This document shows, piece after piece, positions 1 through 64,000 of a stretch of DNA of 64,000 nt. This DNA comes from a virus, in IMG/VR virus record IMGVR_UViG_3300032222_000151, positions 1-64,000 of that record, one strand, 5' to 3'. The translations under genes were made by a program, and so were the position numbers. The notes under the pieces are model-generated. The model was not told where the DNA came from. It saw nothing but the letters and a program-made list of their open reading frames with translations, and ran no database searches. The number at the start of each line of letters is the position of its first letter. Within the stretch, counting starts at the first letter, position 1.

Positions 1-1
1 A

Positions 2-970
2 TTTCGTGAACCTGCTTGGCATGGATTGGGTACCGTATTTACAGAAGAAAAAACAACAAGCGAAATGCTTGCTGCTGCCAATCTAAATAATTGGAATGTT
101 CGTCTGGAAGATTTGGAAACCCCTACACATCTCACAAGCGACAAGGCGTACCAGTATGTCTTGCGTACTAACCCTACTGATAACTCTCAGACCGACATTC
201 TTGGTGTCGTTGGTGAGCGTTACCATGTAATGCAGAATGAAGATTTATTCTCATTCGGTGATAACATTCTCGATGGCGGAGGTCGTTGGGAAACTGCTGG
301 CTCAATCAAGGGTGGTCGTGTCGTATTCGGTGCGTTAGCACTAGAGCGTGAAACTGTCCTAGACCCTAATGGTGTTGCAGATAAGGTAAAAACTTATTTG
401 CTTATCAACACATCACATGACGGCTCAATCGCTATTCAAGCAAGCATTACACCTGTTCGTGTTGTGTGCGCTAACACTCTTAACCTTGCACTAAACACAA
501 CTAAGAAAAAGAATGGTGTCAAGCAATCTTTCAAGATTCGCCACACTCAGACCGCTTCTGGTAAGGTTGCCGTTGCTCGTGAGACTCTTGGCATGGCTCA
601 TAAGTACATGGATTCATTTGACCTCATGGCTAAGGCTATGATTGAGAAGGAAGTTTCTGCTAAGATGTTTAACGACATCATTCTTGCTGCATACCCAAAG
701 CCTGAAAAGGATTCTAAGGGTGCTTTCAAGAAATGGGAAAACAAGGTTGATGTTATCAATGACATCTACACAGGCGAGTTTAACGGAATGATTGCTGGTA
801 ATGCGTGGGGTGCTTTCAATGCACTAACTGAGCGCCTTGATTGGTATCGTTCTGCTCGTGGTGGTTCTAACGAATCTATCCTTGCTTCTGCAAGTGGTTT
901 TGACCCTGCTATCAATGCAGAAAAAAATCGTTTGCTAAAAATTGTACAGAATACTGTGCAACTGGTATAA
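2..970 (+). CDS. DUF932 family (LGT_TIGR03299-like) phage/plasmid protein, 5' partial
   Basis: Frame is open from base 2 (FREPAWHGLG). Motifs AWHGLG, SHDGS, TPVRVVCANTL, IRHT and WGAFNALTE are typical of DUF932. Confidence 0.85.
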   Translation, partial: FREPAWHGLGTVFTEEKTTSEMLAAANLNNWNVRLEDLETPTHLTSDKAYQYVLRTNPTDNSQTDILGVVGERYHVMQNEDLFSFGDNILDGGGRWETAGSIKGGRVVFGALALERETVLDPNGVADKVKTYLLINTSHDGSIAIQASITPVRVVCANTLNLALNTTKKKNGVKQSFKIRHTQTASGKVAVARETLGMAHKYMDSFDLMAKAMIEKEVSAKMFNDIILAAYPKPEKDSKGAFKKWENKVDVINDIYTGEFNGMIAGNAWGAFNALTERLDWYRSARGGSNESILASASGFDPAINAEKNRLLKIVQNTVQLV

Positions 971-977
971 TTAAATA

Positions 978-1003
978 ATCCTGAGCATGATGTAAAACTG
1001 CTC
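978..1003 (+). ncRNA. Compact H-type pseudoknot element, copy 1
   Basis: ATC-CT-GAGCA-T-GAT-GTAAAAC-TGCTC: P1 ATC/GAT, P2 GAGCA/TGCTC. Covaries with copies at 19657 and 22469. Confidence 0.65.
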
Positions 1004-1008
1004 CGCAA

Positions 1009-1082
1009 GGTTCCATAGATCAATTGGTTAGATCGCTACCCTGTCACGGTAGAGGCTACGGGTTCAAGTCCCGTTGGAATCG
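1009..1082 (+). tRNA. tRNA-Asp(GTC)
   Basis: Cloverleaf: acceptor GGTTCCA/TGGAATC, anticodon arm CTACC-CTGTCAC-GGTAG, T arm ACGGG-TTCAAGT-CCCGT. Confidence 0.95.
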
Positions 1083-1202
1083 CAAAAAGTGCACGTGGGA
1101 CAAAAGGTACAAATCGGACATAAAAATGTCATTATAAAAAATCTTTACGAAGATTAATAAAAATCCCCAGAAATATCAAACCTAAAAATCTTTACGATAG
1201 AG

Positions 1203-1231
1203 TTGACATTTCCCCAGTCCTAGCCTATAAT
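1203..1231 (+). promoter_or_regulatory. Consensus sigma70/SigA promoter (leaderless transcript)
   Basis: TTGACA-17 nt-TATAAT, with ATG 6 nt downstream at 1238. Confidence 0.85.
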
Positions 1232-1237
1232 TAGTAT

Positions 1238-1402
1238 ATGACCCAAACAATGAGAACAATAGACGAACTAGTCAATGAGATGTACATGGACAATGAGGCA
1301 CATCTCGAATACATGGAAAATATGAACGGTGGGGATTGTGATTGTAACATCCACACTACCTTAAATACAATAGTCAAATACTGGTGGGATGAGGAGAACT
1401 AA
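1238..1402 (+). CDS. hypothetical protein (54 aa)
   Basis: MTQTMRTIDELVNEMY...; leaderless start; TAATG overlap with the next gene. Confidence 0.7.
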   Translation: MTQTMRTIDELVNEMYMDNEAHLEYMENMNGGDCDCNIHTTLNTIVKYWWDEEN

Positions 1403-1560
1403 TGTTAGGCTATGCTACTACTGATTTAGATGAGATGGTTAGTGCTATTCAGTCTGCTCTAACTACCGTGAATTCTGATGACGACCCTTGGCTATATAAT
1501 AATCTTTGGAAGGCTCAGGAGTTTCTCCAGGGCTTATGGGCAGAAGGGTACTTTGACTAA
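1402..1560 (+). CDS. hypothetical protein (52 aa)
   Basis: MLGYATTDLDEM...LWAEGYFD; GAGGAG SD; coupled TAATG on both sides. Confidence 0.7.
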   Translation: MLGYATTDLDEMVSAIQSALTTVNSDDDPWLYNNLWKAQEFLQGLWAEGYFD

Positions 1561-1775
1561 TGTGGACTAAGTATAACTATCTCTGTACTGACTGTGATGC
1601 AATGATTGAGATTACTACTCAGGCTTATCCTGTTATTGATCCCGCTTGTACTTGCCGTGCCTCATCTCACATAATTTTCCTGGGGGTTGAAGATGGATAT
1701 GACCCTGATGAACCTGTGACTAGTATCACATACACAGAAGTTGTAAAAATCAACACGAACCCGTATAATTTATAG
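1560..1775 (+). CDS. hypothetical zinc-ribbon protein
   Basis: CxxC...CxC; translationally coupled. Confidence 0.65.
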   Translation: MWTKYNYLCTDCDAMIEITTQAYPVIDPACTCRASSHIIFLGVEDGYDPDEPVTSITYTEVVKINTNPYNL

Positions 1776-1776
1776 T

Positions 1777-1944
1777 ATGGACCTAAATACACTTAAAGAA
1801 TATATAAACATACATAAGATATCCCTTGAACAGGATTTAGCCTATGTAGCACAGCATGAGGATAACTCTGACATCATGTGCTCATATCTTGAAGGCTCTA
1901 TTGATGTCTGTACTGACCTATTGGAGTATATCAATGAGCAGTGA
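1777..1944 (+). CDS. hypothetical protein (55 aa)
   Basis: MDLNTLKEYINIHKI...; TATAAT 7 nt upstream (leaderless). Confidence 0.6.
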   Translation: MDLNTLKEYINIHKISLEQDLAYVAQHEDNSDIMCSYLEGSIDVCTDLLEYINEQ

Positions 1945-2233
1945 GTATCCTTTTATACCGCCACATTTGGAAAAGGGTCTAGAGGACCTGTCCATACCAC
2001 TAATAGATTTAATACATGGTCATCTTAAGGTAGCCATGCTTGACGCAGAGCAAGCGCTATCAGAGGCTAAAGAAATTGAAGAAGCCAATGACTACTCAGA
2101 CGCTATGGAATCTATGGAGCGCACCTATGCAGAGGGCTACCTAGAGGCCTTGACAGAACTGTACTGCTTGACCTATAATTTATCTATAGACCGCAAACAG
2201 ATTGAGGAGAACCATGCCAAACTGGGTGTATAA
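1934..2233 (+). CDS. hypothetical protein
   Basis: Start moved to MSSEYPF (GGAG SD upstream); acidic helical protein. Confidence 0.7.
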   Translation: MSSEYPFIPPHLEKGLEDLSIPLIDLIHGHLKVAMLDAEQALSEAKEIEEANDYSDAMESMERTYAEGYLEALTELYCLTYNLSIDRKQIEENHAKLGV

Positions 2234-2846
2234 CTCGTTAGCCGTACAAGGCAATGCTGAACAAATCAAGAACCTAAAGACCCAACTTAATCAACCATTT
2301 TCTGTTACACATGACAGTTGGAACATTGAGACTGGTCAAATGGAAAAGAAGCCCACTACATACAACAACCCTGTCTTTGCTTTTTGGAACATCACTAAGC
2401 CTACTGATTTAGATACATACTTTGGGGAGCAACCTAAGTATGACCCTAACAAACCTATCGCTTTTGATTCAGACCACTGGTACGATTGGAATGTCCGTAA
2501 CTGGGGTACTAAGTGGGATGTAGCAAACCAAGACGGAGACTCTCCATACAATGACACATCCTTAGATGATGATGAAGAAACCTCAGTCATTTATAGTTTT
2601 AATACTGCTTGGTCAATGCCTACCCCTGCTATCAAGAATTTATCATCTCAATACCCCGAACTAATCTTTAACCTGTTTTATGAGGAAGAGACTGGCTGGG
2701 GTGGCGAGGTTGAGATAATGAATGGCAGTATTATTAGAGAAGCAGACTATGAGTCTAAGTGCCCTGAGTGTGACTCTATGGACTGCCTATCCTATGATGA
2801 TGAAAAGGGTGTTGAGGTTTGCTCTCAGTGTGACTACGAGAGTTAA
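2214..2846 (+). CDS. YubB/DUF1281-like ferredoxin-fold protein
   Basis: MPNW start, WYDWNVRNWGTKWD and FNTAWSMP motifs; C-terminal CxxC pairs; GAGGAG SD. Confidence 0.8.
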   Translation: MPNWVYNSLAVQGNAEQIKNLKTQLNQPFSVTHDSWNIETGQMEKKPTTYNNPVFAFWNITKPTDLDTYFGEQPKYDPNKPIAFDSDHWYDWNVRNWGTKWDVANQDGDSPYNDTSLDDDEETSVIYSFNTAWSMPTPAIKNLSSQYPELIFNLFYEEETGWGGEVEIMNGSIIREADYESKCPECDSMDCLSYDDEKGVEVCSQCDYES

Positions 2847-2849
2847 GAC

Positions 2850-2878
2850 TTGACAACCTGCCCCAAAAATGAGATAAT
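2850..2878 (+). promoter_or_regulatory. sigma70-type promoter
   Basis: TTGACA-17 nt-GATAAT with extended -10 TG. Confidence 0.7.
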
Positions 2879-2909
2879 TGTAATACAGACCTAGACCCAA
2901 GGAGATAAA

Positions 2910-3236
2910 ATGCAAGGAATAGTAATTGAAGGCTTAGAATTAGTAGGCACATTTGGAGTAGACTCAGGACAGGCTATGGTTGGCGACCCATGCTATCTTG
3001 ACCAATGGAAAACAAATGTAGGCGAGGATTGGAACCTAGAAGGCAAGGTGGGAGAATACTCCTATCAAGGCGCTAGTGCTACCACAATTGATGATGTTGC
3101 TGGCACACTAGGCGGAGGACTTGCCGTAGTGTTTAGCACAGGCTATGGCGATGGTGCCTATCCTGTTTATGCTCAGTTCAATGAGGACGGACGAGTAGCA
3201 AAGATCGTTATCGATTTCATGGGAGATGACGAATAA
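2910..3236 (+). CDS. DUF4241-like protein
   Basis: VDSGQ...DPCY and FSTGYGDGAYPVY motifs. Confidence 0.7.
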   Translation: MQGIVIEGLELVGTFGVDSGQAMVGDPCYLDQWKTNVGEDWNLEGKVGEYSYQGASATTIDDVAGTLGGGLAVVFSTGYGDGAYPVYAQFNEDGRVAKIVIDFMGDDE

Positions 3237-3382
3237 TGGCAGAATTTAAAGTAGAGGTCATCTTTGAGCCCACTGGTGACTACATGACATTTAGATATGA
3301 AGCAGAGGCAGAAGATGAAGAAGCGCTGCTCAATGAAGTACTAAGTCAACTATCAATCGTATCTTTTAAGGAGCAAGAATAA
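3236..3382 (+). CDS. hypothetical protein (48 aa)
   Basis: MAEFKVEVIFEPTGDYM...; TAATG coupling at both ends. Confidence 0.65.
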   Translation: MAEFKVEVIFEPTGDYMTFRYEAEAEDEEALLNEVLSQLSIVSFKEQE

Positions 3383-3747
3383 TGGGAGCACGGATTAACT
3401 TTGTATTTAAGGATGTTGAAGATGAGGCACATGTAGTCCTCTATAGCCACTGGGGTGAGACCGAATGGCAGCGGGACCTAGCAATGGCCATAAACCATGC
3501 TAAGCCTAGATGGAGCGATGTTGCCTATTTCACCCGCATGGTGATTAGTTATCTTACTCAGGATGATGTCCTTGGTGAGTTAGGGTTTGGTATTTATGCT
3601 ATTACTGGTACCAACTTTGAATTAGGCGAGACCACTGTGGTCATCGATATTGAAAAAGAAACTATCTATGAGGCAGGCAAGGACCTACAGGTCGACTGGC
3701 AGTTATTTATTAATGCATACCTACCAAGTTTAGTTGAGACAGTCTAG
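3382..3747 (+). CDS. conserved phage hypothetical protein
   Basis: MGARINF...LYSHWG motif; AAGGAG SD. Confidence 0.7.
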   Translation: MGARINFVFKDVEDEAHVVLYSHWGETEWQRDLAMAINHAKPRWSDVAYFTRMVISYLTQDDVLGELGFGIYAITGTNFELGETTVVIDIEKETIYEAGKDLQVDWQLFINAYLPSLVETV

Positions 3748-3774
3748 GTATTGGGTCACCTAGATTAATAGGGT

Positions 3775-3815
3775 GGAAGGGGCAGGCGTGGGGCTTGCTC
3801 TTTCCCCCACTTTTT
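3775..3815 (+). terminator. Long GC-rich hairpin, probable intrinsic terminator
   Basis: GGAAGGGGCAGGC/GCTTGCTCTTTCC stem followed by TTTTT. A second hairpin AGTCTAGGT/ACCTAGATT lies just upstream. Confidence 0.5.
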
Positions 3816-3840
3816 GATACAATAGATACAAGGGAGAACT

Positions 3841-4044
3841 ATGCGTATAAGCAAACGAAAAACTGATGAAGAAAGAGTTGCTGACAAACTTGGCAACATG
3901 GTTTCTGACCTCAGAGTTGATTTGGAATTGGTGGGGGAATACTTAGCAAACTCTCAACCTTTTGTCGTGTATAATCGCTTACAAGTAATTGCTGAGTCAG
4001 CCAAAGAAACTAAGGAAGGGACAAACTATGCCAACAAGTTTTGA
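3841..4044 (+). CDS. hypothetical protein
   Basis: AGGGAG SD; 67 aa ORF. Confidence 0.7.
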   Translation: MRISKRKTDEERVADKLGNMVSDLRVDLELVGEYLANSQPFVVYNRLQVIAESAKETKEGTNYANKF

Positions 4045-4282
4045 TAACAAAGCATTGATCCTGGGACAACTATGGATTAACTATAAAGCCGAAGATGAGT
4101 GGATTGATTTCTTTATCTATAACGATTTAGGTTTGCCGCTTGCCTTTGCATATGCTGAGGGTATTGTAAATCATACTACAACTCTTGAGCAGTATATCAA
4201 TGAGACCTGGGATCTATTCCTTGAAGGTTTGGATGCTGTTGATGAAGGGTTTGAAAGTATTGAGGATCTCCTAGACGACTAG
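4028..4282 (+). CDS. hypothetical protein
   Basis: Start at MPTSFDNK; NDLGLPLA motif. Confidence 0.7.
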   Translation: MPTSFDNKALILGQLWINYKAEDEWIDFFIYNDLGLPLAFAYAEGIVNHTTTLEQYINETWDLFLEGLDAVDEGFESIEDLLDD

Positions 4283-4462
4283 CCTGGGCCCGAAAGGGCA
4301 CGTGCCATACTTTTATCAAATTGTCAAACCATAAAATCTTCAAACCAAGACATTACGAACCTCCAAAACCTTCCCCCTCCAGAAGATTACGATCCAAACC
4401 TTATATCCCCAAACCTTATACCATAGATATAAAGGTTTGTCAAACCATGTTATAATGATTAT

Positions 4463-4693
4463 ATGCCAAGAGATCACTTTGCTCAACTATCTAGACAAAC
4501 CTCACATAGACATGACCAACCTCATGATATAGTAACCTTTAATAAAGATATAAGTACTATATGTGGTATGTTGTATTCTATAGTTACTCTTAAGGCTTTC
4601 TTTCCTAAGTCCCCCGCCCCAGAAATGACTAACAATCCTGTTAAGGACGCTGCAAGCGGGGACTCAAAGTATACCCAATTACCCCTATGGTAA
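4463..4693 (+). CDS. hypothetical protein
   Basis: TGtTATAAT-6 nt-ATG leaderless geometry; no recognisable motif. Confidence 0.45.
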   Translation: MPRDHFAQLSRQTSHRHDQPHDIVTFNKDISTICGMLYSIVTLKAFFPKSPAPEMTNNPVKDAASGDSKYTQLPLW

Positions 4694-4808
4694 ATAACAA
4701 ACCATTTATCCTGGTTTTCTAAATATTTCATATAAGTTTATTTAAATAACATTACGATTATCGACAATTTCTCCCTGGTTTTGGGAGATTTTTTTGCATG
4801 AAATGGGC

Positions 4809-4837
4809 TTGACAAACCATACAAGATAGGCTATAAT
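4809..4837 (+). promoter_or_regulatory. Consensus promoter facing the putative origin
   Basis: TTGACA-17 nt-TATAAT; no substantial ORF downstream. Confidence 0.7.
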
Positions 4838-4860
4838 GCCCAAACCATGCATATGAAGGT

Positions 4861-4889
4861 TTGACAGATATGAAGGTTTGTGATACAAT
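4861..4889 (+). promoter_or_regulatory. Second tandem promoter facing the putative origin
   Basis: TTGACA-17 nt-TACAAT with TG extension. Confidence 0.65.
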
Positions 4890-5002
4890 CTGCGCTATCT
4901 GAATTTGGGGATATAAAGGTTTGAGGTTTGGTATTACGAACGCCCCTTATAAAAGCGCTCCCTACTCCACTATCCTCCACTTCACTCCACTTCTAAAGTG
5001 TC

Positions 5003-5049
5003 TAATAATATTATCAGTAAGATTAATCTGTGGATAAACCTGTGGATAA
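5003..5049 (+). promoter_or_regulatory. DnaA-trio array plus tandem DnaA boxes (oriC basal unwinding system-like)
   Basis: TAA TAA TAT TAT CAG TAA GAT TAA (eight NAN trios, 5003-5026), TC, TGTGGATAA (5029-5037), ACC, TGTGGATAA (5041-5049). Confidence 0.7.
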
Positions 5050-5114
5050 CTCTATCAAAACCTCACAAACCAGACATTACGAACCTAACAATATATCTCC
5101 CAAACCTAACAACC

Positions 5115-5123
5115 TGTGGATAA
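5115..5123 (-). promoter_or_regulatory. DnaA box (perfect TTATCCACA)
   Basis: TGTGGATAA on the + strand, same orientation as the two boxes upstream. Confidence 0.65.
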
Positions 5124-5657
5124 CTAAACCACTCTAGGGTCAATCCACCAATCCTCAAATGGATATAGTGGGGAGTTGCATGTAACATTTTCTCTAACTA
5201 ACTCATATCCCAAACCAGATAATAACTCTTTCTGCCTATTCTTGATATCAAGGTTTGACGCACAGTAGTATAAATCATGTTCAAATGTGATAACAGAAAA
5301 CCTGTATTTTTCCAGGGGTAAAGCAAGTAATGCCTTAAGTGAGTTCTCTGCTGGCTCGATGTCTACTTGAAGGTAATCTATCTGCTTAGGCATATCGAGC
5401 ATATAGAACAAGGTCTCATAGTCAAATGTTGTGGCATCTGCCGTATAGCACTTATTAAACCTATTGGCGTTAAACTCATTGGCCCTATCAGGATCTATCT
5501 CAAATGAGACTCCTGTCCAACCATACTCCTTCTCTAGCATATATGTATTACTTATGTCTTTAGAGTGGTATGCTCCTATTTCTACATATACCCCGCTATT
5601 TTTGCCTTTAAGGGTATCTATTACGAACTGATCTTGACCTGCTTGACTGTATCCCAT
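5124..5657 (-). CDS. FkbM-like SAM-dependent methyltransferase
   Basis: YSQAGQD, YVEIGA, SNTY, IDYLQVDIE, ITFEHD, EDWW motifs; leaderless TATACT-6 nt-ATG. Confidence 0.8.
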   Translation of the reverse strand: MGYSQAGQDQFVIDTLKGKNSGVYVEIGAYHSKDISNTYMLEKEYGWTGVSFEIDPDRANEFNANRFNKCYTADATTFDYETLFYMLDMPKQIDYLQVDIEPAENSLKALLALPLEKYRFSVITFEHDLYYCASNLDIKNRQKELLSGLGYELVRENVTCNSPLYPFEDWWIDPRVV

Positions 5658-5686
5658 ATACTAAGTATACCTGATATACTTAAACC

Positions 5687-5818
5687 ATGGAGCCTTTAGG
5701 ATATACACAATCTATGTTAAATGTACTATGCTTTGACTGTGGCGCTATGTATCAAGTGCCCTATGGGACATCTACCCCTACTATGGTTTGTCCTAAATGT
5801 ATTACGAACCCTTCTTGA
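5687..5818 (+). CDS. small zinc-ribbon protein (43 aa)
   Basis: CFDCG...CPKC; TGaTATACT-6 nt-ATG. Confidence 0.6.
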   Translation: MEPLGYTQSMLNVLCFDCGAMYQVPYGTSTPTMVCPKCITNPS

Positions 5819-5849
5819 CATTCCCCGCCAAACCTGAGATAATGGTTTG

Positions 5850-6296
5850 ATGTATGCTAACTGTGGAACCTATGCTGGCTATCGTAAACATCATAATCAC
5901 AAGACTAAACCATGCCTTGAGTGTTTATCTGCAGCAAGTCTATACAACAGGTTGAGATATCAGAAAAACAATCGTGCTCATATAACAGCCAAGTATCGTG
6001 CTTCAAACCTTGATAAGGTAAGAGAGCGAGAGCGATCCAAGAATAGAAGACGCAGAGCAAACATTACGAACCCTTATAATGAATCCCAGGTCATCGCCTC
6101 TTATGGTGATATATGCTACTTATGTGGATTAGGCATTGATCTTCTGGCTCCCCGAAAATGTGGGATAGATGGTTGGGAGAATGGTTTGCACATAGACCAT
6201 GTTTTGCCTATATCTAAAGGTGGGGCTGATGCTTTAGAAAATGTTAGGCCTACGCATGGTTTGTGCAATCTAAAGAAATACGCAAATGTAGGATAG
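5850..6296 (+). CDS. HNH endonuclease
   Basis: CYLC, HIDHVLPISKGG, NVRPTHGLCN. Promoter TTGACA(5815)-17-GATAAT lies 6 nt before the ATG. Confidence 0.9.
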   Translation: MYANCGTYAGYRKHHNHKTKPCLECLSAASLYNRLRYQKNNRAHITAKYRASNLDKVRERERSKNRRRRANITNPYNESQVIASYGDICYLCGLGIDLLAPRKCGIDGWENGLHIDHVLPISKGGADALENVRPTHGLCNLKKYANVG

Positions 6297-6397
6297 TAAC
6301 CACTAGTGCCCGCTTAGGGCATAGGAAGGTTTGTTAACTCTATTTTGCGCCGAACTTTAAAACAAAGAACATAACTGATGTATGATACAATAAAATT

Positions 6398-6973
6398 ATG
6401 CCGAACGAATTTGACACCATATACGAAAACAATAGATGGGGTTATAAAAGCGGACCTGGATCAGACCCAGATCAGGCAAAAGTCTGGATAGATATGGTCA
6501 ACTCATTTCTAGAAAAAGAAGATGTTAAAACAGTCATGGATATTGGTTGTGGCGACTGGAGACTAGGACAAAAGTACAAACTAGACAACAAAACCTATAC
6601 TGGAATCGATATTAGTTCTGTTATTCTAGATGAAACAATGGCCTATAGCACAGATAATGTTAAGTTTATACATGGAGACTTTGAGTTTCTTGATGTTGAT
6701 CCAGTGGACTTAATAATCATAAAGGATGTCCTTCAGCATTTACCCAACTCAAAGGTAATCAATATTGTAAATAAGATTAAAAATCATGCAAGATATGCTT
6801 TATTTTGCGATATGTATATAAAGGTTAATGATAGAGAGTTAAACAGCGATATACCTATGGGAAGAGCCAGGCCTATAGATCTTTCAGAAGATCCATTCTT
6901 TTTTGACTTTGAAAAAATAGACAGATACAATGGAAAACAAATATCTTTATACAGGGAGAAAAGTTTTGAGTGA
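6398..6973 (+). CDS. class I SAM-dependent methyltransferase
   Basis: SGPGS, MDIGCGD, GIDIS, KDVLQHL motifs. Confidence 0.85.
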   Translation: MPNEFDTIYENNRWGYKSGPGSDPDQAKVWIDMVNSFLEKEDVKTVMDIGCGDWRLGQKYKLDNKTYTGIDISSVILDETMAYSTDNVKFIHGDFEFLDVDPVDLIIIKDVLQHLPNSKVINIVNKIKNHARYALFCDMYIKVNDRELNSDIPMGRARPIDLSEDPFFFDFEKIDRYNGKQISLYREKSFE

Positions 6974-7775
6974 AAACACAAAGATTCCTAAAATAATATG
7001 GCAAACACATAATTATGAGCATTCTGATCTTCCAGATCATTTAAAAAAAATATCACAAACATGGAAAAATCTTAATCCTGGTTGGGAATATAGATATGTT
7101 AGCCATACTGAAAGAGAAGACATAATCAAAAAATATCCTATATTGTGGAAGTACTACCCTACTCAGGATGGTGTTTGCCAAGCAGATATCTGGAGATATG
7201 TGGTTACCTATGAGCATGGTGGTGTATATGCTGACATGGACTCTGTATGTACTGAACCCATTAGTTACACATTAAGCAATCTTGAGGACCATGAAATTTT
7301 TGTCTCTACCCCAATTACATCGGATGCACCTATTCAAGAAAAAATAGACATGATGAGATCAAATAATTTTGATGAAGATCATATAAGATTTCGCATAAAA
7401 GTTCAGACAAACAGAAATGGTGTAGAGGTTTATGAATCAGAAAATGGCACAATGATTAGATCCTCAACCACAAAAAGTTCTAACTATGCTGTCAAGAAAA
7501 AATCTAAGATAATGGAGCAGGTTATAAAAGAATCTGAAGATCATTTCATAAAAAGCATCAGCAAAGATATCCCTAGAGTTATGCTATATGTTCCATTTCT
7601 CAATGTAATTCATGGATTGGACAAGGATCCCTTAGTTTCCTTTGAGTTTAATGGATTTTATCATGACGATCTATATAAAACAGGCTTTGATTCAGACTTT
7701 TTGGTTAATGATTACGGAAACATAATAAAATATACTGATTATTTAAAGAAGCACAATCTGCCAATTGCTACATAA
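6966..7775 (+). CDS. DXD glycosyltransferase (GT32/Och1-like)
   Basis: IPKIIWQT, ADIWRY, GGVYADMD. Start is uncertain (TTG 6966 or ATG 6930). Confidence 0.85.
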   Translation: MSENTKIPKIIWQTHNYEHSDLPDHLKKISQTWKNLNPGWEYRYVSHTEREDIIKKYPILWKYYPTQDGVCQADIWRYVVTYEHGGVYADMDSVCTEPISYTLSNLEDHEIFVSTPITSDAPIQEKIDMMRSNNFDEDHIRFRIKVQTNRNGVEVYESENGTMIRSSTTKSSNYAVKKKSKIMEQVIKESEDHFIKSISKDIPRVMLYVPFLNVIHGLDKDPLVSFEFNGFYHDDLYKTGFDSDFLVNDYGNIIKYTDYLKKHNLPIAT

Positions 7776-7803
7776 TAAAGTTGAAATGTGATATAATCTA
7801 TAT

Positions 7804-7929
7804 ATGAATAAATCTAAGTGCTTTTTTTGTGATAAGGATGCAACACATTACGATGTTGTAGTTGACCATGCCGATTATGTGGTTGCCGATGTGTGCTTAG
7901 ATCATTTATCTATGGGTCTCGTCTCTTAG
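7804..7929 (+). CDS. small Cys/His protein (41 aa)
   Basis: CFFC...CLDH; TGaTATAAT-6 nt-ATG. Confidence 0.6.
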   Translation: MNKSKCFFCDKDATHYDVVVDHADYVVADVCLDHLSMGLVS

Positions 7930-7968
7930 AGACTTGACTTTCTGACAGCATCCTGGTATTATTAATAT

Positions 7969-8175
7969 ATGATCAATATGGAAATACCTGATCCATTCCA
8001 AACCTTTGTAGCCAAGAAGTATGCTAACGCCAAGGGTTATGTTCATGACTTCTTTACTGGTGAATGGTCTTATAAGTGTTTATCTTGTAAGGAAGAATTG
8101 ATTGGTCCATCCCGCAAAATTTTGACTAAGATTAGATTGTTTCATACCCGCAATGAGTGCCTTGGAGGATACTAA
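7969..8175 (+). CDS. hypothetical zinc-finger-like protein
   Basis: CLSC...H...C; TTGACT-17-TATTAT leaderless promoter. Confidence 0.7.
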   Translation: MINMEIPDPFQTFVAKKYANAKGYVHDFFTGEWSYKCLSCKEELIGPSRKILTKIRLFHTRNECLGGY

Positions 8176-8390
8176 TGCCTATCCATGTTCCTATCTATGT
8201 CAATGACAAGTTAATTAAAACATATCATATTGGCAGGATATCTGGTGATACCAACCCAGATTCTATTAATGCTTATTTAATTGTAGAAGATGACCAACTT
8301 TGGCATGTAGGTAAAAAGTTTACTCACAGATACGGAGATAGCATTGAGACTTGCATTACCCTGGGTCTTAGTGCTATGATGGATACATGA
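8175..8390 (+). CDS. hypothetical protein
   Basis: Start MPIHVP after GGAGG SD. Confidence 0.65.
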   Translation: MPIHVPIYVNDKLIKTYHIGRISGDTNPDSINAYLIVEDDQLWHVGKKFTHRYGDSIETCITLGLSAMMDT

Positions 8391-8581
8391 AAATAGGACC
8401 ATATACACTACGCAAACCTTGGGTCAAGTATGTAGACTTAGAGTTAGACATTGAAGAGCAATTGATGAGAGCAGTAATGAACTCAATTAGATCAGATATG
8501 GTGGCAGATATTATATCTCTTGATCTTTGTGATATAGATTGTGATGTGATTCACTACCTTGAAAAAACGGCACGAGCATGA
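8387..8581 (+). CDS. hypothetical protein
   Basis: ATGA overlap; 64 aa. Confidence 0.6.
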   Translation: MKIGPYTLRKPWVKYVDLELDIEEQLMRAVMNSIRSDMVADIISLDLCDIDCDVIHYLEKTARA

Positions 8582-8874
8582 GATACTATACAAAGGGCTG
8601 GTTGAAGGCAGGTGTCTGTGATGGTTGGGGCTTTGCCTTTGAGTTCTACCCAAGAGAAAAGTCATTAAGCATTACGTTTATACATTGGTATGTAATTATT
8701 GAAAGGGATTATAAATGAGACATGATAAAGATTTAACAAGAGGGATTCTCAAAGGTGTAGCATTGACTGCTTTAGTAATACCCCTTATAGGAACTGAATA
8801 CTTAAAAGTGCTTTTTGTATTCCCGATTTGTTGGTTAATCTTTCAGGGTATTTATAACTTAGAAGGAATAGACA

Positions 8875-9063
8875 ATGAGTAGTTCAGCAACAATTTATGT
8901 ATACCAGCGAATAAATATCTGGGAGGCTGATGTGTGGCGTGGAGATGAGAAAATTGGTGGTTGTACAGCACCTACAATGGCTGGTGTATTTGATATTGCT
9001 TATGACATAATTGCAGAAGATGATCCACAGTGGGCTGACTTTAATGCGAATGAGGACTTATGA
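8875..9063 (+). CDS. hypothetical protein
   Basis: 62 aa, coupled to the next gene. Confidence 0.6.
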   Translation: MSSSATIYVYQRINIWEADVWRGDEKIGGCTAPTMAGVFDIAYDIIAEDDPQWADFNANEDL

Positions 9064-9314
9064 CACACGATGAATTGGTAGAAGAGTTGGATAGATGGAT
9101 TAGATTTCTTCATGACAACAACAAGGGAAAGTCTTGGGTAAAGGCAATTCGTTCAGTAGTAGAATTACATAAGCCTGTTATGCAATGGAGTGGTGGGTAT
9201 GATGGAGAAGAAAATCCATTATATGCAGAACAGTGCACTGATTGTTCAGCCAATGGTTTTACACAAGAATACCCTTGCCAAACTATTCAGGCTATTGAGA
9301 AGGAACTTAATTAG
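9060..9314 (+). CDS. MTHDEL/VELHKP/YPCxTIQAIEKEL family metal-binding protein, copy 1
   Basis: VVELHKP...CxxC...YPCQT, a small actinophage-type family; paralog at 9780. Confidence 0.75.
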   Translation: MTHDELVEELDRWIRFLHDNNKGKSWVKAIRSVVELHKPVMQWSGGYDGEENPLYAEQCTDCSANGFTQEYPCQTIQAIEKELN

Positions 9315-9316
9315 TT

Positions 9317-9502
9317 GTGGGTCAGCAATGTGGTGACAAGACTGCATACAGAACTAAATATTATGCAGAAAAAGTACTTGGAATTATGTGGAAGAATGCC
9401 GTTAACACTAAAAAAAGAAGTTTACCTTGCAGGACATATAAATGTAACATTTGTAAAAGATGGCACCTTACAAGTAAGGCTATTGAAAAGGAGTTAGGAT
9501 GA
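9317..9502 (+). CDS. zinc-ribbon protein with AIEKEL tail
   Basis: C..K.AY...RTYKCNICKRWHLTS. Confidence 0.65.
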   Translation: MGQQCGDKTAYRTKYYAEKVLGIMWKNAVNTKKRSLPCRTYKCNICKRWHLTSKAIEKELG

Positions 9503-9780
9503 AAGGCTTTATCAAAGATGAAATACCAAGTAGGTGGGATGAAAATAGGATGACCCACGATGAATTGCCACCACTTTCAACAATAGACCGCAAAGATAAA
9601 TTGATTCTTTGGTTAGCAACATATGTGCTTGAACAGGGCAAATGGAATTATGATGATTTTTATGAATTACTTGAAAGTCACTTTGCGCTTGTATCTACTT
9701 GGCGAAAATTAGAAAACAAACACGCAAAATTACCCGAAGGCTATGAGCCAACAAACACACGCACGATTGAGAGATTCTAA
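9499..9780 (+). CDS. hypothetical protein containing an internal MTHDEL start
   Basis: Alternative start at 9550 matches the paralog N-termini. Confidence 0.6.
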   Translation: MKGFIKDEIPSRWDENRMTHDELPPLSTIDRKDKLILWLATYVLEQGKWNYDDFYELLESHFALVSTWRKLENKHAKLPEGYEPTNTRTIERF

Positions 9781-9989
9781 TGACACACGATGAATTACTG
9801 GCAATATGCGATAACTACTCATTCAAAGATTCTGCCGAACCTGTAAAAGCCCTTCGTGCAGTAGTGGAATTGCATAAGCCAATAACCACGCCAAATAATT
9901 TTAGTTATTGTCCAGAATGTCAGTACGGACACGCAAGAGGGGTTTACCCCTGCCCAACCATTCAGGCTATTGAGAAGGAGTTGTCGTGA
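9780..9989 (+). CDS. MTHDEL/VELHKP/YPCxTIQAIEKEL family protein, copy 2
   Basis: ALRAVVELHKP...CPEC...YPCPTIQAIEKEL. Confidence 0.75.
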   Translation: MTHDELLAICDNYSFKDSAEPVKALRAVVELHKPITTPNNFSYCPECQYGHARGVYPCPTIQAIEKELS

Positions 9990-10213
9990 TACCTCCAATT
10001 GAGTCTATTAGTTTTAATATTGGTAAGCCTAAGCGTAAGAATAGGGGTGAACTTGACTTTACCGTCAAAAAGCAGGGGGAAGAAGTTTGGTTATATTGCA
10101 ATGGATGTAAAGCAAGTTACTCTTATGAAATGTTTAAAAATGATAGAGAACATTTCTTTAAAATACATAGTTTTTATCACAGAAAAGTTGCAGAAGAAAA
10201 AGGTAAAAAATAA
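9986..10213 (+). CDS. hypothetical C2H2-like protein
   Basis: CNGC...H...H; GTG start after AAGGAG. Confidence 0.6.
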   Translation: MIPPIESISFNIGKPKRKNRGELDFTVKKQGEEVWLYCNGCKASYSYEMFKNDREHFFKIHSFYHRKVAEEKGKK

Positions 10214-10461
10214 TGCCTGGTATTGCTCCTGGAATCCCATTTGTTCATGTAAGACCTAATGATGAACCAGATGTTGCCTGTCAATTAGTTGTTCCTCAAG
10301 GATCATCATCTGAAGGTTTAGAGTGTGTCGTTCAGCATACCGTCATAACTAATGGTGGAGAACAGTTAATGTTTGGCTTGCTATGGGCTGGTTTTTTTGC
10401 TATACTTATTGGAGTATTTATCTTAAATGATAAAATAACAGAGACAAGGGGTAGAAAATGA
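10213..10461 (+). CDS. hypothetical membrane protein
   Basis: C-terminal hydrophobic helix. Confidence 0.6.
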   Translation: MPGIAPGIPFVHVRPNDEPDVACQLVVPQGSSSEGLECVVQHTVITNGGEQLMFGLLWAGFFAILIGVFILNDKITETRGRK

Positions 10462-10820
10462 CATACGAATGGTATTCACCACCTATGAGTTATGATGAAA
10501 TGGTTGAAACTCAAGGGGAGATTATTAAAGATTGGACCCTTGGATATTATCAGGGTGATTATGTATACCTGCTAAAAAATGGGGACAAATATGCGTTTAC
10601 TGTTATTGGATATGGATCATGCTCTGGATGTGATGCATTAGAAGGTTGTGGAGACGATGAAGAGTTTAATGAACTAAAAGAAGATATCGTAAACAGTATT
10701 GTTTGGGGAACTAAGCAAGATGTTCTTGACTATGTAACTAATCAGGAAGCAAATCGCTGGTATTTTCATGAAGAAGATTGGGTTGAAATTAGAAAAGAAA
10801 TTAAGGAGATATTAAAGTAA
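10458..10820 (+). CDS. conserved phage hypothetical protein
   Basis: YQGD...YGSCSGCD motif. Confidence 0.75.
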   Translation: MTYEWYSPPMSYDEMVETQGEIIKDWTLGYYQGDYVYLLKNGDKYAFTVIGYGSCSGCDALEGCGDDEEFNELKEDIVNSIVWGTKQDVLDYVTNQEANRWYFHEEDWVEIRKEIKEILK

Positions 10821-11221
10821 TGTCAAAAGTTAATCAGGTAGCAAAAGAAAACAAAGGTAGTCACGATCACTTTAAAGTAAGTGGAGTTAATTCAGGAGTC
10901 TATAATTCTGATGGCAAACTGAATGTATTTGCTGGAGATGTTAATACATGTCCAAAATGTTTAGAGAACTATCCATATGGAAAAAATCACTGGTGCAAAG
11001 ATGGAACTGTAACAGCACCTAATAATATTACTATGGTTCAAGACTGGAGTCCACAAGGACATTCTACTGAGGCTTATTGGCGTAAGCGCATTGCTGAAGA
11101 ACAGAAGATTGATAGGATTCGTGAGTTAGCAACTAAGTTGTTAGATCAGGACTACCGTGGAAATCCACCAACAGAACTTTACATTGCTAAAAAGATTCTT
11201 GATATTTTAGATGGCAACTAA
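10820..11221 (+). CDS. hypothetical protein
   Basis: AAGGAG SD; 133 aa. Confidence 0.6.
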   Translation: MSKVNQVAKENKGSHDHFKVSGVNSGVYNSDGKLNVFAGDVNTCPKCLENYPYGKNHWCKDGTVTAPNNITMVQDWSPQGHSTEAYWRKRIAEEQKIDRIRELATKLLDQDYRGNPPTELYIAKKILDILDGN

Positions 11222-11368
11222 TTTATTTAAACACTGTTGGCACTGGTCAACCCTTTCATACAAAATGCCAGAGGCTATGGAAGAATGCTGTAACTGTGAT
11301 AAAGTTATAGAAGAATATAAAAGGTGGGACGGAACTGATAATGGAAAATGTGAGTGGGAGGTTTATGA

Positions 11369-11746
11369 ATGACACTTGAAGAAGAAATCACGGCACTTAC
11401 TGAAAAATACTACAAGTATGTTAGTTTAGATCATCATAAGGATAGAGATTGTCATTTCTGGATTGAGAAGAAGTGGTCTTATGGCAATCCCCCAACATAT
11501 TCTGCACATCACATTGGGTATGTGGGAAGTGATCTTAATACAAAAGAGTTTGATGAAGAAGAAGATGCAATGATGTGGCTTGCTGATAACCTTAGAAATA
11601 AGATTAAACAGGCTATCAAATATCTTGAAGGTACTGATTACTGGGATAAAGATGATAAGGTTGGATTCCCTAAATATGAACTTATGGGTTTGAATAAAGA
11701 GCAGGCAGATGATATGCTTGAGTTATTGAAATCGGAGGTAAAATGA
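11369..11746 (+). CDS. hypothetical protein
   Basis: DHHKDRDCHFWI motif. Confidence 0.7.
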   Translation: MTLEEEITALTEKYYKYVSLDHHKDRDCHFWIEKKWSYGNPPTYSAHHIGYVGSDLNTKEFDEEEDAMMWLADNLRNKIKQAIKYLEGTDYWDKDDKVGFPKYELMGLNKEQADDMLELLKSEVK

Positions 11747-12033
11747 AAAAGCGTAAAGAAACATATTCAGAGATTACTCCACCAACAGATCTATATCGTG
11801 TTAAGGTAGAAAAAGATTGGCGATATGGTAAGCATGCCATGTTTTGGGAAATTCAAGAATTTAACCAAGAACTATCTAATCGTTATAATGAAGTATATTA
11901 TCAAAGAGCGTGTAAGGGTGGTTTAGTTTATACTAAGTGGGGTTTAAAGTATCAGGTATGGAAAAAGATGCGTAAGATGAGACATGGGGATAGCGTTAAT
12001 TATTTTGACATTAAATTGCAGGGGCTAAAATGA
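11743..12033 (+). CDS. hypothetical protein
   Basis: GGAGG SD, ATGA overlap. Confidence 0.65.
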   Translation: MKKRKETYSEITPPTDLYRVKVEKDWRYGKHAMFWEIQEFNQELSNRYNEVYYQRACKGGLVYTKWGLKYQVWKKMRKMRHGDSVNYFDIKLQGLK

Positions 12034-12151
12034 ACGAAGCGCAATTTGATGAAGAATTTAACCTTGAAGACATTACGAATGCTATAGTTAATCAGGCTAA
12101 GGCTGAAGTTAAATCTAAGTTTGGTAATAAGAAACGACATAGACAGTAGAC

Positions 12152-12180
12152 TTGACATACCGTGTCAAATATGGGATACT
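12152..12180 (+). promoter_or_regulatory. Promoter with palindromic operator over the -35
   Basis: TTGACA-TACCG-TGTCAA inverted repeat; -10 GATACT; ATG 6 nt later. Confidence 0.6.
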
Positions 12181-12186
12181 TAAGTT

Positions 12187-12480
12187 ATGAATGTTTGGAA
12201 AGTAGTTGCAACAGACTCCAACTCTGTACTTAATGCTGAAGCCATTAAGATTCTTCAAAAGTTGGAAGATCACAAAAATAGACTTGAAATAGAAGAATAC
12301 AACAAACTACTTAAAAAGTTGGCTAAAAAGTTTCCTGACTTTAGGTCTCAGATCTATTCACTTAAGATTAGAAATGATAATGATGGAAACATGGAAAAGG
12401 CTGCAAGCCTTAAGGATCTTATGAAACTTTCGCATGCAGAAAGAAAGCATCAGATAAGGCAGGAGTATCCTCGAAAATGA
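12187..12480 (+). CDS. hypothetical protein
   Basis: Leaderless start; 97 aa. Confidence 0.65.
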   Translation: MNVWKVVATDSNSVLNAEAIKILQKLEDHKNRLEIEEYNKLLKKLAKKFPDFRSQIYSLKIRNDNDGNMEKAASLKDLMKLSHAERKHQIRQEYPRK

Positions 12481-12704
12481 TAAAGCAGAATGTCGTTTAT
12501 TGTAAACATTGTGACACTCTAAGAGTCGGAACCCTAAATCTTGAGTGTAGCCTTTGTCATAGCAAAATGAAAGACCTTGGCTATATTGAAACAGTAGAAG
12601 ATGCTATTTGGCTTGGTCAGCAGTATAAAGGTGTTGCGGTTGAGCCAAGTCTTGAGTGGCATAGCCAAAGTTTGCTGAATCCAGATAAAGAGATCACCTG
12701 GTAG
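12477..12704 (+). CDS. hypothetical zinc-ribbon protein
   Basis: CKHC...CSLC. Confidence 0.6.
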   Translation: MIKQNVVYCKHCDTLRVGTLNLECSLCHSKMKDLGYIETVEDAIWLGQQYKGVAVEPSLEWHSQSLLNPDKEITW

Positions 12705-12711
12705 TTAAGAT

Positions 12712-13233
12712 ATGACAACAGACAGATCCTTATGGCACAAAATTTCAAACATAGATAGACAGATTAAGCAGAGTCAGGATGGCAACTGTTCTATTTGTGG
12801 TCCAGTTGGAGTTGGATATGATTCCTATAATAATCAGTTTTACTGTAGAGAAAAAGCAAGTAAGGCATTGGCAAAAAGAAAGGCCGATAACCCAGATTTT
12901 AATAAGTACATACAAAAACAAAAACAAAACCATAGATGGATGTATGTCTATAAGTTAGATCAAGATCAGGTTATTTCTATGTTTCAGGATCAAAATGGTC
13001 AGTGTTGTATATGCTTTTCTTCAATATCCTTAGAGACATCTGCACAAAATGCTGCACACATAGACCATGATCATAACTGTTGTAGCAATAATGCCAGCAG
13101 TAGTTCTCCTCTGTGTGGTAACTGCAACAGAGGATTGCTCTGTAGTAGGTGCAACCTTGCTATTGGAAATTTTAATGATGATATAGACTTGATGAAAAGT
13201 GCAATAGTCTATTTAGAAAAATATATTAGTTGA
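12712..13233 (+). CDS. endonuclease VII-family (HNH) protein
   Basis: QNGQCCIC, HIDHDH, RGLLCSRCNLAIG motifs. Confidence 0.88.
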   Translation: MTTDRSLWHKISNIDRQIKQSQDGNCSICGPVGVGYDSYNNQFYCREKASKALAKRKADNPDFNKYIQKQKQNHRWMYVYKLDQDQVISMFQDQNGQCCICFSSISLETSAQNAAHIDHDHNCCSNNASSSSPLCGNCNRGLLCSRCNLAIGNFNDDIDLMKSAIVYLEKYIS

Positions 13234-13264
13234 CAAACCACAGACTTGCGTGTATAATAAATAT

Positions 13265-13366
13265 ATGATCTGCAAAACCTGCGGTATGAATAAAGAAAAC
13301 ATTGACTACTGGGATAACCATCAAACTATGAGTGATTACAAGGTGTGGTGTGCCAAGAGAGCCTAA
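13265..13366 (+). CDS. small hypothetical protein (33 aa)
   Basis: MICKTCGMNK...; perfect TTGACA(13230)-17-TATAAT promoter, leaderless. Confidence 0.55.
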   Translation: MICKTCGMNKENIDYWDNHQTMSDYKVWCAKRA

Positions 13367-13420
13367 GATTACGAAGATGGACTGGAGAGCCTTGGACCAA
13401 TGCCATGATATACTGAGATT

Positions 13421-14065
13421 ATGTTTACTGATAACCCGAATATAGAGAAAATCCACGAAGGTGTTTACATCTATAGAAACTTTTTAGATAAAAACTTTGT
13501 TGAAAAGATATCTGCAAAGATATTAGAGATAGGTGATGGGGTAGACCTAAAGCATTCTAACAACTGGTATGAGGACAAAGTTTATCAGATGGAAGAAATG
13601 GCAGAATCTTATAAAAAAGCATCTGAACTTCTACTTCCAGAATTGTATATAGTTCCATCTATTATGATACTTATAACAAAACCTGGCGATGAGATGTTTG
13701 TGCATACGGATAGTCCAGAAGAGGATCAGCATGTTGATAGCCCTGATCCATTTGAAACATGTCACATAGTTGACTATGGAATAGTCATATACTATGGTGA
13801 TTGGACTGGCGGAGATGTATTTTATCCAGACCTTGGAATATCCGTATCTCCAAGGCCAGGAGATCTATTAATTCATAAATCACGCAATCCGTATAGTCAT
13901 GGCGTTAGAAAGATAGAGTCTGGAGTTCGTGGGGCACAATCTCTTTTTGCAGTCACAGCAGAAAAAAACCCAGGAACATTTGTTGTTTATGGGTCTAAAG
14001 AGTTTAAGGATATAGAGGAGAGCAATACCCCTCTAGCATGGACAGATGCATTAATAAAAAGATAG
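13421..14065 (+). CDS. 2OG-Fe(II) oxygenase (prolyl 4-hydroxylase-like)
   Basis: HTD...Y.GDWTGGDVFYP...PGDLLIH...HGV...R. Confidence 0.85.
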   Translation: MFTDNPNIEKIHEGVYIYRNFLDKNFVEKISAKILEIGDGVDLKHSNNWYEDKVYQMEEMAESYKKASELLLPELYIVPSIMILITKPGDEMFVHTDSPEEDQHVDSPDPFETCHIVDYGIVIYYGDWTGGDVFYPDLGISVSPRPGDLLIHKSRNPYSHGVRKIESGVRGAQSLFAVTAEKNPGTFVVYGSKEFKDIEESNTPLAWTDALIKR

Positions 14066-14108
14066 TTTAGTTGAGTGCACAAAGATGGCAAGAAAGTATG
14101 GGTAAAAG

Positions 14109-14318
14109 ATGATAACAAAACATCAAAAGACTAATATAGTTCCACTTAGAATTATTGGTAACATCTGTGGAGGCTTTGCTGGGAATCATTTATTTAAGGC
14201 TATGTGTCTTGATGAAGATGAAGACTATGGTTGGCGCTATAGGTACCACGAAAAAATGTGGGTAGTCTTAAATAAACCTTATACTCTATGGGGCACATAC
14301 TATATTTTTGAAAAGTAG
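14109..14318 (+). CDS. hypothetical protein
   Basis: 69 aa ORF ending KPYTLWGTYY. Confidence 0.6.
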   Translation: MITKHQKTNIVPLRIIGNICGGFAGNHLFKAMCLDEDEDYGWRYRYHEKMWVVLNKPYTLWGTYYIFEK

Positions 14319-14323
14319 TGCTT

Positions 14324-14395
14324 GGCTCCATCGTCTATCGGTTAGGACAACGCCCTTTCACGGCGTAAAGACGGGTTCGATTCCCGTTGGGGCTA
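14324..14395 (+). tRNA. tRNA-Glu(TTC)
   Basis: GGCTCCA/TGGGGCT acceptor; ACGCC-CTTTCAC-GGCGT; ACGGG-TTCGATT-CCCGT. Confidence 0.95.
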
Positions 14396-14403
14396 CATTT
14401 TAT

Positions 14404-14442
14404 GGAACAATGCTTGAATCATTGTTTCTTTTGTAGTATAAT
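14404..14442 (+). terminator. Terminator hairpin overlapping the next promoter
   Basis: GGAACAATG/CATTGTTTC plus TTTT; TTGAAT in the loop, 17 nt, TATAAT. Confidence 0.5.
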
Positions 14443-14467
14443 AGAAGACTAGAGAAAAGGATTTTAA

Positions 14468-14911
14468 ATGAACGTATATGAATATGTTTTTAGAGATAGT
14501 GAAGGAAGAGATATCCTGCTTGAAGAGTTTAAGGATAAAAATATCCTTATTGTAAATACGGCAAGCAACTGTGGTTTTACAAGACAGTATAATGACCTAC
14601 AGAGATTGACATCAAGAGAAGATCTTCAGATCATTGCCTTTCCTTGCAACCAGTTTGGAGAACAAGAGCCTGGGACAGACGAAGAAATAAAAGATTTTTG
14701 TGTATCAAATTATGGAGTTTCTTTTCCAATTGCCTTAAAGGTTGATGTTAATGGAGAAAAAGAACACCCACTTTATAGACACCTAAAAGATTCTTCTAAG
14801 AATGGTCAAGACATAGGTTGGAACTTTGAAAAGTTTTTGATAAAAACTGATGGAACTGTAATAAACTTTTTATCAGATGTTAAGCCAGACGACATACTAA
14901 ACCATATCTAA
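14468..14911 (+). CDS. glutathione peroxidase family (Cys-type)
   Basis: VNTASNCGFT, FPCNQF, WNFEKFLI signatures. Confidence 0.93.
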   Translation: MNVYEYVFRDSEGRDILLEEFKDKNILIVNTASNCGFTRQYNDLQRLTSREDLQIIAFPCNQFGEQEPGTDEEIKDFCVSNYGVSFPIALKVDVNGEKEHPLYRHLKDSSKNGQDIGWNFEKFLIKTDGTVINFLSDVKPDDILNHI

Positions 14912-14918
14912 GGAATAC

Positions 14919-15365
14919 ATGAAGCCTACTGCCTATATTTTTGATGTTGATGGAACGCTTGCAAATGTTGATGAGTTTTTGCATTTTATGCGTGGTGGTA
15001 AAAAAGACTACGACTCTTTTCACAGCGCATCAATTAACGCAAAACCAAACCTAGAAGTTCTTTCCATGCTTGACAATGCTATATTAAAAGGTCATGCAAT
15101 TTTAATAGTAACGTCAAGAAAAGAAAAATGGCGTGGCTTAACATCGATGTGGCTTGCAAAAAATAATGCAAGATCTCATGCTCTTTTTATGAGAGATAAC
15201 GACGACAATCGTCCAGACTATGAAGTAAAAAAAGATATACTAAATAAGATTCAGGATTTCTGGGTTGTTGTTCATGCCGTGGATGACAATCCAAATGTTA
15301 TAAGACTGTGGGAAGAGAACAAGATTCCTACAACAAAAATAGGAACATGGGATGGAGTTAAATAA
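14919..15365 (+). CDS. HAD-family phosphatase (PNKP 3'-phosphatase-like)
   Basis: FDVDGTLA, TSR, MR...RPD..VK, DD motifs. Confidence 0.85.
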   Translation: MKPTAYIFDVDGTLANVDEFLHFMRGGKKDYDSFHSASINAKPNLEVLSMLDNAILKGHAILIVTSRKEKWRGLTSMWLAKNNARSHALFMRDNDDNRPDYEVKKDILNKIQDFWVVVHAVDDNPNVIRLWEENKIPTTKIGTWDGVK

Positions 15366-15550
15366 TGGGAAAATGTGTATGTAGATTTTCAAGCGATGCT
15401 GGAGGAAACTGTGACGGAACTCATAAAATAGTTAAGGCAGTCAGAGAGCAAATTGCAAAAGAAATTGAGCAGATAGAAATAGAAGAATCTGTAACAAATG
15501 CTTTGGGCATGCAGATGTTGGCTGCTAAGGTAGCAAGGAATCAAAAGTGA
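15365..15550 (+). CDS. CDGSH-type iron-sulfur protein
   Basis: CVCRFS.....CDGTH. Confidence 0.7.
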   Translation: MGKCVCRFSSDAGGNCDGTHKIVKAVREQIAKEIEQIEIEESVTNALGMQMLAAKVARNQK

Positions 15551-15700
15551 AAAAGGTTAATGACAAGTCTTCTCAAATTAAGGCAAAGAGGGCCAAGAAG
15601 AAAATAAAAAGATCAAAAGAAAAGATCAAACTATCTAAACATCAAAGGCGTGAGAACAGAATAAGAGAAAAGATTCTTTCAGAATTTCTAGGATCAATTG

Positions 15701-16528
15701 ATGTCTCACAAAAGTAGGTTGGTCACAAGGCTTAACATTAATGGTTTTACTATTAACCCAATTGCAGATAAAAAATTTCTTTTTAATATAATAAAAGGTC
15801 TTACGGAGTATGACGATAAACATTTTTGCGACTATGGTAAAAATGTAATTCATAAAAACTATCTTGGAAATTCTGTTTTTCTTCCCGAAGTTTCTTTGAT
15901 TAACGAAAACGAAAGAACTGGCTTTGTTGGGTTCTGCAGTCTGACCAATGGCTACCTTGTTATTAGAATATTTACTGACACATATCCTGCAACAATTGAT
16001 TTTGATTTAGTGTTAGACGACAAACTTGAAGATATAGACCTAATAATAGACCACCTTTGTGCACCAGCAATTCCAAACGATGGTCTTGGAATGTTTGACT
16101 ATACCTACTCTATCAAAACAGAAAAAATGATTGATAACTCCTTATTTAAAGAAAATAGAGGTGATTCTTCTTATGACTTAAATGATCAAATAAAGTTTTT
16201 AGACGAAGGGAAAACTGAGTGGGAAGTTGTTCTTAATCAATTAAAAACTATTGAATGTTACTATTGCAAAGACAGCGGAACAAACTGGATTTTTATTGAT
16301 GATAATAGCAATGCTCATTTAGACTTTAAGAGCGTAGTTGTTTGTAAAGCCCATATGGACAGAGGAAGAATAAGGGAGTTATCATCAACTCTTGGAAATG
16401 ACGAAGGTAAAGATTTTTATAAGTCAGAAACAGACATTTCATTTTTGCCAAAACATGTAGTGGATGAAGATGGTAATATTCTGTATACAAAGAATTTTCC
16501 AGTTGAAAGAGAGGTGAAGAATGATTAG
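15701..16528 (+). CDS. possible degenerate S-adenosylmethionine decarboxylase-fold protein with C-terminal Zn motif
   Basis: N-terminal half resembles phage SpeD (HK..L, RTGF.G, VIRIF.D..PA.I.FD) but lacks the ETSH cleavage site; C-terminus has CYYC...C..H. Confidence 0.4.
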   Translation: MSHKSRLVTRLNINGFTINPIADKKFLFNIIKGLTEYDDKHFCDYGKNVIHKNYLGNSVFLPEVSLINENERTGFVGFCSLTNGYLVIRIFTDTYPATIDFDLVLDDKLEDIDLIIDHLCAPAIPNDGLGMFDYTYSIKTEKMIDNSLFKENRGDSSYDLNDQIKFLDEGKTEWEVVLNQLKTIECYYCKDSGTNWIFIDDNSNAHLDFKSVVVCKAHMDRGRIRELSSTLGNDEGKDFYKSETDISFLPKHVVDEDGNILYTKNFPVEREVKND

Positions 16529-16611
16529 TGCATTTTTTTTAATTCCAGCAGTAGTCCTTGGATATGTTGTATGTTACTTTGTTATGACATACAGGGTTGA
16601 TCAGTAATAGT

Positions 16612-17307
16612 TTAGTAAGGATCAACAGCGTCAGGTAAACCTGAAGTCACTGGATCGTTCCATTTTGGAGAACACCAAACTTTAGTTCTGTCTTCTTGTG
16701 TTTTAGTACATGAATAATACTCGTCTGTTTTATAATTTGGAAAAGTTCCTGGATTTTTCTCTGTTTTTAATGCAAAGTTAGAGTATGTATATCTTGTTCC
16801 AGATGTTACAATATTAACCCCATGCTCATAATCTTGCAATGCTCCATGAATAACAAGATCTCCTGGCTCAACTGCTATTTCAATTTCAAGTTTTGGGTAG
16901 TAAACTTCTCCACCAGTATAGTCTCCAAAATATACGCAAACTCCGTAATCAAGTACGCAGCATGTAGACCATGTGTCTGGCAATGTCAGATCATCATGAT
17001 GCCCTTCTCCTGGGCTATCCCAGTGTGGTTGCATACTTCCACCCTCTTTAAAATGTAGGACCTGTAGTTGTGGATGCATTACATGTGTTGGATATAAAAC
17101 ATCAGACAGTTTTTCCCAGATTGTAAACATTTCTGGAACATGGTTAATAATTCCGTGGTCAGCAACATCAAATGGATGAGCAAGAGACTCGTTTGTTTTA
17201 TCTTCAAGTATCTTATTAAACTTTTCAACCTCTTCCTGAGTAAGGAAGTTTGGCACATACCAAAGTTTTTCTGCTAACTGCTGGATTCCTGGGGTTTCGT
17301 TTATCAT
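16612..17307 (-). CDS. 2OG-Fe(II) oxygenase (P4H-like), paralog of 13421
   Basis: HWD, GDYTGGEVYYP, PGDLVIH, HGV, R; shares the EKNPGTF tail with 13421. Confidence 0.87.
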   Translation of the reverse strand: MINETPGIQQLAEKLWYVPNFLTQEEVEKFNKILEDKTNESLAHPFDVADHGIINHVPEMFTIWEKLSDVLYPTHVMHPQLQVLHFKEGGSMQPHWDSPGEGHHDDLTLPDTWSTCCVLDYGVCVYFGDYTGGEVYYPKLEIEIAVEPGDLVIHGALQDYEHGVNIVTSGTRYTYSNFALKTEKNPGTFPNYKTDEYYSCTKTQEDRTKVWCSPKWNDPVTSGLPDAVDPY

Positions 17308-17368
17308 ATAGTTATTGTATCATAGATTTACCTATGATATAATTGTTATACGACAGGATTGGGTGAGT

Positions 17369-17557
17369 ATGAGAGAGTCTTATTTCTTTAAAGAATATGA
17401 AAATGACATCATTTTAACAGTAAGAACATTATCACCTGAAAAATGGTTGCTGGTAGATAGAGAAACTGGCCAAGTGTATGTAGGCAATCCTGGAGGGTAC
17501 TGGGACAAGATGGAAAAAAAGACCAAAACCATAGATAAGGATCTAGATCAAAAATGA
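17369..17557 (+). CDS. conserved hypothetical protein
   Basis: T.SPEKWLLVDRETGQVY.G motif. Confidence 0.7.
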   Translation: MRESYFFKEYENDIILTVRTLSPEKWLLVDRETGQVYVGNPGGYWDKMEKKTKTIDKDLDQK

Positions 17558-17682
17558 GACAATGCACATGTGGCAGATCTAAAACATACCCTTATTGCGA
17601 CAATACACATAAGATTAAATCAAATAAAGAAACTGATACTAAAAAAACCAAAGACTCTGAAGAAAATACTAATCCTCAATAA
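17554..17682 (+). CDS. CDGSH-type iron-sulfur mini-protein (42 aa)
   Basis: MRQCTCGRSKTYPYCDNTHK fits C-x-C-x2-S-x3-P-x-C-D-x-T-H; below the ORF-track length cutoff. Confidence 0.75.
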   Translation: MRQCTCGRSKTYPYCDNTHKIKSNKETDTKKTKDSEENTNPQ

Positions 17683-18244
17683 GGTATTGCTTGTGTTTAC
17701 CAGAAAATTCTGGACTGAGTAGCCCTATGCTTACTGTATACCTTGGATTTCCTTTAAGCATAGTAAGAGAGTGAGGGATTGACGGAGGAAATATAAAAAT
17801 ATCTCCAGCCTCTGGTTTATAGGTTATTCCTAAATCTTTAAACTTTATTTCTGCACCAGAAAAATCATCATTTATGTGCAAGTTTACCATTATATGATTT
17901 TCATCTGGACTATCAGAGTGATATGACATAAAGTTTCCATCTCTTAGTTTAGAAACAACAAAAGCATCTTGTCTGGTAACTATTCCAAAGTTATTATAGT
18001 GCTGCATATACTCTAGGATGCTATCAAAGACTGTACTATAAAACATATTTTTTAGTTTTATAGAACTGTATGTATCTTCTTTTGTAAACACCATAGGGAC
18101 AAACATTGTTAAGTGTGGTCTTGCTATATCTGAAATGTCTTGGAAATGAAATGAGTCTTCATTTACTTTTTCAATTAGATCGATCCATTCTTGTGAATCA
18201 ATCTTAGTTTTAAACTTAACAATTCTATCGCCTAGTATTTCCAT
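17669..18244 (-). CDS. 2OG-Fe(II) oxygenase (P4H-like)
   Basis: HSD, NDDFSGAEIKF, AGDIFIFP, HS, RY. Confidence 0.85.
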   Translation of the reverse strand: MEILGDRIVKFKTKIDSQEWIDLIEKVNEDSFHFQDISDIARPHLTMFVPMVFTKEDTYSSIKLKNMFYSTVFDSILEYMQHYNNFGIVTRQDAFVVSKLRDGNFMSYHSDSPDENHIMVNLHINDDFSGAEIKFKDLGITYKPEAGDIFIFPPSIPHSLTMLKGNPRYTVSIGLLSPEFSGKHKQYLIED

Positions 18245-18283
18245 ATTTGACAGTATATCACATAACCTGTATACTTATAATAT

Positions 18284-18358
18284 GCACCAGTAGCCAAGTT
18301 GGTTAAGGCACCGAACTCATAATTCGGCTATTCGTAGGTTCAAGTCCTACCTGGTGTA
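18284..18358 (+). tRNA. tRNA with CAT anticodon (elongator Met or Ile2)
   Basis: GCACCAG/CTGGTGT; CCGAA-CTCATAA-TTCGG; lacks the initiator GGG/CCC anticodon stem. Confidence 0.9.
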
Positions 18359-18362
18359 CTAC

Positions 18363-18436
18363 ACATCTGTAACTCAGTTGGTTAGAGTACCCGCCTTATA
18401 TGCGGAGAGCCGAAGGTTCAAGTCCTTCCAGATGTA
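18363..18436 (+). tRNA. tRNA-Ile(TAT)
   Basis: ACATCTG/CAGATGT; CCGC-CTTATAT-GCGG; GAAGG-TTCAAGT-CCTTC. Confidence 0.88.
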
Positions 18437-18454
18437 CGATATAATTAAATATAT

Positions 18455-18527
18455 TGGTGTGTAACTCAGATGGTAGAGTGCCGAACTGTTAATTCGGATG
18501 TCGCAGGATCGATACCTGCCACACCAG
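18455..18527 (+). tRNA. tRNA-Asn(GTT)
   Basis: TGGTGTG/CACACCA; CCGAA-CTGTTAA-TTCGG; variant T loop ATCGATA. Confidence 0.9.
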
Positions 18528-18542
18528 CAAGGGGAAATCCCT

Positions 18543-18583
18543 AGGGTAAGATAAGAAAGTTGGTGCAAATCCAACCTACCCTA
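18543..18583 (+). pseudogene. tRNA-like minihelix (acceptor stem plus T arm only)
   Basis: AGGGTA/TACCCT-A closing GTTGG-TGCAAAT-CCAAC; no D or anticodon arm. Confidence 0.5.
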
Positions 18584-18601
18584 CTAACAGAAAGAAGAAA
18601 A

Positions 18602-19138
18602 ATGAAAACAGTTGGAGATAAATTAGGTAATTTTGCTGTTACTGGAGTAAAACCAGGAGCACTAACCTATGAAGATAGTTCTTTTGAAGTATTAAATCAA
18701 GACTCTTTCCCTGGAAAGTGGAAGATTATTGCTTTTTATCCTAAAGACTTTACGTTTGTATGCCCAACAGAAATTGTTGCATATGATGCTTTAGTTAATG
18801 ATTTTAATGATCGTGATGCAGTTTTAATGGTAGGATCAGTTGACAATGAATTCTGTAAAATTGCATGGCGTAATGCTCATGAAGACCTTAAGAAGACTAA
18901 CTCATGGTCATTTGCGGATACAGCCCATCAATTGGCTGGAGACCTTGGTGTTCACCATTCATCTGGAGTAACTTATCGTGCTACATTTATTGTTGATCCT
19001 GACAATATTATTCAGCATGTGACGGTTAATAATCTTGATGTAGGTCGTAATGCAAATGAAGCACTTAGAGTTCTTGATGCCCTGCAAACTGGAGAACTTT
19101 GTGCATGTAACAGACCTTTGGGCGGAGAAACACTTTAA
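18602..19138 (+). CDS. ahpC: alkyl hydroperoxide reductase C (peroxiredoxin)
   Basis: FYPKDFTFVCPTE; C-terminal LCACN (mycobacterial type). Confidence 0.95.
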   Translation: MKTVGDKLGNFAVTGVKPGALTYEDSSFEVLNQDSFPGKWKIIAFYPKDFTFVCPTEIVAYDALVNDFNDRDAVLMVGSVDNEFCKIAWRNAHEDLKKTNSWSFADTAHQLAGDLGVHHSSGVTYRATFIVDPDNIIQHVTVNNLDVGRNANEALRVLDALQTGELCACNRPLGGETL

Positions 19139-19650
19139 TGTCATGGGTCGAACAATTAAAAGAAAGTCTTCCTGATTATGCTAAAGATATTAAACTAAAT
19201 CTTGATGCAGTAATCAATAGATCTACCGTTGATTCTGAGCATGCTACATATTTGGCAATTGCAGCAGCATTTGCAACTGGCAATGGCAAACTTCTTGCAT
19301 TCATTACTGCAAATGCAACAGATGAAGTTGAAAAGAACGCAGCACTAACTGCTGGTGCAATTATGGCACAAAACAATGTATGGTATCCATATCTTGAAAT
19401 GGCTGATGATCAAAATTTAAAAGGATTGCCAGCCCAATTAAGAATGAATGCTATAGCAACTCATGGTGGAACAACAAAGGCAAAGTTTGAAGCATACTCT
19501 CTTGCTTCGTCTATTGTTGGTAAGTGTCACTTTTGTGTTAAAGCACACTACGAAACATTGAAAGAAGAAGGCTATACAGTTGAACAGTTGCGTGATATCG
19601 GAAGAATTGCAGCAACAATCAATGCACTGGCAAAGATCCTTTCAGCATGA
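19138..19650 (+). CDS. ahpD: alkylhydroperoxidase AhpD
   Basis: LPDYAKDIKLNL, MAQNNVWY, CHFCVKAH; coupled to ahpC. Confidence 0.95.
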   Translation: MSWVEQLKESLPDYAKDIKLNLDAVINRSTVDSEHATYLAIAAAFATGNGKLLAFITANATDEVEKNAALTAGAIMAQNNVWYPYLEMADDQNLKGLPAQLRMNAIATHGGTTKAKFEAYSLASSIVGKCHFCVKAHYETLKEEGYTVEQLRDIGRIAATINALAKILSA

Positions 19651-19656
19651 CCAACA

Positions 19657-19682
19657 GTCCTGGGTACGACCTAAAACTACCC
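19657..19682 (+). ncRNA. Compact H-type pseudoknot element, copy 2
   Basis: GTC-CT-GGGTA-C-GAC-CTAAAAC-TACCC; compensatory changes relative to copy 1. Confidence 0.65.
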
Positions 19683-19687
19683 AATAT

Positions 19688-19760
19688 ACCTCTGTAGTTC
19701 AGTGGACAGAACGTTGGACTTCTAAGCCAAGCGTCGCAGGTTCGATTCCTGCCAGGGGTA
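19688..19760 (+). tRNA. tRNA-Arg(TCT)
   Basis: ACCTCTG/CAGGGGT; TTGGA-CTTCTAA-GCCAA; GCAGG-TTCGATT-CCTGC. Confidence 0.92.
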
Positions 19761-19802
19761 CTTCTAGGTGGTATAATATATATGAGTGTTCGAGAGGAAA
19801 TT

Positions 19803-20693
19803 ATGATAAAAATAACACCAATAGATTATCCAGGGTTTGACAATGTTTTTGATAACATAGACTTTTATAAAGAAAAGTTTATAAAAGATTCTGTTATTGT
19901 GTTTAGAGGAGCAAACCTTTCTCTTGAAGATCAAAAACTATTTCATTATAAACTCGGAGATTTCTTTAAATGGCAGACAACAAAAACTGAAGACAATTAC
20001 TATAGAGAGACTCACTCTCATAACAACATGGTTAGTATTGCCAAAGAAGATGAAATCATGCTTGGCTGGCATGTAGAGCACTGTTATTACGACAACCCCA
20101 TAGTTGCTGGCACATGGAATATGTATCACCTACAGGCCCCTCCAGGGGCTGGTAAAACCTATTTTGTAGATACGTCTGCTGTATACAATCTGCTAGATAA
20201 TAAATCAAAAGATTTTTTAAAAAAATGCAGCCTCAATGCAAAAAATTTTGGCCTAGAAGAAGTGTTCCCTCCATATAAAACAGTAGTTGATCATTGGATA
20301 ACTGGAGTCCCAGTAATCAGAATGCCAATAGAGGAGCACTGGTCAGAGTTTGGACCAAATGATGAAAACTATATAAATAGCAACCATGAAAGTTATGAAG
20401 TAAATATTTTGCATTCGGTTAATGACAAGTTGCCTACAAAAGAAGAATACAAAATTTTTTCAGAGATTGCAAAAATGATAGGCAACATAGTAAAAAATAA
20501 CGAGTCTATTAGGATTGTTCATCAATGGGAGCAAGGCGATTTAGTTTTTATGGATGCATTTAAATTAGCACATGCGGTTACTGGTGGGTTTAAACCAGAA
20601 GACCGTGAGTTCTCTGGAATTTGGGGACAAAGAGATCCGCTTACAAACGATAGAGTCTTAGAGAATAAGTATACACATCAAAGCAATAGTTAA
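19803..20693 (+). CDS. TauD/TfdA-family 2OG-dependent dioxygenase
   Basis: VIVFRG, WHVE, GKTYFVD, HQWEQGDLVFMD...HAV; start placed after the GAGG SD. Confidence 0.85.
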   Translation: MIKITPIDYPGFDNVFDNIDFYKEKFIKDSVIVFRGANLSLEDQKLFHYKLGDFFKWQTTKTEDNYYRETHSHNNMVSIAKEDEIMLGWHVEHCYYDNPIVAGTWNMYHLQAPPGAGKTYFVDTSAVYNLLDNKSKDFLKKCSLNAKNFGLEEVFPPYKTVVDHWITGVPVIRMPIEEHWSEFGPNDENYINSNHESYEVNILHSVNDKLPTKEEYKIFSEIAKMIGNIVKNNESIRIVHQWEQGDLVFMDAFKLAHAVTGGFKPEDREFSGIWGQRDPLTNDRVLENKYTHQSNS

Positions 20694-20824
20694 TCTGTTT
20701 TCTTTGGATGCTTTGGTTCATATGGAGCAATCTTAGACTTGACTCTTCCATCTTTATATAGTCTAACAATCCATCCATCTTTAATCTGAATAGGATTAAA
20801 TGCTGCTGCTTTTTTCTTTGGCAT
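20690..20824 (-). CDS. small basic hypothetical protein (44 aa)
   Basis: MPKKKAAAFNPIQIKDGWIVRLYKDGRVK...; coupled to the upstream gene. Confidence 0.6.
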   Translation of the reverse strand: MPKKKAAAFNPIQIKDGWIVRLYKDGRVKSKIAPYEPKHPKKTD

Positions 20825-21261
20825 TACTTTGCCAACTTAAATGGAGAGTCAATCCAACTATCTGACTTAGCAACTGGAACGCAGTTTGGAACCATCTTGC
20901 CATCTTGTTCTTTCATACCTCTTTGAACATATCCATCCCAGCAAGGAGAAACCTTGCCAATTGATGCATCATACATGGCCATCGCAACTTCTGAATCTTC
21001 AGGCTCAACCATTAATGGTGGTATCTGAACATACATAGACATTGCACATGCAGTGTATAGTCTTGTTGCTTCCCAGAATCCGCTTTCTTCTTGTTCAAAC
21101 AACTGAATCATTACCGCAGGATTTTCTGCACTTGCTTCCATATAATATTCTGTTTCTGGATTACCAAGAGCACCTTCATACATGACATGAACTACTTGTC
21201 CTATATGGGTATCTCCTTCTCCACCGTGGGAGGTCATTGCAAAATCGCCTTCTTTTAGCAT
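20824..21261 (-). CDS. hypothetical protein with CWDGY...VPNCVP motif
   Basis: Leaderless TGcTATAAT-6 nt-ATG; C-terminal PCWDGYVQRGMK...MVPNCVP. Confidence 0.7.
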   Translation of the reverse strand: MLKEGDFAMTSHGGEGDTHIGQVVHVMYEGALGNPETEYYMEASAENPAVMIQLFEQEESGFWEATRLYTACAMSMYVQIPPLMVEPEDSEVAMAMYDASIGKVSPCWDGYVQRGMKEQDGKMVPNCVPVAKSDSWIDSPFKLAK

Positions 21262-21303
21262 ACTATTATTATAGCACAACATGTTCTAGTGTATAATGAG
21301 TAT

Positions 21304-21879
21304 ATGAACATAATTAGGCCATATAACAATGAAATAGTGGTAGTAGAAGACTTTATAAGCGAAGAAGAGGTAGGCATTATCAATGACCTCTCATCAAAAG
21401 ACCCTGGCCTATGGGAAGGATCAAATGATGGATCTGGCCTTAAGGAGTGGTACGGAAACCAACTAAGAATAGAGCCAGATAACCTAAAAAGTTCTTATTG
21501 GTACTATAGGGATTTGCTTGATTCTATACAGAAAAGATCTGAATCAATTTTTACTGAATACTATGGCATATCAGACTTTGAGTACCTTCCTATTAACTCT
21601 TTATCACGCAGAATTGGCCCTGGGCTTGGTGTTCATACCGACGAAATAGATCCAGAGCACCCTCAGTATAATCCAAATGAAAAGATAATTACTCATGGTT
21701 TTGTTGTTTACATAAATGATGATTACGATGGTGGAGAAATATTTTATCCTAATAAAAATATATCTATTAAGCCCATTGCAAGGTCTCTAGTAATGCACCC
21801 TGGGAATAAAGAATATGAACATGGTGTTAATGAAGTCAGGGGATCTACTAGGTACAGCCTTTCTTGGTGGACAAGATAA
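21304..21879 (+). CDS. 2OG-Fe(II) oxygenase (P4H-like)
   Basis: HTD, YINDDYDGGEIFYP, HPG, HGV, RY. Confidence 0.88.
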   Translation: MNIIRPYNNEIVVVEDFISEEEVGIINDLSSKDPGLWEGSNDGSGLKEWYGNQLRIEPDNLKSSYWYYRDLLDSIQKRSESIFTEYYGISDFEYLPINSLSRRIGPGLGVHTDEIDPEHPQYNPNEKIITHGFVVYINDDYDGGEIFYPNKNISIKPIARSLVMHPGNKEYEHGVNEVRGSTRYSLSWWTR

Positions 21880-21881
21880 AA

Positions 21882-22481
21882 ATGGAAATAAATAAACCAT
21901 TTAATAACGAGATAATAGTTATAAATAATTTTTTATCTAAAGATGAAATTCAGTCAATATTTAATTATATTGAAAAAGAAAAGCAAATGCATAAACCTGA
22001 AGGAATATCTTCTGAATATTTTAATAATAGACTTATACAACTACCAACTGAACAGAATATTGAAACAATTTCTGAAAAAGAAGGCACAAAAGATATTGCA
22101 AAGATTTATCTATTAAATAAAAACAATATAGTCAATAAAATTAACAATATTTTAAAAGCAATATCTGAAGAAAATCTTTATTTAACTGGAATTGAAAATT
22201 TAATTTATTCTGCTGATAAGGGAATGCCAACACACTTTGATAATAGCCCAGAAAATTTAGAAACAAATACTCACTATGGATTAGTTCTTTATTTAAACGA
22301 TGATTATGATGGTGGAGAACTTTACTATCCAAAATTAGAAATTGAGTATAAACCTAAATGTGGAGACCTTGTAATTCACCCAGGAACAGAAGAATATACT
22401 CATGGTGTTAGAGATATTTACAATGGAACAAGGTACGCTATTACTATTTTTGCTTTTACAAAAAATGAGAGCAGTTTATAG
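21882..22481 (+). CDS. 2OG-Fe(II) oxygenase (P4H-like), tandem paralog
   Basis: HFD, YLNDDYDGGELYYP, GDLVIHPG, HGV, RY. Confidence 0.88.
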   Translation: MEINKPFNNEIIVINNFLSKDEIQSIFNYIEKEKQMHKPEGISSEYFNNRLIQLPTEQNIETISEKEGTKDIAKIYLLNKNNIVNKINNILKAISEENLYLTGIENLIYSADKGMPTHFDNSPENLETNTHYGLVLYLNDDYDGGELYYPKLEIEYKPKCGDLVIHPGTEEYTHGVRDIYNGTRYAITIFAFTKNESSL

Positions 22482-22578
22482 ACGACTGCTCAGGTCTATC
22501 AGCCACGGGTTTCAGCCTGCTGACTCTCTTTTCATCGAGTATCCGTTGTAAAACCTTTTAAAGTCTCATAGCGGAATG
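22469..22578 (-). ncRNA. Candidate structured small RNA ending in pseudoknot copy 3 (22469-22500)
   Basis: TATAAT at 22585-22590; no ORF longer than 7 codons; three hairpins, then ATAGAC-CT-GAGCA-GTC-GTCTAT-AAAC-TGCTC. Confidence 0.55.
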
Positions 22579-22590
22579 TTTTATATTATA

Positions 22591-22995
22591 CTACTGAATT
22601 TCAATAGTCTTTGGAAGTTTGTCTTCTGGGATCTGCTTTTCAAGTCTTACATCTAAGATACCGTCCTTGAATTCAGCCCCAATAACTTCAACAAACTCAG
22701 GAAGGGTGAAGATATCTGTGAACTTACGGGCTGCGATGCCCTTATGTAGATACTCTGCTCCCTCTGGCAACTCAGTGTCCTGCTTCTCGCCCTTGATTGT
22801 AAGTTTGCGATTGTCTAGCGATACTGAGACATCATCCTTAGAAAAACCAGCCAAAGCAAATGACAGAATATACTCTGTATCATTTAGTTTGATCTGGTTA
22901 TAAGGTGGATAGTTTGTTGTTGTTGTTACCTTCTGAAAATTTGAGAAGGTGTTGAAGAATGGATCATTAAAAAGATCCAGTGCTGTTTTTACCAT
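22591..22995 (-). CDS. small heat shock protein Hsp20 (IbpA-like)
   Basis: NYPPYN, ALAGFSK, YLHKGIAARKF, A.FKDGIL. Confidence 0.95.
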   Translation of the reverse strand: MVKTALDLFNDPFFNTFSNFQKVTTTTNYPPYNQIKLNDTEYILSFALAGFSKDDVSVSLDNRKLTIKGEKQDTELPEGAEYLHKGIAARKFTDIFTLPEFVEVIGAEFKDGILDVRLEKQIPEDKLPKTIEIQ

Positions 22996-23046
22996 ATTAT
23001 TCCCCTTTCAAGCGAATAAGTTAATTTACCCCCCATTTGGGCAGGT
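22996..23046 (-). promoter_or_regulatory. ROSE-like RNA thermometer in the Hsp20 5' UTR
   Basis: TTATTCGCTT-GAA-AGGGGAATAA hairpin places UCGCU opposite the SD; a second hairpin lies upstream. Confidence 0.6.
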
Positions 23047-23052
23047 ATAAAT

Positions 23053-23094
23053 ATTATAGCATAGAAAAACAGGCTAGTCAACTACCCTAGCCTG
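23053..23094 (-). terminator. Intrinsic terminator containing the Hsp20 -35 element
   Basis: CAGGCTAG/CTAGCCTG plus TTTTT; TTGACT-17-TATAAT overlaps it. Confidence 0.7.
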
Positions 23095-23106
23095 CTAATC
23101 TAGTTA

Positions 23107-23376
23107 TTACTTCTTTGCTGCTGGCTTCTTCTTTGCAGGAGCCTTCTTTACTACCTTTGCAGACTTAACTGCTGCGTCAACCTCTTCAACTGAAGGCATC
23201 TTTCCAAACGCCTTATCATTAGGGTTGGCTGCTCTCAATGCTACGGGGATTAGTGCTCCAAGTAGTGAGTATGCTAGTGTCTGTGGGTCAGTCACTCCAG
23301 AGGCATACATTGCTGTTGCTGCTCCAAGAACTGATCTTCCGTATGACGCTAGTGCGTTTTTGATTTGTTGATTCAT
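23107..23376 (-). CDS. putative holin-like membrane protein
   Basis: Two hydrophobic segments, ALRAANPND, Lys/Ala-rich tail. Confidence 0.5.
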   Translation of the reverse strand: MNQQIKNALASYGRSVLGAATAMYASGVTDPQTLAYSLLGALIPVALRAANPNDKAFGKMPSVEEVDAAVKSAKVVKKAPAKKKPAAKK

Positions 23377-23535
23377 TTTATTCCTCCTAGGATTTTATTG
23401 CTTGACTATAATGTAAATCACACAGGTCAACAATTCTGCTTTCAGAACTTGCCCATACCTGAGTACTTTCATCCTGACACGACTCCTCTTCACATATAAA
23501 TAGGTTTAGATTCTTCGTGTTTTTAAGGACGATCA

Positions 23536-23940
23536 TTACTCTATTCTATCATAGTCTTCTGGTAGCATTTTTTTTAGTTCTTTGTATGCCCCAGAAATTT
23601 TCTTCATCGAGTTATAGTTTGGCTCTGCAGACATAAGGTCTCCATATGTGTCAAAGTACAGTATCTCAGGCTCAATATCAGTAATAAATTTATTTAATGA
23701 TGCCTGAACCTCATCTATGTATTGATATGCCCAGTCTCTAGAATCTGAAACAAATTTTAAAAAGTCCTCGTTTGACTGCTCTTTATCTGTTTTATTCTTT
23801 TCTTGCTCTGCCTCTTGCAATATTAAAAATTGTAAAGTGTTGGCAAGAATTTCCACATTTTTCTTTTTTTGAATTGAAAAAAGAAATGCAAGTGTTGTTG
23901 TTGATACAGAAAGAATAACAAGAAGTATTGACTGAATCAT
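23536..23940 (-). CDS. hypothetical membrane-anchored protein
   Basis: N-terminal TM segment; FLKFVSDSRDWAYQYI. Confidence 0.7.
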   Translation of the reverse strand: MIQSILLVILSVSTTTLAFLFSIQKKKNVEILANTLQFLILQEAEQEKNKTDKEQSNEDFLKFVSDSRDWAYQYIDEVQASLNKFITDIEPEILYFDTYGDLMSAEPNYNSMKKISGAYKELKKMLPEDYDRIE

Positions 23941-24176
23941 AGTTCTTTGCCTCCTTCTCTTACCAATAATACAATTGCACCATTATCCTCTAATGCTTTC
24001 TTGACACGAATCATATATTCTATTGCTTGTCTTTTAAGTTCTACTGTTTCTAACGACATAAAGTCTTTTTCTTTTGCTTTTACTGTTATAAAATGTTCAT
24101 TGTCTATGATCTGTAAAGAAAAATTCTTAGGACATTCAAGAGATCTAAAGGCTCTTTTCATTGAATCTGTATACAT
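23937..24176 (-). CDS. conserved hypothetical protein
   Basis: MYTDSMKRAF...; coupled. Confidence 0.7.
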   Translation of the reverse strand: MYTDSMKRAFRSLECPKNFSLQIIDNEHFITVKAKEKDFMSLETVELKRQAIEYMIRVKKALEDNGAIVLLVREGGKEL

Positions 24177-24177
24177 A

Positions 24178-24459
24178 TTACTCCATTGTTAATGATTGCC
24201 ATGTCATTCCCCAGTCATCCTTACTCTTGTGGCTTGAAAACTCTTTAGATATTTCTCCATTTTCTAAGTATACTCCGCCCCAAACTCCCCACTCTTTTCC
24301 TGATATGCCAACAGAAAAACAGTCTTTTCTAACTGAGCATCCAGAACAAAGTGCATCTATTGCTGGCCTGAGAAGTTCATCTTCTTCGTACTTGTCAAAG
24401 AATAAGTTTGTGTCATAGTCTAAGCAGACTGCATCGTCTTTCCATTTATGCTTATTCAC
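24178..24459 (-). CDS. whiB: WhiB-family transcription factor
   Basis: W...A.C...D..LFF, C..C.V...C, GVWGG. Confidence 0.92.
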   Translation of the reverse strand: MNKHKWKDDAVCLDYDTNLFFDKYEEDELLRPAIDALCSGCSVRKDCFSVGISGKEWGVWGGVYLENGEISKEFSSHKSKDDWGMTWQSLTME

Positions 24460-24672
24460 TTAGATCACATACTTATCTGGAATTTCCCATCCTTGACTAG
24501 AAGGAATAAACTCTTTCTTCATCTGCCACTTATTATTTTTATAAACTCCAAACTTAGAGTAGTAGGCTTTCTCTGATGGAAAAGTCTCAACTACAGTCCA
24601 TCCATTCCAGGATAGTTGTCTATGGTTCTTTACTATAGATTCCATAGTCTCTAAAGAATTAACTATTTTCAT
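24460..24672 (-). CDS. conserved hypothetical protein
   Basis: LSWNGWTVV...GW motif. Confidence 0.7.
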   Translation of the reverse strand: MKIVNSLETMESIVKNHRQLSWNGWTVVETFPSEKAYYSKFGVYKNNKWQMKKEFIPSSQGWEIPDKYVI

Positions 24673-24722
24673 TATGTTCCGTTCTGTTTGTGTGCTTTGC
24701 ACAGTTTAGATATACATAAAAA

Positions 24723-25073
24723 TTAAAATGTATATACGTTTGTATTTATATTATTTAGTTTTGATGAGTGAACAACCTTTGATACTGGCTCTTTTGGGTT
24801 AGACAAAAACGCCAAATGATCTAGTTCTGCAACATTTTCTTCTAGCCACTGAGGAGTAACCTTAAATAGTTTTATAGATTTTCCTCTTGACTTCATTCCT
24901 CTTTCAGAAAGATTAGAAAATTCCATTGCCATCATATTAATATTGTTTGGCCCAGCAGAGTATATCAAAAACTCTTTATCGTCTTCTCTTAACTCAGAAA
25001 GGGCAACAGCCATTGATCTAAGGAATATGTTGTAGTTATCAAAACCACTAGTTCCCTGAACCCCTACTATCAT
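24723..25073 (-). CDS. SLOG/YspA-like (DprA-like) protein
   Basis: MIVGVQGT..F.NY..F N-terminal strand-loop-helix. Confidence 0.5.
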   Translation of the reverse strand: MIVGVQGTSGFDNYNIFLRSMAVALSELREDDKEFLIYSAGPNNINMMAMEFSNLSERGMKSRGKSIKLFKVTPQWLEENVAELDHLAFLSNPKEPVSKVVHSSKLNNINTNVYTF

Positions 25074-25461
25074 CGTTAATCCCTTCTCGTAGTTTATCCA
25101 TTATAAAAAGCATCTTATCTAATTGTACCCTATCCATGTGTATGGTGTCAACTTGCTCTGCAGAGTCTTTATCAATAATTTCATTAACAATTGGTGCCCT
25201 GTAAAAGATATTATCCTTAATCCAGTATGCCTGGCTATCAAAAATGATAACCTTTATGTTGGTTTTATCATAATGCACCTTAGACTGAGTTCTTGTATTT
25301 AATTTTCTTGAGTTTTTCTTCCTCGTGCTATACCTATATTGCAGCATAGACTGGCTGATGATTTGAGTTGGCTCATTACTTTTTTTATTTATTCTTAAGT
25401 AAATAATTAAAAGGACAAAGAGGGATGCTGTTGCAGTTGCTGCACCGTAAACACTATTCAT
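25048..25461 (-). CDS. hypothetical membrane-anchored protein
   Basis: N-terminal TM segment; AYWIKDNIFY.A. Confidence 0.7.
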   Translation of the reverse strand: MNSVYGAATATASLFVLLIIYLRINKKSNEPTQIISQSMLQYRYSTRKKNSRKLNTRTQSKVHYDKTNIKVIIFDSQAYWIKDNIFYRAPIVNEIIDKDSAEQVDTIHMDRVQLDKMLFIMDKLREGINDDSRGSGN

Positions 25462-25485
25462 TCTGCACCCCCACCCATAATTGTA

Positions 25486-25815
25486 TCACTTTTTACCAGA
25501 TAAAACTCTGACAATCTCTTCCATAATTACTCTTTCGTCTTTCTCTAAACCTTTTATTTCTTTAGCATCAAAAGATTTTGGCCCTAACTTAACCATTGGA
25601 TCGGCATCTGTCACATCCATGTCTATAAACCCCTTTTCCCATAACTTTAAAGTTGTAGATGAAAAATAGTTTTGTATCTCAGTGCTTAGTTTTGGATCAA
25701 TATCTTTTAATGAATCTGTAGGTCTGTATAGAGCCTCTCCAGTTTCACGATCTACACCAGCAAACTCAAGACCGCCATTTAATATAAGGTTGTCTACTGC
25801 ATCAAATTCATTCAT
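25486..25815 (-). CDS. conserved hypothetical protein
   Basis: LILNGGLEFAGVD..TGE.LY...LWEKGFI. Confidence 0.7.
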   Translation of the reverse strand: MNEFDAVDNLILNGGLEFAGVDRETGEALYRPTDSLKDIDPKLSTEIQNYFSSTTLKLWEKGFIDMDVTDADPMVKLGPKSFDAKEIKGLEKDERVIMEEIVRVLSGKK

Positions 25816-26018
25816 TACTTTCTGCCCCACTGAATATTGTTCCAGCCTCGCTCATGTGCATAGTAGATAAATACTTTAACTACCGTTTCCCAAAATGCAA
25901 TTGCACCTGATAAAGTTGCATCTCCTGTCAAGACATAAGCAACAACAAATGACGACAATGTACCCCATATGCGATAACTCAGTGCCTTAACAAACGACCT
26001 AGCCTTTGTTACTGTCAT
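25815..26018 (-). CDS. DUF2061 membrane protein
   Basis: RSFVKALSYR...YYAHERGW. Confidence 0.85.
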   Translation of the reverse strand: MTVTKARSFVKALSYRIWGTLSSFVVAYVLTGDATLSGAIAFWETVVKVFIYYAHERGWNNIQWGRK

Positions 26019-26230
26019 TCTTTACCCCAGGAGACAGAATTCCAAACTCTTTCATGGTAGTAATAAGCAACAAAGTTAACACCATTAGTTATAACTGTTG
26101 CAAGCGTTGCCATGTTAATATCTTTACTTAGTGCGTACAATGTTATGAACGTTGTCAACAAAGCAACAACTCTCCATGTCAAAGACTTGACAAGAGATCT
26201 ACTTTTCTTTACGCTCATCTTTATCTCCAA
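26015..26230 (-). CDS. DUF2061 membrane protein
   Basis: RSLVKSLTWR...YYYHERVW. Confidence 0.85.
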   Translation of the reverse strand: MEIKMSVKKSRSLVKSLTWRVVALLTTFITLYALSKDINMATLATVITNGVNFVAYYYHERVWNSVSWGKE

Positions 26231-26283
26231 ACATTAGTCGCTCTTCTGCTTCGTTCATTAGGCGACCAGACTCTTCTAAGTAA

Positions 26284-27045
26284 TTAAATACCCATTTGCT
26301 TGCGTTTTTCAGTAGCCGAAATAGCATGAATGTCTGCCCCCAAGTCTACTTGCTCAATCTTGTATCCAACATCACGACCATAAACAATGTTAGTAATGTT
26401 AGGAAGTCTAAGTACTAATGCACCATCCATGAAGTCATCCTTGGCGATATAACCTTTTACCTGATCAAAAGTAAGTGGGTCCTTCTCGCTTGTATTATAG
26501 GTATTACGGACTCCAAGTAGGACTTGCTCTGTTCTCTTCCCCGCTTCTTTATACAGAGCGTGGTGGCCTTCATGCCAGGGCTGGTACCTACCTAGCATAA
26601 GAGTTGTAGGTGCAGACCAATCATGAAGACTAAACTTATCAATGATGTGAGATGCCTTTGCTTCTGCATCTAAGTTATGACTAATAAATGATACATCTGC
26701 ATTATCTGGTCGTTCAAACATCTTGTTTGTATCTTCAAATCTACCCTCAGCAATTGTATCCATAAATACCAATATGTCTGGCTTGCCAAATGCTGCACGA
26801 GTAATATCTGTTGGACATACAAAGTCAACAATTACTGGAGCAACACCCTGCTTAGAAATAAGTCTTGCCATCTCTCCCATGCGTCGTGCTTGCTCAATTC
26901 TATCTTCAGGTGTAAACCCCAAGTCTGAATTCACTGTTGCACGAACTTCGTCAGCGTTTAGATGAATAGCATTAATACGTTCTTTTAGAGCCTTTGCTAA
27001 CTCTGTTTTTCCTGATCCTGGAAGACCAATAATTTGAATAATCAT
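26284..27045 (-). CDS. APS kinase (CysC-like) fused to a HIGH-motif nucleotidyltransferase
   Basis: GLPGSGKT, ADEVR...DLGFTPEDR (APS kinase); GRYQPWHEGH (cytidylyltransferase superfamily). Confidence 0.8.
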   Translation of the reverse strand: MIIQIIGLPGSGKTELAKALKERINAIHLNADEVRATVNSDLGFTPEDRIEQARRMGEMARLISKQGVAPVIVDFVCPTDITRAAFGKPDILVFMDTIAEGRFEDTNKMFERPDNADVSFISHNLDAEAKASHIIDKFSLHDWSAPTTLMLGRYQPWHEGHHALYKEAGKRTEQVLLGVRNTYNTSEKDPLTFDQVKGYIAKDDFMDGALVLRLPNITNIVYGRDVGYKIEQVDLGADIHAISATEKRKQMGI

Positions 27046-27260
27046 ACTTCTTCTCTTCTCCAATGTATAAATGATTTTATATAAACTGCTGCATATGCAA
27101 TTGCTGAAAATATAAAACCGTACTGATCTGTAATAATAGCATACGCTATCCACAAGCATTCATTAACACACAAAACAAGCCATCCCCATATAGTCTTACG
27201 ACCAACGAAGTATATGCCTGCAACTCCTATTACTGCTAAAACCCATGACCACATAAGCAT
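27042..27260 (-). CDS. small 3-TM membrane protein (PnuC-like half transporter)
   Basis: WSWVLAVIGV.GIYFVGRK..WGW...W. Confidence 0.55.
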   Translation of the reverse strand: MLMWSWVLAVIGVAGIYFVGRKTIWGWLVLCVNECLWIAYAIITDQYGFIFSAIAYAAVYIKSFIHWRREEV

Positions 27261-27295
27261 TCCTAACTATTATATATATAAGTATACCAGGAACA

Positions 27296-27919
27296 CTACT
27301 GGTTTGCAACTAGGTTTTGATAATGAACTCTATTTTCCCAAAATCCTGGAGTCATATATTTTTCTCCACTAAGTACTGGCATGGACTCATGAAAGTATGG
27401 TGATCTTGATGGGAACACTGCAATACTTCCTGCAGAAGGCTTGATCTTAATATTCTGATTCTGAAAGTTTAATTCTCCGCCAGTATAGTCATCATTTAAA
27501 TACAGAACAACAGATATTGTTTTACCCTTGTCATCATCGTGGCAGTCAACATGAGGGCCCATCATGCTTCCAACAAAGTATTTACTTATTGACATTGGGC
27601 ATAGCATTCCAATATCAAGACCTGGGTGCATAGACTCATAGTCTTTTGATACAGAGTAGATTGCATTATAAAGAACTTTATATACCTTTTCAGACTCAAC
27701 GTCAATGCTGTTAGTAAGATCAAACAGTTCTTCCCTGATCATCTTTTGTTTACCAAAGGCATAATCTGACTGATAGGCAGTCCAGTCTGCCCACTTAGAC
27801 AGACCACTTTTTTCTGTTAAATGCTCATCAAGATCTTCTATTTTTTTAATTAAAGATTTTGTGTCTTCTATTACATTTTCATAATAGTAAATGTTTTCTT
27901 CAAGTATGTTTCTATTCAT
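27296..27919 (-). CDS. 2OG-Fe(II) oxygenase (P4H-like)
   Basis: HVD, YLNDDYTGGEL.F, AGS..FPS, HES, KY. Confidence 0.88.
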   Translation of the reverse strand: MNRNILEENIYYYENVIEDTKSLIKKIEDLDEHLTEKSGLSKWADWTAYQSDYAFGKQKMIREELFDLTNSIDVESEKVYKVLYNAIYSVSKDYESMHPGLDIGMLCPMSISKYFVGSMMGPHVDCHDDDKGKTISVVLYLNDDYTGGELNFQNQNIKIKPSAGSIAVFPSRSPYFHESMPVLSGEKYMTPGFWENRVHYQNLVANQ

Positions 27920-28103
27920 TCTTATCCTCGGATTCAGTAATCTTATTTCCAAAAAATTCTTTTAGTTGATCATAAAAAAAATAATCTTCTTTGCTGGTTT
28001 CTGTATTTTCAGAAAGCCTATAAAGAATATCTCCAGACTCAATGTCAACTGCTGCAAACTCAACAGAGCCGTCAAGTATCATGTCTGGTATATCTTTATT
28101 CAT
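27912..28103 (-). CDS. truncated paralog of the 25486 gene
   Basis: MILDGSVEFAAVDIESGDILYR matches LILNGGLEFAGVDRETGEALYR. Confidence 0.6.
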   Translation of the reverse strand: MNKDIPDMILDGSVEFAAVDIESGDILYRLSENTETSKEDYFFYDQLKEFFGNKITESEDKNE

Positions 28104-28344
28104 GAATAAACCTGTAAAGTTGATCTCTTGTTTGTGCGCCAATAATTCTTTTTATTTCTTTGTTTTCTGAAAGCAAAACAAAAGTTGGAACGCTTTGTAT
28201 TGAAAAACTTTTTGCAAGTTCTATTTCTGAATCAGAGTCTATGATCTGTATTGATTCACCTTCTGATATCAATTCTTCAACTATTGGCCTTACCCTTTTA
28301 CATGGGCCACACCAGTCTGCGGTAAAATAAAGAACATGTTTCAC
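28096..28344 (-). CDS. thioredoxin
   Basis: FTADWCGPCK, SVPTF. Confidence 0.93.
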   Translation of the reverse strand: MKHVLYFTADWCGPCKRVRPIVEELISEGESIQIIDSDSEIELAKSFSIQSVPTFVLLSENKEIKRIIGAQTRDQLYRFIHE

Positions 28345-28748
28345 TTGCCAGACTTCTTTCTAGCCTTTGCTAGTGCATCAAAGTCCTTTACCTTTGTATC
28401 ACCTAGGTATCCCCAAGCATATCCATCATTGATCATCATATCGTTAAGGGATACTGTGTTGCCATCTACGTATACCCAGCCTAAAATGCGACCATACTTT
28501 TCAGATGAGTCCATCTTCTCAGTCTTAATCACAACAGACTTAGCATCCTTAAGAGACTTCTTTAGATACTCCTTGGCTTCTAGACCTAGAGCCTTTTCAG
28601 CAAGGTCTTTAGTGCGAGACTCAGGGGTATCAATACCAGCCAATCTAACACGAGATGCAAACAGGATATCAAAACCCAAGTCAATAAGAACGTCAATGGT
28701 ATCTCCATCTACAACATTCTCTACTTTTCTTACATAGTATTCATACAT
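28341..28748 (-). CDS. thermonuclease (SNase-like)
   Basis: VVDGDTI, RLAGIDTPE, KYGRILG. Confidence 0.92.
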   Translation of the reverse strand: MYEYYVRKVENVVDGDTIDVLIDLGFDILFASRVRLAGIDTPESRTKDLAEKALGLEAKEYLKKSLKDAKSVVIKTEKMDSSEKYGRILGWVYVDGNTVSLNDMMINDGYAWGYLGDTKVKDFDALAKARKKSGK

Positions 28749-29583
28749 TATTTTCTCCTTTTGTTATTTCTTGTATTAGTCCATTAACTAGTATATCATT
28801 TTTTTTACTAAGTTCATGAGGCTGACCCAAAAACTCCCACCTATGAGTATTTATTAGAACATCTGTAATTCCTTCTGACTCTAGTTCTAGTAACTGCTTT
28901 TTAACATCATCTCTAGTACCGACTATGGACATTTCTAAAAATCTTTGCCCCTGCGTTGGTAGAAATTCTACATATTCTTTTACATCTTTTTGTGTTTCTA
29001 GGATAATTGGAGAAACTGAAACCATCCTATTTGTAATTCCTTCAAACCTGACCTTATTATTTCTGTAGTCGTCTATCATTGACAAAGATGTACCACCAAA
29101 CATTTTTGTTGTTTCCAGTGTATACTCAGAGTATCCACTAAAAACCATTTCTGGTCTTTTACTTACAAAATCCATAGAGTTATAATCTTGAATAAACTTT
29201 CGTAAAAATGTTGTTTTTTTTATTATACTATCTAAAGTATCGGTATTGCCATAAACATCCACTTGTGGCTTTTCTTCTGGCCTGTTATGTGAATCTCCAG
29301 CAATCCAGTTAAAAATTAACCTGTTTGGGTCAATCTGATTAAATCCTTCAGTGATCATGGCACAATACTGTGGGCTCATGTGGTATGGACGCAAAGCAAT
29401 CATATACTTTAGTTTGTTTCCTGGTACTAAAGCAGCAGCAGACTTTATTAAATAGTCTGGGCTTTCTGAATGAAAGGTAAGCAGCAAAGATTCATATCCG
29501 ACACCTTCTAAATAATTAGAAATAACTGTTAACTCTGTTGCACTTAGAGGGTGCCCCCTCCACATATGGTGAAACCTTAACAT
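28741..29583 (-). CDS. luciferase-like monooxygenase (SsuD-like)
   Basis: KYMIALRP..SP......F.QI..NRL.FN.IAG; C-terminal IVGT...V...L. Confidence 0.75.
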   Translation of the reverse strand: MLRFHHMWRGHPLSATELTVISNYLEGVGYESLLLTFHSESPDYLIKSAAALVPGNKLKYMIALRPYHMSPQYCAMITEGFNQIDPNRLIFNWIAGDSHNRPEEKPQVDVYGNTDTLDSIIKKTTFLRKFIQDYNSMDFVSKRPEMVFSGYSEYTLETTKMFGGTSLSMIDDYRNNKVRFEGITNRMVSVSPIILETQKDVKEYVEFLPTQGQRFLEMSIVGTRDDVKKQLLELESEGITDVLINTHRWEFLGQPHELSKKNDILVNGLIQEITKGENNV

Positions 29584-29808
29584 TTAAATTAACTTTGATC
29601 GTTCGTCAGTAATAGTTATAGCAAACTTCATCATTTTTTCATATCCTACTACATTTTCCATGATCTTGTTATAGTGATGACCGCAGAACAACAAGTCTCC
29701 GTTTATCCCAGTTACTTGAACTAATGCTTCTGCTGTGCACCTATCACATCTATCCTTTGGTGTAAGAGTCCATTCAATCTTCTCTTCTACTTTAGTCATT
29801 GTAATCAT
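29584..29808 (-). CDS. conserved actinobacterial zinc-binding protein
   Basis: DRCDRC.AEA...G.LLFCGHH. Confidence 0.7.
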   Translation of the reverse strand: MITMTKVEEKIEWTLTPKDRCDRCTAEALVQVTGINGDLLFCGHHYNKIMENVVGYEKMMKFAITITDERSKLI

Positions 29809-29809
29809 A

Positions 29810-29995
29810 TTATACCCTTCGATTGTCGGTGGAATAAAATCCAGAGCCATTGAAAACAGCCCCTACATTAGAGTATACACGAGTTAGGTCTGTATTGCAA
29901 GTCTCACATTTATATCCTGGATCTTCTGCAGTTATAGACCTTTGCTTAATAAAATTTTCACTGCACTTAGCGCAGTTGTATTCATATATTGCCAT
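29810..29995 (-). CDS. FmdB-family zinc ribbon protein
   Basis: IYEYNC..C...C..C...FNGSGFYSTD. Confidence 0.88.
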   Translation of the reverse strand: MAIYEYNCAKCSENFIKQRSITAEDPGYKCETCNTDLTRVYSNVGAVFNGSGFYSTDNRRV

Positions 29996-30098
29996 TACTT
30001 CTTTTTCTTTTCTTTTACAGTCCAGTATGGCAAGTTTAGTTTGTCTCCGCCCCACTCATATCCAAGCAACTTTACTACTGCTTTAATTATTTTGATTC

Positions 30099-30674
30099 TC
30101 ATTTATCTCTCCTTTCATTTAAAAAGCATATAATGTTTACTCTATTTCCTGAAATAACTTCTTGAACCTCATGCTCAAGATCTTCATTTCCTATAAATGT
30201 CAACATTGTTCCAGGCTCTGGCCTTAAACTAGTTTCTAGTTTTGGAAAGTGAATCAGACCACCTTCGTAAGAGTCTGAAAGATACAGTATTGCAGAGTAG
30301 TCCTGTGAGTAATCTTCTGAATAGTTATCAACATGCAAGGAATTTTTACCACCCTCTGTCATATGACTATAAAAGTATGACCTAAGAACTAGATCTTTTT
30401 TAAAAACAGAAGATACAGTTTTTTCTATATTTGTACATATAGATGTAAAAAGATCTATAGAAATGTTTTCTGAGGTGTCTTCAGTTTTACCTGATATCTT
30501 GTGAAGGCCAGAGGTTTTCCATGCATCTCTCTTTTCATCTCCACCAGGCCCACCAGCAATTCCTGGCTTACCAATATTTTTTAAGTTTTTAGAAAATCCA
30601 TCTATTAGGAATTGACATGTTTCTGGAAAGATAAACTCTTCCAAAATAAATAACTTATTGCCTATGTCTTTCAT
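30099..30674 (-). CDS. 2OG-Fe(II) oxygenase (P4H-like)
   Basis: HVD, YLSDSYEGG...FP, PG, HEV, R. Confidence 0.87.
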   Translation of the reverse strand: MKDIGNKLFILEEFIFPETCQFLIDGFSKNLKNIGKPGIAGGPGGDEKRDAWKTSGLHKISGKTEDTSENISIDLFTSICTNIEKTVSSVFKKDLVLRSYFYSHMTEGGKNSLHVDNYSEDYSQDYSAILYLSDSYEGGLIHFPKLETSLRPEPGTMLTFIGNEDLEHEVQEVISGNRVNIICFLNERRDK

Positions 30675-30874
30675 TAGTTAAAGTCCTTTCCAAAAGTAGC
30701 CCAGCCTCTTTCATATATATAGTATACAACAGTTTCTAGTAAAGTTTGCAGCAATGACATAGTTATTGCAATTACTATGCTACCAGTAAGAAGGTATGCT
30801 ATAAAAGCAACCATAAGTATGTTTATAGCATACCAACCAACTGACTTAACTATACTTCTTTTTATAGACTCCAT
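30674..30874 (-). CDS. DUF2061 membrane protein
   Basis: MESIKRSIVKS..W...YYIYERGW. Confidence 0.8.
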   Translation of the reverse strand: MESIKRSIVKSVGWYAINILMVAFIAYLLTGSIVIAITMSLLQTLLETVVYYIYERGWATFGKDFN

Positions 30875-31074
30875 TAGGAAATCTTTGTACCAAACCTTGC
30901 CCAAACTCTTTCATGTAAAAAGTAGCCAAGTGCTTCCCATCCAATGTATAGTAGTGCACCAAGAGATGCGTACTCCCACTCACCAGTGAAAAGATAGATT
31001 ACTCCAGCAACACCAACAAGGTGAAATGTTTCCCAACTTGCTGTCTTTAGCAATGTTCTTTTTGTTGAGTCCAT
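30874..31074 (-). CDS. DUF2061 membrane protein
   Basis: MDSTKRTLLKT.SW...YFLHERVW. Confidence 0.82.
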   Translation of the reverse strand: MDSTKRTLLKTASWETFHLVGVAGVIYLFTGEWEYASLGALLYIGWEALGYFLHERVWARFGTKIS

Positions 31075-31695
31075 TTACTTTGCCTTCTTTACAACAGGCT
31101 TAGCAGCCTTTGGAGCGTCCTTCTTTGGTGCAGGGGTTGATGTTGTTGCTGATGCTACTACCTTGTTTAGTAGTGGAGCATTCTCTTCTCCAGCATACAC
31201 TGGACGACCCCAACCAACAACTGCATTAACTAACTTCTTCTTATTATTCTTTACATATGCACGAGTCTTTTCTACGCACATTCCTCCGTTGCGCTGGTCT
31301 CCCTTTGCAGTTCCTGAAGTATTTCCTTCAATAACTTGGATTGTTCCATCGCCATTGTTCTTAATGCAAAGACCAACATGTGAAATACGATTTACACCAT
31401 CATCTGGGAAATCAAAATAAATCCAGTCTCCTGCCTGTGGATCATCATTACGAGCATCAGACCAACGCTCAGCCTTCTTAAACCAATCTGCTGCTGCAAC
31501 TGTTGATGCAGACTTAGGGAATGACTTTACTCCCGCAGTAAATGCACACCAAGAAACGAATGATTGGCACCATGGTTGGAAGTTTACCTTGATCCATGCA
31601 CCATACTTTGTTTCGTTATCCTTTGGGCCTTCAATTGTGCCCACTTCTTTCTTTGCAACCTCAATGATTGCCTCTAAACTACCTTTTGCTGCCAT
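31075..31695 (-). CDS. CHAP-domain endolysin/amidase
   Basis: QPWCQSFVSW, SHVG, IEGNT; AAGGAGG SD. Confidence 0.88.
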   Translation of the reverse strand: MAAKGSLEAIIEVAKKEVGTIEGPKDNETKYGAWIKVNFQPWCQSFVSWCAFTAGVKSFPKSASTVAAADWFKKAERWSDARNDDPQAGDWIYFDFPDDGVNRISHVGLCIKNNGDGTIQVIEGNTSGTAKGDQRNGGMCVEKTRAYVKNNKKKLVNAVVGWGRPVYAGEENAPLLNKVVASATTSTPAPKKDAPKAAKPVVKKAK

Positions 31696-31731
31696 GTCTG
31701 GCCTCCTTTGTCTCTTATATATTATAGCACC

Positions 31732-33165
31732 TTACCTGAATATTGTAAAGTTATATTCTTTTTCCCACTTAATAATGTCAGTCTCATCATTAAGAAGTGG
31801 CTGACCTTTTATATTAAGGCTAGTGTTGAGCAATACTGGAACACCAGTCTCAAGATAAAACCTATTTATAACTCTGTATAAACCACGATGTTGATTTCTA
31901 TTTACTGTTTGAACCCTTGATGTTCCGTCAGCATGAACAACTGATGGTATCTTGTCTGGCTGAAGGCACTTAACTGTATACTGCATATAAGGGCTTGCAA
32001 AGTCCATGTCAAACCATTTAGAGGCGCACTCTTCAAGAACTACTGGAGCAAAAGGTCTAAACAACTCTCTTTGTTTAATTAAATTAACTTTGTCTTTTAT
32101 TAATGGATCTCTTGGGTCAGCCAGTATACTTCTATTTCCAAGGGCTCTTGGACCATACTCTGCTCTGCCTGATGCCACTGCTACTATTCCATTTTTTAAT
32201 ATACCGTCCACAATTTGCTGAACAGGATACTCTCCTCCAAGATCATAACCAAGATATGGAGTCTTCCAGTCAAGATGCTTTCCGTATAGGGCTGCTGCAG
32301 CACCCAAAGAACTACCAGCATCTCCAGGGTTAGGCATGATCCATATCATATCAAATATATTCCATAGCAATGTGTTTGCTGATGAGTTAAGTGCACAACC
32401 ACCCATAAATACTAAATTCTTTTTACCAGTAATAGAATAGGCCATATGCATAAAATCATTTAGTCTTTGCTGATATACAACTTGAACTGCTGCAGCAATA
32501 TCAAACCTATCTTGCTCAGTTATAGGAATACCCCAGTCATTAATTCCTTTATGAAAGTTATATTTTTGTTTTGAATGGGATGGGAAATACTCATCAACCT
32601 CTTTGTAATATCTTTTCCAGTCTCCATAAGCAGCCATACCCATCATAATATACTCTTCTTGGTTCGGCATTAGTCCAATCAGTTGGGTAAAAGCAGAATA
32701 GAATAAGCCAAAACTAACTGGATAGTTTTGCTTATACTTAAGCCTAATTTTTTCACCCTCTCCAACCCAAATTGTTGAGGTATTAAATTCACCAATTGCA
32801 TCTAATACTACAATACATGCATCATTAAATGCGCTAGTATAGTAACCAGCAGATGCATGCGAGTAGTGGTGCCCAAAGTTTTTTCTTGGCAAGTCTCCAA
32901 GTTCTGTAGACTCAAACCATGGTCTATCTCCTCCAAATCCACCACGAGTTTTTACTCTAAGTTTCTTAAGTAAAGGTTTTTCGTAGTAAGCAATCTGATC
33001 TGGATATCCATATTGCAGGGCATCTTTAATCAGTCCTTTGTTTGTGAACCAGTCATTTTTTTGCTTACTATATCTTTCTGCATGCCCAGCAAAAAGTATC
33101 TCTCCATCTTTAATTAAAGATACTGATGCGTCATGTGTGGTTTCATTAACTCCAAGGATTAACAA
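31732..33165 (-). CDS. carbamoyltransferase (NodU/CmcH family)
   Basis: HDAS, HHYSHA, DAIGE, MGMAAYG, GGCALN, GPRALGNRS, FRPFAP, LLNTSLN. Confidence 0.95.
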   Translation of the reverse strand: MLILGVNETTHDASVSLIKDGEILFAGHAERYSKQKNDWFTNKGLIKDALQYGYPDQIAYYEKPLLKKLRVKTRGGFGGDRPWFESTELGDLPRKNFGHHYSHASAGYYTSAFNDACIVVLDAIGEFNTSTIWVGEGEKIRLKYKQNYPVSFGLFYSAFTQLIGLMPNQEEYIMMGMAAYGDWKRYYKEVDEYFPSHSKQKYNFHKGINDWGIPITEQDRFDIAAAVQVVYQQRLNDFMHMAYSITGKKNLVFMGGCALNSSANTLLWNIFDMIWIMPNPGDAGSSLGAAAALYGKHLDWKTPYLGYDLGGEYPVQQIVDGILKNGIVAVASGRAEYGPRALGNRSILADPRDPLIKDKVNLIKQRELFRPFAPVVLEECASKWFDMDFASPYMQYTVKCLQPDKIPSVVHADGTSRVQTVNRNQHRGLYRVINRFYLETGVPVLLNTSLNIKGQPLLNDETDIIKWEKEYNFTIFR

Positions 33166-33995
33166 TTTTCTTCCAATTCTGAAACATTTATACCTGCATA
33201 ATTATCAAGATATGTTTTATATGCATGGCAAGACCAGTAGTCGTGGTAGGCTGATCCAAGATGTTTTCCATCTCTTGCAATAAGAGATTCTGACTTATTA
33301 TTTTTTTGATCGTTAACAAAATCTGAAACATTATTTATTTTGGTGTTGCTAAAAGTTTTAAAATTTTCTAAGATATGCACATCGTGACCTAAATACCAAG
33401 TAAAAGATATCAGCAATATATTATTAGAAAGACAGTACTGCTCTAGCATATAGTAGTACTGGTATGCAAGCAACTCTAAAACTTTATTGTCTGAAATGTT
33501 TGATCGATAAAAATTTTTATCTTCTTTGCTATAAGCATAAAACCTTGTAATGTCTTGAACATTAAAAAATATCACATCTGGATTTCCAAAAGTTTTAAAG
33601 TATTTGAATGCATTAGTTATTGATGAATATATAGAGTCCCCTGGAACTGCAAGATTAAAAAATCCAGAAACATCTCTGACTTCTTTTATTTTGTTATATG
33701 TTTTTTTTGACCAAACTTCATCAAGAAATAGCCCAGTGCCCCATGTATAAGAACATCCCAAAAACAAAACATGCAGCCCGTCATGATCTTTTTTAAATTC
33801 TTCAGACCTAAAGCCATATCTATTAATTTCTGTCTTAAGTGTTTGAGCATGATTTTTTTTAAATGTGTCTGACCAAATTTCTGGATTAGGAGATACACTT
33901 GATATTGGCATTTCAAAAAATATACTTTTTTCTAATAAAGCGCTCTGCCCAACACTGTCTGGCTTTATATAAAAGTTTTTTAGTTTATGCATCAA
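33159..33995 (-). CDS. SGNH-hydrolase-like phage protein
   Basis: NRYGFRS, LGCSYTWG, NLAVPG, DGKH. Confidence 0.7.
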   Translation of the reverse strand: MMHKLKNFYIKPDSVGQSALLEKSIFFEMPISSVSPNPEIWSDTFKKNHAQTLKTEINRYGFRSEEFKKDHDGLHVLFLGCSYTWGTGLFLDEVWSKKTYNKIKEVRDVSGFFNLAVPGDSIYSSITNAFKYFKTFGNPDVIFFNVQDITRFYAYSKEDKNFYRSNISDNKVLELLAYQYYYMLEQYCLSNNILLISFTWYLGHDVHILENFKTFSNTKINNVSDFVNDQKNNKSESLIARDGKHLGSAYHDYWSCHAYKTYLDNYAGINVSELEENC

Positions 33996-34093
33996 TATAT
34001 AAACTTCTTCTTCTTAATAATTTTTTTTATTTTTCTTATTATAAAATAATTTTTTATTGATGTATAAATCTTTTTAAATATTCTCATACCCTG

Positions 34094-35539
34094 CTACCTT
34101 CCATTTATAGCATTGATAATATGATCAGCAAAGTCTTCATAAAACTTTGAACTATTTATGGACAAAAACTTGTTCAGTGATTGATCAAAATTTCCAGAAA
34201 CTGAGTAGTCAATAATAAACTTATCAACCTTTTCTGCATCATGATTTAAGAATAAAGACTCTACAGCCATCATACCCAAAGAATATCCAGCCTGATTTTT
34301 AAAACAAAAGTCTTCATCCTTTTCTATTCTTTTTAATGTATCTACCCACTGTGTTTTTGATAGGTCTCTGTACCCTGGAACAAACTTTGTTAACTGAAGC
34401 ATTTGGCCATTTCGATATGTTAGCATGTTAGAGTATCTGGATGCCATAGCAAATCCAATAAGGTTTGCTTGCCCTTCAACTATCCAGCAATTTGGGTAGC
34501 CATTTTTAAATGTCAAAACTTGATACATGTGAACGGCCTCATGCTCTGCAATCATGTCGTGTTCTTGTGTCCACTGTGATTTTGAGCCAACCATTGTGTA
34601 AAAAATTGGATTCTTTGTGTTAGAGTTTCCATATGAGCATAGAGAAGTAGAAGATATAAAGCACTTTCCACTATCCCACCAAGATGTCCAGTCGTAATCG
34701 TCAATCTCTAAAGACTTTTTGACATACCAAGGCTTTTCATTCTCATTCATAAATACCCATCTGATCTTTTTGCCTGAATCAAAAGAGTAAGAGTTGATTG
34801 CTTTTTCATACTTATTAATAATATATTCAACCTTAGATGAATCCACATCTGGACTCTTAATAACTGTTATAGAAAAATTATTTTTATGGTTATAGTGGTT
34901 TGTTATTTTGCTATAAATTTTTTCTAATGTAGTTGGCTCTTGAACCTTTGTGGTTACTGGAGCAGGAATTGTTGCAATGGTGGTAGGTGTTGGGCTTGGC
35001 TTTCTAAAACTTAAATTAAAGTTTTGATGCCAAACTAAAACGTTGTCCTTATACATGCACAATAATTCGCCCTGAGAGTTTTCTATTCTATCCAAATAAG
35101 AAGGGCATGGCTGCATACTTCTTGGATCTAAGGCTATTCTAAGTTCAGTTGCCTCTTCTAAAGTCATAGGCTTTTTATTTGATGACTCGTCAGGTGTAGG
35201 TGTTGGTGTTGGCACAACTGGCGCAGGTGATGGTGTTGGTGTTGGCGTAGGAACCACTGGCGCAGGTGTAGGTGTAGGTGTTTCTACAGCAGTTGTTTCT
35301 TTTGTTGGAATAGGGCAGCACAAAGGACACTGACAAGACCCAAGAGTTCCTTTTGGCTTAACTGAGTTATCTTTTGTCCAAACAAGTTTACCATTTTTCT
35401 TGTGGCACACATACTGTACACCACTCACCTTTTTTGTTTTGCTATGTGTAAAGCACTTTGATCCCTCAACCTTTGTAGCCCCATAGGATGACGCTGGGAA
35501 AAGCAAAGAAACAAAAACAATAAAAACAACCTTCTTCAT
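34094..35539 (-). CDS. secreted Pro/Thr-rich protein with HEXXH (zincin-like) domain
   Basis: Signal peptide, GSKC...YVC.KKNGKLVW module, PTPTP linkers, HEAVH...WIVEG.A. Confidence 0.75.
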   Translation of the reverse strand: MKKVVFIVFVSLLFPASSYGATKVEGSKCFTHSKTKKVSGVQYVCHKKNGKLVWTKDNSVKPKGTLGSCQCPLCCPIPTKETTAVETPTPTPAPVVPTPTPTPSPAPVVPTPTPTPDESSNKKPMTLEEATELRIALDPRSMQPCPSYLDRIENSQGELLCMYKDNVLVWHQNFNLSFRKPSPTPTTIATIPAPVTTKVQEPTTLEKIYSKITNHYNHKNNFSITVIKSPDVDSSKVEYIINKYEKAINSYSFDSGKKIRWVFMNENEKPWYVKKSLEIDDYDWTSWWDSGKCFISSTSLCSYGNSNTKNPIFYTMVGSKSQWTQEHDMIAEHEAVHMYQVLTFKNGYPNCWIVEGQANLIGFAMASRYSNMLTYRNGQMLQLTKFVPGYRDLSKTQWVDTLKRIEKDEDFCFKNQAGYSLGMMAVESLFLNHDAEKVDKFIIDYSVSGNFDQSLNKFLSINSSKFYEDFADHIINAINGR

Positions 35540-35724
35540 TAGAACTCCTTTATTTTAAATACTACCTGGCAAGGATCTCCGCCAGACTCCCACTCTTCTT
35601 GCTCTTCATCGCTCATGTATGGATCTCCATCATGTGTATTACAGAATGGCTCTGTAATCCATCCACGATCAATACCATTATTTATCCATATCTCAAACTC
35701 TAAAGAATCATCGTCGCTTATCAT
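35539..35724 (-). CDS. conserved hypothetical protein
   Basis: GIDRGWI...FC.THDG...GGDPC; leaderless. Confidence 0.75.
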   Translation of the reverse strand: MISDDDSLEFEIWINNGIDRGWITEPFCNTHDGDPYMSDEEQEEWESGGDPCQVVFKIKEF

Positions 35725-35739
35725 ATAATAATTATACCT

Positions 35740-36264
35740 TTAAGCACTGATGATGTCAACTGGACCCATGCAGGATGGGTTAAATTTTATTGCAGCATTT
35801 ACTGCTTGGTTAACTCTGTTTCTTGCATTTTTTTGTTTATCTGTTGCATATAGCACACCATAGGCATACTCTGCTCCAGAACCTATTGCAAGATACGGAA
35901 GCATATATTTTGATAGTGACATGTCACCAGTTGAATGTTCGTAGATCTCACCACGAACAGCAATAATTAGCCCTAAGTCTCCATCTTTAGATGTATCAAC
36001 CCAGAACTCATTATAAAATTCTTTAAGTTCTTTAATAAACCTTGTCTGCATAAACTTATCTGTATCTTTAATATTAGGTGGTGTTGGTTTAAAGTTATAA
36101 CGGATTCTTTCTCCGTCCATTGATCCAGCATACCCAATTAAGTATGGGCCAATCTTCCAAACCTTTGGAGCAGTAAGTGCTAGAATAGTCCCATCATCTG
36201 ATGCTCCACGATCTCCAGCCATATAAATCTTATCTTCATGGCGTAAAGCAACAATACAGGTCAT
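35740..36264 (-). CDS. Ntn-hydrolase, HslV/proteasome beta-subunit-like
   Basis: N-terminal MTCIVA...AGD, K, GYAGS, AIGSG..YA.G. Confidence 0.85.
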   Translation of the reverse strand: MTCIVALRHEDKIYMAGDRGASDDGTILALTAPKVWKIGPYLIGYAGSMDGERIRYNFKPTPPNIKDTDKFMQTRFIKELKEFYNEFWVDTSKDGDLGLIIAVRGEIYEHSTGDMSLSKYMLPYLAIGSGAEYAYGVLYATDKQKNARNRVNQAVNAAIKFNPSCMGPVDIISA

Positions 36265-36325
36265 GACAAAGCCCTCTCCAGATAGGTGATACTCAAGTAT
36301 ACCATTACCCAGAGAGGGCTGTCAA
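36265..36325 (-). promoter_or_regulatory. Promoter embedded in an RBS-sequestering hairpin
   Basis: TTGACA-18-TATACT; the spacer GACAGCCCTCTC is complementary to the leader GAGAGGGCTTTGTC. Confidence 0.7.
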
Positions 36326-36341
36326 CTACCGTCAATAATGA

Positions 36342-36629
36342 CTAATTAGCCTTTTTGTCTACCGTCTTAAACGCATCATTGATCTCTGCCAATGTGAGTT
36401 TTCCATCGTCCAAAAAAGCCCTTGCCAGTCTTTCAATGACTGTTGCTACTCCTAATAGTCCTGCTAAGAATACTGCCTGTATTGTGTCAATTCCAACCAC
36501 TGCTCCAGCACCAAGTACTGATAGACCAGATGCTGCGAAGACTGCTACGATTCTCATCAAGATATTTGTTATTGCTTTCTGTGGGTGCTCTTTCTTTGGA
36601 GCCTCTACTACCTTTTTTCTAGTCGCCAT
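36342..36629 (-). CDS. membrane protein (holin-like)
   Basis: Two TM segments; DDGKLT..EIN.AF. Confidence 0.65.
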   Translation of the reverse strand: MATRKKVVEAPKKEHPQKAITNILMRIVAVFAASGLSVLGAGAVVGIDTIQAVFLAGLLGVATVIERLARAFLDDGKLTLAEINDAFKTVDKKAN

Positions 36630-36630
36630 T

Positions 36631-36837
36631 TTAGTCCTCCTTTCTTAGTGGGATTGTAATTAGCCAGACTACTGTGGTTGCAAGTACTGCAATACCAACA
36701 ATGTCTCTTGCTGATCCCGTCAAAGTTAGCCATGCGATGAAGAAGCCAAGGAGAGTAAAGGCTTGTGCAATCACTTCCACCCCTGCATCTTTAAGCCATG
36801 TGAAGAATCCCTTCACAACCTTTTTGATTATTTTCAT
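36631..36837 (-). CDS. membrane protein
   Basis: FTLLGFFIAWLTLTGSAR. Confidence 0.7.
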   Translation of the reverse strand: MKIIKKVVKGFFTWLKDAGVEVIAQAFTLLGFFIAWLTLTGSARDIVGIAVLATTVVWLITIPLRKED

Positions 36838-36839
36838 TT

Positions 36840-38927
36840 TTACCTCCTCATCCCAATCATTACATTTGCAATCTGTGAAACAATGATTACTGGGATAATG
36901 ACTTCTTGGGCTTTTTCTCTCTGATCGTCTGTCATGTCCATACCCAACTCAGAAAAATTGGATAGGAGTTCTGTAACATCTACACTGAATACTGCACCCA
37001 GTGGATCTGCTAAGAATGCTTCTGTTTGTACTTCTGTTACTGCATCTGCTAATGTAAATGGCATTGGAGTTTCTCCTGCATCCCCTGCTCTATCTGCGAA
37101 TTCAACAAACGCTTCTGCAAGTGCAGGGTTGTCCTTCATCTGCTCAGCAATCTGTGCAACTTCTGATGCTTTAATACCAAGGTCTCCAGCAATTTCTGCC
37201 TTTGCTTCTTGTGTCAAAGACTTTAGGGTTTGGCTAACTGCTGCTATTTGCTCTGGAGAAAGTGTAACTAACTTATTATCCTTGCTTGTAAGGTTAGCAA
37301 TAACTCCAGATAGATCTTCTGCTGTTCCTGTACCCTTTTCAGGAATGAGTGCAGAAAGTTCTTCATCCTTTATTTCAGGATTCTTCGTTGGCTCTGGTAT
37401 TGGTTCTGGCAATGGTTCTGGAGAAGGCTCAACTGTAGGCTCTGTTTCAGGAGCAGGGGTTGGTTGTGGTTCTGGTGTAGGTTCTGGATCCACTGTTGGC
37501 TCTGGCTTAGACTCTTCTGTAGGTGGTGCTTCTGGAGTAGGTTCTGGGCTTGGAGCAGGGGTAGGTGGTGTCTCTGCTGTAGGCTCAGGTGAAGGTGCTG
37601 GACTTGGTGCTACTGAAGGCTCTGGAGTAGGCTGTGGCTGTGGCATATTTGCAAGGGCAGTAGCAATAGCAGCATTAATTCTTTGCTTCTCTTCAAAATC
37701 CCATTGAGAAATATACTCTTCTTCTGCAGCAGTAATAGCATCATTCATATCCTCAATTGCGTTGTTGTAGTTTTCAATAGCACTATCTTTTGCTGCTAAT
37801 GTTAAAGCAGTGTTCAGTTGTGCAATTTCATATGTCGTTTCTGCTTGATCTTTTTCGTCTTGTGCTAATTCTAAATCATCTTGTAACTCATTTAGTGTTG
37901 CAACCTCTTGGTTATAAACAGATAACTTATCGTTATAAACTGCCAGAGCAGATGTTCTTGCTGCAAGTGCTTCGTTGTAATCATCTATTTGTGACTGAGT
38001 TGCACCTGGTCCTGATGAAAATGTTCCAAGATTACAACTAAACCCTACTCCCCATCCACCAGTGTAGTCGCATCCTGCTCCAGTCCAACCTCCAGGTATT
38101 GCCCATCCAAGATGATATGATCCTGGGCCTCCACCGTTGTACCACCAAATTTCTACATCCAATGTTTTATCTTGGCTTACATCATATACTGGTGAATAGT
38201 TGCTCCATCTTACCCCTTGTTCTACCCAGTTGTTGATTGCAAGTTGTCCGTCAATGAACATTCTAAAACCATCATCTGTGTACCCTGCAAAATAGGTTGA
38301 TGTCCAGTGGTCTGGGACTGTTATCTTTCCAGTAAACTTAACAATAATGTTTTCATATCTACCACATACTGGAAGGTTCATAGAGTTTGAGTTCCAAGTA
38401 CCAGTACATATAACAGAGCCAGGCACTGCCTGACTGCCATTTCTTAAAAGATTGTACACAGTATATTCTAATCCTGGACCTCCAGCAGCCTGCATATTAG
38501 ACTGTGTTGTTTGAAGATTAAGGTTGGCTATGGATAAGACTTCTTGGGCATCATCTTTGTTTGTTAAGGATAAAGCAACTGTGGCTGTTTGTCCATCTAC
38601 TGAGGACTGGGCTAAGGAAAGGTTTGATATTTTTGTGTTGAGGGTTGATAGGGATTCTGCTTCTGTCTCTACTGCTTCATCATATGACTCTTCTGCTGAG
38701 ATTTTGTTATCCCTGGCAGTTACGGCATCATCATACTTCCCCTGTGCCACATCAATAAGGGACACCAACTCAGCACTATCATTAAGGTCTGAGACCTTTT
38801 CATTAAGGGCTTCTATCCTCTGGGCACCTACTGTTATAGGGTCGTCAGAATGAGCCTCTGTAGGGGCTATTAGGAGCCATCCAAAGGCTAATACTGTGGC
38901 TGTTACTATTCTTAATAATTGCTTTAT
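36840..38927 (-). CDS. secreted/membrane-anchored PA14-domain protein with coiled coils and Pro-rich linker; probable AUA start
   Basis: PA14 motif DDGFRMFIDG..I.NW...YNGGG. Frame is open upstream to a signal peptide starting at ATA (38927) after an AGGGGG SD. Confidence 0.75.
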   Translation of the reverse strand: MKQLLRIVTATVLAFGWLLIAPTEAHSDDPITVGAQRIEALNEKVSDLNDSAELVSLIDVAQGKYDDAVTARDNKISAEESYDEAVETEAESLSTLNTKISNLSLAQSSVDGQTATVALSLTNKDDAQEVLSIANLNLQTTQSNMQAAGGPGLEYTVYNLLRNGSQAVPGSVICTGTWNSNSMNLPVCGRYENIIVKFTGKITVPDHWTSTYFAGYTDDGFRMFIDGQLAINNWVEQGVRWSNYSPVYDVSQDKTLDVEIWWYNGGGPGSYHLGWAIPGGWTGAGCDYTGGWGVGFSCNLGTFSSGPGATQSQIDDYNEALAARTSALAVYNDKLSVYNQEVATLNELQDDLELAQDEKDQAETTYEIAQLNTALTLAAKDSAIENYNNAIEDMNDAITAAEEEYISQWDFEEKQRINAAIATALANMPQPQPTPEPSVAPSPAPSPEPTAETPPTPAPSPEPTPEAPPTEESKPEPTVDPEPTPEPQPTPAPETEPTVEPSPEPLPEPIPEPTKNPEIKDEELSALIPEKGTGTAEDLSGVIANLTSKDNKLVTLSPEQIAAVSQTLKSLTQEAKAEIAGDLGIKASEVAQIAEQMKDNPALAEAFVEFADRAGDAGETPMPFTLADAVTEVQTEAFLADPLGAVFSVDVTELLSNFSELGMDMTDDQREKAQEVIIPVIIVSQIANVMIGMRR

Positions 38928-38985
38928 TTGCCTTCCCCCTCGCAGACCTGATGTCTGATAGGATGATTATACCATTTTATTGCAC

Positions 38986-39018
38986 AAAAAAGGGGCTACC
39001 ACAATTGGCAACCCCTTT
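38986..39018 (-). terminator. intrinsic terminator
   Basis: AGGGGTTGCC/GGTAGCCCCT followed by a T tract. Confidence 0.8.
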
Positions 39019-39031
39019 AGTGTTGGATTAA

Positions 39032-40159
39032 TTACTTAAGCAAAGAAACCTTTGCCTTTGGATTCTTCTTGTTCCACTGAAGAGCCAACTTATTGAATGC
39101 AGCCTTCATTGACTTAAGTGCTGCAGCATTGTCTGCAGCCAACTTAGCAATCTGTGCATCCTTAACAGCAAGTGCTGCATCTGAAGCAACCTTTGCATCT
39201 GCTAGTGCCTTTGCTGAAGCAGCCTTTTCTGCTGCAAGTGCAGCATCTGAAACAACCTTAGCAGCAGCAGCATCCGCTGCAGCCTTAACTACTGCAGCAT
39301 CTGCAACAGCCTTAGCAGCAAGTGCTGCATCCTTTGCAGCCTTTTCAGCAGCAAGTTCTGATACTAGATCACGAACTGCAATCTCTGCAAATGGTGCTAG
39401 TGTTGGAGCAGTCAAACCTACTACTGCACCTGCAACTGCATCTGATGATGTTGTTGGAGCAAATGTAATAAGTGATCGTGTTCCTGTTGTTGGAAGAGTT
39501 GCCTTAAAGGTTGCTGTTCCAAAGTCTGAAAGTGTAGCACCAGTTGTTACTGTTGCTGTGTCTAGTACTGCTGTTGCAGCAAATACTGTTGCTGTAATTG
39601 ACTTACCAGATACCTTGTTACCAAATGCATCTGTTGCAGTTACAACGATGTCCTGCTTAGTTCCTGCTGCACCTGCTGAAGGTGCTGAAACTGTTAGGTT
39701 GTTGATCTTACCAGCAGTACCCTGTACATAGTATGTAAGAGTTGTTCCGCCATTGTTGATTACAACGGTACCAATTGCTGTTGTCTTTGTGTATACAAAG
39801 AATGTTGCAGTTGTTCCAGTGCCTGTTGCAATTGTCAAAGATGATGATCCTGACGATGCTCCGACTGGTGCTGCTGATGTGTGTAGTGCAGATACGATTG
39901 TTGCATTAGTTGCTACTGCAGAAACTGATGTTCCTGCTGCTACTGTTGCTACAAAACGCAATGCATCTCCTGCATCAATTGTGTTGTCTGCTGGGACTGG
40001 TAGTGTAGCAGGAGTAGCAATTACACCATTAGTTGTATTTGCTGTTCCATCTAGTGTTACTGCTACCGTCATTACTGTAGCATTTGCAGGTGCTACTGCG
40101 ACCATGCCCAAAGTCATGGCTGCAACCATGGCTAGTGCGATTTTCTTAAATGAGTTCAT
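39032..40159 (-). CDS. secreted Ala/Thr-rich Ig-like surface protein with C-terminal coiled coil
   Basis: MNSFKKIAL signal peptide, TATDAFGN, Ala-rich helical tail; strongly biased codons. Confidence 0.75.
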   Translation of the reverse strand: MNSFKKIALAMVAAMTLGMVAVAPANATVMTVAVTLDGTANTTNGVIATPATLPVPADNTIDAGDALRFVATVAAGTSVSAVATNATIVSALHTSAAPVGASSGSSSLTIATGTGTTATFFVYTKTTAIGTVVINNGGTTLTYYVQGTAGKINNLTVSAPSAGAAGTKQDIVVTATDAFGNKVSGKSITATVFAATAVLDTATVTTGATLSDFGTATFKATLPTTGTRSLITFAPTTSSDAVAGAVVGLTAPTLAPFAEIAVRDLVSELAAEKAAKDAALAAKAVADAAVVKAAADAAAAKVVSDAALAAEKAASAKALADAKVASDAALAVKDAQIAKLAADNAAALKSMKAAFNKLALQWNKKNPKAKVSLLK

Positions 40160-40179
40160 TTAATGTATTCCTTTTCTGT

Positions 40180-41976
40180 TTATAGTGTTTTTAGTCCGTC
40201 CAAATAGTCTTTTATGTCTTCTATTTGGCTAGGTTTATATTGTATCACATTGCGACTTTCCAAGTCAAATTGCTCTTCTGGAGTCTTTGGTCTGTCCTTA
40301 AAAGTGTGAACCTCTACTTCAGTGTCTACATTTTTTGGAGTATGTGATATTGCTCCAAATATTGCCCCACACACCGCATCTGCTAAGTCCTTAGATTTTT
40401 TGCGGGGGTGGTCAACTCTATCATTTTTCATAATCTTTAATTGTGTTAGTTCATCAAATAATAAATCAATTGCAGGCATAGCAAGTCTTTCCTCATACAC
40501 GAGCATAGCCATATCCTCGTAGTGCTTTTTAGCAACAGAAACAGTATCAGTTTTCATTCCTACCTGCTTCAACTCATTTTGAATATCAAATGACTGCCAA
40601 CGGTCAAAAGAAACCATGCCAATATCAAACCCAAGTCTTCTAAGGTTCTGGATCCACTGCTTTACTTCAGATAGATTAACTGGACCTTCAATCTTTGGTT
40701 CCCACCATGCTACTGCATCCACTACAACTATAGGTGCTACCTGTTCGTAATTGTTAATTACTTGAATATTTACCCATTTTTCTACATGTGCAATTGCTAC
40801 CGCACACTTATCGTGCTTCTGTGCAAGGTCAGCATGAACATAATATTTTTTAGTTGGGTCTGGCTTAAATGCTTCATCAAACCTTTTAAAATTATCTACT
40901 GGGTTTCTTAGTGTCATGCATGCTCTTACTTTTTCTGCTTGTTTAAAGAATGCATCTGATGCAAATGTTGGGACACAAGCAAAACGCATCATAGCATCTC
41001 CAAGGTCTGTTAAAAATGCAATCATAAAATCATCAATCTTGCGTGTTGGGTTTACTTCCCATGTAGGTCTTTTTAGTGCAAACACTCCTGGATATTTGTA
41101 TGATGTGATTTGATCTTCATCCCAGGAAATTTCAAAGGTGTTGTCTGGGCTATTTTCTGGAAGTAGTGGATTGATAATAAACTTGTGTGTTCTTTCTATG
41201 ATCTCTTTTTCAGCAATAACATCTTCGTATCTTTCTGAAATAAAGTCACCTGGGTATCGTGGAAATGAAAGCAAAACAACCTTACCAAGGTCTGGAAAAC
41301 GAGAGTCTACTGATCCACGGAAAGCCTTGTATATGTTGTCAGCAGTCTTACCCTGCTCGTTACCTGTTCCAACCTCAGATGCAAAACCAGAAATCTCGTC
41401 AAGAACTGCAAGCAAAAGGTTTAAACCCTCATGTGATTCACGCTCTGAGTGACCAGAGTACACTGTAATAGATTTATCAAACTCAACTGAGTCTGCTTTA
41501 GCATTGTACTTTCCTGCAAACCAAGGGGATCTTTCAATCTTAGACTTAAAGCCTTTAAAGAAAACATTCTTAGCCTGTTGAGCGTTAATAGCCACATTGA
41601 TAAGGTCGATAGCATCTCCAGATGGCTTGCCGAAATACTTTGCTGGATCTTTAAGGCATAAAAGTTTGTATACGATATATGAGCAGGCTACGGTTGATGT
41701 AAAGTCTTTTCCAGATCCCTTGCCAAGTTGCAAAATGATTTCATTCTTTGTGTACTTATTGTAGTACTTAGATCCTTCTTCTTCCCCCATAATGTTTATC
41801 AGGTCTTCTTTACGATAGATCTGACTCATGGCTTCTACAATGTCGTATTGAATGTCAGAAAGTGGTGGCTGTCCAAGGTATGCTTCACCTTCGACAAATG
41901 TTCTTGCATCTACGGGAGTCTCTTCAAAGTGATCGTCTTGAAGTGCTTCAAGAAACTCATTGAACATCGTGGACAA
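40180..41976 (-). CDS. terL: terminase large subunit
   Basis: GKGSGKD Walker A, VLDE Walker B, LSFPR, HADLA, FDRWQS, SKDLADAV. Confidence 0.9.
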   Translation of the reverse strand: MSTMFNEFLEALQDDHFEETPVDARTFVEGEAYLGQPPLSDIQYDIVEAMSQIYRKEDLINIMGEEEGSKYYNKYTKNEIILQLGKGSGKDFTSTVACSYIVYKLLCLKDPAKYFGKPSGDAIDLINVAINAQQAKNVFFKGFKSKIERSPWFAGKYNAKADSVEFDKSITVYSGHSERESHEGLNLLLAVLDEISGFASEVGTGNEQGKTADNIYKAFRGSVDSRFPDLGKVVLLSFPRYPGDFISERYEDVIAEKEIIERTHKFIINPLLPENSPDNTFEISWDEDQITSYKYPGVFALKRPTWEVNPTRKIDDFMIAFLTDLGDAMMRFACVPTFASDAFFKQAEKVRACMTLRNPVDNFKRFDEAFKPDPTKKYYVHADLAQKHDKCAVAIAHVEKWVNIQVINNYEQVAPIVVVDAVAWWEPKIEGPVNLSEVKQWIQNLRRLGFDIGMVSFDRWQSFDIQNELKQVGMKTDTVSVAKKHYEDMAMLVYEERLAMPAIDLLFDELTQLKIMKNDRVDHPRKKSKDLADAVCGAIFGAISHTPKNVDTEVEVHTFKDRPKTPEEQFDLESRNVIQYKPSQIEDIKDYLDGLKTL

Positions 41977-42493
41977 CTGTAATCACCTCGTTGTCTTTTG
42001 CAAATGAAGAAAGTCTACGCATAATTTCATCACGAACCTGTGGGTACTCTGAGGCAATATCTTTTAGAATAAGAACAAGAATTTCTTGACGCTTTTCAAT
42101 TTCCATCATCTCTTCTGCAAGTTCCTTGTTTTCAAGAAGGCCAGCCTTTTGCAGCATATCAATACGCTTAGACTCGATATCCATTACAAGTTTAATGGCT
42201 GCAGTCTTTGCGCTAAGATTGTTAGTCATAGATGCTTCATCAATAACTTCGTATGTACGAGACACTAACTTGCTGTAGTGTGTGTCTGCTGCTGCTAATG
42301 CTTCTTTGGCACGAGCACGGATTGCATCATTAGCAGATGCCATAACCTTCCACTCATTAATAAGTGTTACAACCTTTTGTCTTGGTATGGCGAGTTGCTT
42401 TGAAATTACTGTTGGATCATTGCCCTTTAAGTATTCTTCTACAACTTGATTAACCTGATCAAGGTGTTTGACTAAATCATCTTCAGTCGACAT
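41957..42493 (-). CDS. putative terminase small subunit / HTH protein
   Basis: N-terminal HTH, helical; immediately upstream of terL. Confidence 0.6.
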   Translation of the reverse strand: MSTEDDLVKHLDQVNQVVEEYLKGNDPTVISKQLAIPRQKVVTLINEWKVMASANDAIRARAKEALAAADTHYSKLVSRTYEVIDEASMTNNLSAKTAAIKLVMDIESKRIDMLQKAGLLENKELAEEMMEIEKRQEILVLILKDIASEYPQVRDEIMRRLSSFAKDNEVITVVHDVQ

Positions 42494-42755
42494 GATTTAA
42501 CTCCCTTGCAATCTTTAAAAGGATTAAGTATCCTATTAGATCATCAATATCGTTATCACCAATAAAGGATCCTCCACGAGTGATGCGAGACAACTTGTCA
42601 TCTATTCTTACATGAAGTTGTTCTACACTATCAGATGTAGAAAAAATTCTAACTGGATTCAAAGCAGAATCTCCGTATGATTTATTTTTTGCAATAAGCA
42701 TTGCCTTTATCTCATCACAAACTTGACCTATGGTAAATTGTGTTTCAGTGCTCAT
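42483..42755 (-). CDS. nucleotide-modification-associated domain (DUF1599/Nmad1-like)
   Basis: KNKSYGDS, RIDDKLSR, DLIGY. Confidence 0.75.
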   Translation of the reverse strand: MSTETQFTIGQVCDEIKAMLIAKNKSYGDSALNPVRIFSTSDSVEQLHVRIDDKLSRITRGGSFIGDNDIDDLIGYLILLKIARELNHVD

Positions 42756-43336
42756 GCTGCCACCATATTAAAATAATTCTTATATTTTTGATAAGGAATA
42801 ACATTTGGATCAACCCACCAGTCTTCGTGTGGAAGTCTAACAACTAAAGAATATCCCAAAGCATTTAAGATTTCTCTTTGTGCATCTCTCATCGCTTCAT
42901 TCTTATATTCAATTAGCGTATCATGCTCGAAAGATATTACAGAGAATCTGTAAGTGTTAAGTGGAATTGCTAAAAGCCCAAGAAGCGACAAGGAAGGATT
43001 TCCAACTGCACGGCCTAGGTTATCGTATCCAGCATCTATGTCTACCTGAAGAAAATCTATTTGATTTGGAAAATTGTTTTCTTCAAAGTACTTTATATAA
43101 TTAAACTTTGTTGCATCTCCAAGCATACATGGGTTCTTTCTGTTTGCAGTGATCTCTTTGTGAAATTCATCTATGATCTCAAAGGAAACGCCTTTCCAGT
43201 CAAACTCTGTTTCAAATTTGTATGTAGTGCTTCCCTGTGTTGAGTGAAAGGCACCAAGTTCTACATAGTGTCCTTCTCTCTTGTTGTCTAAAACCTCTAG
43301 AACAAAATCTTCAACCTTATCAATATGATTCATCAT
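42752..43336 (-). CDS. FkbM-like methyltransferase, paralog of 5124
   Basis: YVELGA, WKGVSFEI, DAT, IDFLQVDID, FEHD, EDWWVDP. Confidence 0.8.
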   Translation of the reverse strand: MMNHIDKVEDFVLEVLDNKREGHYVELGAFHSTQGSTTYKFETEFDWKGVSFEIIDEFHKEITANRKNPCMLGDATKFNYIKYFEENNFPNQIDFLQVDIDAGYDNLGRAVGNPSLSLLGLLAIPLNTYRFSVISFEHDTLIEYKNEAMRDAQREILNALGYSLVVRLPHEDWWVDPNVIPYQKYKNYFNMVAA

Positions 43337-43456
43337 TTTCCTCTTCTTCTAGATCCCATGAAAGCGTGTCTGGAATATTTTTTAACATTACAATAAAGTA
43401 TGTAATTCCTGCTGCAGACATTAGTGTAAACAAAAACATTAGTCTCTTTAGTTTCT

Positions 43457-43612
43457 TCATCGCTTAGACTTCCTTAATCCAAATTTAGCAAGGTAGACAT
43501 AGATGGTTTCTAGACTCACTCCACACTCCTTTGCGATTTCCTCTGGTGACCTTTTATCCATAAGGTATCTCTTACGCATATAGACTTCACTTGTATATAG
43601 TTTAGCAGCCAT
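43457..43612 (-). CDS. small HTH DNA-binding protein (51 aa)
   Basis: SPEEIAKECGVSLETIYVYL. Confidence 0.75.
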   Translation of the reverse strand: MAAKLYTSEVYMRKRYLMDKRSPEEIAKECGVSLETIYVYLAKFGLRKSKR

Positions 43613-43616
43613 GATA

Positions 43617-44207
43617 CTAGTTGTCAACTCCAATTGCCTTACCCCAATTCTTTAGTGCCCAGTGACCAATACCGCAGGCATCGGCAACATCGTTGTCTGT
43701 AATAGTTCTATCATAGATTGTATTAATAAACTTTATTGTTCTTTCCTTGCGTAAATTTCTTTCATAAGACTTATACCAAGATACTGACTTGCCTGGATTT
43801 TGTGATCGTATATAAAGTTGCTCGTCTTTTGATATTTTTTTATTCCCAATATAGTTTTGCCATGTTATTGGAGAAACCTTGCCTATAATCTTGGTTCCAG
43901 TCTGTCCTGCTGATCCAAGTATTGCTCCTTGAACTAGTGCAAGGTCTGCTGCTGTCTTTGGGCTATTCATGAATACTGTGTGTTCAATAACAATTGCCTC
44001 AAAGCCACCATATATATCAAAGAATGCTTTTACTTTTTTGCCAGCATCCATGACCTTTTCATAAACATCATTTCCTTCAAAGTTTATCTTACCAATAGAC
44101 TCTAGACTATCTCCATCAAATAGGGCAAATGCAAGACTGTTGGTACTTGCGTCAATAGAGCAAATTCTGTTAGGCTTAACCTCTAGGCCCCACTTATTTT
44201 TTACCAT
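43617..44207 (-). CDS. RuvC-like Holliday junction resolvase
   Basis: SIDAST, IVIE, DVADACGI. Confidence 0.85.
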   Translation of the reverse strand: MVKNKWGLEVKPNRICSIDASTNSLAFALFDGDSLESIGKINFEGNDVYEKVMDAGKKVKAFFDIYGGFEAIVIEHTVFMNSPKTAADLALVQGAILGSAGQTGTKIIGKVSPITWQNYIGNKKISKDEQLYIRSQNPGKSVSWYKSYERNLRKERTIKFINTIYDRTITDNDVADACGIGHWALKNWGKAIGVDN

Positions 44208-44478
44208 TTATTCGTCCCTTTATTTCTTTTATAGCCTTACTTACTGCGTCTGGATTAACACTGCAGGATGAGCAAACTGGATCATCGTTATAGATAGACA
44301 GAGGAAGGGAACAAGACTTGCAAAGCCTTGTCTTGCCCTTTCTCTTTTGCCTTTTTGATTGCAAATATCTAGTTGCAATTTTTTCTTTTGTTGCTATATC
44401 CCTACAACTTGGAGAGCAATATATCTGATATGATACAGATGGCTCAAACTGATTGTCGCAGCATTTACAATTGTTCAC
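44194..44478 (-). CDS. Cys-rich zinc-binding protein
   Basis: CKCC...YCSPSC...CKSC...CSSC. Confidence 0.7.
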   Translation of the reverse strand: MNNCKCCDNQFEPSVSYQIYCSPSCRDIATKEKIATRYLQSKRQKRKGKTRLCKSCSLPLSIYNDDPVCSSCSVNPDAVSKAIKEIKGRINGKK

Positions 44479-45280
44479 CGAGAATCTCCAGAGGCGCTAT
44501 TTTTAATACGCCTGTACCTGCAGACTCACATGCTTTTTTAATTGGGCATGACTTGCATATCTTGGAGTTTGATCGATAGTTTTTGGTTGGCAGGGTTTTA
44601 TCTTCCCATGCCTTGCGAACTGATCTCATCCAATCAAATGCCTGGTCTACCCACCGACGGTAATGATCGTTTACATCTACTGGGATCAAAAGGAGTTCGT
44701 GATTATTTTTATTTTCATAAATCATTACACCCTTCGGTCTCTTTAGAATCTTCATGTATATAAGTAATTGCATTAGGTGGCCATTCTTTGCCTTTCCTGA
44801 TGCCTTTCTGTACTCAAAGCCCTCATTCATCATTGTCTTAATTTCACCAATGAGTTCTTCTCCTTGCCAATCAAGCATAACGTCGCCGTATCCAAAGATA
44901 GGAGGATCATCATGTTTAATCTTAAACTCTGTAGTTGCCTCATTATCTTCATCACGATATATCTTTGCCACACCAGAGTTCATCATTGCTGCTTGAATTC
45001 TTGCATGGGATAAAGTTCCAGCAGTCATGTTTGCTGCTGAATATGCATCTGCATTGTCTTCAAAAATCTGACCATCAAATGCAAGGTACCAATATCTTGC
45101 ACACTCTCCATGACCATAAGCAATGGTAGATGGCGCAAAAGTCTTTTTTGTTGTATGCTTGTCTACACGATTAATCGTATATCCTTCTTTAATCTTTGCC
45201 TCAAGTGCTGCTATATCCATGGAGTGGACTGGCTTTTCTTCTGGCTTTATCATCACTGTATGTAGTAAGTTTTTCGTCAT
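44465..45280 (-). CDS. Cas4-like PD-(D/E)XK exonuclease
   Basis: PS...C.R, H, GD...EIKT, QLLIY, C..CP...C. Confidence 0.85.
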   Translation of the reverse strand: MTKNLLHTVMIKPEEKPVHSMDIAALEAKIKEGYTINRVDKHTTKKTFAPSTIAYGHGECARYWYLAFDGQIFEDNADAYSAANMTAGTLSHARIQAAMMNSGVAKIYRDEDNEATTEFKIKHDDPPIFGYGDVMLDWQGEELIGEIKTMMNEGFEYRKASGKAKNGHLMQLLIYMKILKRPKGVMIYENKNNHELLLIPVDVNDHYRRWVDQAFDWMRSVRKAWEDKTLPTKNYRSNSKICKSCPIKKACESAGTGVLKIAPLEILGEQL

Positions 45281-45315
45281 CGTTTCTCGTTTCTATTAGT
45301 TATAATTATAGCAGA

Positions 45316-45621
45316 TTAGCGGGTGATGTACTTGAGTGCAGAGACAAGATTGTTGATTGATTCTGCTGCTGTGTAATAAAGATTTTTCTTTCCACGATCT
45401 GACTTATCTACATTGGCCATCCATGTAGCCTTAAAAGCCATCTTTGCTGCAATTGCCTGTAGTCTTACAATCTCTACAGTCGCCACATTTAGAGGAATGT
45501 CTGGCTTAATAATTATCTTGGCAATAAAAGTAAGTGCTGTTGTTAGTTCTTCGTCCTGCATGTAGTCAGCAATCTCTGCCAAACCATTTACCATATCTAT
45601 CGTTGTTTGTTGTTGTTCCAT
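45316..45621 (-). CDS. conserved hypothetical protein
   Basis: Helical, ends LVSALKY. Confidence 0.7.
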   Translation of the reverse strand: MEQQQTTIDMVNGLAEIADYMQDEELTTALTFIAKIIIKPDIPLNVATVEIVRLQAIAAKMAFKATWMANVDKSDRGKKNLYYTAAESINNLVSALKYITR

Positions 45622-45902
45622 TATTCCTCCACTAGATCTTCTAATATACTCATCTCAATTATAGCAAGTCTGACCTTTGCGTTACCCTCGCCCATAACCA
45701 CAACTATGGCTGGATCCTTGCCATTCTTCATAGCATCTGTAGTAGCCTTAGCCCAAACCTCTTTATTTAATGTAAAAGATTTTCCAACCTCTTTAAAGTC
45801 TACGACAAAGTTTTTCCAGGAAGCATCACCCTTTTGTGTGTTGCGTCCAGAGTTCTTGTGTTGTTTAGCACCAATTCTCTTTGACTCACTCTTCTCCGTC
45901 AT
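45621..45902 (-). CDS. PD-(D/E)XK Holliday junction resolvase-like protein
   Basis: E...NSG...KGD...VDFKE. Confidence 0.7.
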   Translation of the reverse strand: MTEKSESKRIGAKQHKNSGRNTQKGDASWKNFVVDFKEVGKSFTLNKEVWAKATTDAMKNGKDPAIVVVMGEGNAKVRLAIIEMSILEDLVEE

Positions 45903-46062
45903 TGCCCTTCCATTTCTGCTTACCAAACTTAACGGTACTTAAATGCTTTTCTTTGCACATCCAAGTTGCTGTTTTTGTTTCTGCATAAAGTCTAAGAGTT
46001 CTAACTTCTGTTTTACATGTATGACAAACAAATTTTCCATTATAAACAGTAAAGTTACCCAT
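45886..46062 (-). CDS. small zinc-ribbon protein (58 aa)
   Basis: CHTC...WMC..KH. Confidence 0.6.
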   Translation of the reverse strand: MGNFTVYNGKFVCHTCKTEVRTLRLYAETKTATWMCKEKHLSTVKFGKQKWKGNDGEE

Positions 46063-47065
46063 TTAGTTTTGCCTTGATTGATTCTTGCAAGTCAAGATCC
46101 TCTCTTACACGATTGACGAATGCTTCCTTACCTTGAACCTTTGAACCATCAGGAAGTATGTACCATGCTCCTGTTCGCTCCACAATACCATTTAATTCAG
46201 CAGTAGTAACAAGATCACCGATGGTGTCAAGACCAATATCGTCACCTCTAAAATAAAAATCATACTCGCCAGATTGAAACCCTGGGGAGGTTTTTGAGAA
46301 CTGTAGTTCCCACTTAATAGTTCTGCCAATTTTTTCTTCAATTAATTTATCTCCTACCTTGATCTTGCCCTTAATCGCTTGATTGTCTGACTCTGAAGAA
46401 AAGAGTTTAATAATACATGAGGAATAAAACTTAGTAGCCTGACCACCAGAAGGCTGCTGGCTAGTATACATAGCATTGATATTGTTACGAGACTGAGAAA
46501 TAAGAACAAGCAGAGTTGGCTTAACTTTATTGTTTGCATAGTTAAGCATTTTCCATGCGTTACTAAAGTCACGAGATTCGGCTCCAATCTGTTTAGTGTT
46601 TTCTAATGCCTTCATTTCATCTGTATCTTTTTCAAAATAGATTGCAGGAAGCATTGATGTAATAGAGTCTACCACAATTAGATCAACTCCCGCATTCATT
46701 AATCCGACACCTACATCTACCATGTCACTAATAGTTCTTGCTTGTGAGTAGATTAGTTTTTCTGGATCTACACCTAAAGTTCTGGCCCAGTCTTCTGAGT
46801 ATGACATCTCTGAGTCAATCCACGCACACAACTTGCCCTCTGCCTGAGCAAGAGCAATCATCTGAAGGCACATAGAAGACTTTGCAGAGGACTTTGATCC
46901 CCAAATAAGAACCTGTCTGCCGTAAGGAAGACCACCACCAAGAGCACGGTTCAATCCAAAACTAGGAGTAGGTTGATACTCATAATTGACTCCTACGCCA
47001 CTGCCCAATCTCTTTCTTAACTTGGGATCTAACTGTGCTAACGCTTCTTCGATACTAACTGACAT
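46055..47065 (-). CDS. recA: RecA/UvsX-like recombinase
   Basis: LGGGLPYGR, GSKSSAKS, WIDSE, IVVDS, ISQ.R, GAWY. Confidence 0.92.
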   Translation of the reverse strand: MSVSIEEALAQLDPKLRKRLGSGVGVNYEYQPTPSFGLNRALGGGLPYGRQVLIWGSKSSAKSSMCLQMIALAQAEGKLCAWIDSEMSYSEDWARTLGVDPEKLIYSQARTISDMVDVGVGLMNAGVDLIVVDSITSMLPAIYFEKDTDEMKALENTKQIGAESRDFSNAWKMLNYANNKVKPTLLVLISQSRNNINAMYTSQQPSGGQATKFYSSCIIKLFSSESDNQAIKGKIKVGDKLIEEKIGRTIKWELQFSKTSPGFQSGEYDFYFRGDDIGLDTIGDLVTTAELNGIVERTGAWYILPDGSKVQGKEAFVNRVREDLDLQESIKAKLNG

Positions 47066-50000
47066 GTACATCCTCCAATGTTACGGTTCCGTCTTTAGTC
47101 TTGCCAAAATCAAACTTGTACGATTTTCCTTCTTCAATATGCATGTATGCTTTTGCAAACGCCGTAGGAAAAACTGTAATAGAATGTAGGTCTCTGCTTG
47201 TATCTGCAAGCGTAAGAGATGCCATTTTCTTTCCAGTCTTTGTAATTCTTGGTTTAAAAGAAACTACAAACATTTCATCATCCTTGTATGGAAGTTGCTT
47301 ATAACTTAAGAACTTCACAAGAGCATGAGATGATTCTTTTATCTCATCTGAAGGTATGAAAGATACAATCCTGTTATCATTACAAAGAACCAGATAAGAG
47401 CGACCCGTTTCAATAGTTGTATTTTCATCATCAAATATACCGACACTGCCAGTCTTGTCCAAAATTTCAACTCGTGACCATCCTGTTCCTCGCTTAATTG
47501 ATTTTACCATACCCATAAAAATGTATGAACCCTTTTCTTCAAAATCTACAATGTCCTGAATAAAGGCATAGTAGTGTGAAGGTATTGTGATGTTAAACTC
47601 TGGAAGGTTTAAGTATTCATATAGGTTTTCTTTTATTTGCTGATCATCTCTAGGATTATCATTGAAAGTCGCTGCACCAATTGCATTTAGTGCTTGAAGT
47701 GCACGACTGTTTACTCCATTTCCTTTTGTAAATGTGAATTCTTCAAGTTCTTTAAACGAACGGAATGGTCGTGCTGAAATGTATCGTTCACCAATCTTGT
47801 CAGATATGTACTTGATAGCACTGAGTCCAAACCGAATGCCTTTACCCTCAATTTTAAAATCGATATCCGAATCATTAATATGAGGCAGTTTAATGCTAAT
47901 GCCCATTCTCTTTGCTTCAATAAGGTATTCAGTTCTTGCATCCTTGTCCTTTTCATTCTTTAGCACTGAGTACATAAACTCAAGTGGGTAATAATACTTT
48001 AGCCATGCTGTCCAGTAAGATAGCGTTGAGTATGCTACTGCGTGAGACTTGTTAAACGAGTACCCTGCGTGAGCCTCAAAGTCATGCCACAAATCAAGGG
48101 CAAGGTTTGGAGAGATAAACTTTGATGCACCCTCTACGAACTTTTCCTTAAACTGATCAAATTCTTTAGCATCTTTTTTCTTTCCAATGATCTTTCTAAC
48201 TTTATCTGCTTCCGACATGGACATGCCGCCAAGGTGTACGCATGCTTGCATAACTTGTTCCTGGTAAAGAATACAGCCATAGGTGTCCTCCGTAAATTGT
48301 TTTAGTACTTGGTGGGTGTATGAAATACCCTGCCTACCATGCTTTCTATCAACATAGTCTTTTCCAATAGTGTTCATCGCTCCTGGACGAACAAGAGCGT
48401 TTGATGCTGCAAGTTCGTTTAGGTTCTTAACACCCATCTTAACAAGAAGGTTGGTGTATGGTGCTGCTTCACACTGAAACACACCCTTAGTATATCCATC
48501 AGACAGCATTTGATAAACATTTGCATCATCCATCTTGATTTTAAGAAGATCAATCTTCTTTCCATCTCGCTCTTTAATTATATCAATAGTGTTCTTGAGA
48601 ACTGATAGTGTCTTAAGACCAAGTGCATCAATCTTAATCAAACCAATTCTTTCAGCCTCTTCCATGTCAACACCAACAACAGGAATTCTTTCATCTGACC
48701 CTGTAGAAGATCTTGTTTCTAGTGGTGCGTATCTAAAGATTGGTTCTTTTGCAGTCACAACACCAGCAGCATGGATTCCTGTTCCACGAATGCGACCACG
48801 AAGTTGTTCTCCATAAATCTCTACTTCTGGATACTTTTCACGAAACTCGTATGTTGATTTTGATGTGCAGAAGTCATCCCATGAGTCTACAGTCTTTAGA
48901 ACCTTGTTTACATCTGATAGTGGGATGTTCAATACTCGTGCAACATCTCTAACAATTCCTTTACCAGTAAACTCAAGGAAAGTGGCAATAGATGCAACAT
49001 GTCGATACTGTCTAACTAGATAGTCTTTAACTTCTTCACGACGAGTATCTTGAATATCTGTATCGATATCTGGAAAGTCATTACGCTCTGGATTAATAAA
49101 ACGGAAGAACAAAAGATTATGCTCAATAGGATCAATGTCTGTAATCTTTAATGCATAACAAACAAGAGAGCCAGCAGAGGAACCACGACCTGGCCCAACC
49201 ATAATCTCTTCCTTCTTTGCCCAGTTGATCATGTTACTTACAACAAGGAAGTATGGAGCAAACTTCTTATCCTTAATAATTTGTAGTTCTTCTTCAAGTC
49301 TGTCAAGGTACTCTTGGTTTTCTGACAGACCACGCTCTGCCAAACCTTCTAGCGCAACCTTAGCAAGTTCCTTGTCTGGACTCTTGTACTGTACTGGTAG
49401 AAGGTTTAGTCCTTCTTGAATGCCATAGTCTCCTACTGTCTCTGCTAATAGGAGTGTGTTTGAGTAGATGTCTGGTCGATCAATACCCTGCGATTCCATC
49501 GCTGCCTTAATCTCTTCATAAGAAAGCAGATGAATATCAAACTTATTGAATGTAATCTGACGGTCTTCGCCATAAAGATAATCAAGGCGCTCCATCATGC
49601 TGCCTTTTTTCTTTGACTTCTCATATGTTGCATCTTTTACAAACTTGCCGTGTGTGTTCATAAGTAACTTAAACTCTTGAACTTCTTTTTGTGATGGATC
49701 AACATGGTGGCAGTCTGGTGTAACAATAACCTTAATACCAAACTCGTCTGCAAGTTCTATCAAATACTTATTAATGTGTGCTTCGTTGTGAGGCATAACC
49801 TCAATGTAGTAGTCATCAGCAAAGCGTTCTTTAAACCAAGAGATGTATTTCTTGGCAAGAGCAAACTCTTCTTCCTCAAGCGCTTTAACTAAAACGCTAC
49901 TTGGACAAGCAGAAGAAACAATAATTCCTTCTTTATATTTTTCCAATATAGTAAAATCAAATCTTGGCTTTTTAAAGTATCCATCTGTCCAAGATAGTTC

Positions 50001-50330
50001 ACTAATCTTGTTTAGGTTTTCTAAACCAATTTGATTCTTGGCTAGAAGGATAATGTGGTTATAGACAAGATCTTGCTGACCTTCTCTTTCAGACTTATCT
50101 CTTTTATCAGATATGTCTGCACACATGTATCCTTCTAGACCTAGAATTGGCTTAATGCCCTTTGCTTTTGCAATACGGTGCAGTTCCCTATGCCCAGATA
50201 AAGTACCGTGGTCAGTGATGGCTATTGCAGGCATCCCTAACTCAACTGCACGGTTCACGTATTCTTCTGGAGTAGCAATCCCATCAAATAAACTAAAATG
50301 GGTGTGGACATGTAAGCCGACGTAGTTCAT
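47055..50330 (-). CDS. dnaE: DNA polymerase III alpha subunit
   Basis: PHP HVHT..S..DG, TDHG, GRGSSAGS, PDIDTD, HAAG, KIDALGL, YSFNKSHA. Confidence 0.97.
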   Translation of the reverse strand: MNYVGLHVHTHFSLFDGIATPEEYVNRAVELGMPAIAITDHGTLSGHRELHRIAKAKGIKPILGLEGYMCADISDKRDKSEREGQQDLVYNHIILLAKNQIGLENLNKISELSWTDGYFKKPRFDFTILEKYKEGIIVSSACPSSVLVKALEEEEFALAKKYISWFKERFADDYYIEVMPHNEAHINKYLIELADEFGIKVIVTPDCHHVDPSQKEVQEFKLLMNTHGKFVKDATYEKSKKKGSMMERLDYLYGEDRQITFNKFDIHLLSYEEIKAAMESQGIDRPDIYSNTLLLAETVGDYGIQEGLNLLPVQYKSPDKELAKVALEGLAERGLSENQEYLDRLEEELQIIKDKKFAPYFLVVSNMINWAKKEEIMVGPGRGSSAGSLVCYALKITDIDPIEHNLLFFRFINPERNDFPDIDTDIQDTRREEVKDYLVRQYRHVASIATFLEFTGKGIVRDVARVLNIPLSDVNKVLKTVDSWDDFCTSKSTYEFREKYPEVEIYGEQLRGRIRGTGIHAAGVVTAKEPIFRYAPLETRSSTGSDERIPVVGVDMEEAERIGLIKIDALGLKTLSVLKNTIDIIKERDGKKIDLLKIKMDDANVYQMLSDGYTKGVFQCEAAPYTNLLVKMGVKNLNELAASNALVRPGAMNTIGKDYVDRKHGRQGISYTHQVLKQFTEDTYGCILYQEQVMQACVHLGGMSMSEADKVRKIIGKKKDAKEFDQFKEKFVEGASKFISPNLALDLWHDFEAHAGYSFNKSHAVAYSTLSYWTAWLKYYYPLEFMYSVLKNEKDKDARTEYLIEAKRMGISIKLPHINDSDIDFKIEGKGIRFGLSAIKYISDKIGERYISARPFRSFKELEEFTFTKGNGVNSRALQALNAIGAATFNDNPRDDQQIKENLYEYLNLPEFNITIPSHYYAFIQDIVDFEEKGSYIFMGMVKSIKRGTGWSRVEILDKTGSVGIFDDENTTIETGRSYLVLCNDNRIVSFIPSDEIKESSHALVKFLSYKQLPYKDDEMFVVSFKPRITKTGKKMASLTLADTSRDLHSITVFPTAFAKAYMHIEEGKSYKFDFGKTKDGTVTLEDVHVS

Positions 50331-50331
50331 A

Positions 50332-50988
50332 TTACCAATCTGCGTTGGTAGATGAAGTTACAGATGGGCCATCAAAGCCCAAATAGTATGCTTCTTGCTC
50401 GGCATAAGGAATCTTCTTAAGTGCTGACTCAAGAGGATAAGGCTCAATGTCCTTCCAATCAAATGGTTCCTTGTCTGGTGCTGATGGAATAAGTGTGTAA
50501 TTAGTTTCAGTTCCCTGACCATTACGCTTTAACTTCCATAGTACGTTTGAGATGCTACCTGTTTCTAGTGCATACTCACGAATTGTATTGAATGATGACT
50601 GCTTGCTGATACCCATTGACCAGATTGCAACATATGGTGCTTCAATTCCATCGTCAACTAATACGTTGCAATAGAAGCGAAGACGGCCACGCCATCCAGC
50701 CTTTGGATCCTTGCGGTGCATTTCTTCTGCCCAGTCACGGCCTTCTGATTCCATTGTATCTACAGCCTTGCGCTTATAGTCCTTTGGATTTACGTGCTCC
50801 TTAACAACAAGTGCTAGTCCACGCTTTTCGTTATAGTTTGCAGAATCTTCATCGAGTTCTTCAATGAATCGAATCTTTACAGACTGACCATCTGCAAGTT
50901 TTAGCCACTTTACCTTTGGCCCGTCGTTTTCATACTTTGGCTTGTCGAGCAGGGCATTAATGTTCTTGAGTCCCTTTACTACGCTCAT
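50332..50988 (-). CDS. single-stranded DNA-binding protein (gp32-like)
   Basis: WLKL.DG.S..IRF, KRNG.GT.T.Y, acidic/Trp tail; located between primase and polymerase. Confidence 0.75.
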   Translation of the reverse strand: MSVVKGLKNINALLDKPKYENDGPKVKWLKLADGQSVKIRFIEELDEDSANYNEKRGLALVVKEHVNPKDYKRKAVDTMESEGRDWAEEMHRKDPKAGWRGRLRFYCNVLVDDGIEAPYVAIWSMGISKQSSFNTIREYALETGSISNVLWKLKRNGQGTETNYTLIPSAPDKEPFDWKDIEPYPLESALKKIPYAEQEAYYLGFDGPSVTSSTNADW

Positions 50989-51011
50989 ATTATTCTCCTT
51001 TGTTTGTTATA

Positions 51012-51956
51012 TTAGTTTAGCATAACTGATATGGATTTGTCAAACTGAAACTCCAAACCTGCAAGTTCATCATCTGGCATATCTCCAATATCTTTATACT
51101 GATTGTTTAGTTTAATAACAGAAACACGGCTAGAAAGTTTTTCAACTATCCTATCCTTCATGTTTCCTCCCGCCTCATCGTTATCAGCAATAACAATTAT
51201 GTTATTGAAATACTTCTGAAGCAATTCTATTTGTGTGCTTGAAACATTAGCGCCAAGAGTTGCTACTGCTGGCAAACCAACCTGATCAAGCCTGATGGCA
51301 TCAAATGAAGACTCCACTACATATACTCTATCAGATTTCTTAACACGATGCAAGTTAAAAAGTGTTTTACTTTTTGGAAGTCCTGGAGTATTTTTAAAAT
51401 CTTTTCCTTCAATAGATCTTCCAACAAACCCTAGTGGTATTCCGTCTGGGCTATGAACTGGAACGGTAACCATGTCTTGTTTTTCTGAATACCCTAATGC
51501 AAACTTAATACATGAAGACTTTTCAATTTTTCTATATGTAAAATAATTTTTTGCTCTTTCAGAAGCAACTAGATTATTATGCAATCTTTTAATGATTAAC
51601 TCATCAAATGTTTTGTACTGCTCTTCTTTTACAAGAACCTTATCAATTTCTGTAGTAATATTGGTTAACTTTTCTTTGCTTTTGATAAATCTTGCAGACT
51701 CAAAGTATGTTCTTCCAGATGTGTGCATGACTAATTCTATAAGGTCTGCAGATTTTTGACAAGAAAAACAGAAAAACATTCCGCTATCTTTTTGTACTTC
51801 TCCTGCTGGTGTTCTGTGATTATTATGAAATGGACAAAAGATCATGTAGTCTGCATCAAGTTCAGACTCTACTGTTATACCCGATCCTGTAAGGACTCTT
51901 TTGACTTGCTCTGCTGTGTATAGATTGGCTTGATTCCGTCTACCCCTGCTATCCAT
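51012..51956 (-). CDS. DNA primase
   Basis: CPFH...CFSC zinc finger, FVGR, VVES.FD, DND.AG toprim, KD..D. Confidence 0.93.
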   Translation of the reverse strand: MDSRGRRNQANLYTAEQVKRVLTGSGITVESELDADYMIFCPFHNNHRTPAGEVQKDSGMFFCFSCQKSADLIELVMHTSGRTYFESARFIKSKEKLTNITTEIDKVLVKEEQYKTFDELIIKRLHNNLVASERAKNYFTYRKIEKSSCIKFALGYSEKQDMVTVPVHSPDGIPLGFVGRSIEGKDFKNTPGLPKSKTLFNLHRVKKSDRVYVVESSFDAIRLDQVGLPAVATLGANVSSTQIELLQKYFNNIIVIADNDEAGGNMKDRIVEKLSSRVSVIKLNNQYKDIGDMPDDELAGLEFQFDKSISVMLN

Positions 51957-52228
51957 TCACTATTCCTTTTCCCTGCGTAAACTGCATGTATTGATAATTC
52001 AAACTCAAAAACTTTCTTCTTATCATTATATCCTATTGTGAAGTCTGGGTCAAGGTCAAGCCTTGGAACATATCCACTTAGCCTCATTTCTGATACTAAT
52101 AGTCTTATGTATTCTAATTTTAGTCTGCCAATTGCTGCTTCATCGTGAATAACCCCATCAAGATAGAACTTCTTGATAGCCTTATGGTGATAGAAGGTTG
52201 GAGAGTTAATCTCTTTGCTTTTGGACAT
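51875..52228 (-). CDS. conserved hypothetical protein
   Basis: MR..GYVP.LD.D motif in the replication operon. Confidence 0.7.
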   Translation of the reverse strand: MSKSKEINSPTFYHHKAIKKFYLDGVIHDEAAIGRLKLEYIRLLVSEMRLSGYVPRLDLDPDFTIGYNDKKKVFEFELSIHAVYAGKRNSEWIAGVDGIKPIYTQQSKSKESLQDRV

Positions 52229-52240
52229 ACCATATTATAA

Positions 52241-53461
52241 CTACTTATCTTCAAAATCTTTGTACCTATAGTATCCCTTGTCGAAGTCACACTGGACCAA
52301 AAAGTCTCCCATAAATCCGTTACGGTTCTTCCTAAATGCACATTCGATAATGTCGCTGTTTGCTCCACGGCCTAGGGCAAGAACCCAGTCAGCATCATAG
52401 GCAATCTGTCTAGACCATGCCGTTTGACCCAGTGTAGGGACTGTGGAGAGGTCGTTAACATCATCTGGTGTTGCAGATGAGATAGCAATAATTGGAACTT
52501 CTTCACCAATAGCCATTAATTTAAGTTCTCTTGAAAGGTTCTTCATTCGTACCGTTTCATTATCTGACTTCTGATTAGGAGCCATCAACTGAAGGTAGTC
52601 AACGATTACAAAGTCTGGCTTGTACTGATCAATCTTTCCACGAAGAACAGAAGGGTTGATTTCTCCACCACTATCATTTGAGATAATGTGAAACTCTGGC
52701 TTGCCAGCAAGGTTATTTGCATGCCAATCTTTTAACATGTCAATCTCAATCTCGCCGTTACTAATCTTTCTGTGTGACCACCTGCCTTCGCCCATAATTG
52801 TAAACACACGATTACGAACTTCTGTCTCAGACATTTCAAGAGAGATTACCATTGGAGACTTGCCCTGCTTCCATGCTTGAACAGCAAAGTAAAGTGCAAG
52901 CCATGACTTTCCAATACCTGGGTATGCAAGGAACACACCAAGTTGTCCTGGCATAATTCCAGAGGGTAGGTAGTTATCAAAACCTGGAAGACCTGTCTTA
53001 ATTCCAGAAAGTCCTAGTGCTTGCTGCTTCTTAACATTTTCAAAGTAAGCAATTGCAGACTCAAGATCTGTTACATCGATATCACGAATTGCAGCAGTAT
53101 TCTTTTTTAGTTCTGATGTCTTTGTGATTAGTTCGTTAAGCGCACCAGTTCCATTATTGTTCTGAATCTCTGATGCTGCTGATCTAATAATATCTTTAAG
53201 GCTGTCTGTCAGGTACTCTCCCTGAAGTTCTTCAAGGTGATGCTTTGTCGCACCTACACCTGCTACTGGCTCAAAGTCTCTAAACTTCTCTGTAACAAGT
53301 TCTGCTGGTGGAAGCACTGAGTTGTTCTCAAAATATAGTCTTACAAAGTTCCAAATGTCTCCGTGAGTTCTTAGAAGATTGTCAACATTTGCCTGAAGAA
53401 GAACATGGATCTGTTTGTCTTTCAGAACAGCCGTAAGTAGTTTTGCCTCTGTGTTATTCAC
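52241..53461 (-). CDS. DnaB-like replicative helicase
   Basis: AYPGIGKS, SLEM, VDYLQLM, SRELK, AYDAD, KNR.G. Confidence 0.95.
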   Translation of the reverse strand: MNNTEAKLLTAVLKDKQIHVLLQANVDNLLRTHGDIWNFVRLYFENNSVLPPAELVTEKFRDFEPVAGVGATKHHLEELQGEYLTDSLKDIIRSAASEIQNNNGTGALNELITKTSELKKNTAAIRDIDVTDLESAIAYFENVKKQQALGLSGIKTGLPGFDNYLPSGIMPGQLGVFLAYPGIGKSWLALYFAVQAWKQGKSPMVISLEMSETEVRNRVFTIMGEGRWSHRKISNGEIEIDMLKDWHANNLAGKPEFHIISNDSGGEINPSVLRGKIDQYKPDFVIVDYLQLMAPNQKSDNETVRMKNLSRELKLMAIGEEVPIIAISSATPDDVNDLSTVPTLGQTAWSRQIAYDADWVLALGRGANSDIIECAFRKNRNGFMGDFLVQCDFDKGYYRYKDFEDK

Positions 53462-53762
53462 TTAACCACTCCTTTGCCATTCGTCTGCGTTCTGCTCTTT
53501 CTTCACTGTCTTTAACTTTGTCTTTTTGTGCCTGCAATATTTTTTCTGCATTATATGCAAAGTAATTCCACGATGGATTCTCTGCAACTGAAAAGTAATA
53601 CTCAAGTATATCGTAGCATCCTGGTAATGTATATGACTCAACAAGGGCATCTGATGCCCATTGCTCTACATTAAGGTTTAGGGATGGCTTTGATTCGTAC
53701 CTTGCGGTATGATACTTGCTGTATCTTGAAAGCAAAGCCATGCGGTCTTTGCGTTCTGCCAT
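53454..53762 (-). CDS. hypothetical protein (possible helicase loader)
   Basis: Directly upstream of the helicase; function inferred from synteny only. Confidence 0.5.
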   Translation of the reverse strand: MAERKDRMALLSRYSKYHTARYESKPSLNLNVEQWASDALVESYTLPGCYDILEYYFSVAENPSWNYFAYNAEKILQAQKDKVKDSEERAERRRMAKEWLSE

Positions 53763-53971
53763 TATCCTTCAGCAGCCTCCGATTGGGCTTCAAGAATCTT
53801 TGCAGTTAGTTTATCTTCAACAAACTTGTAGACTCGCTCAAAAGCCTGATCAGTGTTTTCTCCATCACGCTTTGAATCTACAACTCCAAGATCTAGTCTT
53901 AGTGATTGAAAGTTTCCTAGGTTAAGTGTGTACCCAAGTGTTACAGATACCTTTGTTGATTCGTTTTCCAT
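53762..53971 (-). CDS. conserved hypothetical protein
   Basis: TLNLGNFQSLRLD motif; start MENEST. Confidence 0.75.
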   Translation of the reverse strand: MENESTKVSVTLGYTLNLGNFQSLRLDLGVVDSKRDGENTDQAFERVYKFVEDKLTAKILEAQSEAAEG

Positions 53972-53984
53972 TTTATACCCTTCG

Positions 53985-54527
53985 TTAAATAGATTCGTTC
54001 CAAATTGGAATAAACCGTCCATCTTCTGTTCTCGTATATGTAAGTATACCATCGCCCATTCTGCGTGTCAACTCTTGTTTGCTAGGCGTAATATCATTTG
54101 TAATTAACTTATCTTTTCTTGGTCTGCCCATATGATAAGAAGCAAGTATATCACGAATCTCTCTTACTTGGGATTCTGAGTAATACGACCTTACCTGAAA
54201 TCCTCTTGCACCACCCTTTTGAGAACCCGTTGGGAAAGGAATAACTCCTCGCTTCATTAAATCTGGTAGATATTTTTTATGACGATTAACTAAATCAGCA
54301 GTCTGACCTACTGTATATGCTCGTTCTCTTTTATTTTTAAACTCATTAATTAGACAACTCTCAATCTGATCTTTGGTAATATTATAAACAGACATAATTC
54401 CATTAGACTTATTGAGATGATGTATTCTAACAAGGTCTCCGTTAAGAAACCAAACCTTTTTGTTACCTGGTATTACAGGTGACTCATTGTATTTTTCGCT
54501 CTCAATTGTTCCCTTTTTAGTAACCAT
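53985..54527 (-). CDS. HTH (MerR-like) DNA-binding protein
   Basis: AYTVGQTADLVNRH...YYSESQV. Confidence 0.7.
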   Translation of the reverse strand: MVTKKGTIESEKYNESPVIPGNKKVWFLNGDLVRIHHLNKSNGIMSVYNITKDQIESCLINEFKNKRERAYTVGQTADLVNRHKKYLPDLMKRGVIPFPTGSQKGGARGFQVRSYYSESQVREIRDILASYHMGRPRKDKLITNDITPSKQELTRRMGDGILTYTRTEDGRFIPIWNESI

Positions 54528-54664
54528 TGTCCCTCCAATGTGTGGCTAGGTGGGTGGAAGAAAAATCTCATTCCGCAAAGCATACAATAAATCTCTATAT
54601 GATTAATCTCTGTATACTGCCTATCTACAAACATTCTTCCTTTGCATTTTTTACATGAAATCAT
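54473..54664 (-). CDS. zinc-ribbon protein
   Basis: CKKCKGRMFVD...CMLCG. Confidence 0.75.
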   Translation of the reverse strand: MISCKKCKGRMFVDRQYTEINHIEIYCMLCGMRFFFHPPSHTLEGQWLLKREQLRAKNTMSHL

Positions 54665-55107
54665 TAATTAGGTATTCCAACTACTATTAGGTTAATTCCA
54701 ATACTAGTATCTCCACCAGTATTAAACTTAACAGTTCCTTCTACCTTAGATGTTGATACGCTTTTTAGCGTTACCGTGACATCTTTACCAGCATCTGTAT
54801 TTCCTATATTAATTGGTGTTGCAGTTACCACAGGTGCGAATTTAAAGTCCGTTGGGAAGTCATAGGAGAATGACTGAGAGGATCCAGCGGTCTGGGTTGT
54901 ACTTGTAGTTACCTGAACGTATCCACCGATTATACGGGCCTCTGAAGCCTTTACACTCTGCTTTCCAGAAGTAGGGGTGTCAACAGTTACATACTTATAT
55001 GTTGAAGGTGATACCTGAACAGACAGATCATTAATAGCCTTAACAATCTGGTAGATGTATGTAACATCTAAGGGCTGTCCTCTTTCTGGTACGGGTAGAA
55101 TTGCCAT
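54664..55107 (-). CDS. putative minor tail/structural protein
   Basis: F...PVVTAT beta-rich domain at the end of the tail cluster. Confidence 0.55.
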   Translation of the reverse strand: MAILPVPERGQPLDVTYIYQIVKAINDLSVQVSPSTYKYVTVDTPTSGKQSVKASEARIIGGYVQVTTSTTQTAGSSQSFSYDFPTDFKFAPVVTATPINIGNTDAGKDVTVTLKSVSTSKVEGTVKFNTGGDTSIGINLIVVGIPN

Positions 55108-55114
55108 ATTATAA

Positions 55115-55546
55115 TTATACCAGAGACCTTACTCCAGAATCATAAACCTTAATTGATGAGTTTATTTCTGGCTTAATCGAAGATATCTGTACAACAACTC
55201 TTACTGAGGCTGTACCATTTTTTAAAAATGAATAACTTGAGGTGTTCGATGTTCCAACATACGATGGGGCTGCACCATCAAATCCAGCAAAAACATCATA
55301 CTGAACTTGGATTGCGACATCTGAACCATTTGACCAGTTTACAAGAATTGTATTTCCAATAACATTTAAATCTCCTGGCAAGACCAATACGGGCTGAGAT
55401 CCAACTAAAAATATTTGAGACCACGCAGACTTTCTGTTTTTATCTTCTGCAACAAGTCTAAATCTTGCCACTCTACCATTTTCAGATGTTACTTTTCCTA
55501 AGAACTCTTTCTTTACGATAACATTCTTTATTCCTGGATCAGCCAT
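55115..55546 (-). CDS. putative minor tail protein
   Basis: Beta-rich, in the tail operon. Confidence 0.55.
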   Translation of the reverse strand: MADPGIKNVIVKKEFLGKVTSENGRVARFRLVAEDKNRKSAWSQIFLVGSQPVLVLPGDLNVIGNTILVNWSNGSDVAIQVQYDVFAGFDGAAPSYVGTSNTSSYSFLKNGTASVRVVVQISSIKPEINSSIKVYDSGVRSLV

Positions 55547-56895
55547 TATAGAACATCCAAAGAGAATCTAAACTCTATATAGTTTGTTGTGTTTGCTGAC
55601 TTAATGATTGTTTTTGCATCTGCATTTTTAATTACAGAGTATCCAGTTAATCCGTAGACAGAGTTTGTTGATGTAACATTTTCTAGTCTAACCGCATCTA
55701 AACATACATAGAAATCTGATGTAGGCTCTTCGTCCTTAATTACGCATGCATATATTCTTACAGTATTGATTTCTGACCAAGAGAAGTCTGTGCTCTTGTA
55801 CAAATCCTGAAGTTCTTTTGATACAACAAAATATCTATTTTCAGAAAAATCATTGTCTTCTCCAGAAACAACTGCCTCAAACCTAGCCCATTTTCCAGTT
55901 CCAAATGTTCCAGTTGATGAAAACTCTATCATGATTCGAACCTCATCTGGAATTGTTACTGCTTCTCCATTTTTATTTATAACAGAAAAAGCAAGCCGTA
56001 GTTCATCTGTTGGAGAGTTTTTGCTAAAGTCAATTGTTGTGTCGCTGAGTTGAATAAAGTTTGATCCAGTCTCTGCTATCAAATGATTTTCAGAGTTTAT
56101 GGTTATGTCAGAATTGTTTCCTGATATTGCAAAAATATTATTTAAAAATCTACATCTTTCATATCGTGCAACTCTATCAGAGTTAGTAAAAACTTTATTG
56201 TCTGCATTGGTTTGAAAAACTGGATATATTTGATTTATTATGTTTGTTTCAACATCATTAATTAAATAGCCAGCAGACACAAAAGTACCAGTAACTGATG
56301 ACGGGGCAGTTGATATAGTAAACGTAGTTGGCGTTGGCACTGTTGCAATGTTTTTGTTTGATAAATTAAATACAACTGGAGATATCTCAGATATTGAAAT
56401 CTCAGTTCCTACAGATAGTCCGTGTGCTGCGTCAGTTGTGTATGTTATTGTTGTTCCAGATGCTACGGCATTTATTATTCTTACAACTCTATCATCTAGT
56501 GGCTCATAAATAGAAGGAATTTCTGTTCCCTGTGATGAGTATTTCCATCCTTCTGAATCAGAAAATGAATAAACATTCTTGCTATCAAACGATCCAGCAG
56601 CAGGATTTGAGGCTGCAGAAAATATTCCTACCTCTGTTATCTCATATCTTTCCTGAGTTGGTAACTCTGCTGTAAGAACAACCTTTGATACCCCGCCCTC
56701 ATTGACGAATCCACGAGATATGATTGGCACACGAAACATTTCAAAGTCAAGTGATTTCTTGTCTGAGTAATCTCCTAGTGTTCCGTCTAGCGGTATAGGA
56801 GATGGTCCACAGCCGACTGCAATATGGGAGGCATAAGATGGTGTTTGACCTACAAGGTACTTTGCTAGGATATTCTTACCTGTATTAGTTATCAT
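55546..56895 (-). CDS. minor tail protein
   Basis: MITNTGK...IAVG...EVGIF tail-fibre-like N-terminus; internal TT.AAHGLSVG beta module. Confidence 0.7.
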   Translation of the reverse strand: MITNTGKNILAKYLVGQTPSYASHIAVGCGPSPIPLDGTLGDYSDKKSLDFEMFRVPIISRGFVNEGGVSKVVLTAELPTQERYEITEVGIFSAASNPAAGSFDSKNVYSFSDSEGWKYSSQGTEIPSIYEPLDDRVVRIINAVASGTTITYTTDAAHGLSVGTEISISEISPVVFNLSNKNIATVPTPTTFTISTAPSSVTGTFVSAGYLINDVETNIINQIYPVFQTNADNKVFTNSDRVARYERCRFLNNIFAISGNNSDITINSENHLIAETGSNFIQLSDTTIDFSKNSPTDELRLAFSVINKNGEAVTIPDEVRIMIEFSSTGTFGTGKWARFEAVVSGEDNDFSENRYFVVSKELQDLYKSTDFSWSEINTVRIYACVIKDEEPTSDFYVCLDAVRLENVTSTNSVYGLTGYSVIKNADAKTIIKSANTTNYIEFRFSLDVL

Positions 56896-57411
56896 TTAAT
56901 TTCCTCCACTATATATTGTACCATCATAGACATCTCCACTTGTCAACACCTGAACCTCTGCCTGCTCGCCATCTTTTATATTTATAAGGTTAATTATTAA
57001 GTCTCCACTTATTGGATCTATATATACAGACTTGCAATTTGGAACCTTCACACCGTCGACCAAATCATAACCATTTCCACATTCTGGCAAGTGATCTAAT
57101 ATAGAAAGAGATAAAGACTTAAAGAATGAGTCTGAAGACTGAAGCCTCAGAACATTGTTAGGATTATATTGCAAGTATAAATCTGTTAAGTTTTTGATTG
57201 GTGTGTATATAATCTTTTGACCATTAACCAAGTCGTGTCTAGAGATTGTTGCTAGTTCGTGTCCACCAATATCTTCAAATATTAGGTCTGTCATTATATC
57301 GATAGACATAACATCTTGATCTTGAAGAATTAAATCAGGAGTAGCAATTTTTACTGAATCATCATCTTCTGATGCTTTTGGATCTGGAAGATCTGCTGTT
57401 GCATTAACCAT
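56896..57411 (-). CDS. putative minor tail protein
   Basis: Coupled within the tail operon. Confidence 0.55.
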   Translation of the reverse strand: MVNATADLPDPKASEDDDSVKIATPDLILQDQDVMSIDIMTDLIFEDIGGHELATISRHDLVNGQKIIYTPIKNLTDLYLQYNPNNVLRLQSSDSFFKSLSLSILDHLPECGNGYDLVDGVKVPNCKSVYIDPISGDLIINLINIKDGEQAEVQVLTSGDVYDGTIYSGGN

Positions 57412-57413
57412 TA

Positions 57414-60400
57414 CTATACCACCTCACTTAAGAACAATGTCATGTCTGGCCCATCTGGACCTTTTGTATAATCTATATTATATACTACAAACCTACTTGA
57501 TGGTGATGACACCATGCTTACACCCTTTTCTTCATAGTCAAGTGTAACGATATCTCCAAGTTGTATTGTTGGTATTGCAAAAATCTTAACTCCTACAGAC
57601 CTTCTAGGCTTGGTTATTTTTTCAACAAGCCACTTCATCAAGGTGTTTGCTTCATCATAAGACTGAATATATGGTGTGTCTAAAGCAAAATCCATTTTAC
57701 CGTATGTCATTCTGCTTAACTTTATGTCCTGATAGTCTTGTTTAAATTTATATGGATTAGATATTAATTTTTCTGCAGCAAACTCAGGATTTGACAACAT
57801 ACTATTTCTATTAAAATATTCATCAAGAGTTATCTTGTTTTCAGACTCCTGAGTAAATGTAACGCCCTGAACTCTAAGATAGTTTCCAGTTGTCTCATCT
57901 AGACTTATGGCTGTGTCTGTTGCATTAAATATTATGAACTCTGCGCCGTATGAGCCAGCCCTGAATCCTGATACAACATACCCCTTTATTTTATTAAAGG
58001 TTGGAGATATTTTTGCTGTTAAGGCTGGGAAGGCTTTGTCATACTTAAAGTTAAATGTTGCTGCTTCTCTCATTATGCTTCCAAACTCTTCAAAATATAT
58101 TTTATACTTTGGTGCTTCGGAAGTTCCAATTCCAGATAGATATGTGTTTTGAATTAGTCCGCTAAGAGCATACTTTCTGAAAGATTCATTGACATCAATA
58201 TCTGAGTCTCCAAAAACTGAGTTGACTGGCGCACCAAGAGAGAATGTGGTGTTCTGTGAATAGTTGTTGCACAGAGCATAGACATTTTCAAACATAGCCC
58301 TTGATGATCCTCGTGAGAACAAAGCAATGTTTGAGTATACTGGCAGTGGCTCAAGGTCATCTACAGTCTTAATTAGTCTGCCATTCATGTATAGGTAGAA
58401 TCTTCTTGTTCTCCCTATGTCTTCATATTCTACTGCTAAATCGTATACCGTTGGATTTTCCTCAGCAACAATTCTTGACTGTCCTGTAAATCTTCCATCG
58501 TCAACAGTGATCTGACCAAGACCATCCCACAACTTTACTGGGATTGCCTTTCCGTTTTCTGATTTAATCTTATAAAAGAAAACATTGCTTACAGTTTCTC
58601 TTTCTTCTTCAGAAAGATTTCCAACTCCTAGAGCAGCAATTTCAAAGTAGTATCCTACGTTTGTTGTTGGATTTAGCATGAAAGCAAGACCACCAGAACC
58701 TCCAGATATATTAATGTTTTTATCTGGTGTGCTACCCTTTACAACATAATATGTAGAAGATCCATTTGATGTTTGTCCTCTGTCAGCATTGTTTTCTATC
58801 TTGCCAACTAGTCTCATTCTTGTTCCAAAATGCTTGTATTTGTTTTCCTCTAACGATCTATGAACGTAAGAGATAAAGTCTCTTGGCTTTTCTTTAGTGG
58901 TAAAGTTTGGTCCAGTAAGAGAGAGCGCTGAAGACTGAAGTGTTCCACTTTGAACCTGGGTAGAAGTGTTAACCTCTTCTATAAAAGATGTTGACATAAA
59001 GTTTTTAATAATTCCGCTTCTAGAAGAAGTTCGTGCTAGAGCATCTGAAGAAACTCCAGCCCCAGTTGTTTTACCTGCTGCAGAAATTGTTGTTGTTGGA
59101 ATTGTCAAATCTTTTTCAAATAGATATTCTGATGCCATAGAGCATCCCTTAACGTTATCGTCTGACTTCCAGTAATCTGCTATTCCAGCAGAGTGTGCAA
59201 CAATCTGAGTTCCAAACTGACCACGACCATGCTTTTGAACATCTCCATTTTGTAAGGCGATGACTCCATCCTTCTCAAAATACTTTGGCTCAGAATATAT
59301 TCTTACTAGGCCAGTTGGATATATCTTTCCATTAAATGGCAACTTTGCAAAATAGTTTTGATAATCTTCTGTAGATGTTATCCACACATTGCCAAACCCA
59401 GAAACATTATATTGCACTGCATCATACTTTATAATTTCTCCTTGAGAGTAAAAGTATCCATTGTATCGTGTAATCCAGTAGGCTGCTTCTCCAAGACTAA
59501 GAGTATTGTTTATAACAATATTGTTTTTAACAACTGGAACATCTGCTGAAAGATCTGAGTTTAAAGGAATTGCACTTAGAACATATGCTGATTGAGTTCC
59601 TACTTCATTATTGATAGACTTTGTATTTTGACTTCCAGAAACTTCCCATAGCAGTGATGGCTTATATGTGTAGTATCTTTCATTATCTACAAGGCTTGCT
59701 TGTCTTAAAGATCCAATAGATCTTTGAATATGTCTTACCTTATAATTTATTACTCCGTCATTATATACAGAGTTGGCTTGTGTTGATACAGAAATTATGT
59801 TAGCCAACTTTGTCTTTGTTGTTTTGTTTTTAAGTTCTCGATCTTCTATAAAATCTTGTGTTCCCTGGAGTGCAAAGGTGGCTGGTCTTTGTGCTGCAGT
59901 TGGCATAATGTAGTCTTTACTCATCATTACAAAGTTGTTGTATTCGTCAAAAAACATTGCTGTCTGAGTTGATATAGCCAAATCCTGAAGAACCTGTGCA
60001 ACACTTTTATCTGGAGCAACAAAAAAATATGGAATAATTATTTCTTTTTCGTTCGCCACTCTTTTAAATGTATAGTTTGAAAATCCTATATGGTCTAAAA
60101 GCAAAGATACTGCAGAACTTACTGACACTTCTGTCATTAAAATTTCTGGAGCAGTTAATGACTCAAGGTACCAATACATATCTCTAAGAGACATTGACAC
60201 ACGCTTTGACATTAGATCTTGCTTTGGAAATGAGTCTGAGTATAGCGTCTTTATTGGAACATAATAATCCCAACCATCCACATCAACAATTACCTCATAA
60301 AACTTAAACTGAGCATGCCTGTTAATATACTTTGAAATAATGCTAGTTGTATTATTAGAGTTAAAGGCTTGATCATAATCAAATAAAGTTATCTGTCCAT

Positions 60401-61703
60401 TTGAAGCAATCAACTGTCCTACTGGCAAACCAGATAGTCCAAGGTCTGATGCACTTTTGTTTATTGAGTAGTCAAGTGTTTTGTCAGAAACATTTAGAAC
60501 AAGTCTAGGGGAGATCTCAATAAGATCAAAAGTGGAGTCCTTTACGTTCATAGTATCTACAACAATTCTTACGCCACTGATATATTCAAACTCTCTATAC
60601 TGTGGCTTTGAATCTATCATTCTAATAAACATATTTGGAGATGTTGCATCTGTTACAAAGTTAGTTAATCTATCTACAGTCTCATCTTGTATATACCATC
60701 CATACTTTGGCACCTTCACTACATACTCTGTACCGTCCCAAATATGGTACTCACCGATATCATTTTCATTTTCTTTAATCAAATAAGCATATCCAACTAC
60801 TGACTGCTCTGGAAGAAGTGCTGCGCTTGTGTAGGTTTCTGCTATAACAAAGTTAAGTCTCCAGTCTTCTGGGACAACTAGGCCATATGCAATTTCTACA
60901 TACCCATCGCTTTTTATTATTGAAGAACCATCTCTTCTTCTTATCGCTGGATCAAAAGATATAACAGTCTCCCAATTTCCGTCTTTAAGAAATTGAATTT
61001 TCCATTTACTAGGAGTTTTTTGATTTAATTCGCCAAAGAATGGATCTGCATAAGCGCCTGACGGTGATGAGAACGGACCAAGGTTTTCTGTACCAGTATG
61101 CGTCTGCATTTTAACCACAACTCTGTTTGTTGGTATTTTTTCTTTATACACAACAAAAGGACAGGCATCCTCAATTGAGTACTGGGATCCACGAACCTTT
61201 GATGCAATGCCATACTCCTGACCTGACTCTGTTCTGTATGAGGTCCAATATTTAAACTTGTCATTTCTGTCTGGCATATAGTATCTTGGTCTGTCTGCCA
61301 TTACAAGATTTGGATGATGAACTTTTCCATTTTCAAAAAATACTGCCTTGTTGATTCCAGATCTTGGTCTAAACTGGCCAAAGCAATCCTCTAAAGAATA
61401 TAGACTTTTTAATTTTTCTTTCTTTGTTAGAAGAGTTGTTGGAATTCCTTCGTCATCAATCGTTCCATCAACAAGCACATCTGCATCTGTTGCTCCTGTA
61501 TAAAAGTTTCCAGCATCATTAATATCAAAACTTGTAGGTAGTGATGAGTATATTGAACCAGACTGCGTTGGCCTATATCTATAATTTCCTATCTGCTTAA
61601 TGTTTGTTGGAATGTTCATGTTCCACTCAGCAGTTATGATTGACTTATTTCTTATTACCGATGAAGTTTCTAAGAAGTTTTGTAAATCTTTATCTTCAAA
61701 CAT
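57414..61703 (-). CDS. large tail tip/baseplate hub protein
   Basis: 1429 aa; FFDEYNNF and P.IQLGDIV hub motifs; second gene after the tape measure. Confidence 0.75.
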   Translation of the reverse strand: MFEDKDLQNFLETSSVIRNKSIITAEWNMNIPTNIKQIGNYRYRPTQSGSIYSSLPTSFDINDAGNFYTGATDADVLVDGTIDDEGIPTTLLTKKEKLKSLYSLEDCFGQFRPRSGINKAVFFENGKVHHPNLVMADRPRYYMPDRNDKFKYWTSYRTESGQEYGIASKVRGSQYSIEDACPFVVYKEKIPTNRVVVKMQTHTGTENLGPFSSPSGAYADPFFGELNQKTPSKWKIQFLKDGNWETVISFDPAIRRRDGSSIIKSDGYVEIAYGLVVPEDWRLNFVIAETYTSAALLPEQSVVGYAYLIKENENDIGEYHIWDGTEYVVKVPKYGWYIQDETVDRLTNFVTDATSPNMFIRMIDSKPQYREFEYISGVRIVVDTMNVKDSTFDLIEISPRLVLNVSDKTLDYSINKSASDLGLSGLPVGQLIASNGQITLFDYDQAFNSNNTTSIISKYINRHAQFKFYEVIVDVDGWDYYVPIKTLYSDSFPKQDLMSKRVSMSLRDMYWYLESLTAPEILMTEVSVSSAVSLLLDHIGFSNYTFKRVANEKEIIIPYFFVAPDKSVAQVLQDLAISTQTAMFFDEYNNFVMMSKDYIMPTAAQRPATFALQGTQDFIEDRELKNKTTKTKLANIISVSTQANSVYNDGVINYKVRHIQRSIGSLRQASLVDNERYYTYKPSLLWEVSGSQNTKSINNEVGTQSAYVLSAIPLNSDLSADVPVVKNNIVINNTLSLGEAAYWITRYNGYFYSQGEIIKYDAVQYNVSGFGNVWITSTEDYQNYFAKLPFNGKIYPTGLVRIYSEPKYFEKDGVIALQNGDVQKHGRGQFGTQIVAHSAGIADYWKSDDNVKGCSMASEYLFEKDLTIPTTTISAAGKTTGAGVSSDALARTSSRSGIIKNFMSTSFIEEVNTSTQVQSGTLQSSALSLTGPNFTTKEKPRDFISYVHRSLEENKYKHFGTRMRLVGKIENNADRGQTSNGSSTYYVVKGSTPDKNINISGGSGGLAFMLNPTTNVGYYFEIAALGVGNLSEEERETVSNVFFYKIKSENGKAIPVKLWDGLGQITVDDGRFTGQSRIVAEENPTVYDLAVEYEDIGRTRRFYLYMNGRLIKTVDDLEPLPVYSNIALFSRGSSRAMFENVYALCNNYSQNTTFSLGAPVNSVFGDSDIDVNESFRKYALSGLIQNTYLSGIGTSEAPKYKIYFEEFGSIMREAATFNFKYDKAFPALTAKISPTFNKIKGYVVSGFRAGSYGAEFIIFNATDTAISLDETTGNYLRVQGVTFTQESENKITLDEYFNRNSMLSNPEFAAEKLISNPYKFKQDYQDIKLSRMTYGKMDFALDTPYIQSYDEANTLMKWLVEKITKPRRSVGVKIFAIPTIQLGDIVTLDYEEKGVSMVSSPSSRFVVYNIDYTKGPDGPDMTLFLSEVV

Positions 61704-62341
61704 TATACTTCTTCCAAGGTAACTGAGACATTCCAGTAATCAAACTTGGTGCCTCTCTTTTCAACAGAGTATGAAAACTCTGATATAAACATCTCTACTA
61801 GTTGATTGTATTGTGAAAGGTGGTCGTACGGTGCTTCTGTGCCCTTAAAAATACCCTTCCTGTCATATGCAAGGAATACCCAGAAAGAACCTTTGTGACC
61901 GTCGTACCATTCAAGCATGTCTGCTCCGCCTGCGCCTCCATCAGTTGTGTAGGCTTTGTATGGGGAAAGTCCAGTCTCCTGATTAAAACTAGGGATGTTT
62001 GCATGTGACCTTGATGGAATCATATCCCAACTAGTACTGATCTTCATCTTGTCTGCAATATGATAAGATCTCATACGACCATTTATCATTCTCTCCCGCT
62101 TTTCAATACGCTCATCTGAAAACTCAAGAGGAGATCTATTGTCGTCTGTAAGCATTAAGAATTGCTCTATTAGCGCTGGATCTGTTATATCTACAGGATC
62201 TGCGCCTACCTCAAGACCGTAAGGTATATATAAACCATTAATCAGGGTGCCAGAGTTTTCAGACCAAAGCATTCCGCTTGGTCTATGATATTTCTTACGA
62301 CTTTGCATGTATGTATACCTTGGATCAACTTCATCTGCCAT
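61703..62341 (-). CDS. distal tail-like protein
   Basis: RMINGRMR...W...SVTLEEV; directly follows the tape measure gene. Confidence 0.7.
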   Translation of the reverse strand: MADEVDPRYTYMQSRKKYHRPSGMLWSENSGTLINGLYIPYGLEVGADPVDITDPALIEQFLMLTDDNRSPLEFSDERIEKRERMINGRMRSYHIADKMKISTSWDMIPSRSHANIPSFNQETGLSPYKAYTTDGGAGGADMLEWYDGHKGSFWVFLAYDRKGIFKGTEAPYDHLSQYNQLVEMFISEFSYSVEKRGTKFDYWNVSVTLEEV

Positions 62342-63998
62342 TTATGTTTACCCCCCTAATTCTTCTATCATCTACCTGCTTGATTGTTGACATTACTGCC
62401 TGTGCAATTTCATTTGGATTAGCATTTGTCTTGGCATTAACAGTTAATGTATATGTATTATTATACACTGAACCGCCAATGGAATCGCCCTTATTAATCT
62501 TTCTCATGGTGTCTACTCCATAAGAGTCTACTGCGTACTTGCTCATTATGAATTCTCCAGGAGTTAACATTGCTGGAACTGTATCAGTCCCCTTGGCAAA
62601 ACCACCGAATGAGAAGTACTTAGGAATTAGTCCTCCAGTTGACCAGTTTCCAAATGCATTTGCTGCTGCTGCATTACCGCCAAACTTCTTTAATATTTCT
62701 TCTTGCTTTCTCTTTGCATCCTTTGCTGCTGCTGCTGCACGAGCAGAATCTGCTGAAGCATTTTCTTTTGCTTTTTTGGCTGCTGCTGCATCTCTTGCTG
62801 CTGCATCTCTTACTGCTTTTTCTTGTGCAAGCATTCCAGGAGTTGGCTTCATAGCATTTTGTATTGCTGCAGCATTTTGTTGATCATACAAACTCTTCAA
62901 GTGAAGTCCTGGAGTTGTTCCAGCATTTTTCATTACGTCTGCAACATTCATATTTTGTTCAAATAGCATTAAGTTCTTTTTTGCATCCAGTGCCATTCTG
63001 TCTAGATCTTCTCTATGCAAAAGTGAACTGTTGTAGAATGGATCAGATGTGTTATTGTTCTTTGCTGGAGTTGTACCACTATTATTTTTTGAGCCCCCAG
63101 TAGATCCATCTGGTGTGCTTCCAGCATTTCCTCTAAACTCTGGATTAGTTCCTGTAGAACCATTACTGCCTGGGTTTATTTTAGGATCATCATCTCCGCC
63201 TGTATCGGTTCCTGTAGCAGTTCCTGTACCAGTTACAGTAGGAGTTCCTGTAGTAGTTCCTGTAGGGTTTATTGGATCAGTATTAACCTTTTGATTTTCA
63301 TATGCTGTTATTAGTTTTGGATATATATCTAATGCATCCTGCATTGCTTTAACAAACTGAGCGCTCTTAATTCTTGCAAGATCTACAAGGTTTTTAATTC
63401 CTTCCCATTCTGCTCTTGTCTTTCCAAGAACAGTTATGCCATCAATCTCTTTCTTTAACTGAATCTCTCTTAGTCTTATTAATTCTTGTGCTGGCTCTAA
63501 CTTTTTTTCTTCTATGTCAAAGATCTCATCTTGAAGTTTTTTAATTTCTGCTTCAAGTTGCTTTCTTGTTTTTCCATCTTTTGTCTTAACTCCTGAGAGT
63601 TCAAACTCTCTTGACTTCTCTAAAGCGTCCTTTTGCTTTGTGGCAGCATCTGCAGCCTCTTTAGCCCTCATGTCTTGAGCAGCCCTTGCTGCTGCTGCGA
63701 TATCTCCAGAGGTCAGGGCTTCCGCTAGTGTTAACTGACCCTTTTGCTGTTCAGAAATTGCTGCATTTGCTTTTTCTACCTGATCTAGGGCAGCAATTCT
63801 TTCATCATATTTTTCATTAATCTTCTTTTCTTGCTCTTCTATCTGCTTTAGGCCTGCCTCTTTGTCATCTATGTCAAACTGTTTTTTTGCAATTTCATTT
63901 TGAGCGGCTTCAATGTCTTTGTTTGCCTGTTTTGTATCAATATCAAACTTTAGTTGGTATTTTTTTTCTTCAACATCAAAAGCCTCTGTTGCCTTATT
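62331..63998 (-). CDS. tape measure protein, C-terminal part (5' partial)
   Basis: Coiled coil, ALTSGDIAAAA, GTDTVPAMLTPGEFIM; the frame continues upstream of the listed ATG toward the window edge. Confidence 0.85.
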   Translation of the reverse strand, partial: NKATEAFDVEEKKYQLKFDIDTKQANKDIEAAQNEIAKKQFDIDDKEAGLKQIEEQEKKINEKYDERIAALDQVEKANAAISEQQKGQLTLAEALTSGDIAAAARAAQDMRAKEAADAATKQKDALEKSREFELSGVKTKDGKTRKQLEAEIKKLQDEIFDIEEKKLEPAQELIRLREIQLKKEIDGITVLGKTRAEWEGIKNLVDLARIKSAQFVKAMQDALDIYPKLITAYENQKVNTDPINPTGTTTGTPTVTGTGTATGTDTGGDDDPKINPGSNGSTGTNPEFRGNAGSTPDGSTGGSKNNSGTTPAKNNNTSDPFYNSSLLHREDLDRMALDAKKNLMLFEQNMNVADVMKNAGTTPGLHLKSLYDQQNAAAIQNAMKPTPGMLAQEKAVRDAAARDAAAAKKAKENASADSARAAAAAKDAKRKQEEILKKFGGNAAAANAFGNWSTGGLIPKYFSFGGFAKGTDTVPAMLTPGEFIMSKYAVDSYGVDTMRKINKGDSIGGSVYNNTYTLTVNAKTNANPNEIAQAVMSTIKQVDDRRIRGVNINGR

Positions 63999-64000
63999 GA

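Follow-up and report, generated by a model that had tools for sequence, protein, structure and literature searches.

The window analysed here, 64,000 nucleotides of viral DNA (positions 1 to 64,000 of IMG/VR record IMGVR_UViG_3300032222_000151), carries three copies of a very small pseudoknot, at 978, 19657 and 22469. Copy 1 (978-1003, plus strand; read from the sequence, matched by a structural descriptor and by covariance model R1 at 38.2 bits, E 2.3e-9) lies between a DUF932-family ORF (26-970, plus; in the ORF list, Pfam PF06067, E 4.9e-47) and a gene for tRNA-Asp (GTC) (1009-1083, plus; ARAGORN, and Rfam tRNA at 68 bits). Seven nucleotides separate the TAA stop of the ORF (968-970) from the knot, and the tRNA starts 5 nucleotides past the end of the knot, at 1009; the spacer between them, CGCAA (1004-1008, plus), would be the 5′ leader of the tRNA. 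The 26 nucleotides of copy 1 read ATC-CT-GAGCA-T-GAT-GTAAAAC-TGCTC. Its 5′ half consists of one strand of stem 1 (S1a, 978-980), loop 1 (L1, CU, 981-982), one strand of stem 2 (S2a, GAGCA, 983-987) and a junction nucleotide (L2, U, 988), and its 3′ half of the second strand of stem 1 (S1b, 989-991), loop 3 (L3, GUAAAAC, 992-998) and the second strand of stem 2 (S2b, UGCUC, 999-1003).

Copy 2 (19657-19682, plus; sequence, descriptor match, R1 27.6 bits, E 3.5e-6) follows a CMD/AhpD-family (carboxymuconolactone decarboxylase) ORF (19138-19650, plus; ORF list, Pfam PF02627, E 5.8e-9), with 6 nucleotides between the TGA stop (19648-19650) and the knot. It too has 26 nucleotides, GTC-CT-GGGTA-C-GAC-CTAAAAC-TACCC, in which both stems are compensated (stem 2 GGGUA:UACCC, stem 1 GUC:GAC), and AAUAU lies directly 3′ of it, ahead of a gene for tRNA-Arg (TCT) that begins 5 nucleotides past the knot (19688-19761, plus; ARAGORN, Rfam). 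Copy 3 is on the minus strand (22469-22496; sequence, R1 34.6 bits, E 2.7e-8) and reads GAC-CT-GAGCAG-TC-GTC-TATAAAC-TGCTC, with a stem 2 of 6 bp (GAGCAG:CUGCUC). It overlaps the final 13 nucleotides of an oncoming 2OG-Fe(II) oxygenase ORF (21864-22481, plus; Pfam); the nearest same-strand ORF upstream, of the Hsp20 family (22591-22995, minus; ORF list, Pfam PF00011, E 4.4e-17), has its stop 94 nucleotides away. On its own strand copy 3 is directly followed by UCAUUUUUUG, and it is the only one of the three copies with a U tract. An earlier, sequence-only reading had reported the three positions, the 7- and 6-nucleotide distances from the two stops and the 5-nucleotide distances to the two tRNAs, and the sequence, the descriptor and the covariance model bear these out. 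It had also given copy 3 a longer P1: one stem is indeed longer, but it is the GAGCAG/CTGCTC stem, our stem 2.

Across the whole 118,809-bp genome the structural descriptor returns nine matches, seven of them with the conserved core; the four beyond the window, at 114182, 117314, 117849 and 118433 (all plus), cluster at the contig end in an apparent early region. A covariance model built from the copies of other phages recovers exactly these seven (27.6-44.7 bits, E <= 3.5e-6), the next-best of its 16 matches up to E 10 scoring 11.6 bits (E 0.21). A tRNA directly follows two of the seven. At gathering score Rfam finds six tRNAs in the window and nothing else, and a megablast search of the phage collection with 6 kb and 5.5 kb of the window gave no match. 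The window sequence occurs in freshwater, riverine and aquaculture metagenomes, with small shares in three RNA-labelled runs; the latter yield short assembled contigs, mainly of tRNAs and the Hsp20 gene, and the assembly carries no RNA-end information.

Fold and covariation

The element is an H-type RNA pseudoknot of 26-28 nucleotides, NNC-CU-GAGCA-U-GNN-(N)WAAAC-UGCUC, in which loop 1 is CU, stem 2 pairs GAGCA with UGCUC, the junction is a single U, and an A-rich loop 3 ends in AAAC. Stem 1 is made of 3-6 variable pairs closed by C-G and measures 3-7 bp in 135 of 136 instances, mostly 4 bp. In an alignment of 104 distinct viral-contig instances, picked regardless of stem-1 pairing, both variable stem-1 pairs are paired in every sequence, with four pair types each; the fourth pair is formed in 86 of the 104, and the covariation score was reached by none of 500 shuffles. 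Among the unique exact-core instances 132 of 133 pair at both variable stem-1 positions, in 14 pair combinations, and the 5-bp stem 2 shows compensatory double changes in four of its five pairs. The sequence-only reading had described a pseudoknot with compensatory changes in both stems and had named covariation in a larger alignment as a check; that covariation is found, and the description is upheld.

A descriptor of the full fold, run over 1.19 Mb of viral loci together with this genome, gave 187 matches against 1 in block-shuffled sequence, and 33 of the 187 are non-canonical yet fully paired variants. The loose pattern CCTG..AAACT alone does not rise above chance (10 matches, 8.6 expected). 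When the closing pair was left free, 120 loci were returned, 111 of them already known from scans with C...G forced; three of the nine new loci have a G-C closing pair and one has U-A. A relaxed regular-expression scan was discarded: in DNA stem 2 is a palindrome, and matches to the reverse-complemented motif drowned out the rest. Nested folding, by a program without pseudoknots, yields just the stem-2 hairpin, at -4.7 to -9.3 kcal/mol (z -1.5 to -2.35). The tolerance of G-U pairs on one strand only (10 U-G cells in one stem-2 pair) and the near-constant co-orientation with genes point to an element that acts as RNA, not DNA.

The 3′ side of the knot usually begins with an A, followed by about nine G-poor nucleotides; each of the tail positions +2 to +9 has a G in 3-15 of 133 instances. 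The mean T count at +2 to +10 is 3.6 of 9 where the downstream ORF is co-directional and 3.2 of 9 where it is on the opposite strand.

Placement and distribution

The constant companion of the knot is a same-strand ORF that ends just upstream. With ORFs called crudely (longest ORFs of at least 50 aa, picked greedily), 157 of 184 knots in the viral loci and this genome lie outside called ORFs with such an ORF ending upstream, and in only 4 of the 184 is the upstream neighbour on the opposite strand. Between the stop and a 3-bp stem 1 there are never fewer than 5 nucleotides, and instances pile up at this limit (5 nucleotides twice, 6 nucleotides 24 times, 7 nucleotides 11 times). With textbook ribosome footprint sizes, a knot core 5-7 nucleotides from the stop would sit at the edge of the terminating ribosome. 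The stop codons beside the knot are ordinary ones (TAA 115, TAG 28, TGA 14 of 157). Ribosome-binding sites come 10-25 nucleotides beyond the knot, and terminators share no strands with it. Simple genome compaction may account for how close the knot lies to the stop, the next start and the tRNA.

The sequence-only reading had placed the knot between a stop codon and a tRNA, but the tRNA is no defining partner: one follows two of the seven copies in this genome and 13 of 186 knots in the viral loci and this genome taken together, starting 4-13 nucleotides downstream. Where tRNAs do adjoin knots, the arrangement is one-sided. None of the 186 knots falls within 60 nucleotides after a tRNA, and counted by type of gap, 14 knots lie between an ORF and a tRNA, 1 between a tRNA and an ORF and 0 between two tRNAs; the unrelated Arthrobacter phage Molivia has the identical ORF-knot-tRNA layout, there with an SSB gene and tRNA-Gly. 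Some knots, copy 3 included, adjoin the end of a convergent gene. A count of orientations gave 17 'convergent' against 4 'divergent' cases, but in at least four of the 17 the opposite-strand ORF is spurious and the site is an ORF-knot-tRNA junction, the corrected figures being about 7 against about 2-4, and the junctions were therefore used to judge direction instead. The element serves phage and mobile-element transcripts as a generic module at gene ends rather than as a device for tRNAs, and in the annotation of uncultured phage contigs it reliably marks where genes end and which strand is transcribed.

The knot stands just past gene ends in a great many unrelated phages and in some bacteria. 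Named phages with intergenic matches infect Mycobacterium, Arthrobacter, Lactobacillus, Staphylococcus, Bacillus, Moorella, cyanobacteria and Paracoccus, and the knot is also present in Vibrio phages; BLAST searches, whose sensitivity is low here, gave no intergenic match in phages of Escherichia, Klebsiella, Salmonella or Pseudomonas. The core extends to a 5-kb Microviridae genome and to contigs assigned to Saccharibacteria, Clostridia, Chloroflexi and Methanobrevibacter. In the Lactobacillus phages AQ113 and phiEF-1.1, the Staphylococcus aureus phage StauST398-3, D6E and a Microviridae genome the knot stands just ahead of scaffold and/or major-capsid genes. No recurring neighbour protein family was noticed in the contexts inspected by eye. 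In several bacteria an ordinary terminator hairpin follows the knot by about 5-20 nucleotides. There is also a bacterial family of tiny ORFs whose stop is the UGA inside the CC-UGA-GCA of the knot, or lies in frame 1-3 codons earlier, with a conserved Cys codon exactly 4 codons before the knot UGA (8 loci, counted by eye); these ORFs belong to no family in Pfam or NCBIfam. Rfam, applied to nineteen knot-bearing bacterial loci, reported nothing but tRNAs and, well away from the knot, one cobalamin riboswitch.

A proposed roadblock at the 3′ ends of cistrons

We suspect that the knot works as a roadblock without the help of protein and caps the upstream cistron at its 3′ end, and we would put the probability of this reading at roughly 0.42. 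The knot would fold just outside the footprint of the ribosome terminating on the upstream ORF and, needing no protein, would mechanically hold up enzymes that thread RNA. A cut would then be made downstream in the transcript, by RNase P at the 5′ end of the tRNA for copies 1 and 2 and elsewhere by an endonuclease in the G-poor tail; 3′-to-5′ exonucleases would trim back only as far as the knot, and the upstream cistron would keep its stop codon and gain a capped, stable 3′ end. The sequence-only reading had proposed a protected mRNA 3′ end of this kind after RNase P cleavage, and the idea fits the placement data and forms part of our reading.

Fold, conservation and placement are matters of observation; we infer both the barrier and its direction, the direction from the excess of ORF-to-tRNA over tRNA-to-ORF gaps (14 to 1) and from tRNAs that start 4-13 nucleotides after the knot and never end within 60 nucleotides before it. 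At that spacing RNase P cleavage would leave only a short 3′ tail. For the barrier itself there are precedents: published experiments show the coremin motif of eukaryotic RNA viruses and its Watson-Crick variant to halt Xrn1, to stop scanning ribosomes and to promote -1 frameshifting (PMC6546385, PMC10520033, PMC10321173), and a fold-based block, an xrRNA, stops the bacterial RNase J1 in vitro. Against a 3′ cap, the enzyme that coremin blocks is a 5′-to-3′ one, not a 3′-to-5′ one, and coremin depends on a second hairpin that is missing from the phage element; the terminator hairpin that follows the knot in several bacteria would make a cap redundant there; and the position before scaffold and major-capsid genes fits protection of the downstream message equally well.

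As a true xrRNA analogue, blocking in the opposite direction, the knot would stop RNase J, or RNase E scanning in its 5′-end-dependent mode, on the way from upstream, shielding the downstream cistron or tRNA and giving polycistronic transcripts segmental stability. We consider this unlikely, while noting that it draws on the closest characterised relative and on the RNase J1 result, that the scaffold and capsid genes behind the knot are those with the highest output need, and that the named hosts from Mycobacterium to Paracoccus possess RNase J, the enterobacterial and Pseudomonas phages having given no intergenic match at the low sensitivity of BLAST. It is opposed by the gap counts, since a fresh 5′ end ahead of an ORF arises in tRNA-to-ORF gaps too, where just one knot lies, by the missing second hairpin (hp2) that coremin needs for Xrn1 resistance, by knots next to a convergent gene, where nothing downstream is left to protect, and by the Vibrio phages, whose hosts are not known to have RNase J. 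A still less likely alternative is that the knot acts on the ribosome, standing at the mRNA entry site of the terminating ribosome and blocking onward movement after termination or read-through, so that a downstream tRNA, terminator or next ribosome-binding site is insulated from upstream translation. The hard lower limit of 5-6 nucleotides and the pile-up there speak for such a device; coremin blocks scanning ribosomes and, in promoting -1 frameshifting, must resist the ribosomal helicase; and the tiny bacterial ORFs that stop at or near the knot UGA, with their conserved Cys codon 4 codons upstream, suggest a coupling of translation to the knot. The same spacing is expected, however, if the knot merely avoids the ribosome in a compact genome, stop-codon usage near the knot is ordinary, and bacterial termination and recycling are not known to require a downstream structure.

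We see only a slim chance that the knot binds a ligand as an aptamer or cleaves itself as a very small ribozyme, its conserved loops forming a pocket or active site. Its spread over many phyla, its pseudoknot and its many near-invariant nucleotides are the marks by which Weinberg et al. recognise 'biochemically sophisticated' RNAs, and it recurs in several intergenic copies per phage genome, as small ribozymes do; yet no expression platform overlaps it, the ribosome-binding sites lying 10-25 nucleotides on and terminator strands being unshared, no gene association is consistent, no riboswitch or ribozyme family matches at E <= 10, and 26 nucleotides with a 1-nucleotide junction leave little room for a pocket. 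Slimmer still is the chance of a protein-binding site, an operator for a phage regulator or a site for a host factor, or of a decoy RNA against a host defence nuclease. Conserved sequence in stem 2 and the loops beside a variable stem 1 is typical of a specifically recognised surface, and the apparent early region with its four clustered copies would suit a regulator, but the same core serves very different hosts, the Microviridae genome and the bacterial and Methanobrevibacter contigs, and no recurring neighbour family was noticed among the contexts inspected by eye. A signal in DNA, such as a recombination repeat, primase site or promoter, is very remote, as is a chance similarity, and both are already disfavoured: the GAGCA...TGCTC arms do form an inverted repeat and the motif does contain CTG, but the interleaved stem 1 covaries inside that repeat, G-U pairs are tolerated on one strand only, the element is almost always on the sense strand of its flanking genes, and chance is answered by the single match in shuffled controls against 187.

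If the knot is a roadblock, as we prefer to read it, phages would have a general and very compact means of choosing the parts of a polycistronic transcript that survive. The setting of stoichiometry in phages, for example of portal against scaffold and capsid, and the maturation by phages of tRNAs embedded in mRNAs are both poorly understood. A link would be made between bacterial viruses and xrRNA biology, of which eukaryotic RNA viruses have so far been the only known setting, and engineered bacterial transcripts could profit from a 26-nucleotide part for stabilising RNA ends. A wider claim, which we regard as doubtful, is that this would be the first class of exoribonuclease- or ribosome-resistant roadblock RNAs in prokaryotic viruses, a 26-nucleotide, protein-independent punctuation after ORFs that sets mRNA ends in phages of most bacterial phyla, in Microviridae and in some bacteria, and whose core would be common, by descent or convergence, to the coremin xrRNAs found in RNA viruses of plants and fungi. 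A bolder step, should this be true, would be to read the tiny ORFs ending on the knot UGA as switches coupled to translation, the roadblock having to be melted by the ribosome. Since the element is present in cultured phages of Staphylococcus, Lactobacillus, Arthrobacter and Mycobacterium, it is easy to test. Among these are the Phietavirus StauST398-3 of S. aureus, AQ113 of Lactobacillus helveticus, Molivia of Arthrobacter and Labelle of M. smegmatis.

Relation to known RNA elements

Several simple identities fail. Copies 1 and 2 run into CGCAA or AAUAU and then a tRNA, and a U tract at copy 3 alone does not make the element an intrinsic terminator, in which a U tract comes directly after a G+C-rich hairpin; there is no fixed -10-like signal downstream of the knot, as a promoter would have; and an ACCA tail, expected of a mimic of the tRNA acceptor end, occurs in only 9 of 137 instances. 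Literature word searches found no paper describing the element, 9-10-mers of the motif recovered from full texts only unrelated primer or miRNA papers among the matches listed, and it is not described in the main text of either the Minerva preprint or the '10,000 candidate structured RNAs in viruses' paper. In permissive Rfam scans copy 1 matched nothing, copy 2 gave a weak partial match of its 5′ part to GP20-b (9.7 bits, E 6), and near copy 3 there was an irrelevant 10-nucleotide snoRNA match. The sequence-only reading did not recognise a named family and had suggested the Rfam comparison: no family reaches threshold on any copy, but the element is not without relatives, which are the 5′ hairpin of GP20-b and coremin with its Watson-Crick variant.

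The preQ1-I riboswitch aptamer (RF00522) is likewise a very small H-type pseudoknot, and its consensus has an A-rich 3′ loop followed by C-U, as the phage element does. Stem 1 of the phage element is shorter, its junction has 1 nucleotide, and it neither overlaps a ribosome-binding site nor is linked to queuosine genes; neither preQ1-I nor any other riboswitch or ribozyme family matches the three copies at E <= 10, and none is found in the window at gathering score. A different parallel, drawn in the sequence-only reading, is offered by MALAT1, where RNase P cleaves at the tRNA-like mascRNA and the 3′ end that remains is held in a compact tertiary structure, an A-rich tail lying in a U-rich triple helix. 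The logic of copies 1 and 2 would be the same, with a cut at a tRNA leaving the upstream RNA with a 3′ end in a compact fold. The phage fold, unlike that of MALAT1, has no A-rich tail captured in a U-rich triple helix, its tRNA partner is present at just 13 of 186 knots, and the system is bacterial and viral whereas MALAT1 is nuclear.

The compact -1 frameshifting pseudoknots of the luteovirus type (BWYV, PLRV) are, like the phage element, small H-type folds: loop 1, of 1-2 nucleotides, occupies the groove of stem 2, a single nucleotide forms the junction, and an A-rich loop runs beside stem 1. The stem lengths are reversed, the phage stem 1 being short and stem 2 longer. Frameshift stimulators usually stand 5-7 nucleotides after the A-site codon position, and the phage knot is found at this same distance; a stop codon takes the place of the slippery heptamer, however, which in a frameshift signal lies 5-9 nucleotides upstream in an ORF that reads on, and no such heptamer was seen upstream of copies 1 and 2, so that a -1 frameshift stimulator is rejected. 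The coremin authors themselves compare coremin with the luteovirus-type knots, and the BWYV knot did not stall Xrn1 (PMC10321173).

GP20-b (RF03003; Weinberg et al. 2017), which the main text of that paper does not mention, has a 5′ hairpin with the architecture of the phage element: three upstream nucleotides can pair with the first nucleotides of the loop, the 5-bp stem ends in A-U and the loop ends in UAAAA. The structure line printed by cmscan marks only the nested hairpin. In Lactobacillus phage AQ113, where the location upstream of the GP20 gene is found, the knot and the hairpin following it ahead of the GP20 scaffold gene match the whole model at 26.2 bits (E 0.038), and in phiEF-1.1, StauST398-3 and D6E the next gene is a scaffold gene or stands in scaffold position. 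We nevertheless do not assign the element to this family. The gathering score is 36.2 bits, against 26.2 for AQ113 as the best relative, 9.7 for copy 2 and no match for copies 1 and 3; the 62-position model includes a second hairpin and a fixed gene context, unlike the generic phage copies, and in the window the copies come after ORFs of the DUF932, CMD and Hsp20 families and ahead of tRNAs or a convergent gene.

The closest characterised relative is coremin (xrRNA-C) together with its Watson-Crick variant (xrRNA-WCC), described in beny-, cucumo- and other eukaryotic RNA viruses by Dilweg, Gultyaev, Olsthoorn and co-workers (PMC6546385, PMC10520033, PMC10321173); the words 'phage', 'bacteri' and 'prokaryot' are absent from the latter two papers. 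The resemblance is close. Both have a short 5′ hairpin, of 3-5 bp in coremin, with covarying outer pairs and a C-G pair closing the loop; a pyrimidine as the first loop nucleotide; an A-rich spacer with AAAC and then U, many phage copies reading G-N-N-GUUAAAC-U as in coremin; and a pairing of loop to spacer that gives a compact H-type pseudoknot. In the coremin spacer A16-A20 (AAACUA context) are essential, and the adenines are proposed to lie in the minor groove of stem 1 (PMC10321173, which states that coremin had as yet no solved crystal structure). AAAC and then U are invariant in the phage alignment A1, though AAAC belonged to the selection pattern; the bases after AAACU differ from coremin because they form the Watson-Crick stem 2. 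In the Watson-Crick variant from a picorna-like virus GAG is paired with CUC, and the phage stem 2 ends in these same three pairs.

The differences are as plain. The 8-nucleotide phage loop, CUGAGCAU, departs from the YGAD (4 nucleotides) or YGNNAD (6 nucleotides) of coremin and matches that consensus only in the leading pyrimidine and the trailing A-D, and stem 2 has 5 Watson-Crick pairs against 0-3. For its Xrn1 resistance coremin requires hp2, a hairpin of 4 bp or more that begins right after the spacer, and the phage element does not have it: a hairpin of at least 4 bp starting 0-4 nucleotides after stem 2 is found at 5 of 136 instances, against 341 of 2720 random control positions. A G-C closing pair, which abolished function in coremin, occurs in a few natural phage copies. 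Coremin lies in the 3′ UTRs of RNA genomes, whereas the phage element follows ORF stops in the transcripts of DNA phages, in bacterial hosts without Xrn1. Taken as a whole, the comparison is best read, in our view, as one between counterparts, the phage element probably being to prokaryotic viruses what the coremin-type roadblock pseudoknots are to the RNA viruses of eukaryotes.

The knot in one phage genome and its covarying fold

The knot, an H-type RNA pseudoknot of 26-28 nt whose first loop is usually CU, occurs three times in the window, the opening 64 kb of one 118,809-bp contig (38% G+C, six tRNAs). Copy 1 (978-1003, + strand; ATC-CT-GAGCA-T-GAT-GTAAAAC-TGCTC) has the TAA of a DUF932 ORF 7 nt before it and a tRNA-Asp 5 nt beyond its end, and copy 2 (19657-19682, + strand; GTC-CT-GGGTA-C-GAC-CTAAAAC-TACCC) is set between the TGA of a CMD/AhpD-family ORF, 6 nt before it, and a tRNA-Arg 5 nt after it. 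Copy 3 (22469-22496, - strand), with a second stem of 6 bp, lies 94 nt downstream of an Hsp20 ORF, with an oncoming 2OG-Fe(II) oxygenase gene ending inside it. The sequence-only reading had located all three correctly, and its spacings, ORF ends, and tRNA starts were as claimed. Copy 3 is separated from the Hsp20 stop by a stretch (22496-22590, - strand) that has a UCAGC...GCUGA hairpin and lacks any long ORF. Four further copies, all on the + strand, are found elsewhere in the phage genome at 114182, 117314, 117849, and 118433; same-strand ORFs end 5, 12, 51, and 18 nt before them, respectively. A covariance model trained solely on knots from other phages recovered exactly these seven copies from the genome at 27.6-44.7 bits, the next match scoring 11.6 bits. 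The copies at 114182 and 118433 are each followed, 30-60 nt further 3′, by two nonamers, TTATCCACA or its complement, that resemble DnaA boxes (~10,510-10,560 and ~14,790-14,830 of L262, the far end of the phage genome, corresponding to 114.2 kb and 118.5 kb, outside the window).

At least 120 IMG/VR contigs carry the exact core (CCTGAGCATG, 3-10 nt, AAACTGCTC), as do at least 119 contigs from the prokaryote genome collection. Among the matches listed, the variable positions of stem 1, two per side, pair in 132 of 133 unique viral instances, using 14 pair combinations, and stem 1 is paired in 105 of the 126 genome-collection matches listed; the 21 that do not pair look like chance occurrences inside G+C-rich coding DNA. 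For a stricter view we aligned 104 distinct instances selected by fixed geometry, invariant letters, and a paired stem 2, leaving stem 1 unconstrained. Both variable stem-1 pairs form in every sequence, with four pair types each, and a fourth pair forms in 86; none of 500 shuffles matched the covariation score, and shifting the partners by 1-3 columns reduced pairing from 98% to 26-40%. GAGCA:UGCUC predominates in stem 2, with other fully paired versions (including AAGCA:UGCUU, GGACA:UGUCC, and GGGUA:UACCC, the last being that of copy 2) in 33 of 187 descriptor matches, as against a single match to the descriptor in shuffled sequence. The compensatory changes first seen in two copies thus extend, in both stems, to the larger set. 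Stem 1 most commonly has 4 bp (range 3-7), and its closing pair is C-G in ~93% of loci when the descriptor leaves that pair free; the nucleotide right after stem 2 is A in 97/133 instances, and the following eight positions are G-poor. Because it contains G-U pairs and its placement is strand specific, the evidence points to a knot that acts as RNA rather than DNA. Vibrio phage D456 carries a variant (L246:1001-1027) whose loop 1 reads CC, not CU; the small hypothetical ORFs around it are annotated on the other strand, and these annotations may be on the wrong strand.

Genomic placement and distribution

ORFs were called crudely (at least 50 aa, the longest chosen greedily) around 184 knots from viral loci and the phage's own genome. 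By this measure 157 knots lie outside called ORFs with a same-strand ORF ending upstream, and the downstream neighbor of these is a same-strand ORF in 130 cases, an opposite-strand ORF in 17, and no called ORF in 10. An upstream neighbor on the opposite strand was found for only 4 of the 184; 18 knots fall inside a called ORF, and 5 are without an upstream call. The distance from the stop to a 3-bp stem 1 is never less than 5 nt, and counts are heaped at that limit (5 nt, 2 knots; 6 nt, 24; 7 nt, 11; 8 nt, 5; 9 nt, 8; 10 nt, 11). The distance from the knot to the next start codon is broadly distributed, with a peak at 20-40 nt. By these two sets of distances, the knot is packed between the stop of one ribosome and the binding place of the next.

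A position just 5′ of a tRNA, part of the original description, is accurate for copies 1 and 2 but not general: a tRNA begins 4-13 nt after the knot in 13 of 186 cases. No knot of the 186 lies within 60 nt downstream of a tRNA. In the same loci, knots occupy 14/41 ORF-to-tRNA gaps (14/22 counting sufficiently long gaps), 1/42 tRNA-to-ORF gaps, and 0/40 tRNA-to-tRNA gaps; these loci were gathered for having a knot, so the fractions are not base rates, and the asymmetry between ORF-to-tRNA and tRNA-to-ORF gaps is unaffected. The unrelated Arthrobacter phage Molivia has the same layout, with an SSB gene, a knot, and tRNA-Gly in succession. A tRNA is therefore one of several possible followers of the knot, and its constant partner is the preceding ORF end (157/184). 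In the window, a near-consensus sigma-70-type promoter (18247-18275; TTGACA, 17 nt, TATACT; 11/12) ends ~8 nt before tRNA-Met, so that the tRNA-Met, tRNA-Ile, and tRNA-Asn cluster, which has no knot, seems to be its own transcription unit. The tRNA-Glu at 14324 also lacks a knot; a possible 69-aa ORF (14109-14318) with a promoter-like site inside it ends 5 nt before this tRNA, and either that ORF is unreal or the knot is not used at every ORF-tRNA junction. A relative from a wastewater library (run X18, near window position 18462) has a knot-like variant with a compensated stem 2 (GGCA...AAAC-UGCC) just 5′ of its tRNA-Asn homologue, at one contig's loose end and only a hint.

BLAST searches with two copies as queries placed the knot in unannotated intergenic DNA of named phages of Mycobacterium (Labelle), Arthrobacter, Lactobacillus, Bacillus, Moorella, Paracoccus, Vibrio, Staphylococcus aureus (83 records), Synechococcus, Nostoc, and Microcystis, as well as thermophilic phage D6E; gut phages and a 5-kb Microviridae genome also matched. 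In AQ113, phiEF-1.1, StauST398-3, and D6E it directly precedes a scaffold (or scaffold-position) gene and the major-capsid gene; in Firmicute siphophages (L241, which is AQ113; also L244, L245, L256) it follows portal/minor-head genes and precedes scaffold and major-capsid genes, and in the Microviridae genome it is followed by a small ORF and the capsid gene. Matches in the genome collection were assigned to Saccharibacteria (many), Clostridia, Chloroflexi, Thermodesulfobacteriota, Actinobacteria, Bacteroidota, cyanobacteria, and Methanobrevibacter, among others, and many of these contigs may be prophages or mis-binned phage contigs.

Bacterial knots often have an ordinary terminator within ~5-20 nt downstream. 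In contigs assigned to several bacterial phyla, the knot is accompanied by a tiny ORF with a strong Shine-Dalgarno site (L203:2113-2175 and L143:244-306, - strand; L208:5301-5363, L147:1957-2058, L129:6059-6139, L177:3991-4053, L174:1149-1211, and L195:973-1056, + strand) and the consensus M-K/P-R-F-x-x-P-R-V/T-A-H-C-x-x-G-C-x-x-x-S, to which Pfam and NCBIfam assign no family. Variation at third codon positions indicates that these ORFs are truly coding. They end on the UGA in the CC-UGA-GCA of the knot or, still in frame, 1-3 codons ahead of it; in 8 loci, with codons counted by eye, the final conserved Cys codon precedes the knot UGA by exactly 4 codons, and a terminator often follows. The tiny ORFs may represent a translation-coupled use of the knot.

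What the knot might do

Since stem 2 and the loops are strongly conserved across hosts without an obvious common phage-specific factor, we favor an RNA-intrinsic property, whether the knot folds into a tight tertiary structure or is recognized by universal machinery. By analogy with coremin (xrRNA-C), a roadblock pseudoknot of eukaryotic RNA viruses, and because a fold-based block also halts bacterial RNase J1, we think that the knot is probably a mechanical roadblock. The sequence-only reading had RNase P cutting at the tRNA and leaving the knot as a protective mRNA 3′ end. We favor this idea in a form widened beyond tRNAs, in which the knot would cap the 3′ end of the upstream cistron with or without a tRNA: the knot is tied to ORF ends, it fills 14 ORF-to-tRNA gaps as against one tRNA-to-ORF gap, it can be the last element of a transcription unit, and RNase P cleavage at a following tRNA would leave a tail of only 4-13 nt beyond it.

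Four points weigh against capping: the known activity of coremin targets a 5′-to-3′ enzyme, the terminators in bacteria come after the knot, a site just ahead of scaffold and capsid genes fits a knot that guards the RNA 3′ of itself, and the short distances may be due to compaction alone. A role directed at the ribosome is a serious third option, given that the knot keeps strictly to a minimum of 5-6 nt from the stop and that a family of tiny bacterial ORFs ends on the UGA within it.

Relation to GP20-b and coremin

Scans of the window and of each of copies 1-3 returned no Rfam family at threshold, in keeping with the sequence-only reading, which did not recognize the knot as a named family. 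The sole recurring weak match is GP20-b (RF03003), whose 5′ hairpin is laid out like the phage knot. In AQ113 (L241:1498-1567), the knot and the hairpin that follows it, 5′ of the GP20 scaffold gene, match the full GP20-b model at 26.2 bits (threshold 36.2), the knot being the 5′ half of this sub-threshold match. From the layout and the AQ113 match, GP20-b looks like a lineage-specific, extended form of a general knot module. The main texts of the literature searched contain no description of the knot in phages or bacteria, and the words "phage," "bacteri," and "prokaryot" are absent from two coremin papers (PMC10520033, PMC10321173).

Coremin is a 20-nt element in which a hairpin of 3-5 bp, closed by a C-G pair around a loop of the form YGAD or YGNNAD, is followed by a 10-nt spacer with an essential AAACUA part and then by a required second hairpin; it stalls Xrn1, blocks scanning ribosomes, and stimulates -1 frameshifting (PMC6546385, PMC10520033, PMC10321173). 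In its authors' model it forms a small H-type pseudoknot, and in Watson-Crick variants the loop GAG pairs with a spacer CUC (PMC10321173). The phage knot shares with coremin the hairpin and its closing pair, the leading pyrimidine, and loop-spacer pairing; many phage copies also have the (G)UUAAAC-U spacer, AAAC itself having been part of the pattern used to select instances. The knot differs from coremin in that it has an 8-nt loop and a 5-bp stem 2 and does without the second hairpin, which follows 5 of 136 instances versus 341 of 2720 controls. Given these shared and differing features, we file the knot not as a proven member of the coremin family but, by analogy, as an element whose action is most likely coremin-like.

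Follow-up and report, generated by a model that had tools for sequence, protein, structure and literature searches.

Perfect DnaA-box arrays at defined places in the early region of a freshwater actinophage family and their possible role as a DnaA-gated transcription switch

A short non-coding block near 5 kb in the genome of a freshwater actinophage was found to carry a tandem pair of perfect DnaA boxes followed by a third box in the same orientation, and the arrangement was retained in nearly all related loci of sufficient length. The element is genuine and very probably constitutes an array bound by DnaA. Among possible ligands of the boxes, host DnaA is the leading candidate, as suggested by the exact 9-mer, the adjoining variants fitting TT(A/T)TNCACA and the presence of cellular counterparts. 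With regard to function, our leading reading, held tentatively and at somewhat less than an even chance, is that the three boxes, situated in the leader of the strongest early promoters of the phage, would form a transcription switch gated by DnaA. This reading and that of a DnaA-assisted replication origin are compatible and not mutually exclusive.

The window analyzed here is the stretch of 64 kb corresponding to bases 1-64000 of the IMG/VR record IMGVR_UViG_3300032222_000151, which has a total length of 118,809 bp and a GC content of approximately 37%. The ends of the record overlap exactly by 123 bp, indicating a circular assembly of approximately 118.7 kb. The encoded proteins include a DnaE-type polymerase, a DnaB-like helicase, a primase, a RecA/UvsX-like protein and a terminase, along with a Cas4-type exonuclease, SSB and WhiB. 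As the polymerase shared 54% identity with its counterpart in Streptomyces phage BillNye (Stanwilliamsviridae) and the structural and replication modules were collinear with those of BillNye, the phage was regarded as an actinophage related to the Streptomyces Stanwilliamsviridae. Identification of the host via WhiB failed, as the seven genome-bin matches were short contigs in MAGs of unrelated taxa; these WhiB-bearing contigs, of which L109 is one, are most likely mis-binned phage DNA. Contigs matching positions 3000-8000 were found in freshwater, river and lake metagenomes (12 studies), and the 24 sequencing runs were all used as assembled Logan contigs rather than reads. The contigs of the RNA-library run X20 covered 3167-4335 and 4714-4890 and none covered 5004-6172, a pattern uninformative on transcription as these are assembled contigs. 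No match was obtained when the 4-7 kb region was compared with 50,697 phage records at the nucleotide level. The genes neighboring the box module encode an HNH endonuclease, methyltransferases and a glycosyltransferase. The features of the region are as follows.

4770-4795, + strand: intrinsic-terminator-like hairpin with a T-run, closing the upstream plus-strand gene block (terminator prediction at 4770-4788; conserved in the alignment)
4809-4837, + strand: promoter P1, TTGACA-17-TATAAT, 12/12 match, aimed at the boxes (CTTGACAA and TATAAT columns at least 90% conserved among 53 unique relatives)
4861-4889, + strand: promoter P2, TTGACA-17-TACAAT with TG, 11/12 match (sequence and alignment)
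4857-4930, + strand: direct (A)AGGTTTG repeats at 4857, 4874, 4917 and 4924 (repeat inspection)
4933-4941, + strand: ATTACGAAC motif, one of nine co-oriented ATTACGA copies within 4352-7847 (16 copies genome-wide)
4965-4990, + strand: three CTCCAC repeats with an exact 10-bp spacing, which are incomplete DnaA boxes (TCCAC core) oriented toward the perfect ones (absent in relatives L041 and L044)
5003-5026, + strand: AT-rich tract of eight phased NAN trinucleotides, with -10-like hexamers at 5004-5009 and 5009-5014 and the invariant ATCAGTAAGAT at 5013-5023 (also kept by L081, L082 and L085, relatives without boxes)
5029-5049, + strand: tandem pair of perfect DnaA boxes, TGTGGATAA-ACC-TGTGGATAA, boxes at 5029-5037 and 5041-5049 with the 3-nt spacer ACC (sequence and relatives; identical 21-mer in actinobacterial oriC and nrdR leaders)
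5115-5123, + strand: third perfect DnaA box, TGTGGATAA, co-oriented with the pair (sequence and relatives)
5124-5657, - strand: accessory gene for a 177-aa protein with a weak match of FkbM-methyltransferase type, an insertion past box 3 (outside the conserved module; at most three of 80 loci align)

The tract at 5003-5026 reads TAA TAA TAT TAT CAG TAA GAT TAA and is followed by TC and then box 1, so that the eight NAN trinucleotides and the three co-oriented perfect boxes (starting at 5029, 5041 and 5115) were present as the preliminary description had given them. That description had also asked whether the boxes exceed chance. The window contained four perfect boxes, above the 0.87 expected, and four were reached in 2 of 100 shuffles; the related loci were enriched as well. 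Three of the four boxes are located within 95 bp, and the boxes with one mismatch were not enriched in the window (20 found, 23.3 expected). The whole 118.8-kb record contained nine perfect boxes and none of the reversed control pattern, and seven of the nine were intergenic, distributed over several clusters. Runs of at least eight NAN trinucleotides occurred three times on the + strand of the window, and at least seven phased NAN located 0-7 nt upstream were found for 0.24% of random + strand positions. With a length of approximately 28 bp, the AT-rich stretch is short, and its rank among the top 7% of 40-nt windows is unremarkable.

Related loci were chosen via the neighboring DUF932 protein, taking the best 80 of the 406 IMG/VR stretches that encode a relative of it. 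These 80 loci contained 419 perfect boxes in 1.34 Mb, against an expectation of approximately one per 73 kb, and five near-complete relatives had 4-13 boxes each when the reversed-pattern control gave 0-2. The boxes were concentrated in three zones and were nearly absent outside them. Zone D, 4-6 kb downstream of DUF932 and including the 5-kb module, had boxes in 61/65 loci, 195 in the forward and one in the reverse orientation. Zone U, 3-8 kb upstream of DUF932, had boxes in 51 of 52 loci (61 forward, 88 reverse), and zone P, the DUF932 promoter, in 23 of 80. The module in zone D, which can be written as ATCAGTAA(G/C)AT-N5-box-N2/3-box, was found in 62 of the 66 loci long enough to hold it. 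The 330-bp block around it forms a conservation island, as 42-51 of the 80 loci aligned over the block, compared with 14-33 over the upstream genes and at most three over the downstream gene. Box 3 was usually located 33-34 nt after box 2 (30/43 relatives); it abutted TTGACA in 7/43 relatives, with -10-like sequences after it, and in some relatives was situated between a TTGACA serving as -35 and a -10. The flanks of the boxes were biased to G at -1 (183/229), +9 (155/229) and +10 (161/229).

Retention of the trio phase in relatives was a check set beforehand, and the phase was indeed kept. Among 53 unique sequences, positions -25, -22, -19, -16, -13, -10 and -7 were A in 44, 39, 52, 51, 52, 53 and 52, respectively, so that each of seven central A's was present in 39-53 of the 53, and the three phases of the tract contained 86%, 45% and 18% A. 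Position -4 was A in only 23 of the 53, and several positions flanking the central A's toggled between A and T among the relatives. The stretch ATCAGTAAGAT was invariant also at non-central positions, which goes beyond a central-A rule. The hexamer from -20 to -15 had A at its second and T at its sixth position in 52 of 53 sequences each, as in a -10 element, with a weak -35 (approximately 3/6), and the box pair is located 14 nt downstream of this conserved hexamer. The tract is equally readable as a putative -10 element followed by the invariant ATCAGTAAGAT. Three relatives (L081, L082 and L085) kept the promoters, the repeats and the tract with ATCAGTAAGAT, and had no boxes.

Two promoters directed toward the boxes without an ORF between had been reported for the region, and this was upheld, as P1 and P2 match the consensus at 12/12 and 11/12 positions and the box region is crossed by short ORFs only. 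P1 was nearly letter-identical across the aligned relatives. A 41-aa ORF at 4998-5123 was ruled out as coding because the relatives vary by a 1-nt indel between the boxes, the spacing from box 1 to box 2 being 11 nt in 31 and 12 nt in 20 of the 53 unique relatives. In a strain variant, a contig of run X2 that joins 5125 to 5712, the gene at 5124-5657 was missing and TATACT directly followed box 3. The 330-bp block was the most repeat-rich of the non-coding stretches inspected, with 4.4 GGTTTG repeats per module against a background of 0.29, and the other long intergenic gaps (at 90.6, 92.7, 108.7 and 51.9 kb) had no comparable repeats or boxes. The (A)AGGTTTG repeat also occurred at other sigma-70-type promoters at 4.1-6.3 kb. 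As GGTTTG and ATTACGA both recur at such promoters (4.1-7.9 kb), they were regarded as promoter-class motifs and not as iterons.

Boxes were also located at other early promoters. At 113.3, 114.2 and 118.5 kb there are three additional intergenic modules, each running from a terminator through CACGTG, one or two boxes and TGTGA-N6-TCACA to a promoter-like GTCAGACC, and all seven perfect CRP-type palindromes (TGTGA-N6-TCACA) of the phage are within the early region. At the DUF932 promoter the boxes were facultative, as 46 of 67 loci lacked any and the other 21 carried them in either orientation (10 reverse pairs, two forward pairs, eight single forward boxes and one mixed case). The variants TTTTCCACA and TTATACACA, which adjoin perfect boxes, match TT(A/T)TNCACA, the consensus quoted in a passage of bioRxiv 10.1101/866236. 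The box modules at early promoters look like a modular use of host transcription-factor sites.

For comparison with cellular sequences, a sample of 401 Actinomycetota genomes was searched, and six dnaA-dnaN origins and 10 single-hit loci were fetched. All of the five complete genomes checked had tandem perfect boxes just after dnaA. The six fetched origins read TTATCCACA, (T)ATCCACA, GGCC and (TTA)5, which on the opposite strand is (TAA)5-GGCC-TGTGGATA-TGTGGATAA. The polarity claimed for the phage module, 5'-NAN trios and then TGTGGATAA on one strand, was therefore the same in 6/6 of these origins, and it agrees with the 5' tail carrying DnaA-trios in the passages of PMC8287927 on this system. 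The sampled actinobacterial origins contained 12-15 perfect boxes in addition to the (TTA)5 trios. Eight of the 10 single-hit loci (L110-L117) had a tandem pair in the sense orientation at 20-31 nt in front of nrdR, pointing to use of such pairs at promoters in the host phylum; the identity of NrdR was confirmed in all three loci tested. The 21-mer TGTGGATAA-ACC-TGTGGATAA of the phage was found unchanged in five of the eight nrdR leaders and inside several actinobacterial origins. Since cells of the host phylum carry the exact element in both contexts, sequence alone cannot choose between an origin and a switch.

The presence of DnaE, a DnaB-like helicase, primase and SSB, on which the proposal of host DnaA recruitment had been built, was confirmed for each protein. 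The accompanying statement that the window encodes no initiator could be extended to the whole 118.8-kb record, in which none was recognized; a search for DnaA domain IV in the record gave no match at E up to 1. A weak Bac_DnaA match at 21948-22286 (13.8 bits) was rejected as an initiator, as PHROGs places the protein with the 2OG-Fe(II) oxygenases. For a conserved 180-aa protein whose gene adjoins that of the helicase, modeling was confident (pLDDT 91.6) and gave a beta-barrel and a MerR-type winged helix, with weak structural matches of MerR type (Foldseek E 0.16). The protein was dropped as a candidate binder of the boxes, since nothing ties it to them.

In the switch that we tentatively favor, DnaA would bind the tandem pair (5029-5049) and box 3 (5115) cooperatively, and the bound protein would block or dampen transcription entering the variable accessory-gene block. 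Blocking is proposed here because the pair is located 14 nt past the -10-like hexamer and 140-220 nt past P1 and P2. In the many relatives in which box 3 is inside the next promoter, its binding would occlude that promoter. As each phage copy has at least seven perfect boxes, a rising copy number, or a falling level of DnaA, could lift the block, and expression would thereby track the replication status of the host or the dosage of the phage. DnaA binding, repression and the timer logic are the parts of this scheme that we infer. The switch is supported by the boxes at other early promoters, which stand beside CRP-type sites and appear to be used like transcription-factor sites, by the pair in nrdR leaders as a host precedent, by the operator-like geometry with a -10 hexamer upstream and box 3 at promoters, and by the separability of the boxes from the rest of the module in L081, L082 and L085. 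Against it, P1 and P2 at 140-220 nt upstream are far for a classical operator, and the nearer -10-like hexamer with its weak -35 (approximately 3/6) is a putative promoter only. The conservation and repeats of the 330-bp block exceed the needs of a simple operator, and the strict orientation (195:1) together with a phased-A tract of oriC-like polarity would be expected of an unwinding module. It is also odd, if host DnaA binds, that the Streptomyces relatives keep TTATCCACA and not the high-affinity TTGTCCACA of the host. If the switch is true, the phage reads the replication-initiation state of its host to time its genes.

The main alternative is a replication origin assisted by DnaA, which we regard as possible but rather unlikely. 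Such an origin could work in two ways. In one resembling the basal unwinding system (BUS) of bacteria, host DnaA on the pair would extend onto the phased-A strand and open the AT-rich tract; in the other, transcripts from P1 and P2 would open the duplex and box-bound DnaA would help to load the phage DnaB-like helicase. Passages of PMC8287927 describe the BUS as having at least one DnaA box within two mismatches of TTATCCACA, commonly a tandem pair, and at least three NAN trios no more than 16 bp away, placed on the strand and on the side where the 5' tail is formed, with a preference for the trio 3'-GAT-5' (5'-TAG-3'), especially beside the box, and a GC-rich spacer of approximately 4 bp. The phage has two perfect boxes 3 nt apart (5029-5049) and eight trios ending 2 nt before box 1, seven of which are conserved with a 5-nt spacer in the relatives. 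It shares with incC of Bacillus subtilis (passages of PMC8287927 and PMC6669920) the tandem co-oriented pair, the 3-nt spacer and at least three NAN trios within 16 bp 5' of TGTGGATAA, but differs in that the putative module is not beside dnaA/dnaN and has no TAG trio, no GC-rich spacer and a short AT tract. The eight trios do not include 5'-TAG-3', and where the fetched origins have GGCC as spacer, the phage has TC and its relatives an AT-rich, TTAAT-like sequence. An expectation that trios and boxes are retained together, which we derived from the BUS model and which is not a published criterion, did not hold either, as the tract persists without boxes in three relatives (L081, L082 and L085). 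The oriC-type unwinding module put forward in the preliminary description is supported in part, by its boxes, phased trios and polarity, and is weakened by the absence of a TAG trio and a GC-rich spacer and by the persistence of the tract without boxes.

Further points in favor of an origin are the tandem layout and polarity matching 6/6 fetched origins, central A's in a phase that at least seven NAN reach by chance at 0.24% of positions, and the presence of the module in 62/66 loci with 195 forward boxes and one reverse box, on a conservation island between variable genes. Tandem consensus promoters point inward with no conserved ORF between, and neither a DnaA-like nor another recognized initiator is encoded in the record. 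All of the five Streptomyces relatives keep a box cluster in long non-coding DNA, and that of BillNye has AT-rich repeats; nevertheless, the BillNye cluster is without trios and syntenic with the 113-114 kb modules. The GC skew, proposed earlier as a check, was divided: in the co-oriented early genes it steps from approximately 0.02 (109-2 kb) to approximately 0.17 (6-16 kb), in favor of an origin, but the cumulative minimum is at 92.1 kb. The invariant ATCAGTAAGAT exceeding a central-A rule, the shortness of the AT-rich stretch and the promoter-class nature of the GGTTTG and ATTACGA repeats, which are not origin-specific iterons, also count against an origin. To our knowledge, DnaA is generally dispensable for large lytic phages that encode a replisome, which weighs on the same side. 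Taken at its fullest, the element would be a miniature chromosome-type origin in a large lytic actinophage that has its own DnaB, primase and DnaE and no initiator, where host DnaA on the pair spreads onto the phased-A strand and opens the DNA with the help of the two promoters, and the extra clusters tie early transcription to DnaA; this we consider doubtful. If real, it would be the first origin of a lytic phage known to us that follows the box-plus-trio layout of bacteria.

Clusters of DnaA boxes such as datA are known to soak up DnaA. Arrays without a function in cis might in the same manner sequester host DnaA, increasingly as phage DNA multiplies, and stop initiation at the host origin. 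The several clusters with seven intergenic perfect boxes, the 4-13 boxes per genome in relatives and the free orientation in zones U and P would suit such a sink. It leaves the strict orientation and fixed neighbors at 5 kb, the adjacency to CRP-type sites and promoters and the confinement to three short zones unexplained, and the sites are few per genome when the sampled actinobacterial origins alone have 12-15, so that we hold it to be decidedly improbable. That the 9-mer is the site of a DNA-binding protein of the phage family, resembling the DnaA box by mimicry or coincidence, is improbable. All of the five Streptomyces phages keep the TTATCCACA-type box and never TTGTCCACA in the cluster, the box flanks are biased to G at -1, +9 and +10, and the conserved 180-aa protein has a MerR-type winged helix, all of which would fit a phage protein. 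Set against these are the agreement with the universal box at 9/9 positions, the occurrence of such tandem pairs in cellular oriC regions and nrdR leaders within the host phylum, the lack of any match to DnaA domain IV in the phage (E up to 1), and a 180-aa protein that is unlinked to the motif and structurally matched only weakly. A leader or small RNA transcribed from P1/P2, with base pairing proposed between CUCCAC and the box segment GUGGA, is scarcely credible. The block is downstream of two strong promoters and a consensus fold predicts UCCAC:GUGGA pairings, but compensatory changes were found in none of 10 predicted pairs, the z-score was -1.75 with 10 of 200 shuffles folding as well, L041 and L044 lack CTCCAC yet keep the boxes, and box pairs elsewhere occur in both orientations. 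The RNA-structure reading was dropped on the absent covariation and this z-score. Searches of the region in Rfam (E up to 1) and for tRNA gave no match.

Lambda, P1 and T5-like phages are all reported to carry DnaA boxes. DnaA boxes are combined with other elements in P1 oriR, iteron plasmids, pBR322 and the lambda pR-DnaA system. The phage module resembles the P1 oriR-type origins in having DnaA boxes beside repeats, an AT-rich stretch and inward transcription, but differs from them in the lack of an adjacent or recognizable Rep gene and in repeats that are not origin-specific, occurring also at other promoters; it does not conform to an iteron-type theta origin. The primary origin of T7 and oriF/oriG of T4 are activated by transcription and consist of strong tandem promoters followed by an untranslated AT-rich stretch. 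This layout is seen in the phage module as well, which differs from them in its DnaA boxes, as we know of none in the T7 and T4 origins. In nrdR leaders of Actinomycetota, the tandem pair has the same 3-nt spacer and the same orientation to transcription and is likewise located shortly past a -10; the host pair, however, is 20-31 nt before the start of one gene, whereas the phage pair precedes a variable block and is inside a 330-bp conserved region with more repeats. The closest precedent in lytic phages appears to be the paired boxes of T5-like phages. According to passages of Davison (bioRxiv 10.1101/866236), these phages have eight DnaA boxes in pairs 3 bp apart with inverted repeats in the first-step-transfer/injection-stop region, their role being unproven. 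The likeness, as far as those passages go, extends to a lytic phage of approximately 120 kb with consensus pairs 3 bp apart in conserved non-coding early DNA by inverted repeats. The present phage nonetheless belongs to an unrelated family and has a DnaE-type polymerase and an actinobacterial host, and its boxes are distributed over several promoter modules, not as eight in one repeat structure, with no indication that they are in a terminal repeat. A T5-type FST/iss region, whose pairs are placed inside the terminal repeat of a Demerecviridae genome, did not fit: the present phage does have pairs with inverted repeats close by, but it is related to Stanwilliamsviridae, and its record has only the 123-bp assembly overlap.

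Among the matches listed in a literature search, there was no description of DnaA boxes in actinophages. The present case adds an abundant freshwater actinophage family with perfect boxes at defined places. Its cultured relatives, the Streptomyces phages BillNye, Wakanda, Blueeyedbeauty, Samisti12 and Byblos, each had one cluster of 2-4 perfect TTATCCACA-type boxes and another box approximately 250 bp past the cluster, in long non-coding DNA. TTGTCCACA, listed as the high-affinity box of S. coelicolor in Table 1 of PMC4285127, was found in none of the five clusters. The BillNye cluster is located in a 1.3-kb mostly non-coding region having a stretch of AT-rich repeats and no trios, and by synteny through a GP88-family gene (115900-116622 in the present record) corresponds to zone U and the 113-114 kb modules, not to the 5-kb module. 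As these cultured phages keep a cluster, the question of function is open to bench work. The survey also yielded two leads on the cellular side, namely the box-rich actinobacterial origins with (TTA)5 and the DnaA-box pair in the leaders of nrdR.

A non-coding cluster of TTATCCACA-type DnaA boxes, one per phage, was kept in all five cultured Streptomyces relatives, and four of the five carried an extra box approximately 250 bp beyond the cluster. The clusters were located as follows:

BillNye, 119428-119715
Wakanda, 119039-119315
Blueeyedbeauty, 123482-123745
Samisti12, 122951-122995
Byblos, 117871-118139

The TTGTCCACA form, listed as the high-affinity box of Streptomyces in Table 1 of PMC4285127, was found in none of these five clusters.

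Cellular counterparts were detected among loci from a 401-genome GTDB sample of Actinomycetota. The leaders of nrdR in L110-L117 contained perfect DnaA boxes as a tandem pair with a 3-nt spacer, preceded by a -10 element and by a palindrome that we take to be NrdR-box-like. The tandem boxes sit 20-31 nt upstream of nrdR. This arrangement points to putative control of the gene by DnaA in these lineages. The dnaA-dnaN origins of L119-L124, with a local GC content of 48-56%, each harbored 12-15 perfect copies of the TTATCCACA box, some of them in tandem arrays of three, and finished with a box followed by GGCC and (TTA)5, an end that is, judged from its sequence, the textbook box-plus-trio module.

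The early region of the phage contained all seven perfect TGTGA-N6-TCACA palindromes of CRP/GlxR type, when compared to an estimated chance expectation of about 0.1-0.2:

window 1715-1730, palindrome
whole 118,809-bp record (G000) 112187, 112295, 113471, 115695, 116751 and 118523, palindromes

Several of them directly adjoin DnaA-box pairs. These palindromes suggest that the early promoters are wired to a host factor of the cAMP-receptor type. No 9-mer was more strongly over-represented in the early regions than GGCGTGTCG, found 137 times against 1.6 expected under an order-4 model, in the related loci L009-L088 and at 113379 and 114398 of G000. It was positioned upstream of a promoter-like motif containing GTCAGACC.

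The following genes flank the boxes:

window 5124-5657, minus strand, 177-aa gene with a weak FkbM-methyltransferase-like match
window 5847-6296, HNH endonuclease whose N-terminus matches WhiB-like regulator families (PHROGs, E 1.7e-06)

The 177-aa gene was a strain-level indel. A DNA contig of sequencing run X2 joined 5125 to 5712 with 12 other letters in between. At most three of the 80 related loci aligned across 5124-5657.

The cumulative GC-skew minimum was located at position 92,101 of G000. Over 92-100 kb the genes lie on the minus strand, yet the plus strand is G-rich.

The following gene lay a short way upstream of the one for the DnaB-like helicase:

window 53985-54527, minus strand, conserved 180-aa protein (phrog_9440)

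Its BillNye homologue is a stretch inside a gene whose annotation reads 'helix-turn-helix DNA binding domain protein', and the AF2 model (pLDDT 91.6) showed an N-terminal beta-barrel and a MerR/BldC-type winged helix. The protein is a candidate for an origin-binding protein or a loader of the phage.

Contigs from this phage family (L094-L100) had been binned into MAGs that carry the labels Acidimicrobiaceae, Polynucleobacter, Saccharibacteria, Bifidobacterium, Arenimonas and Chitinophaga, likely reflecting binning contamination of public MAGs.
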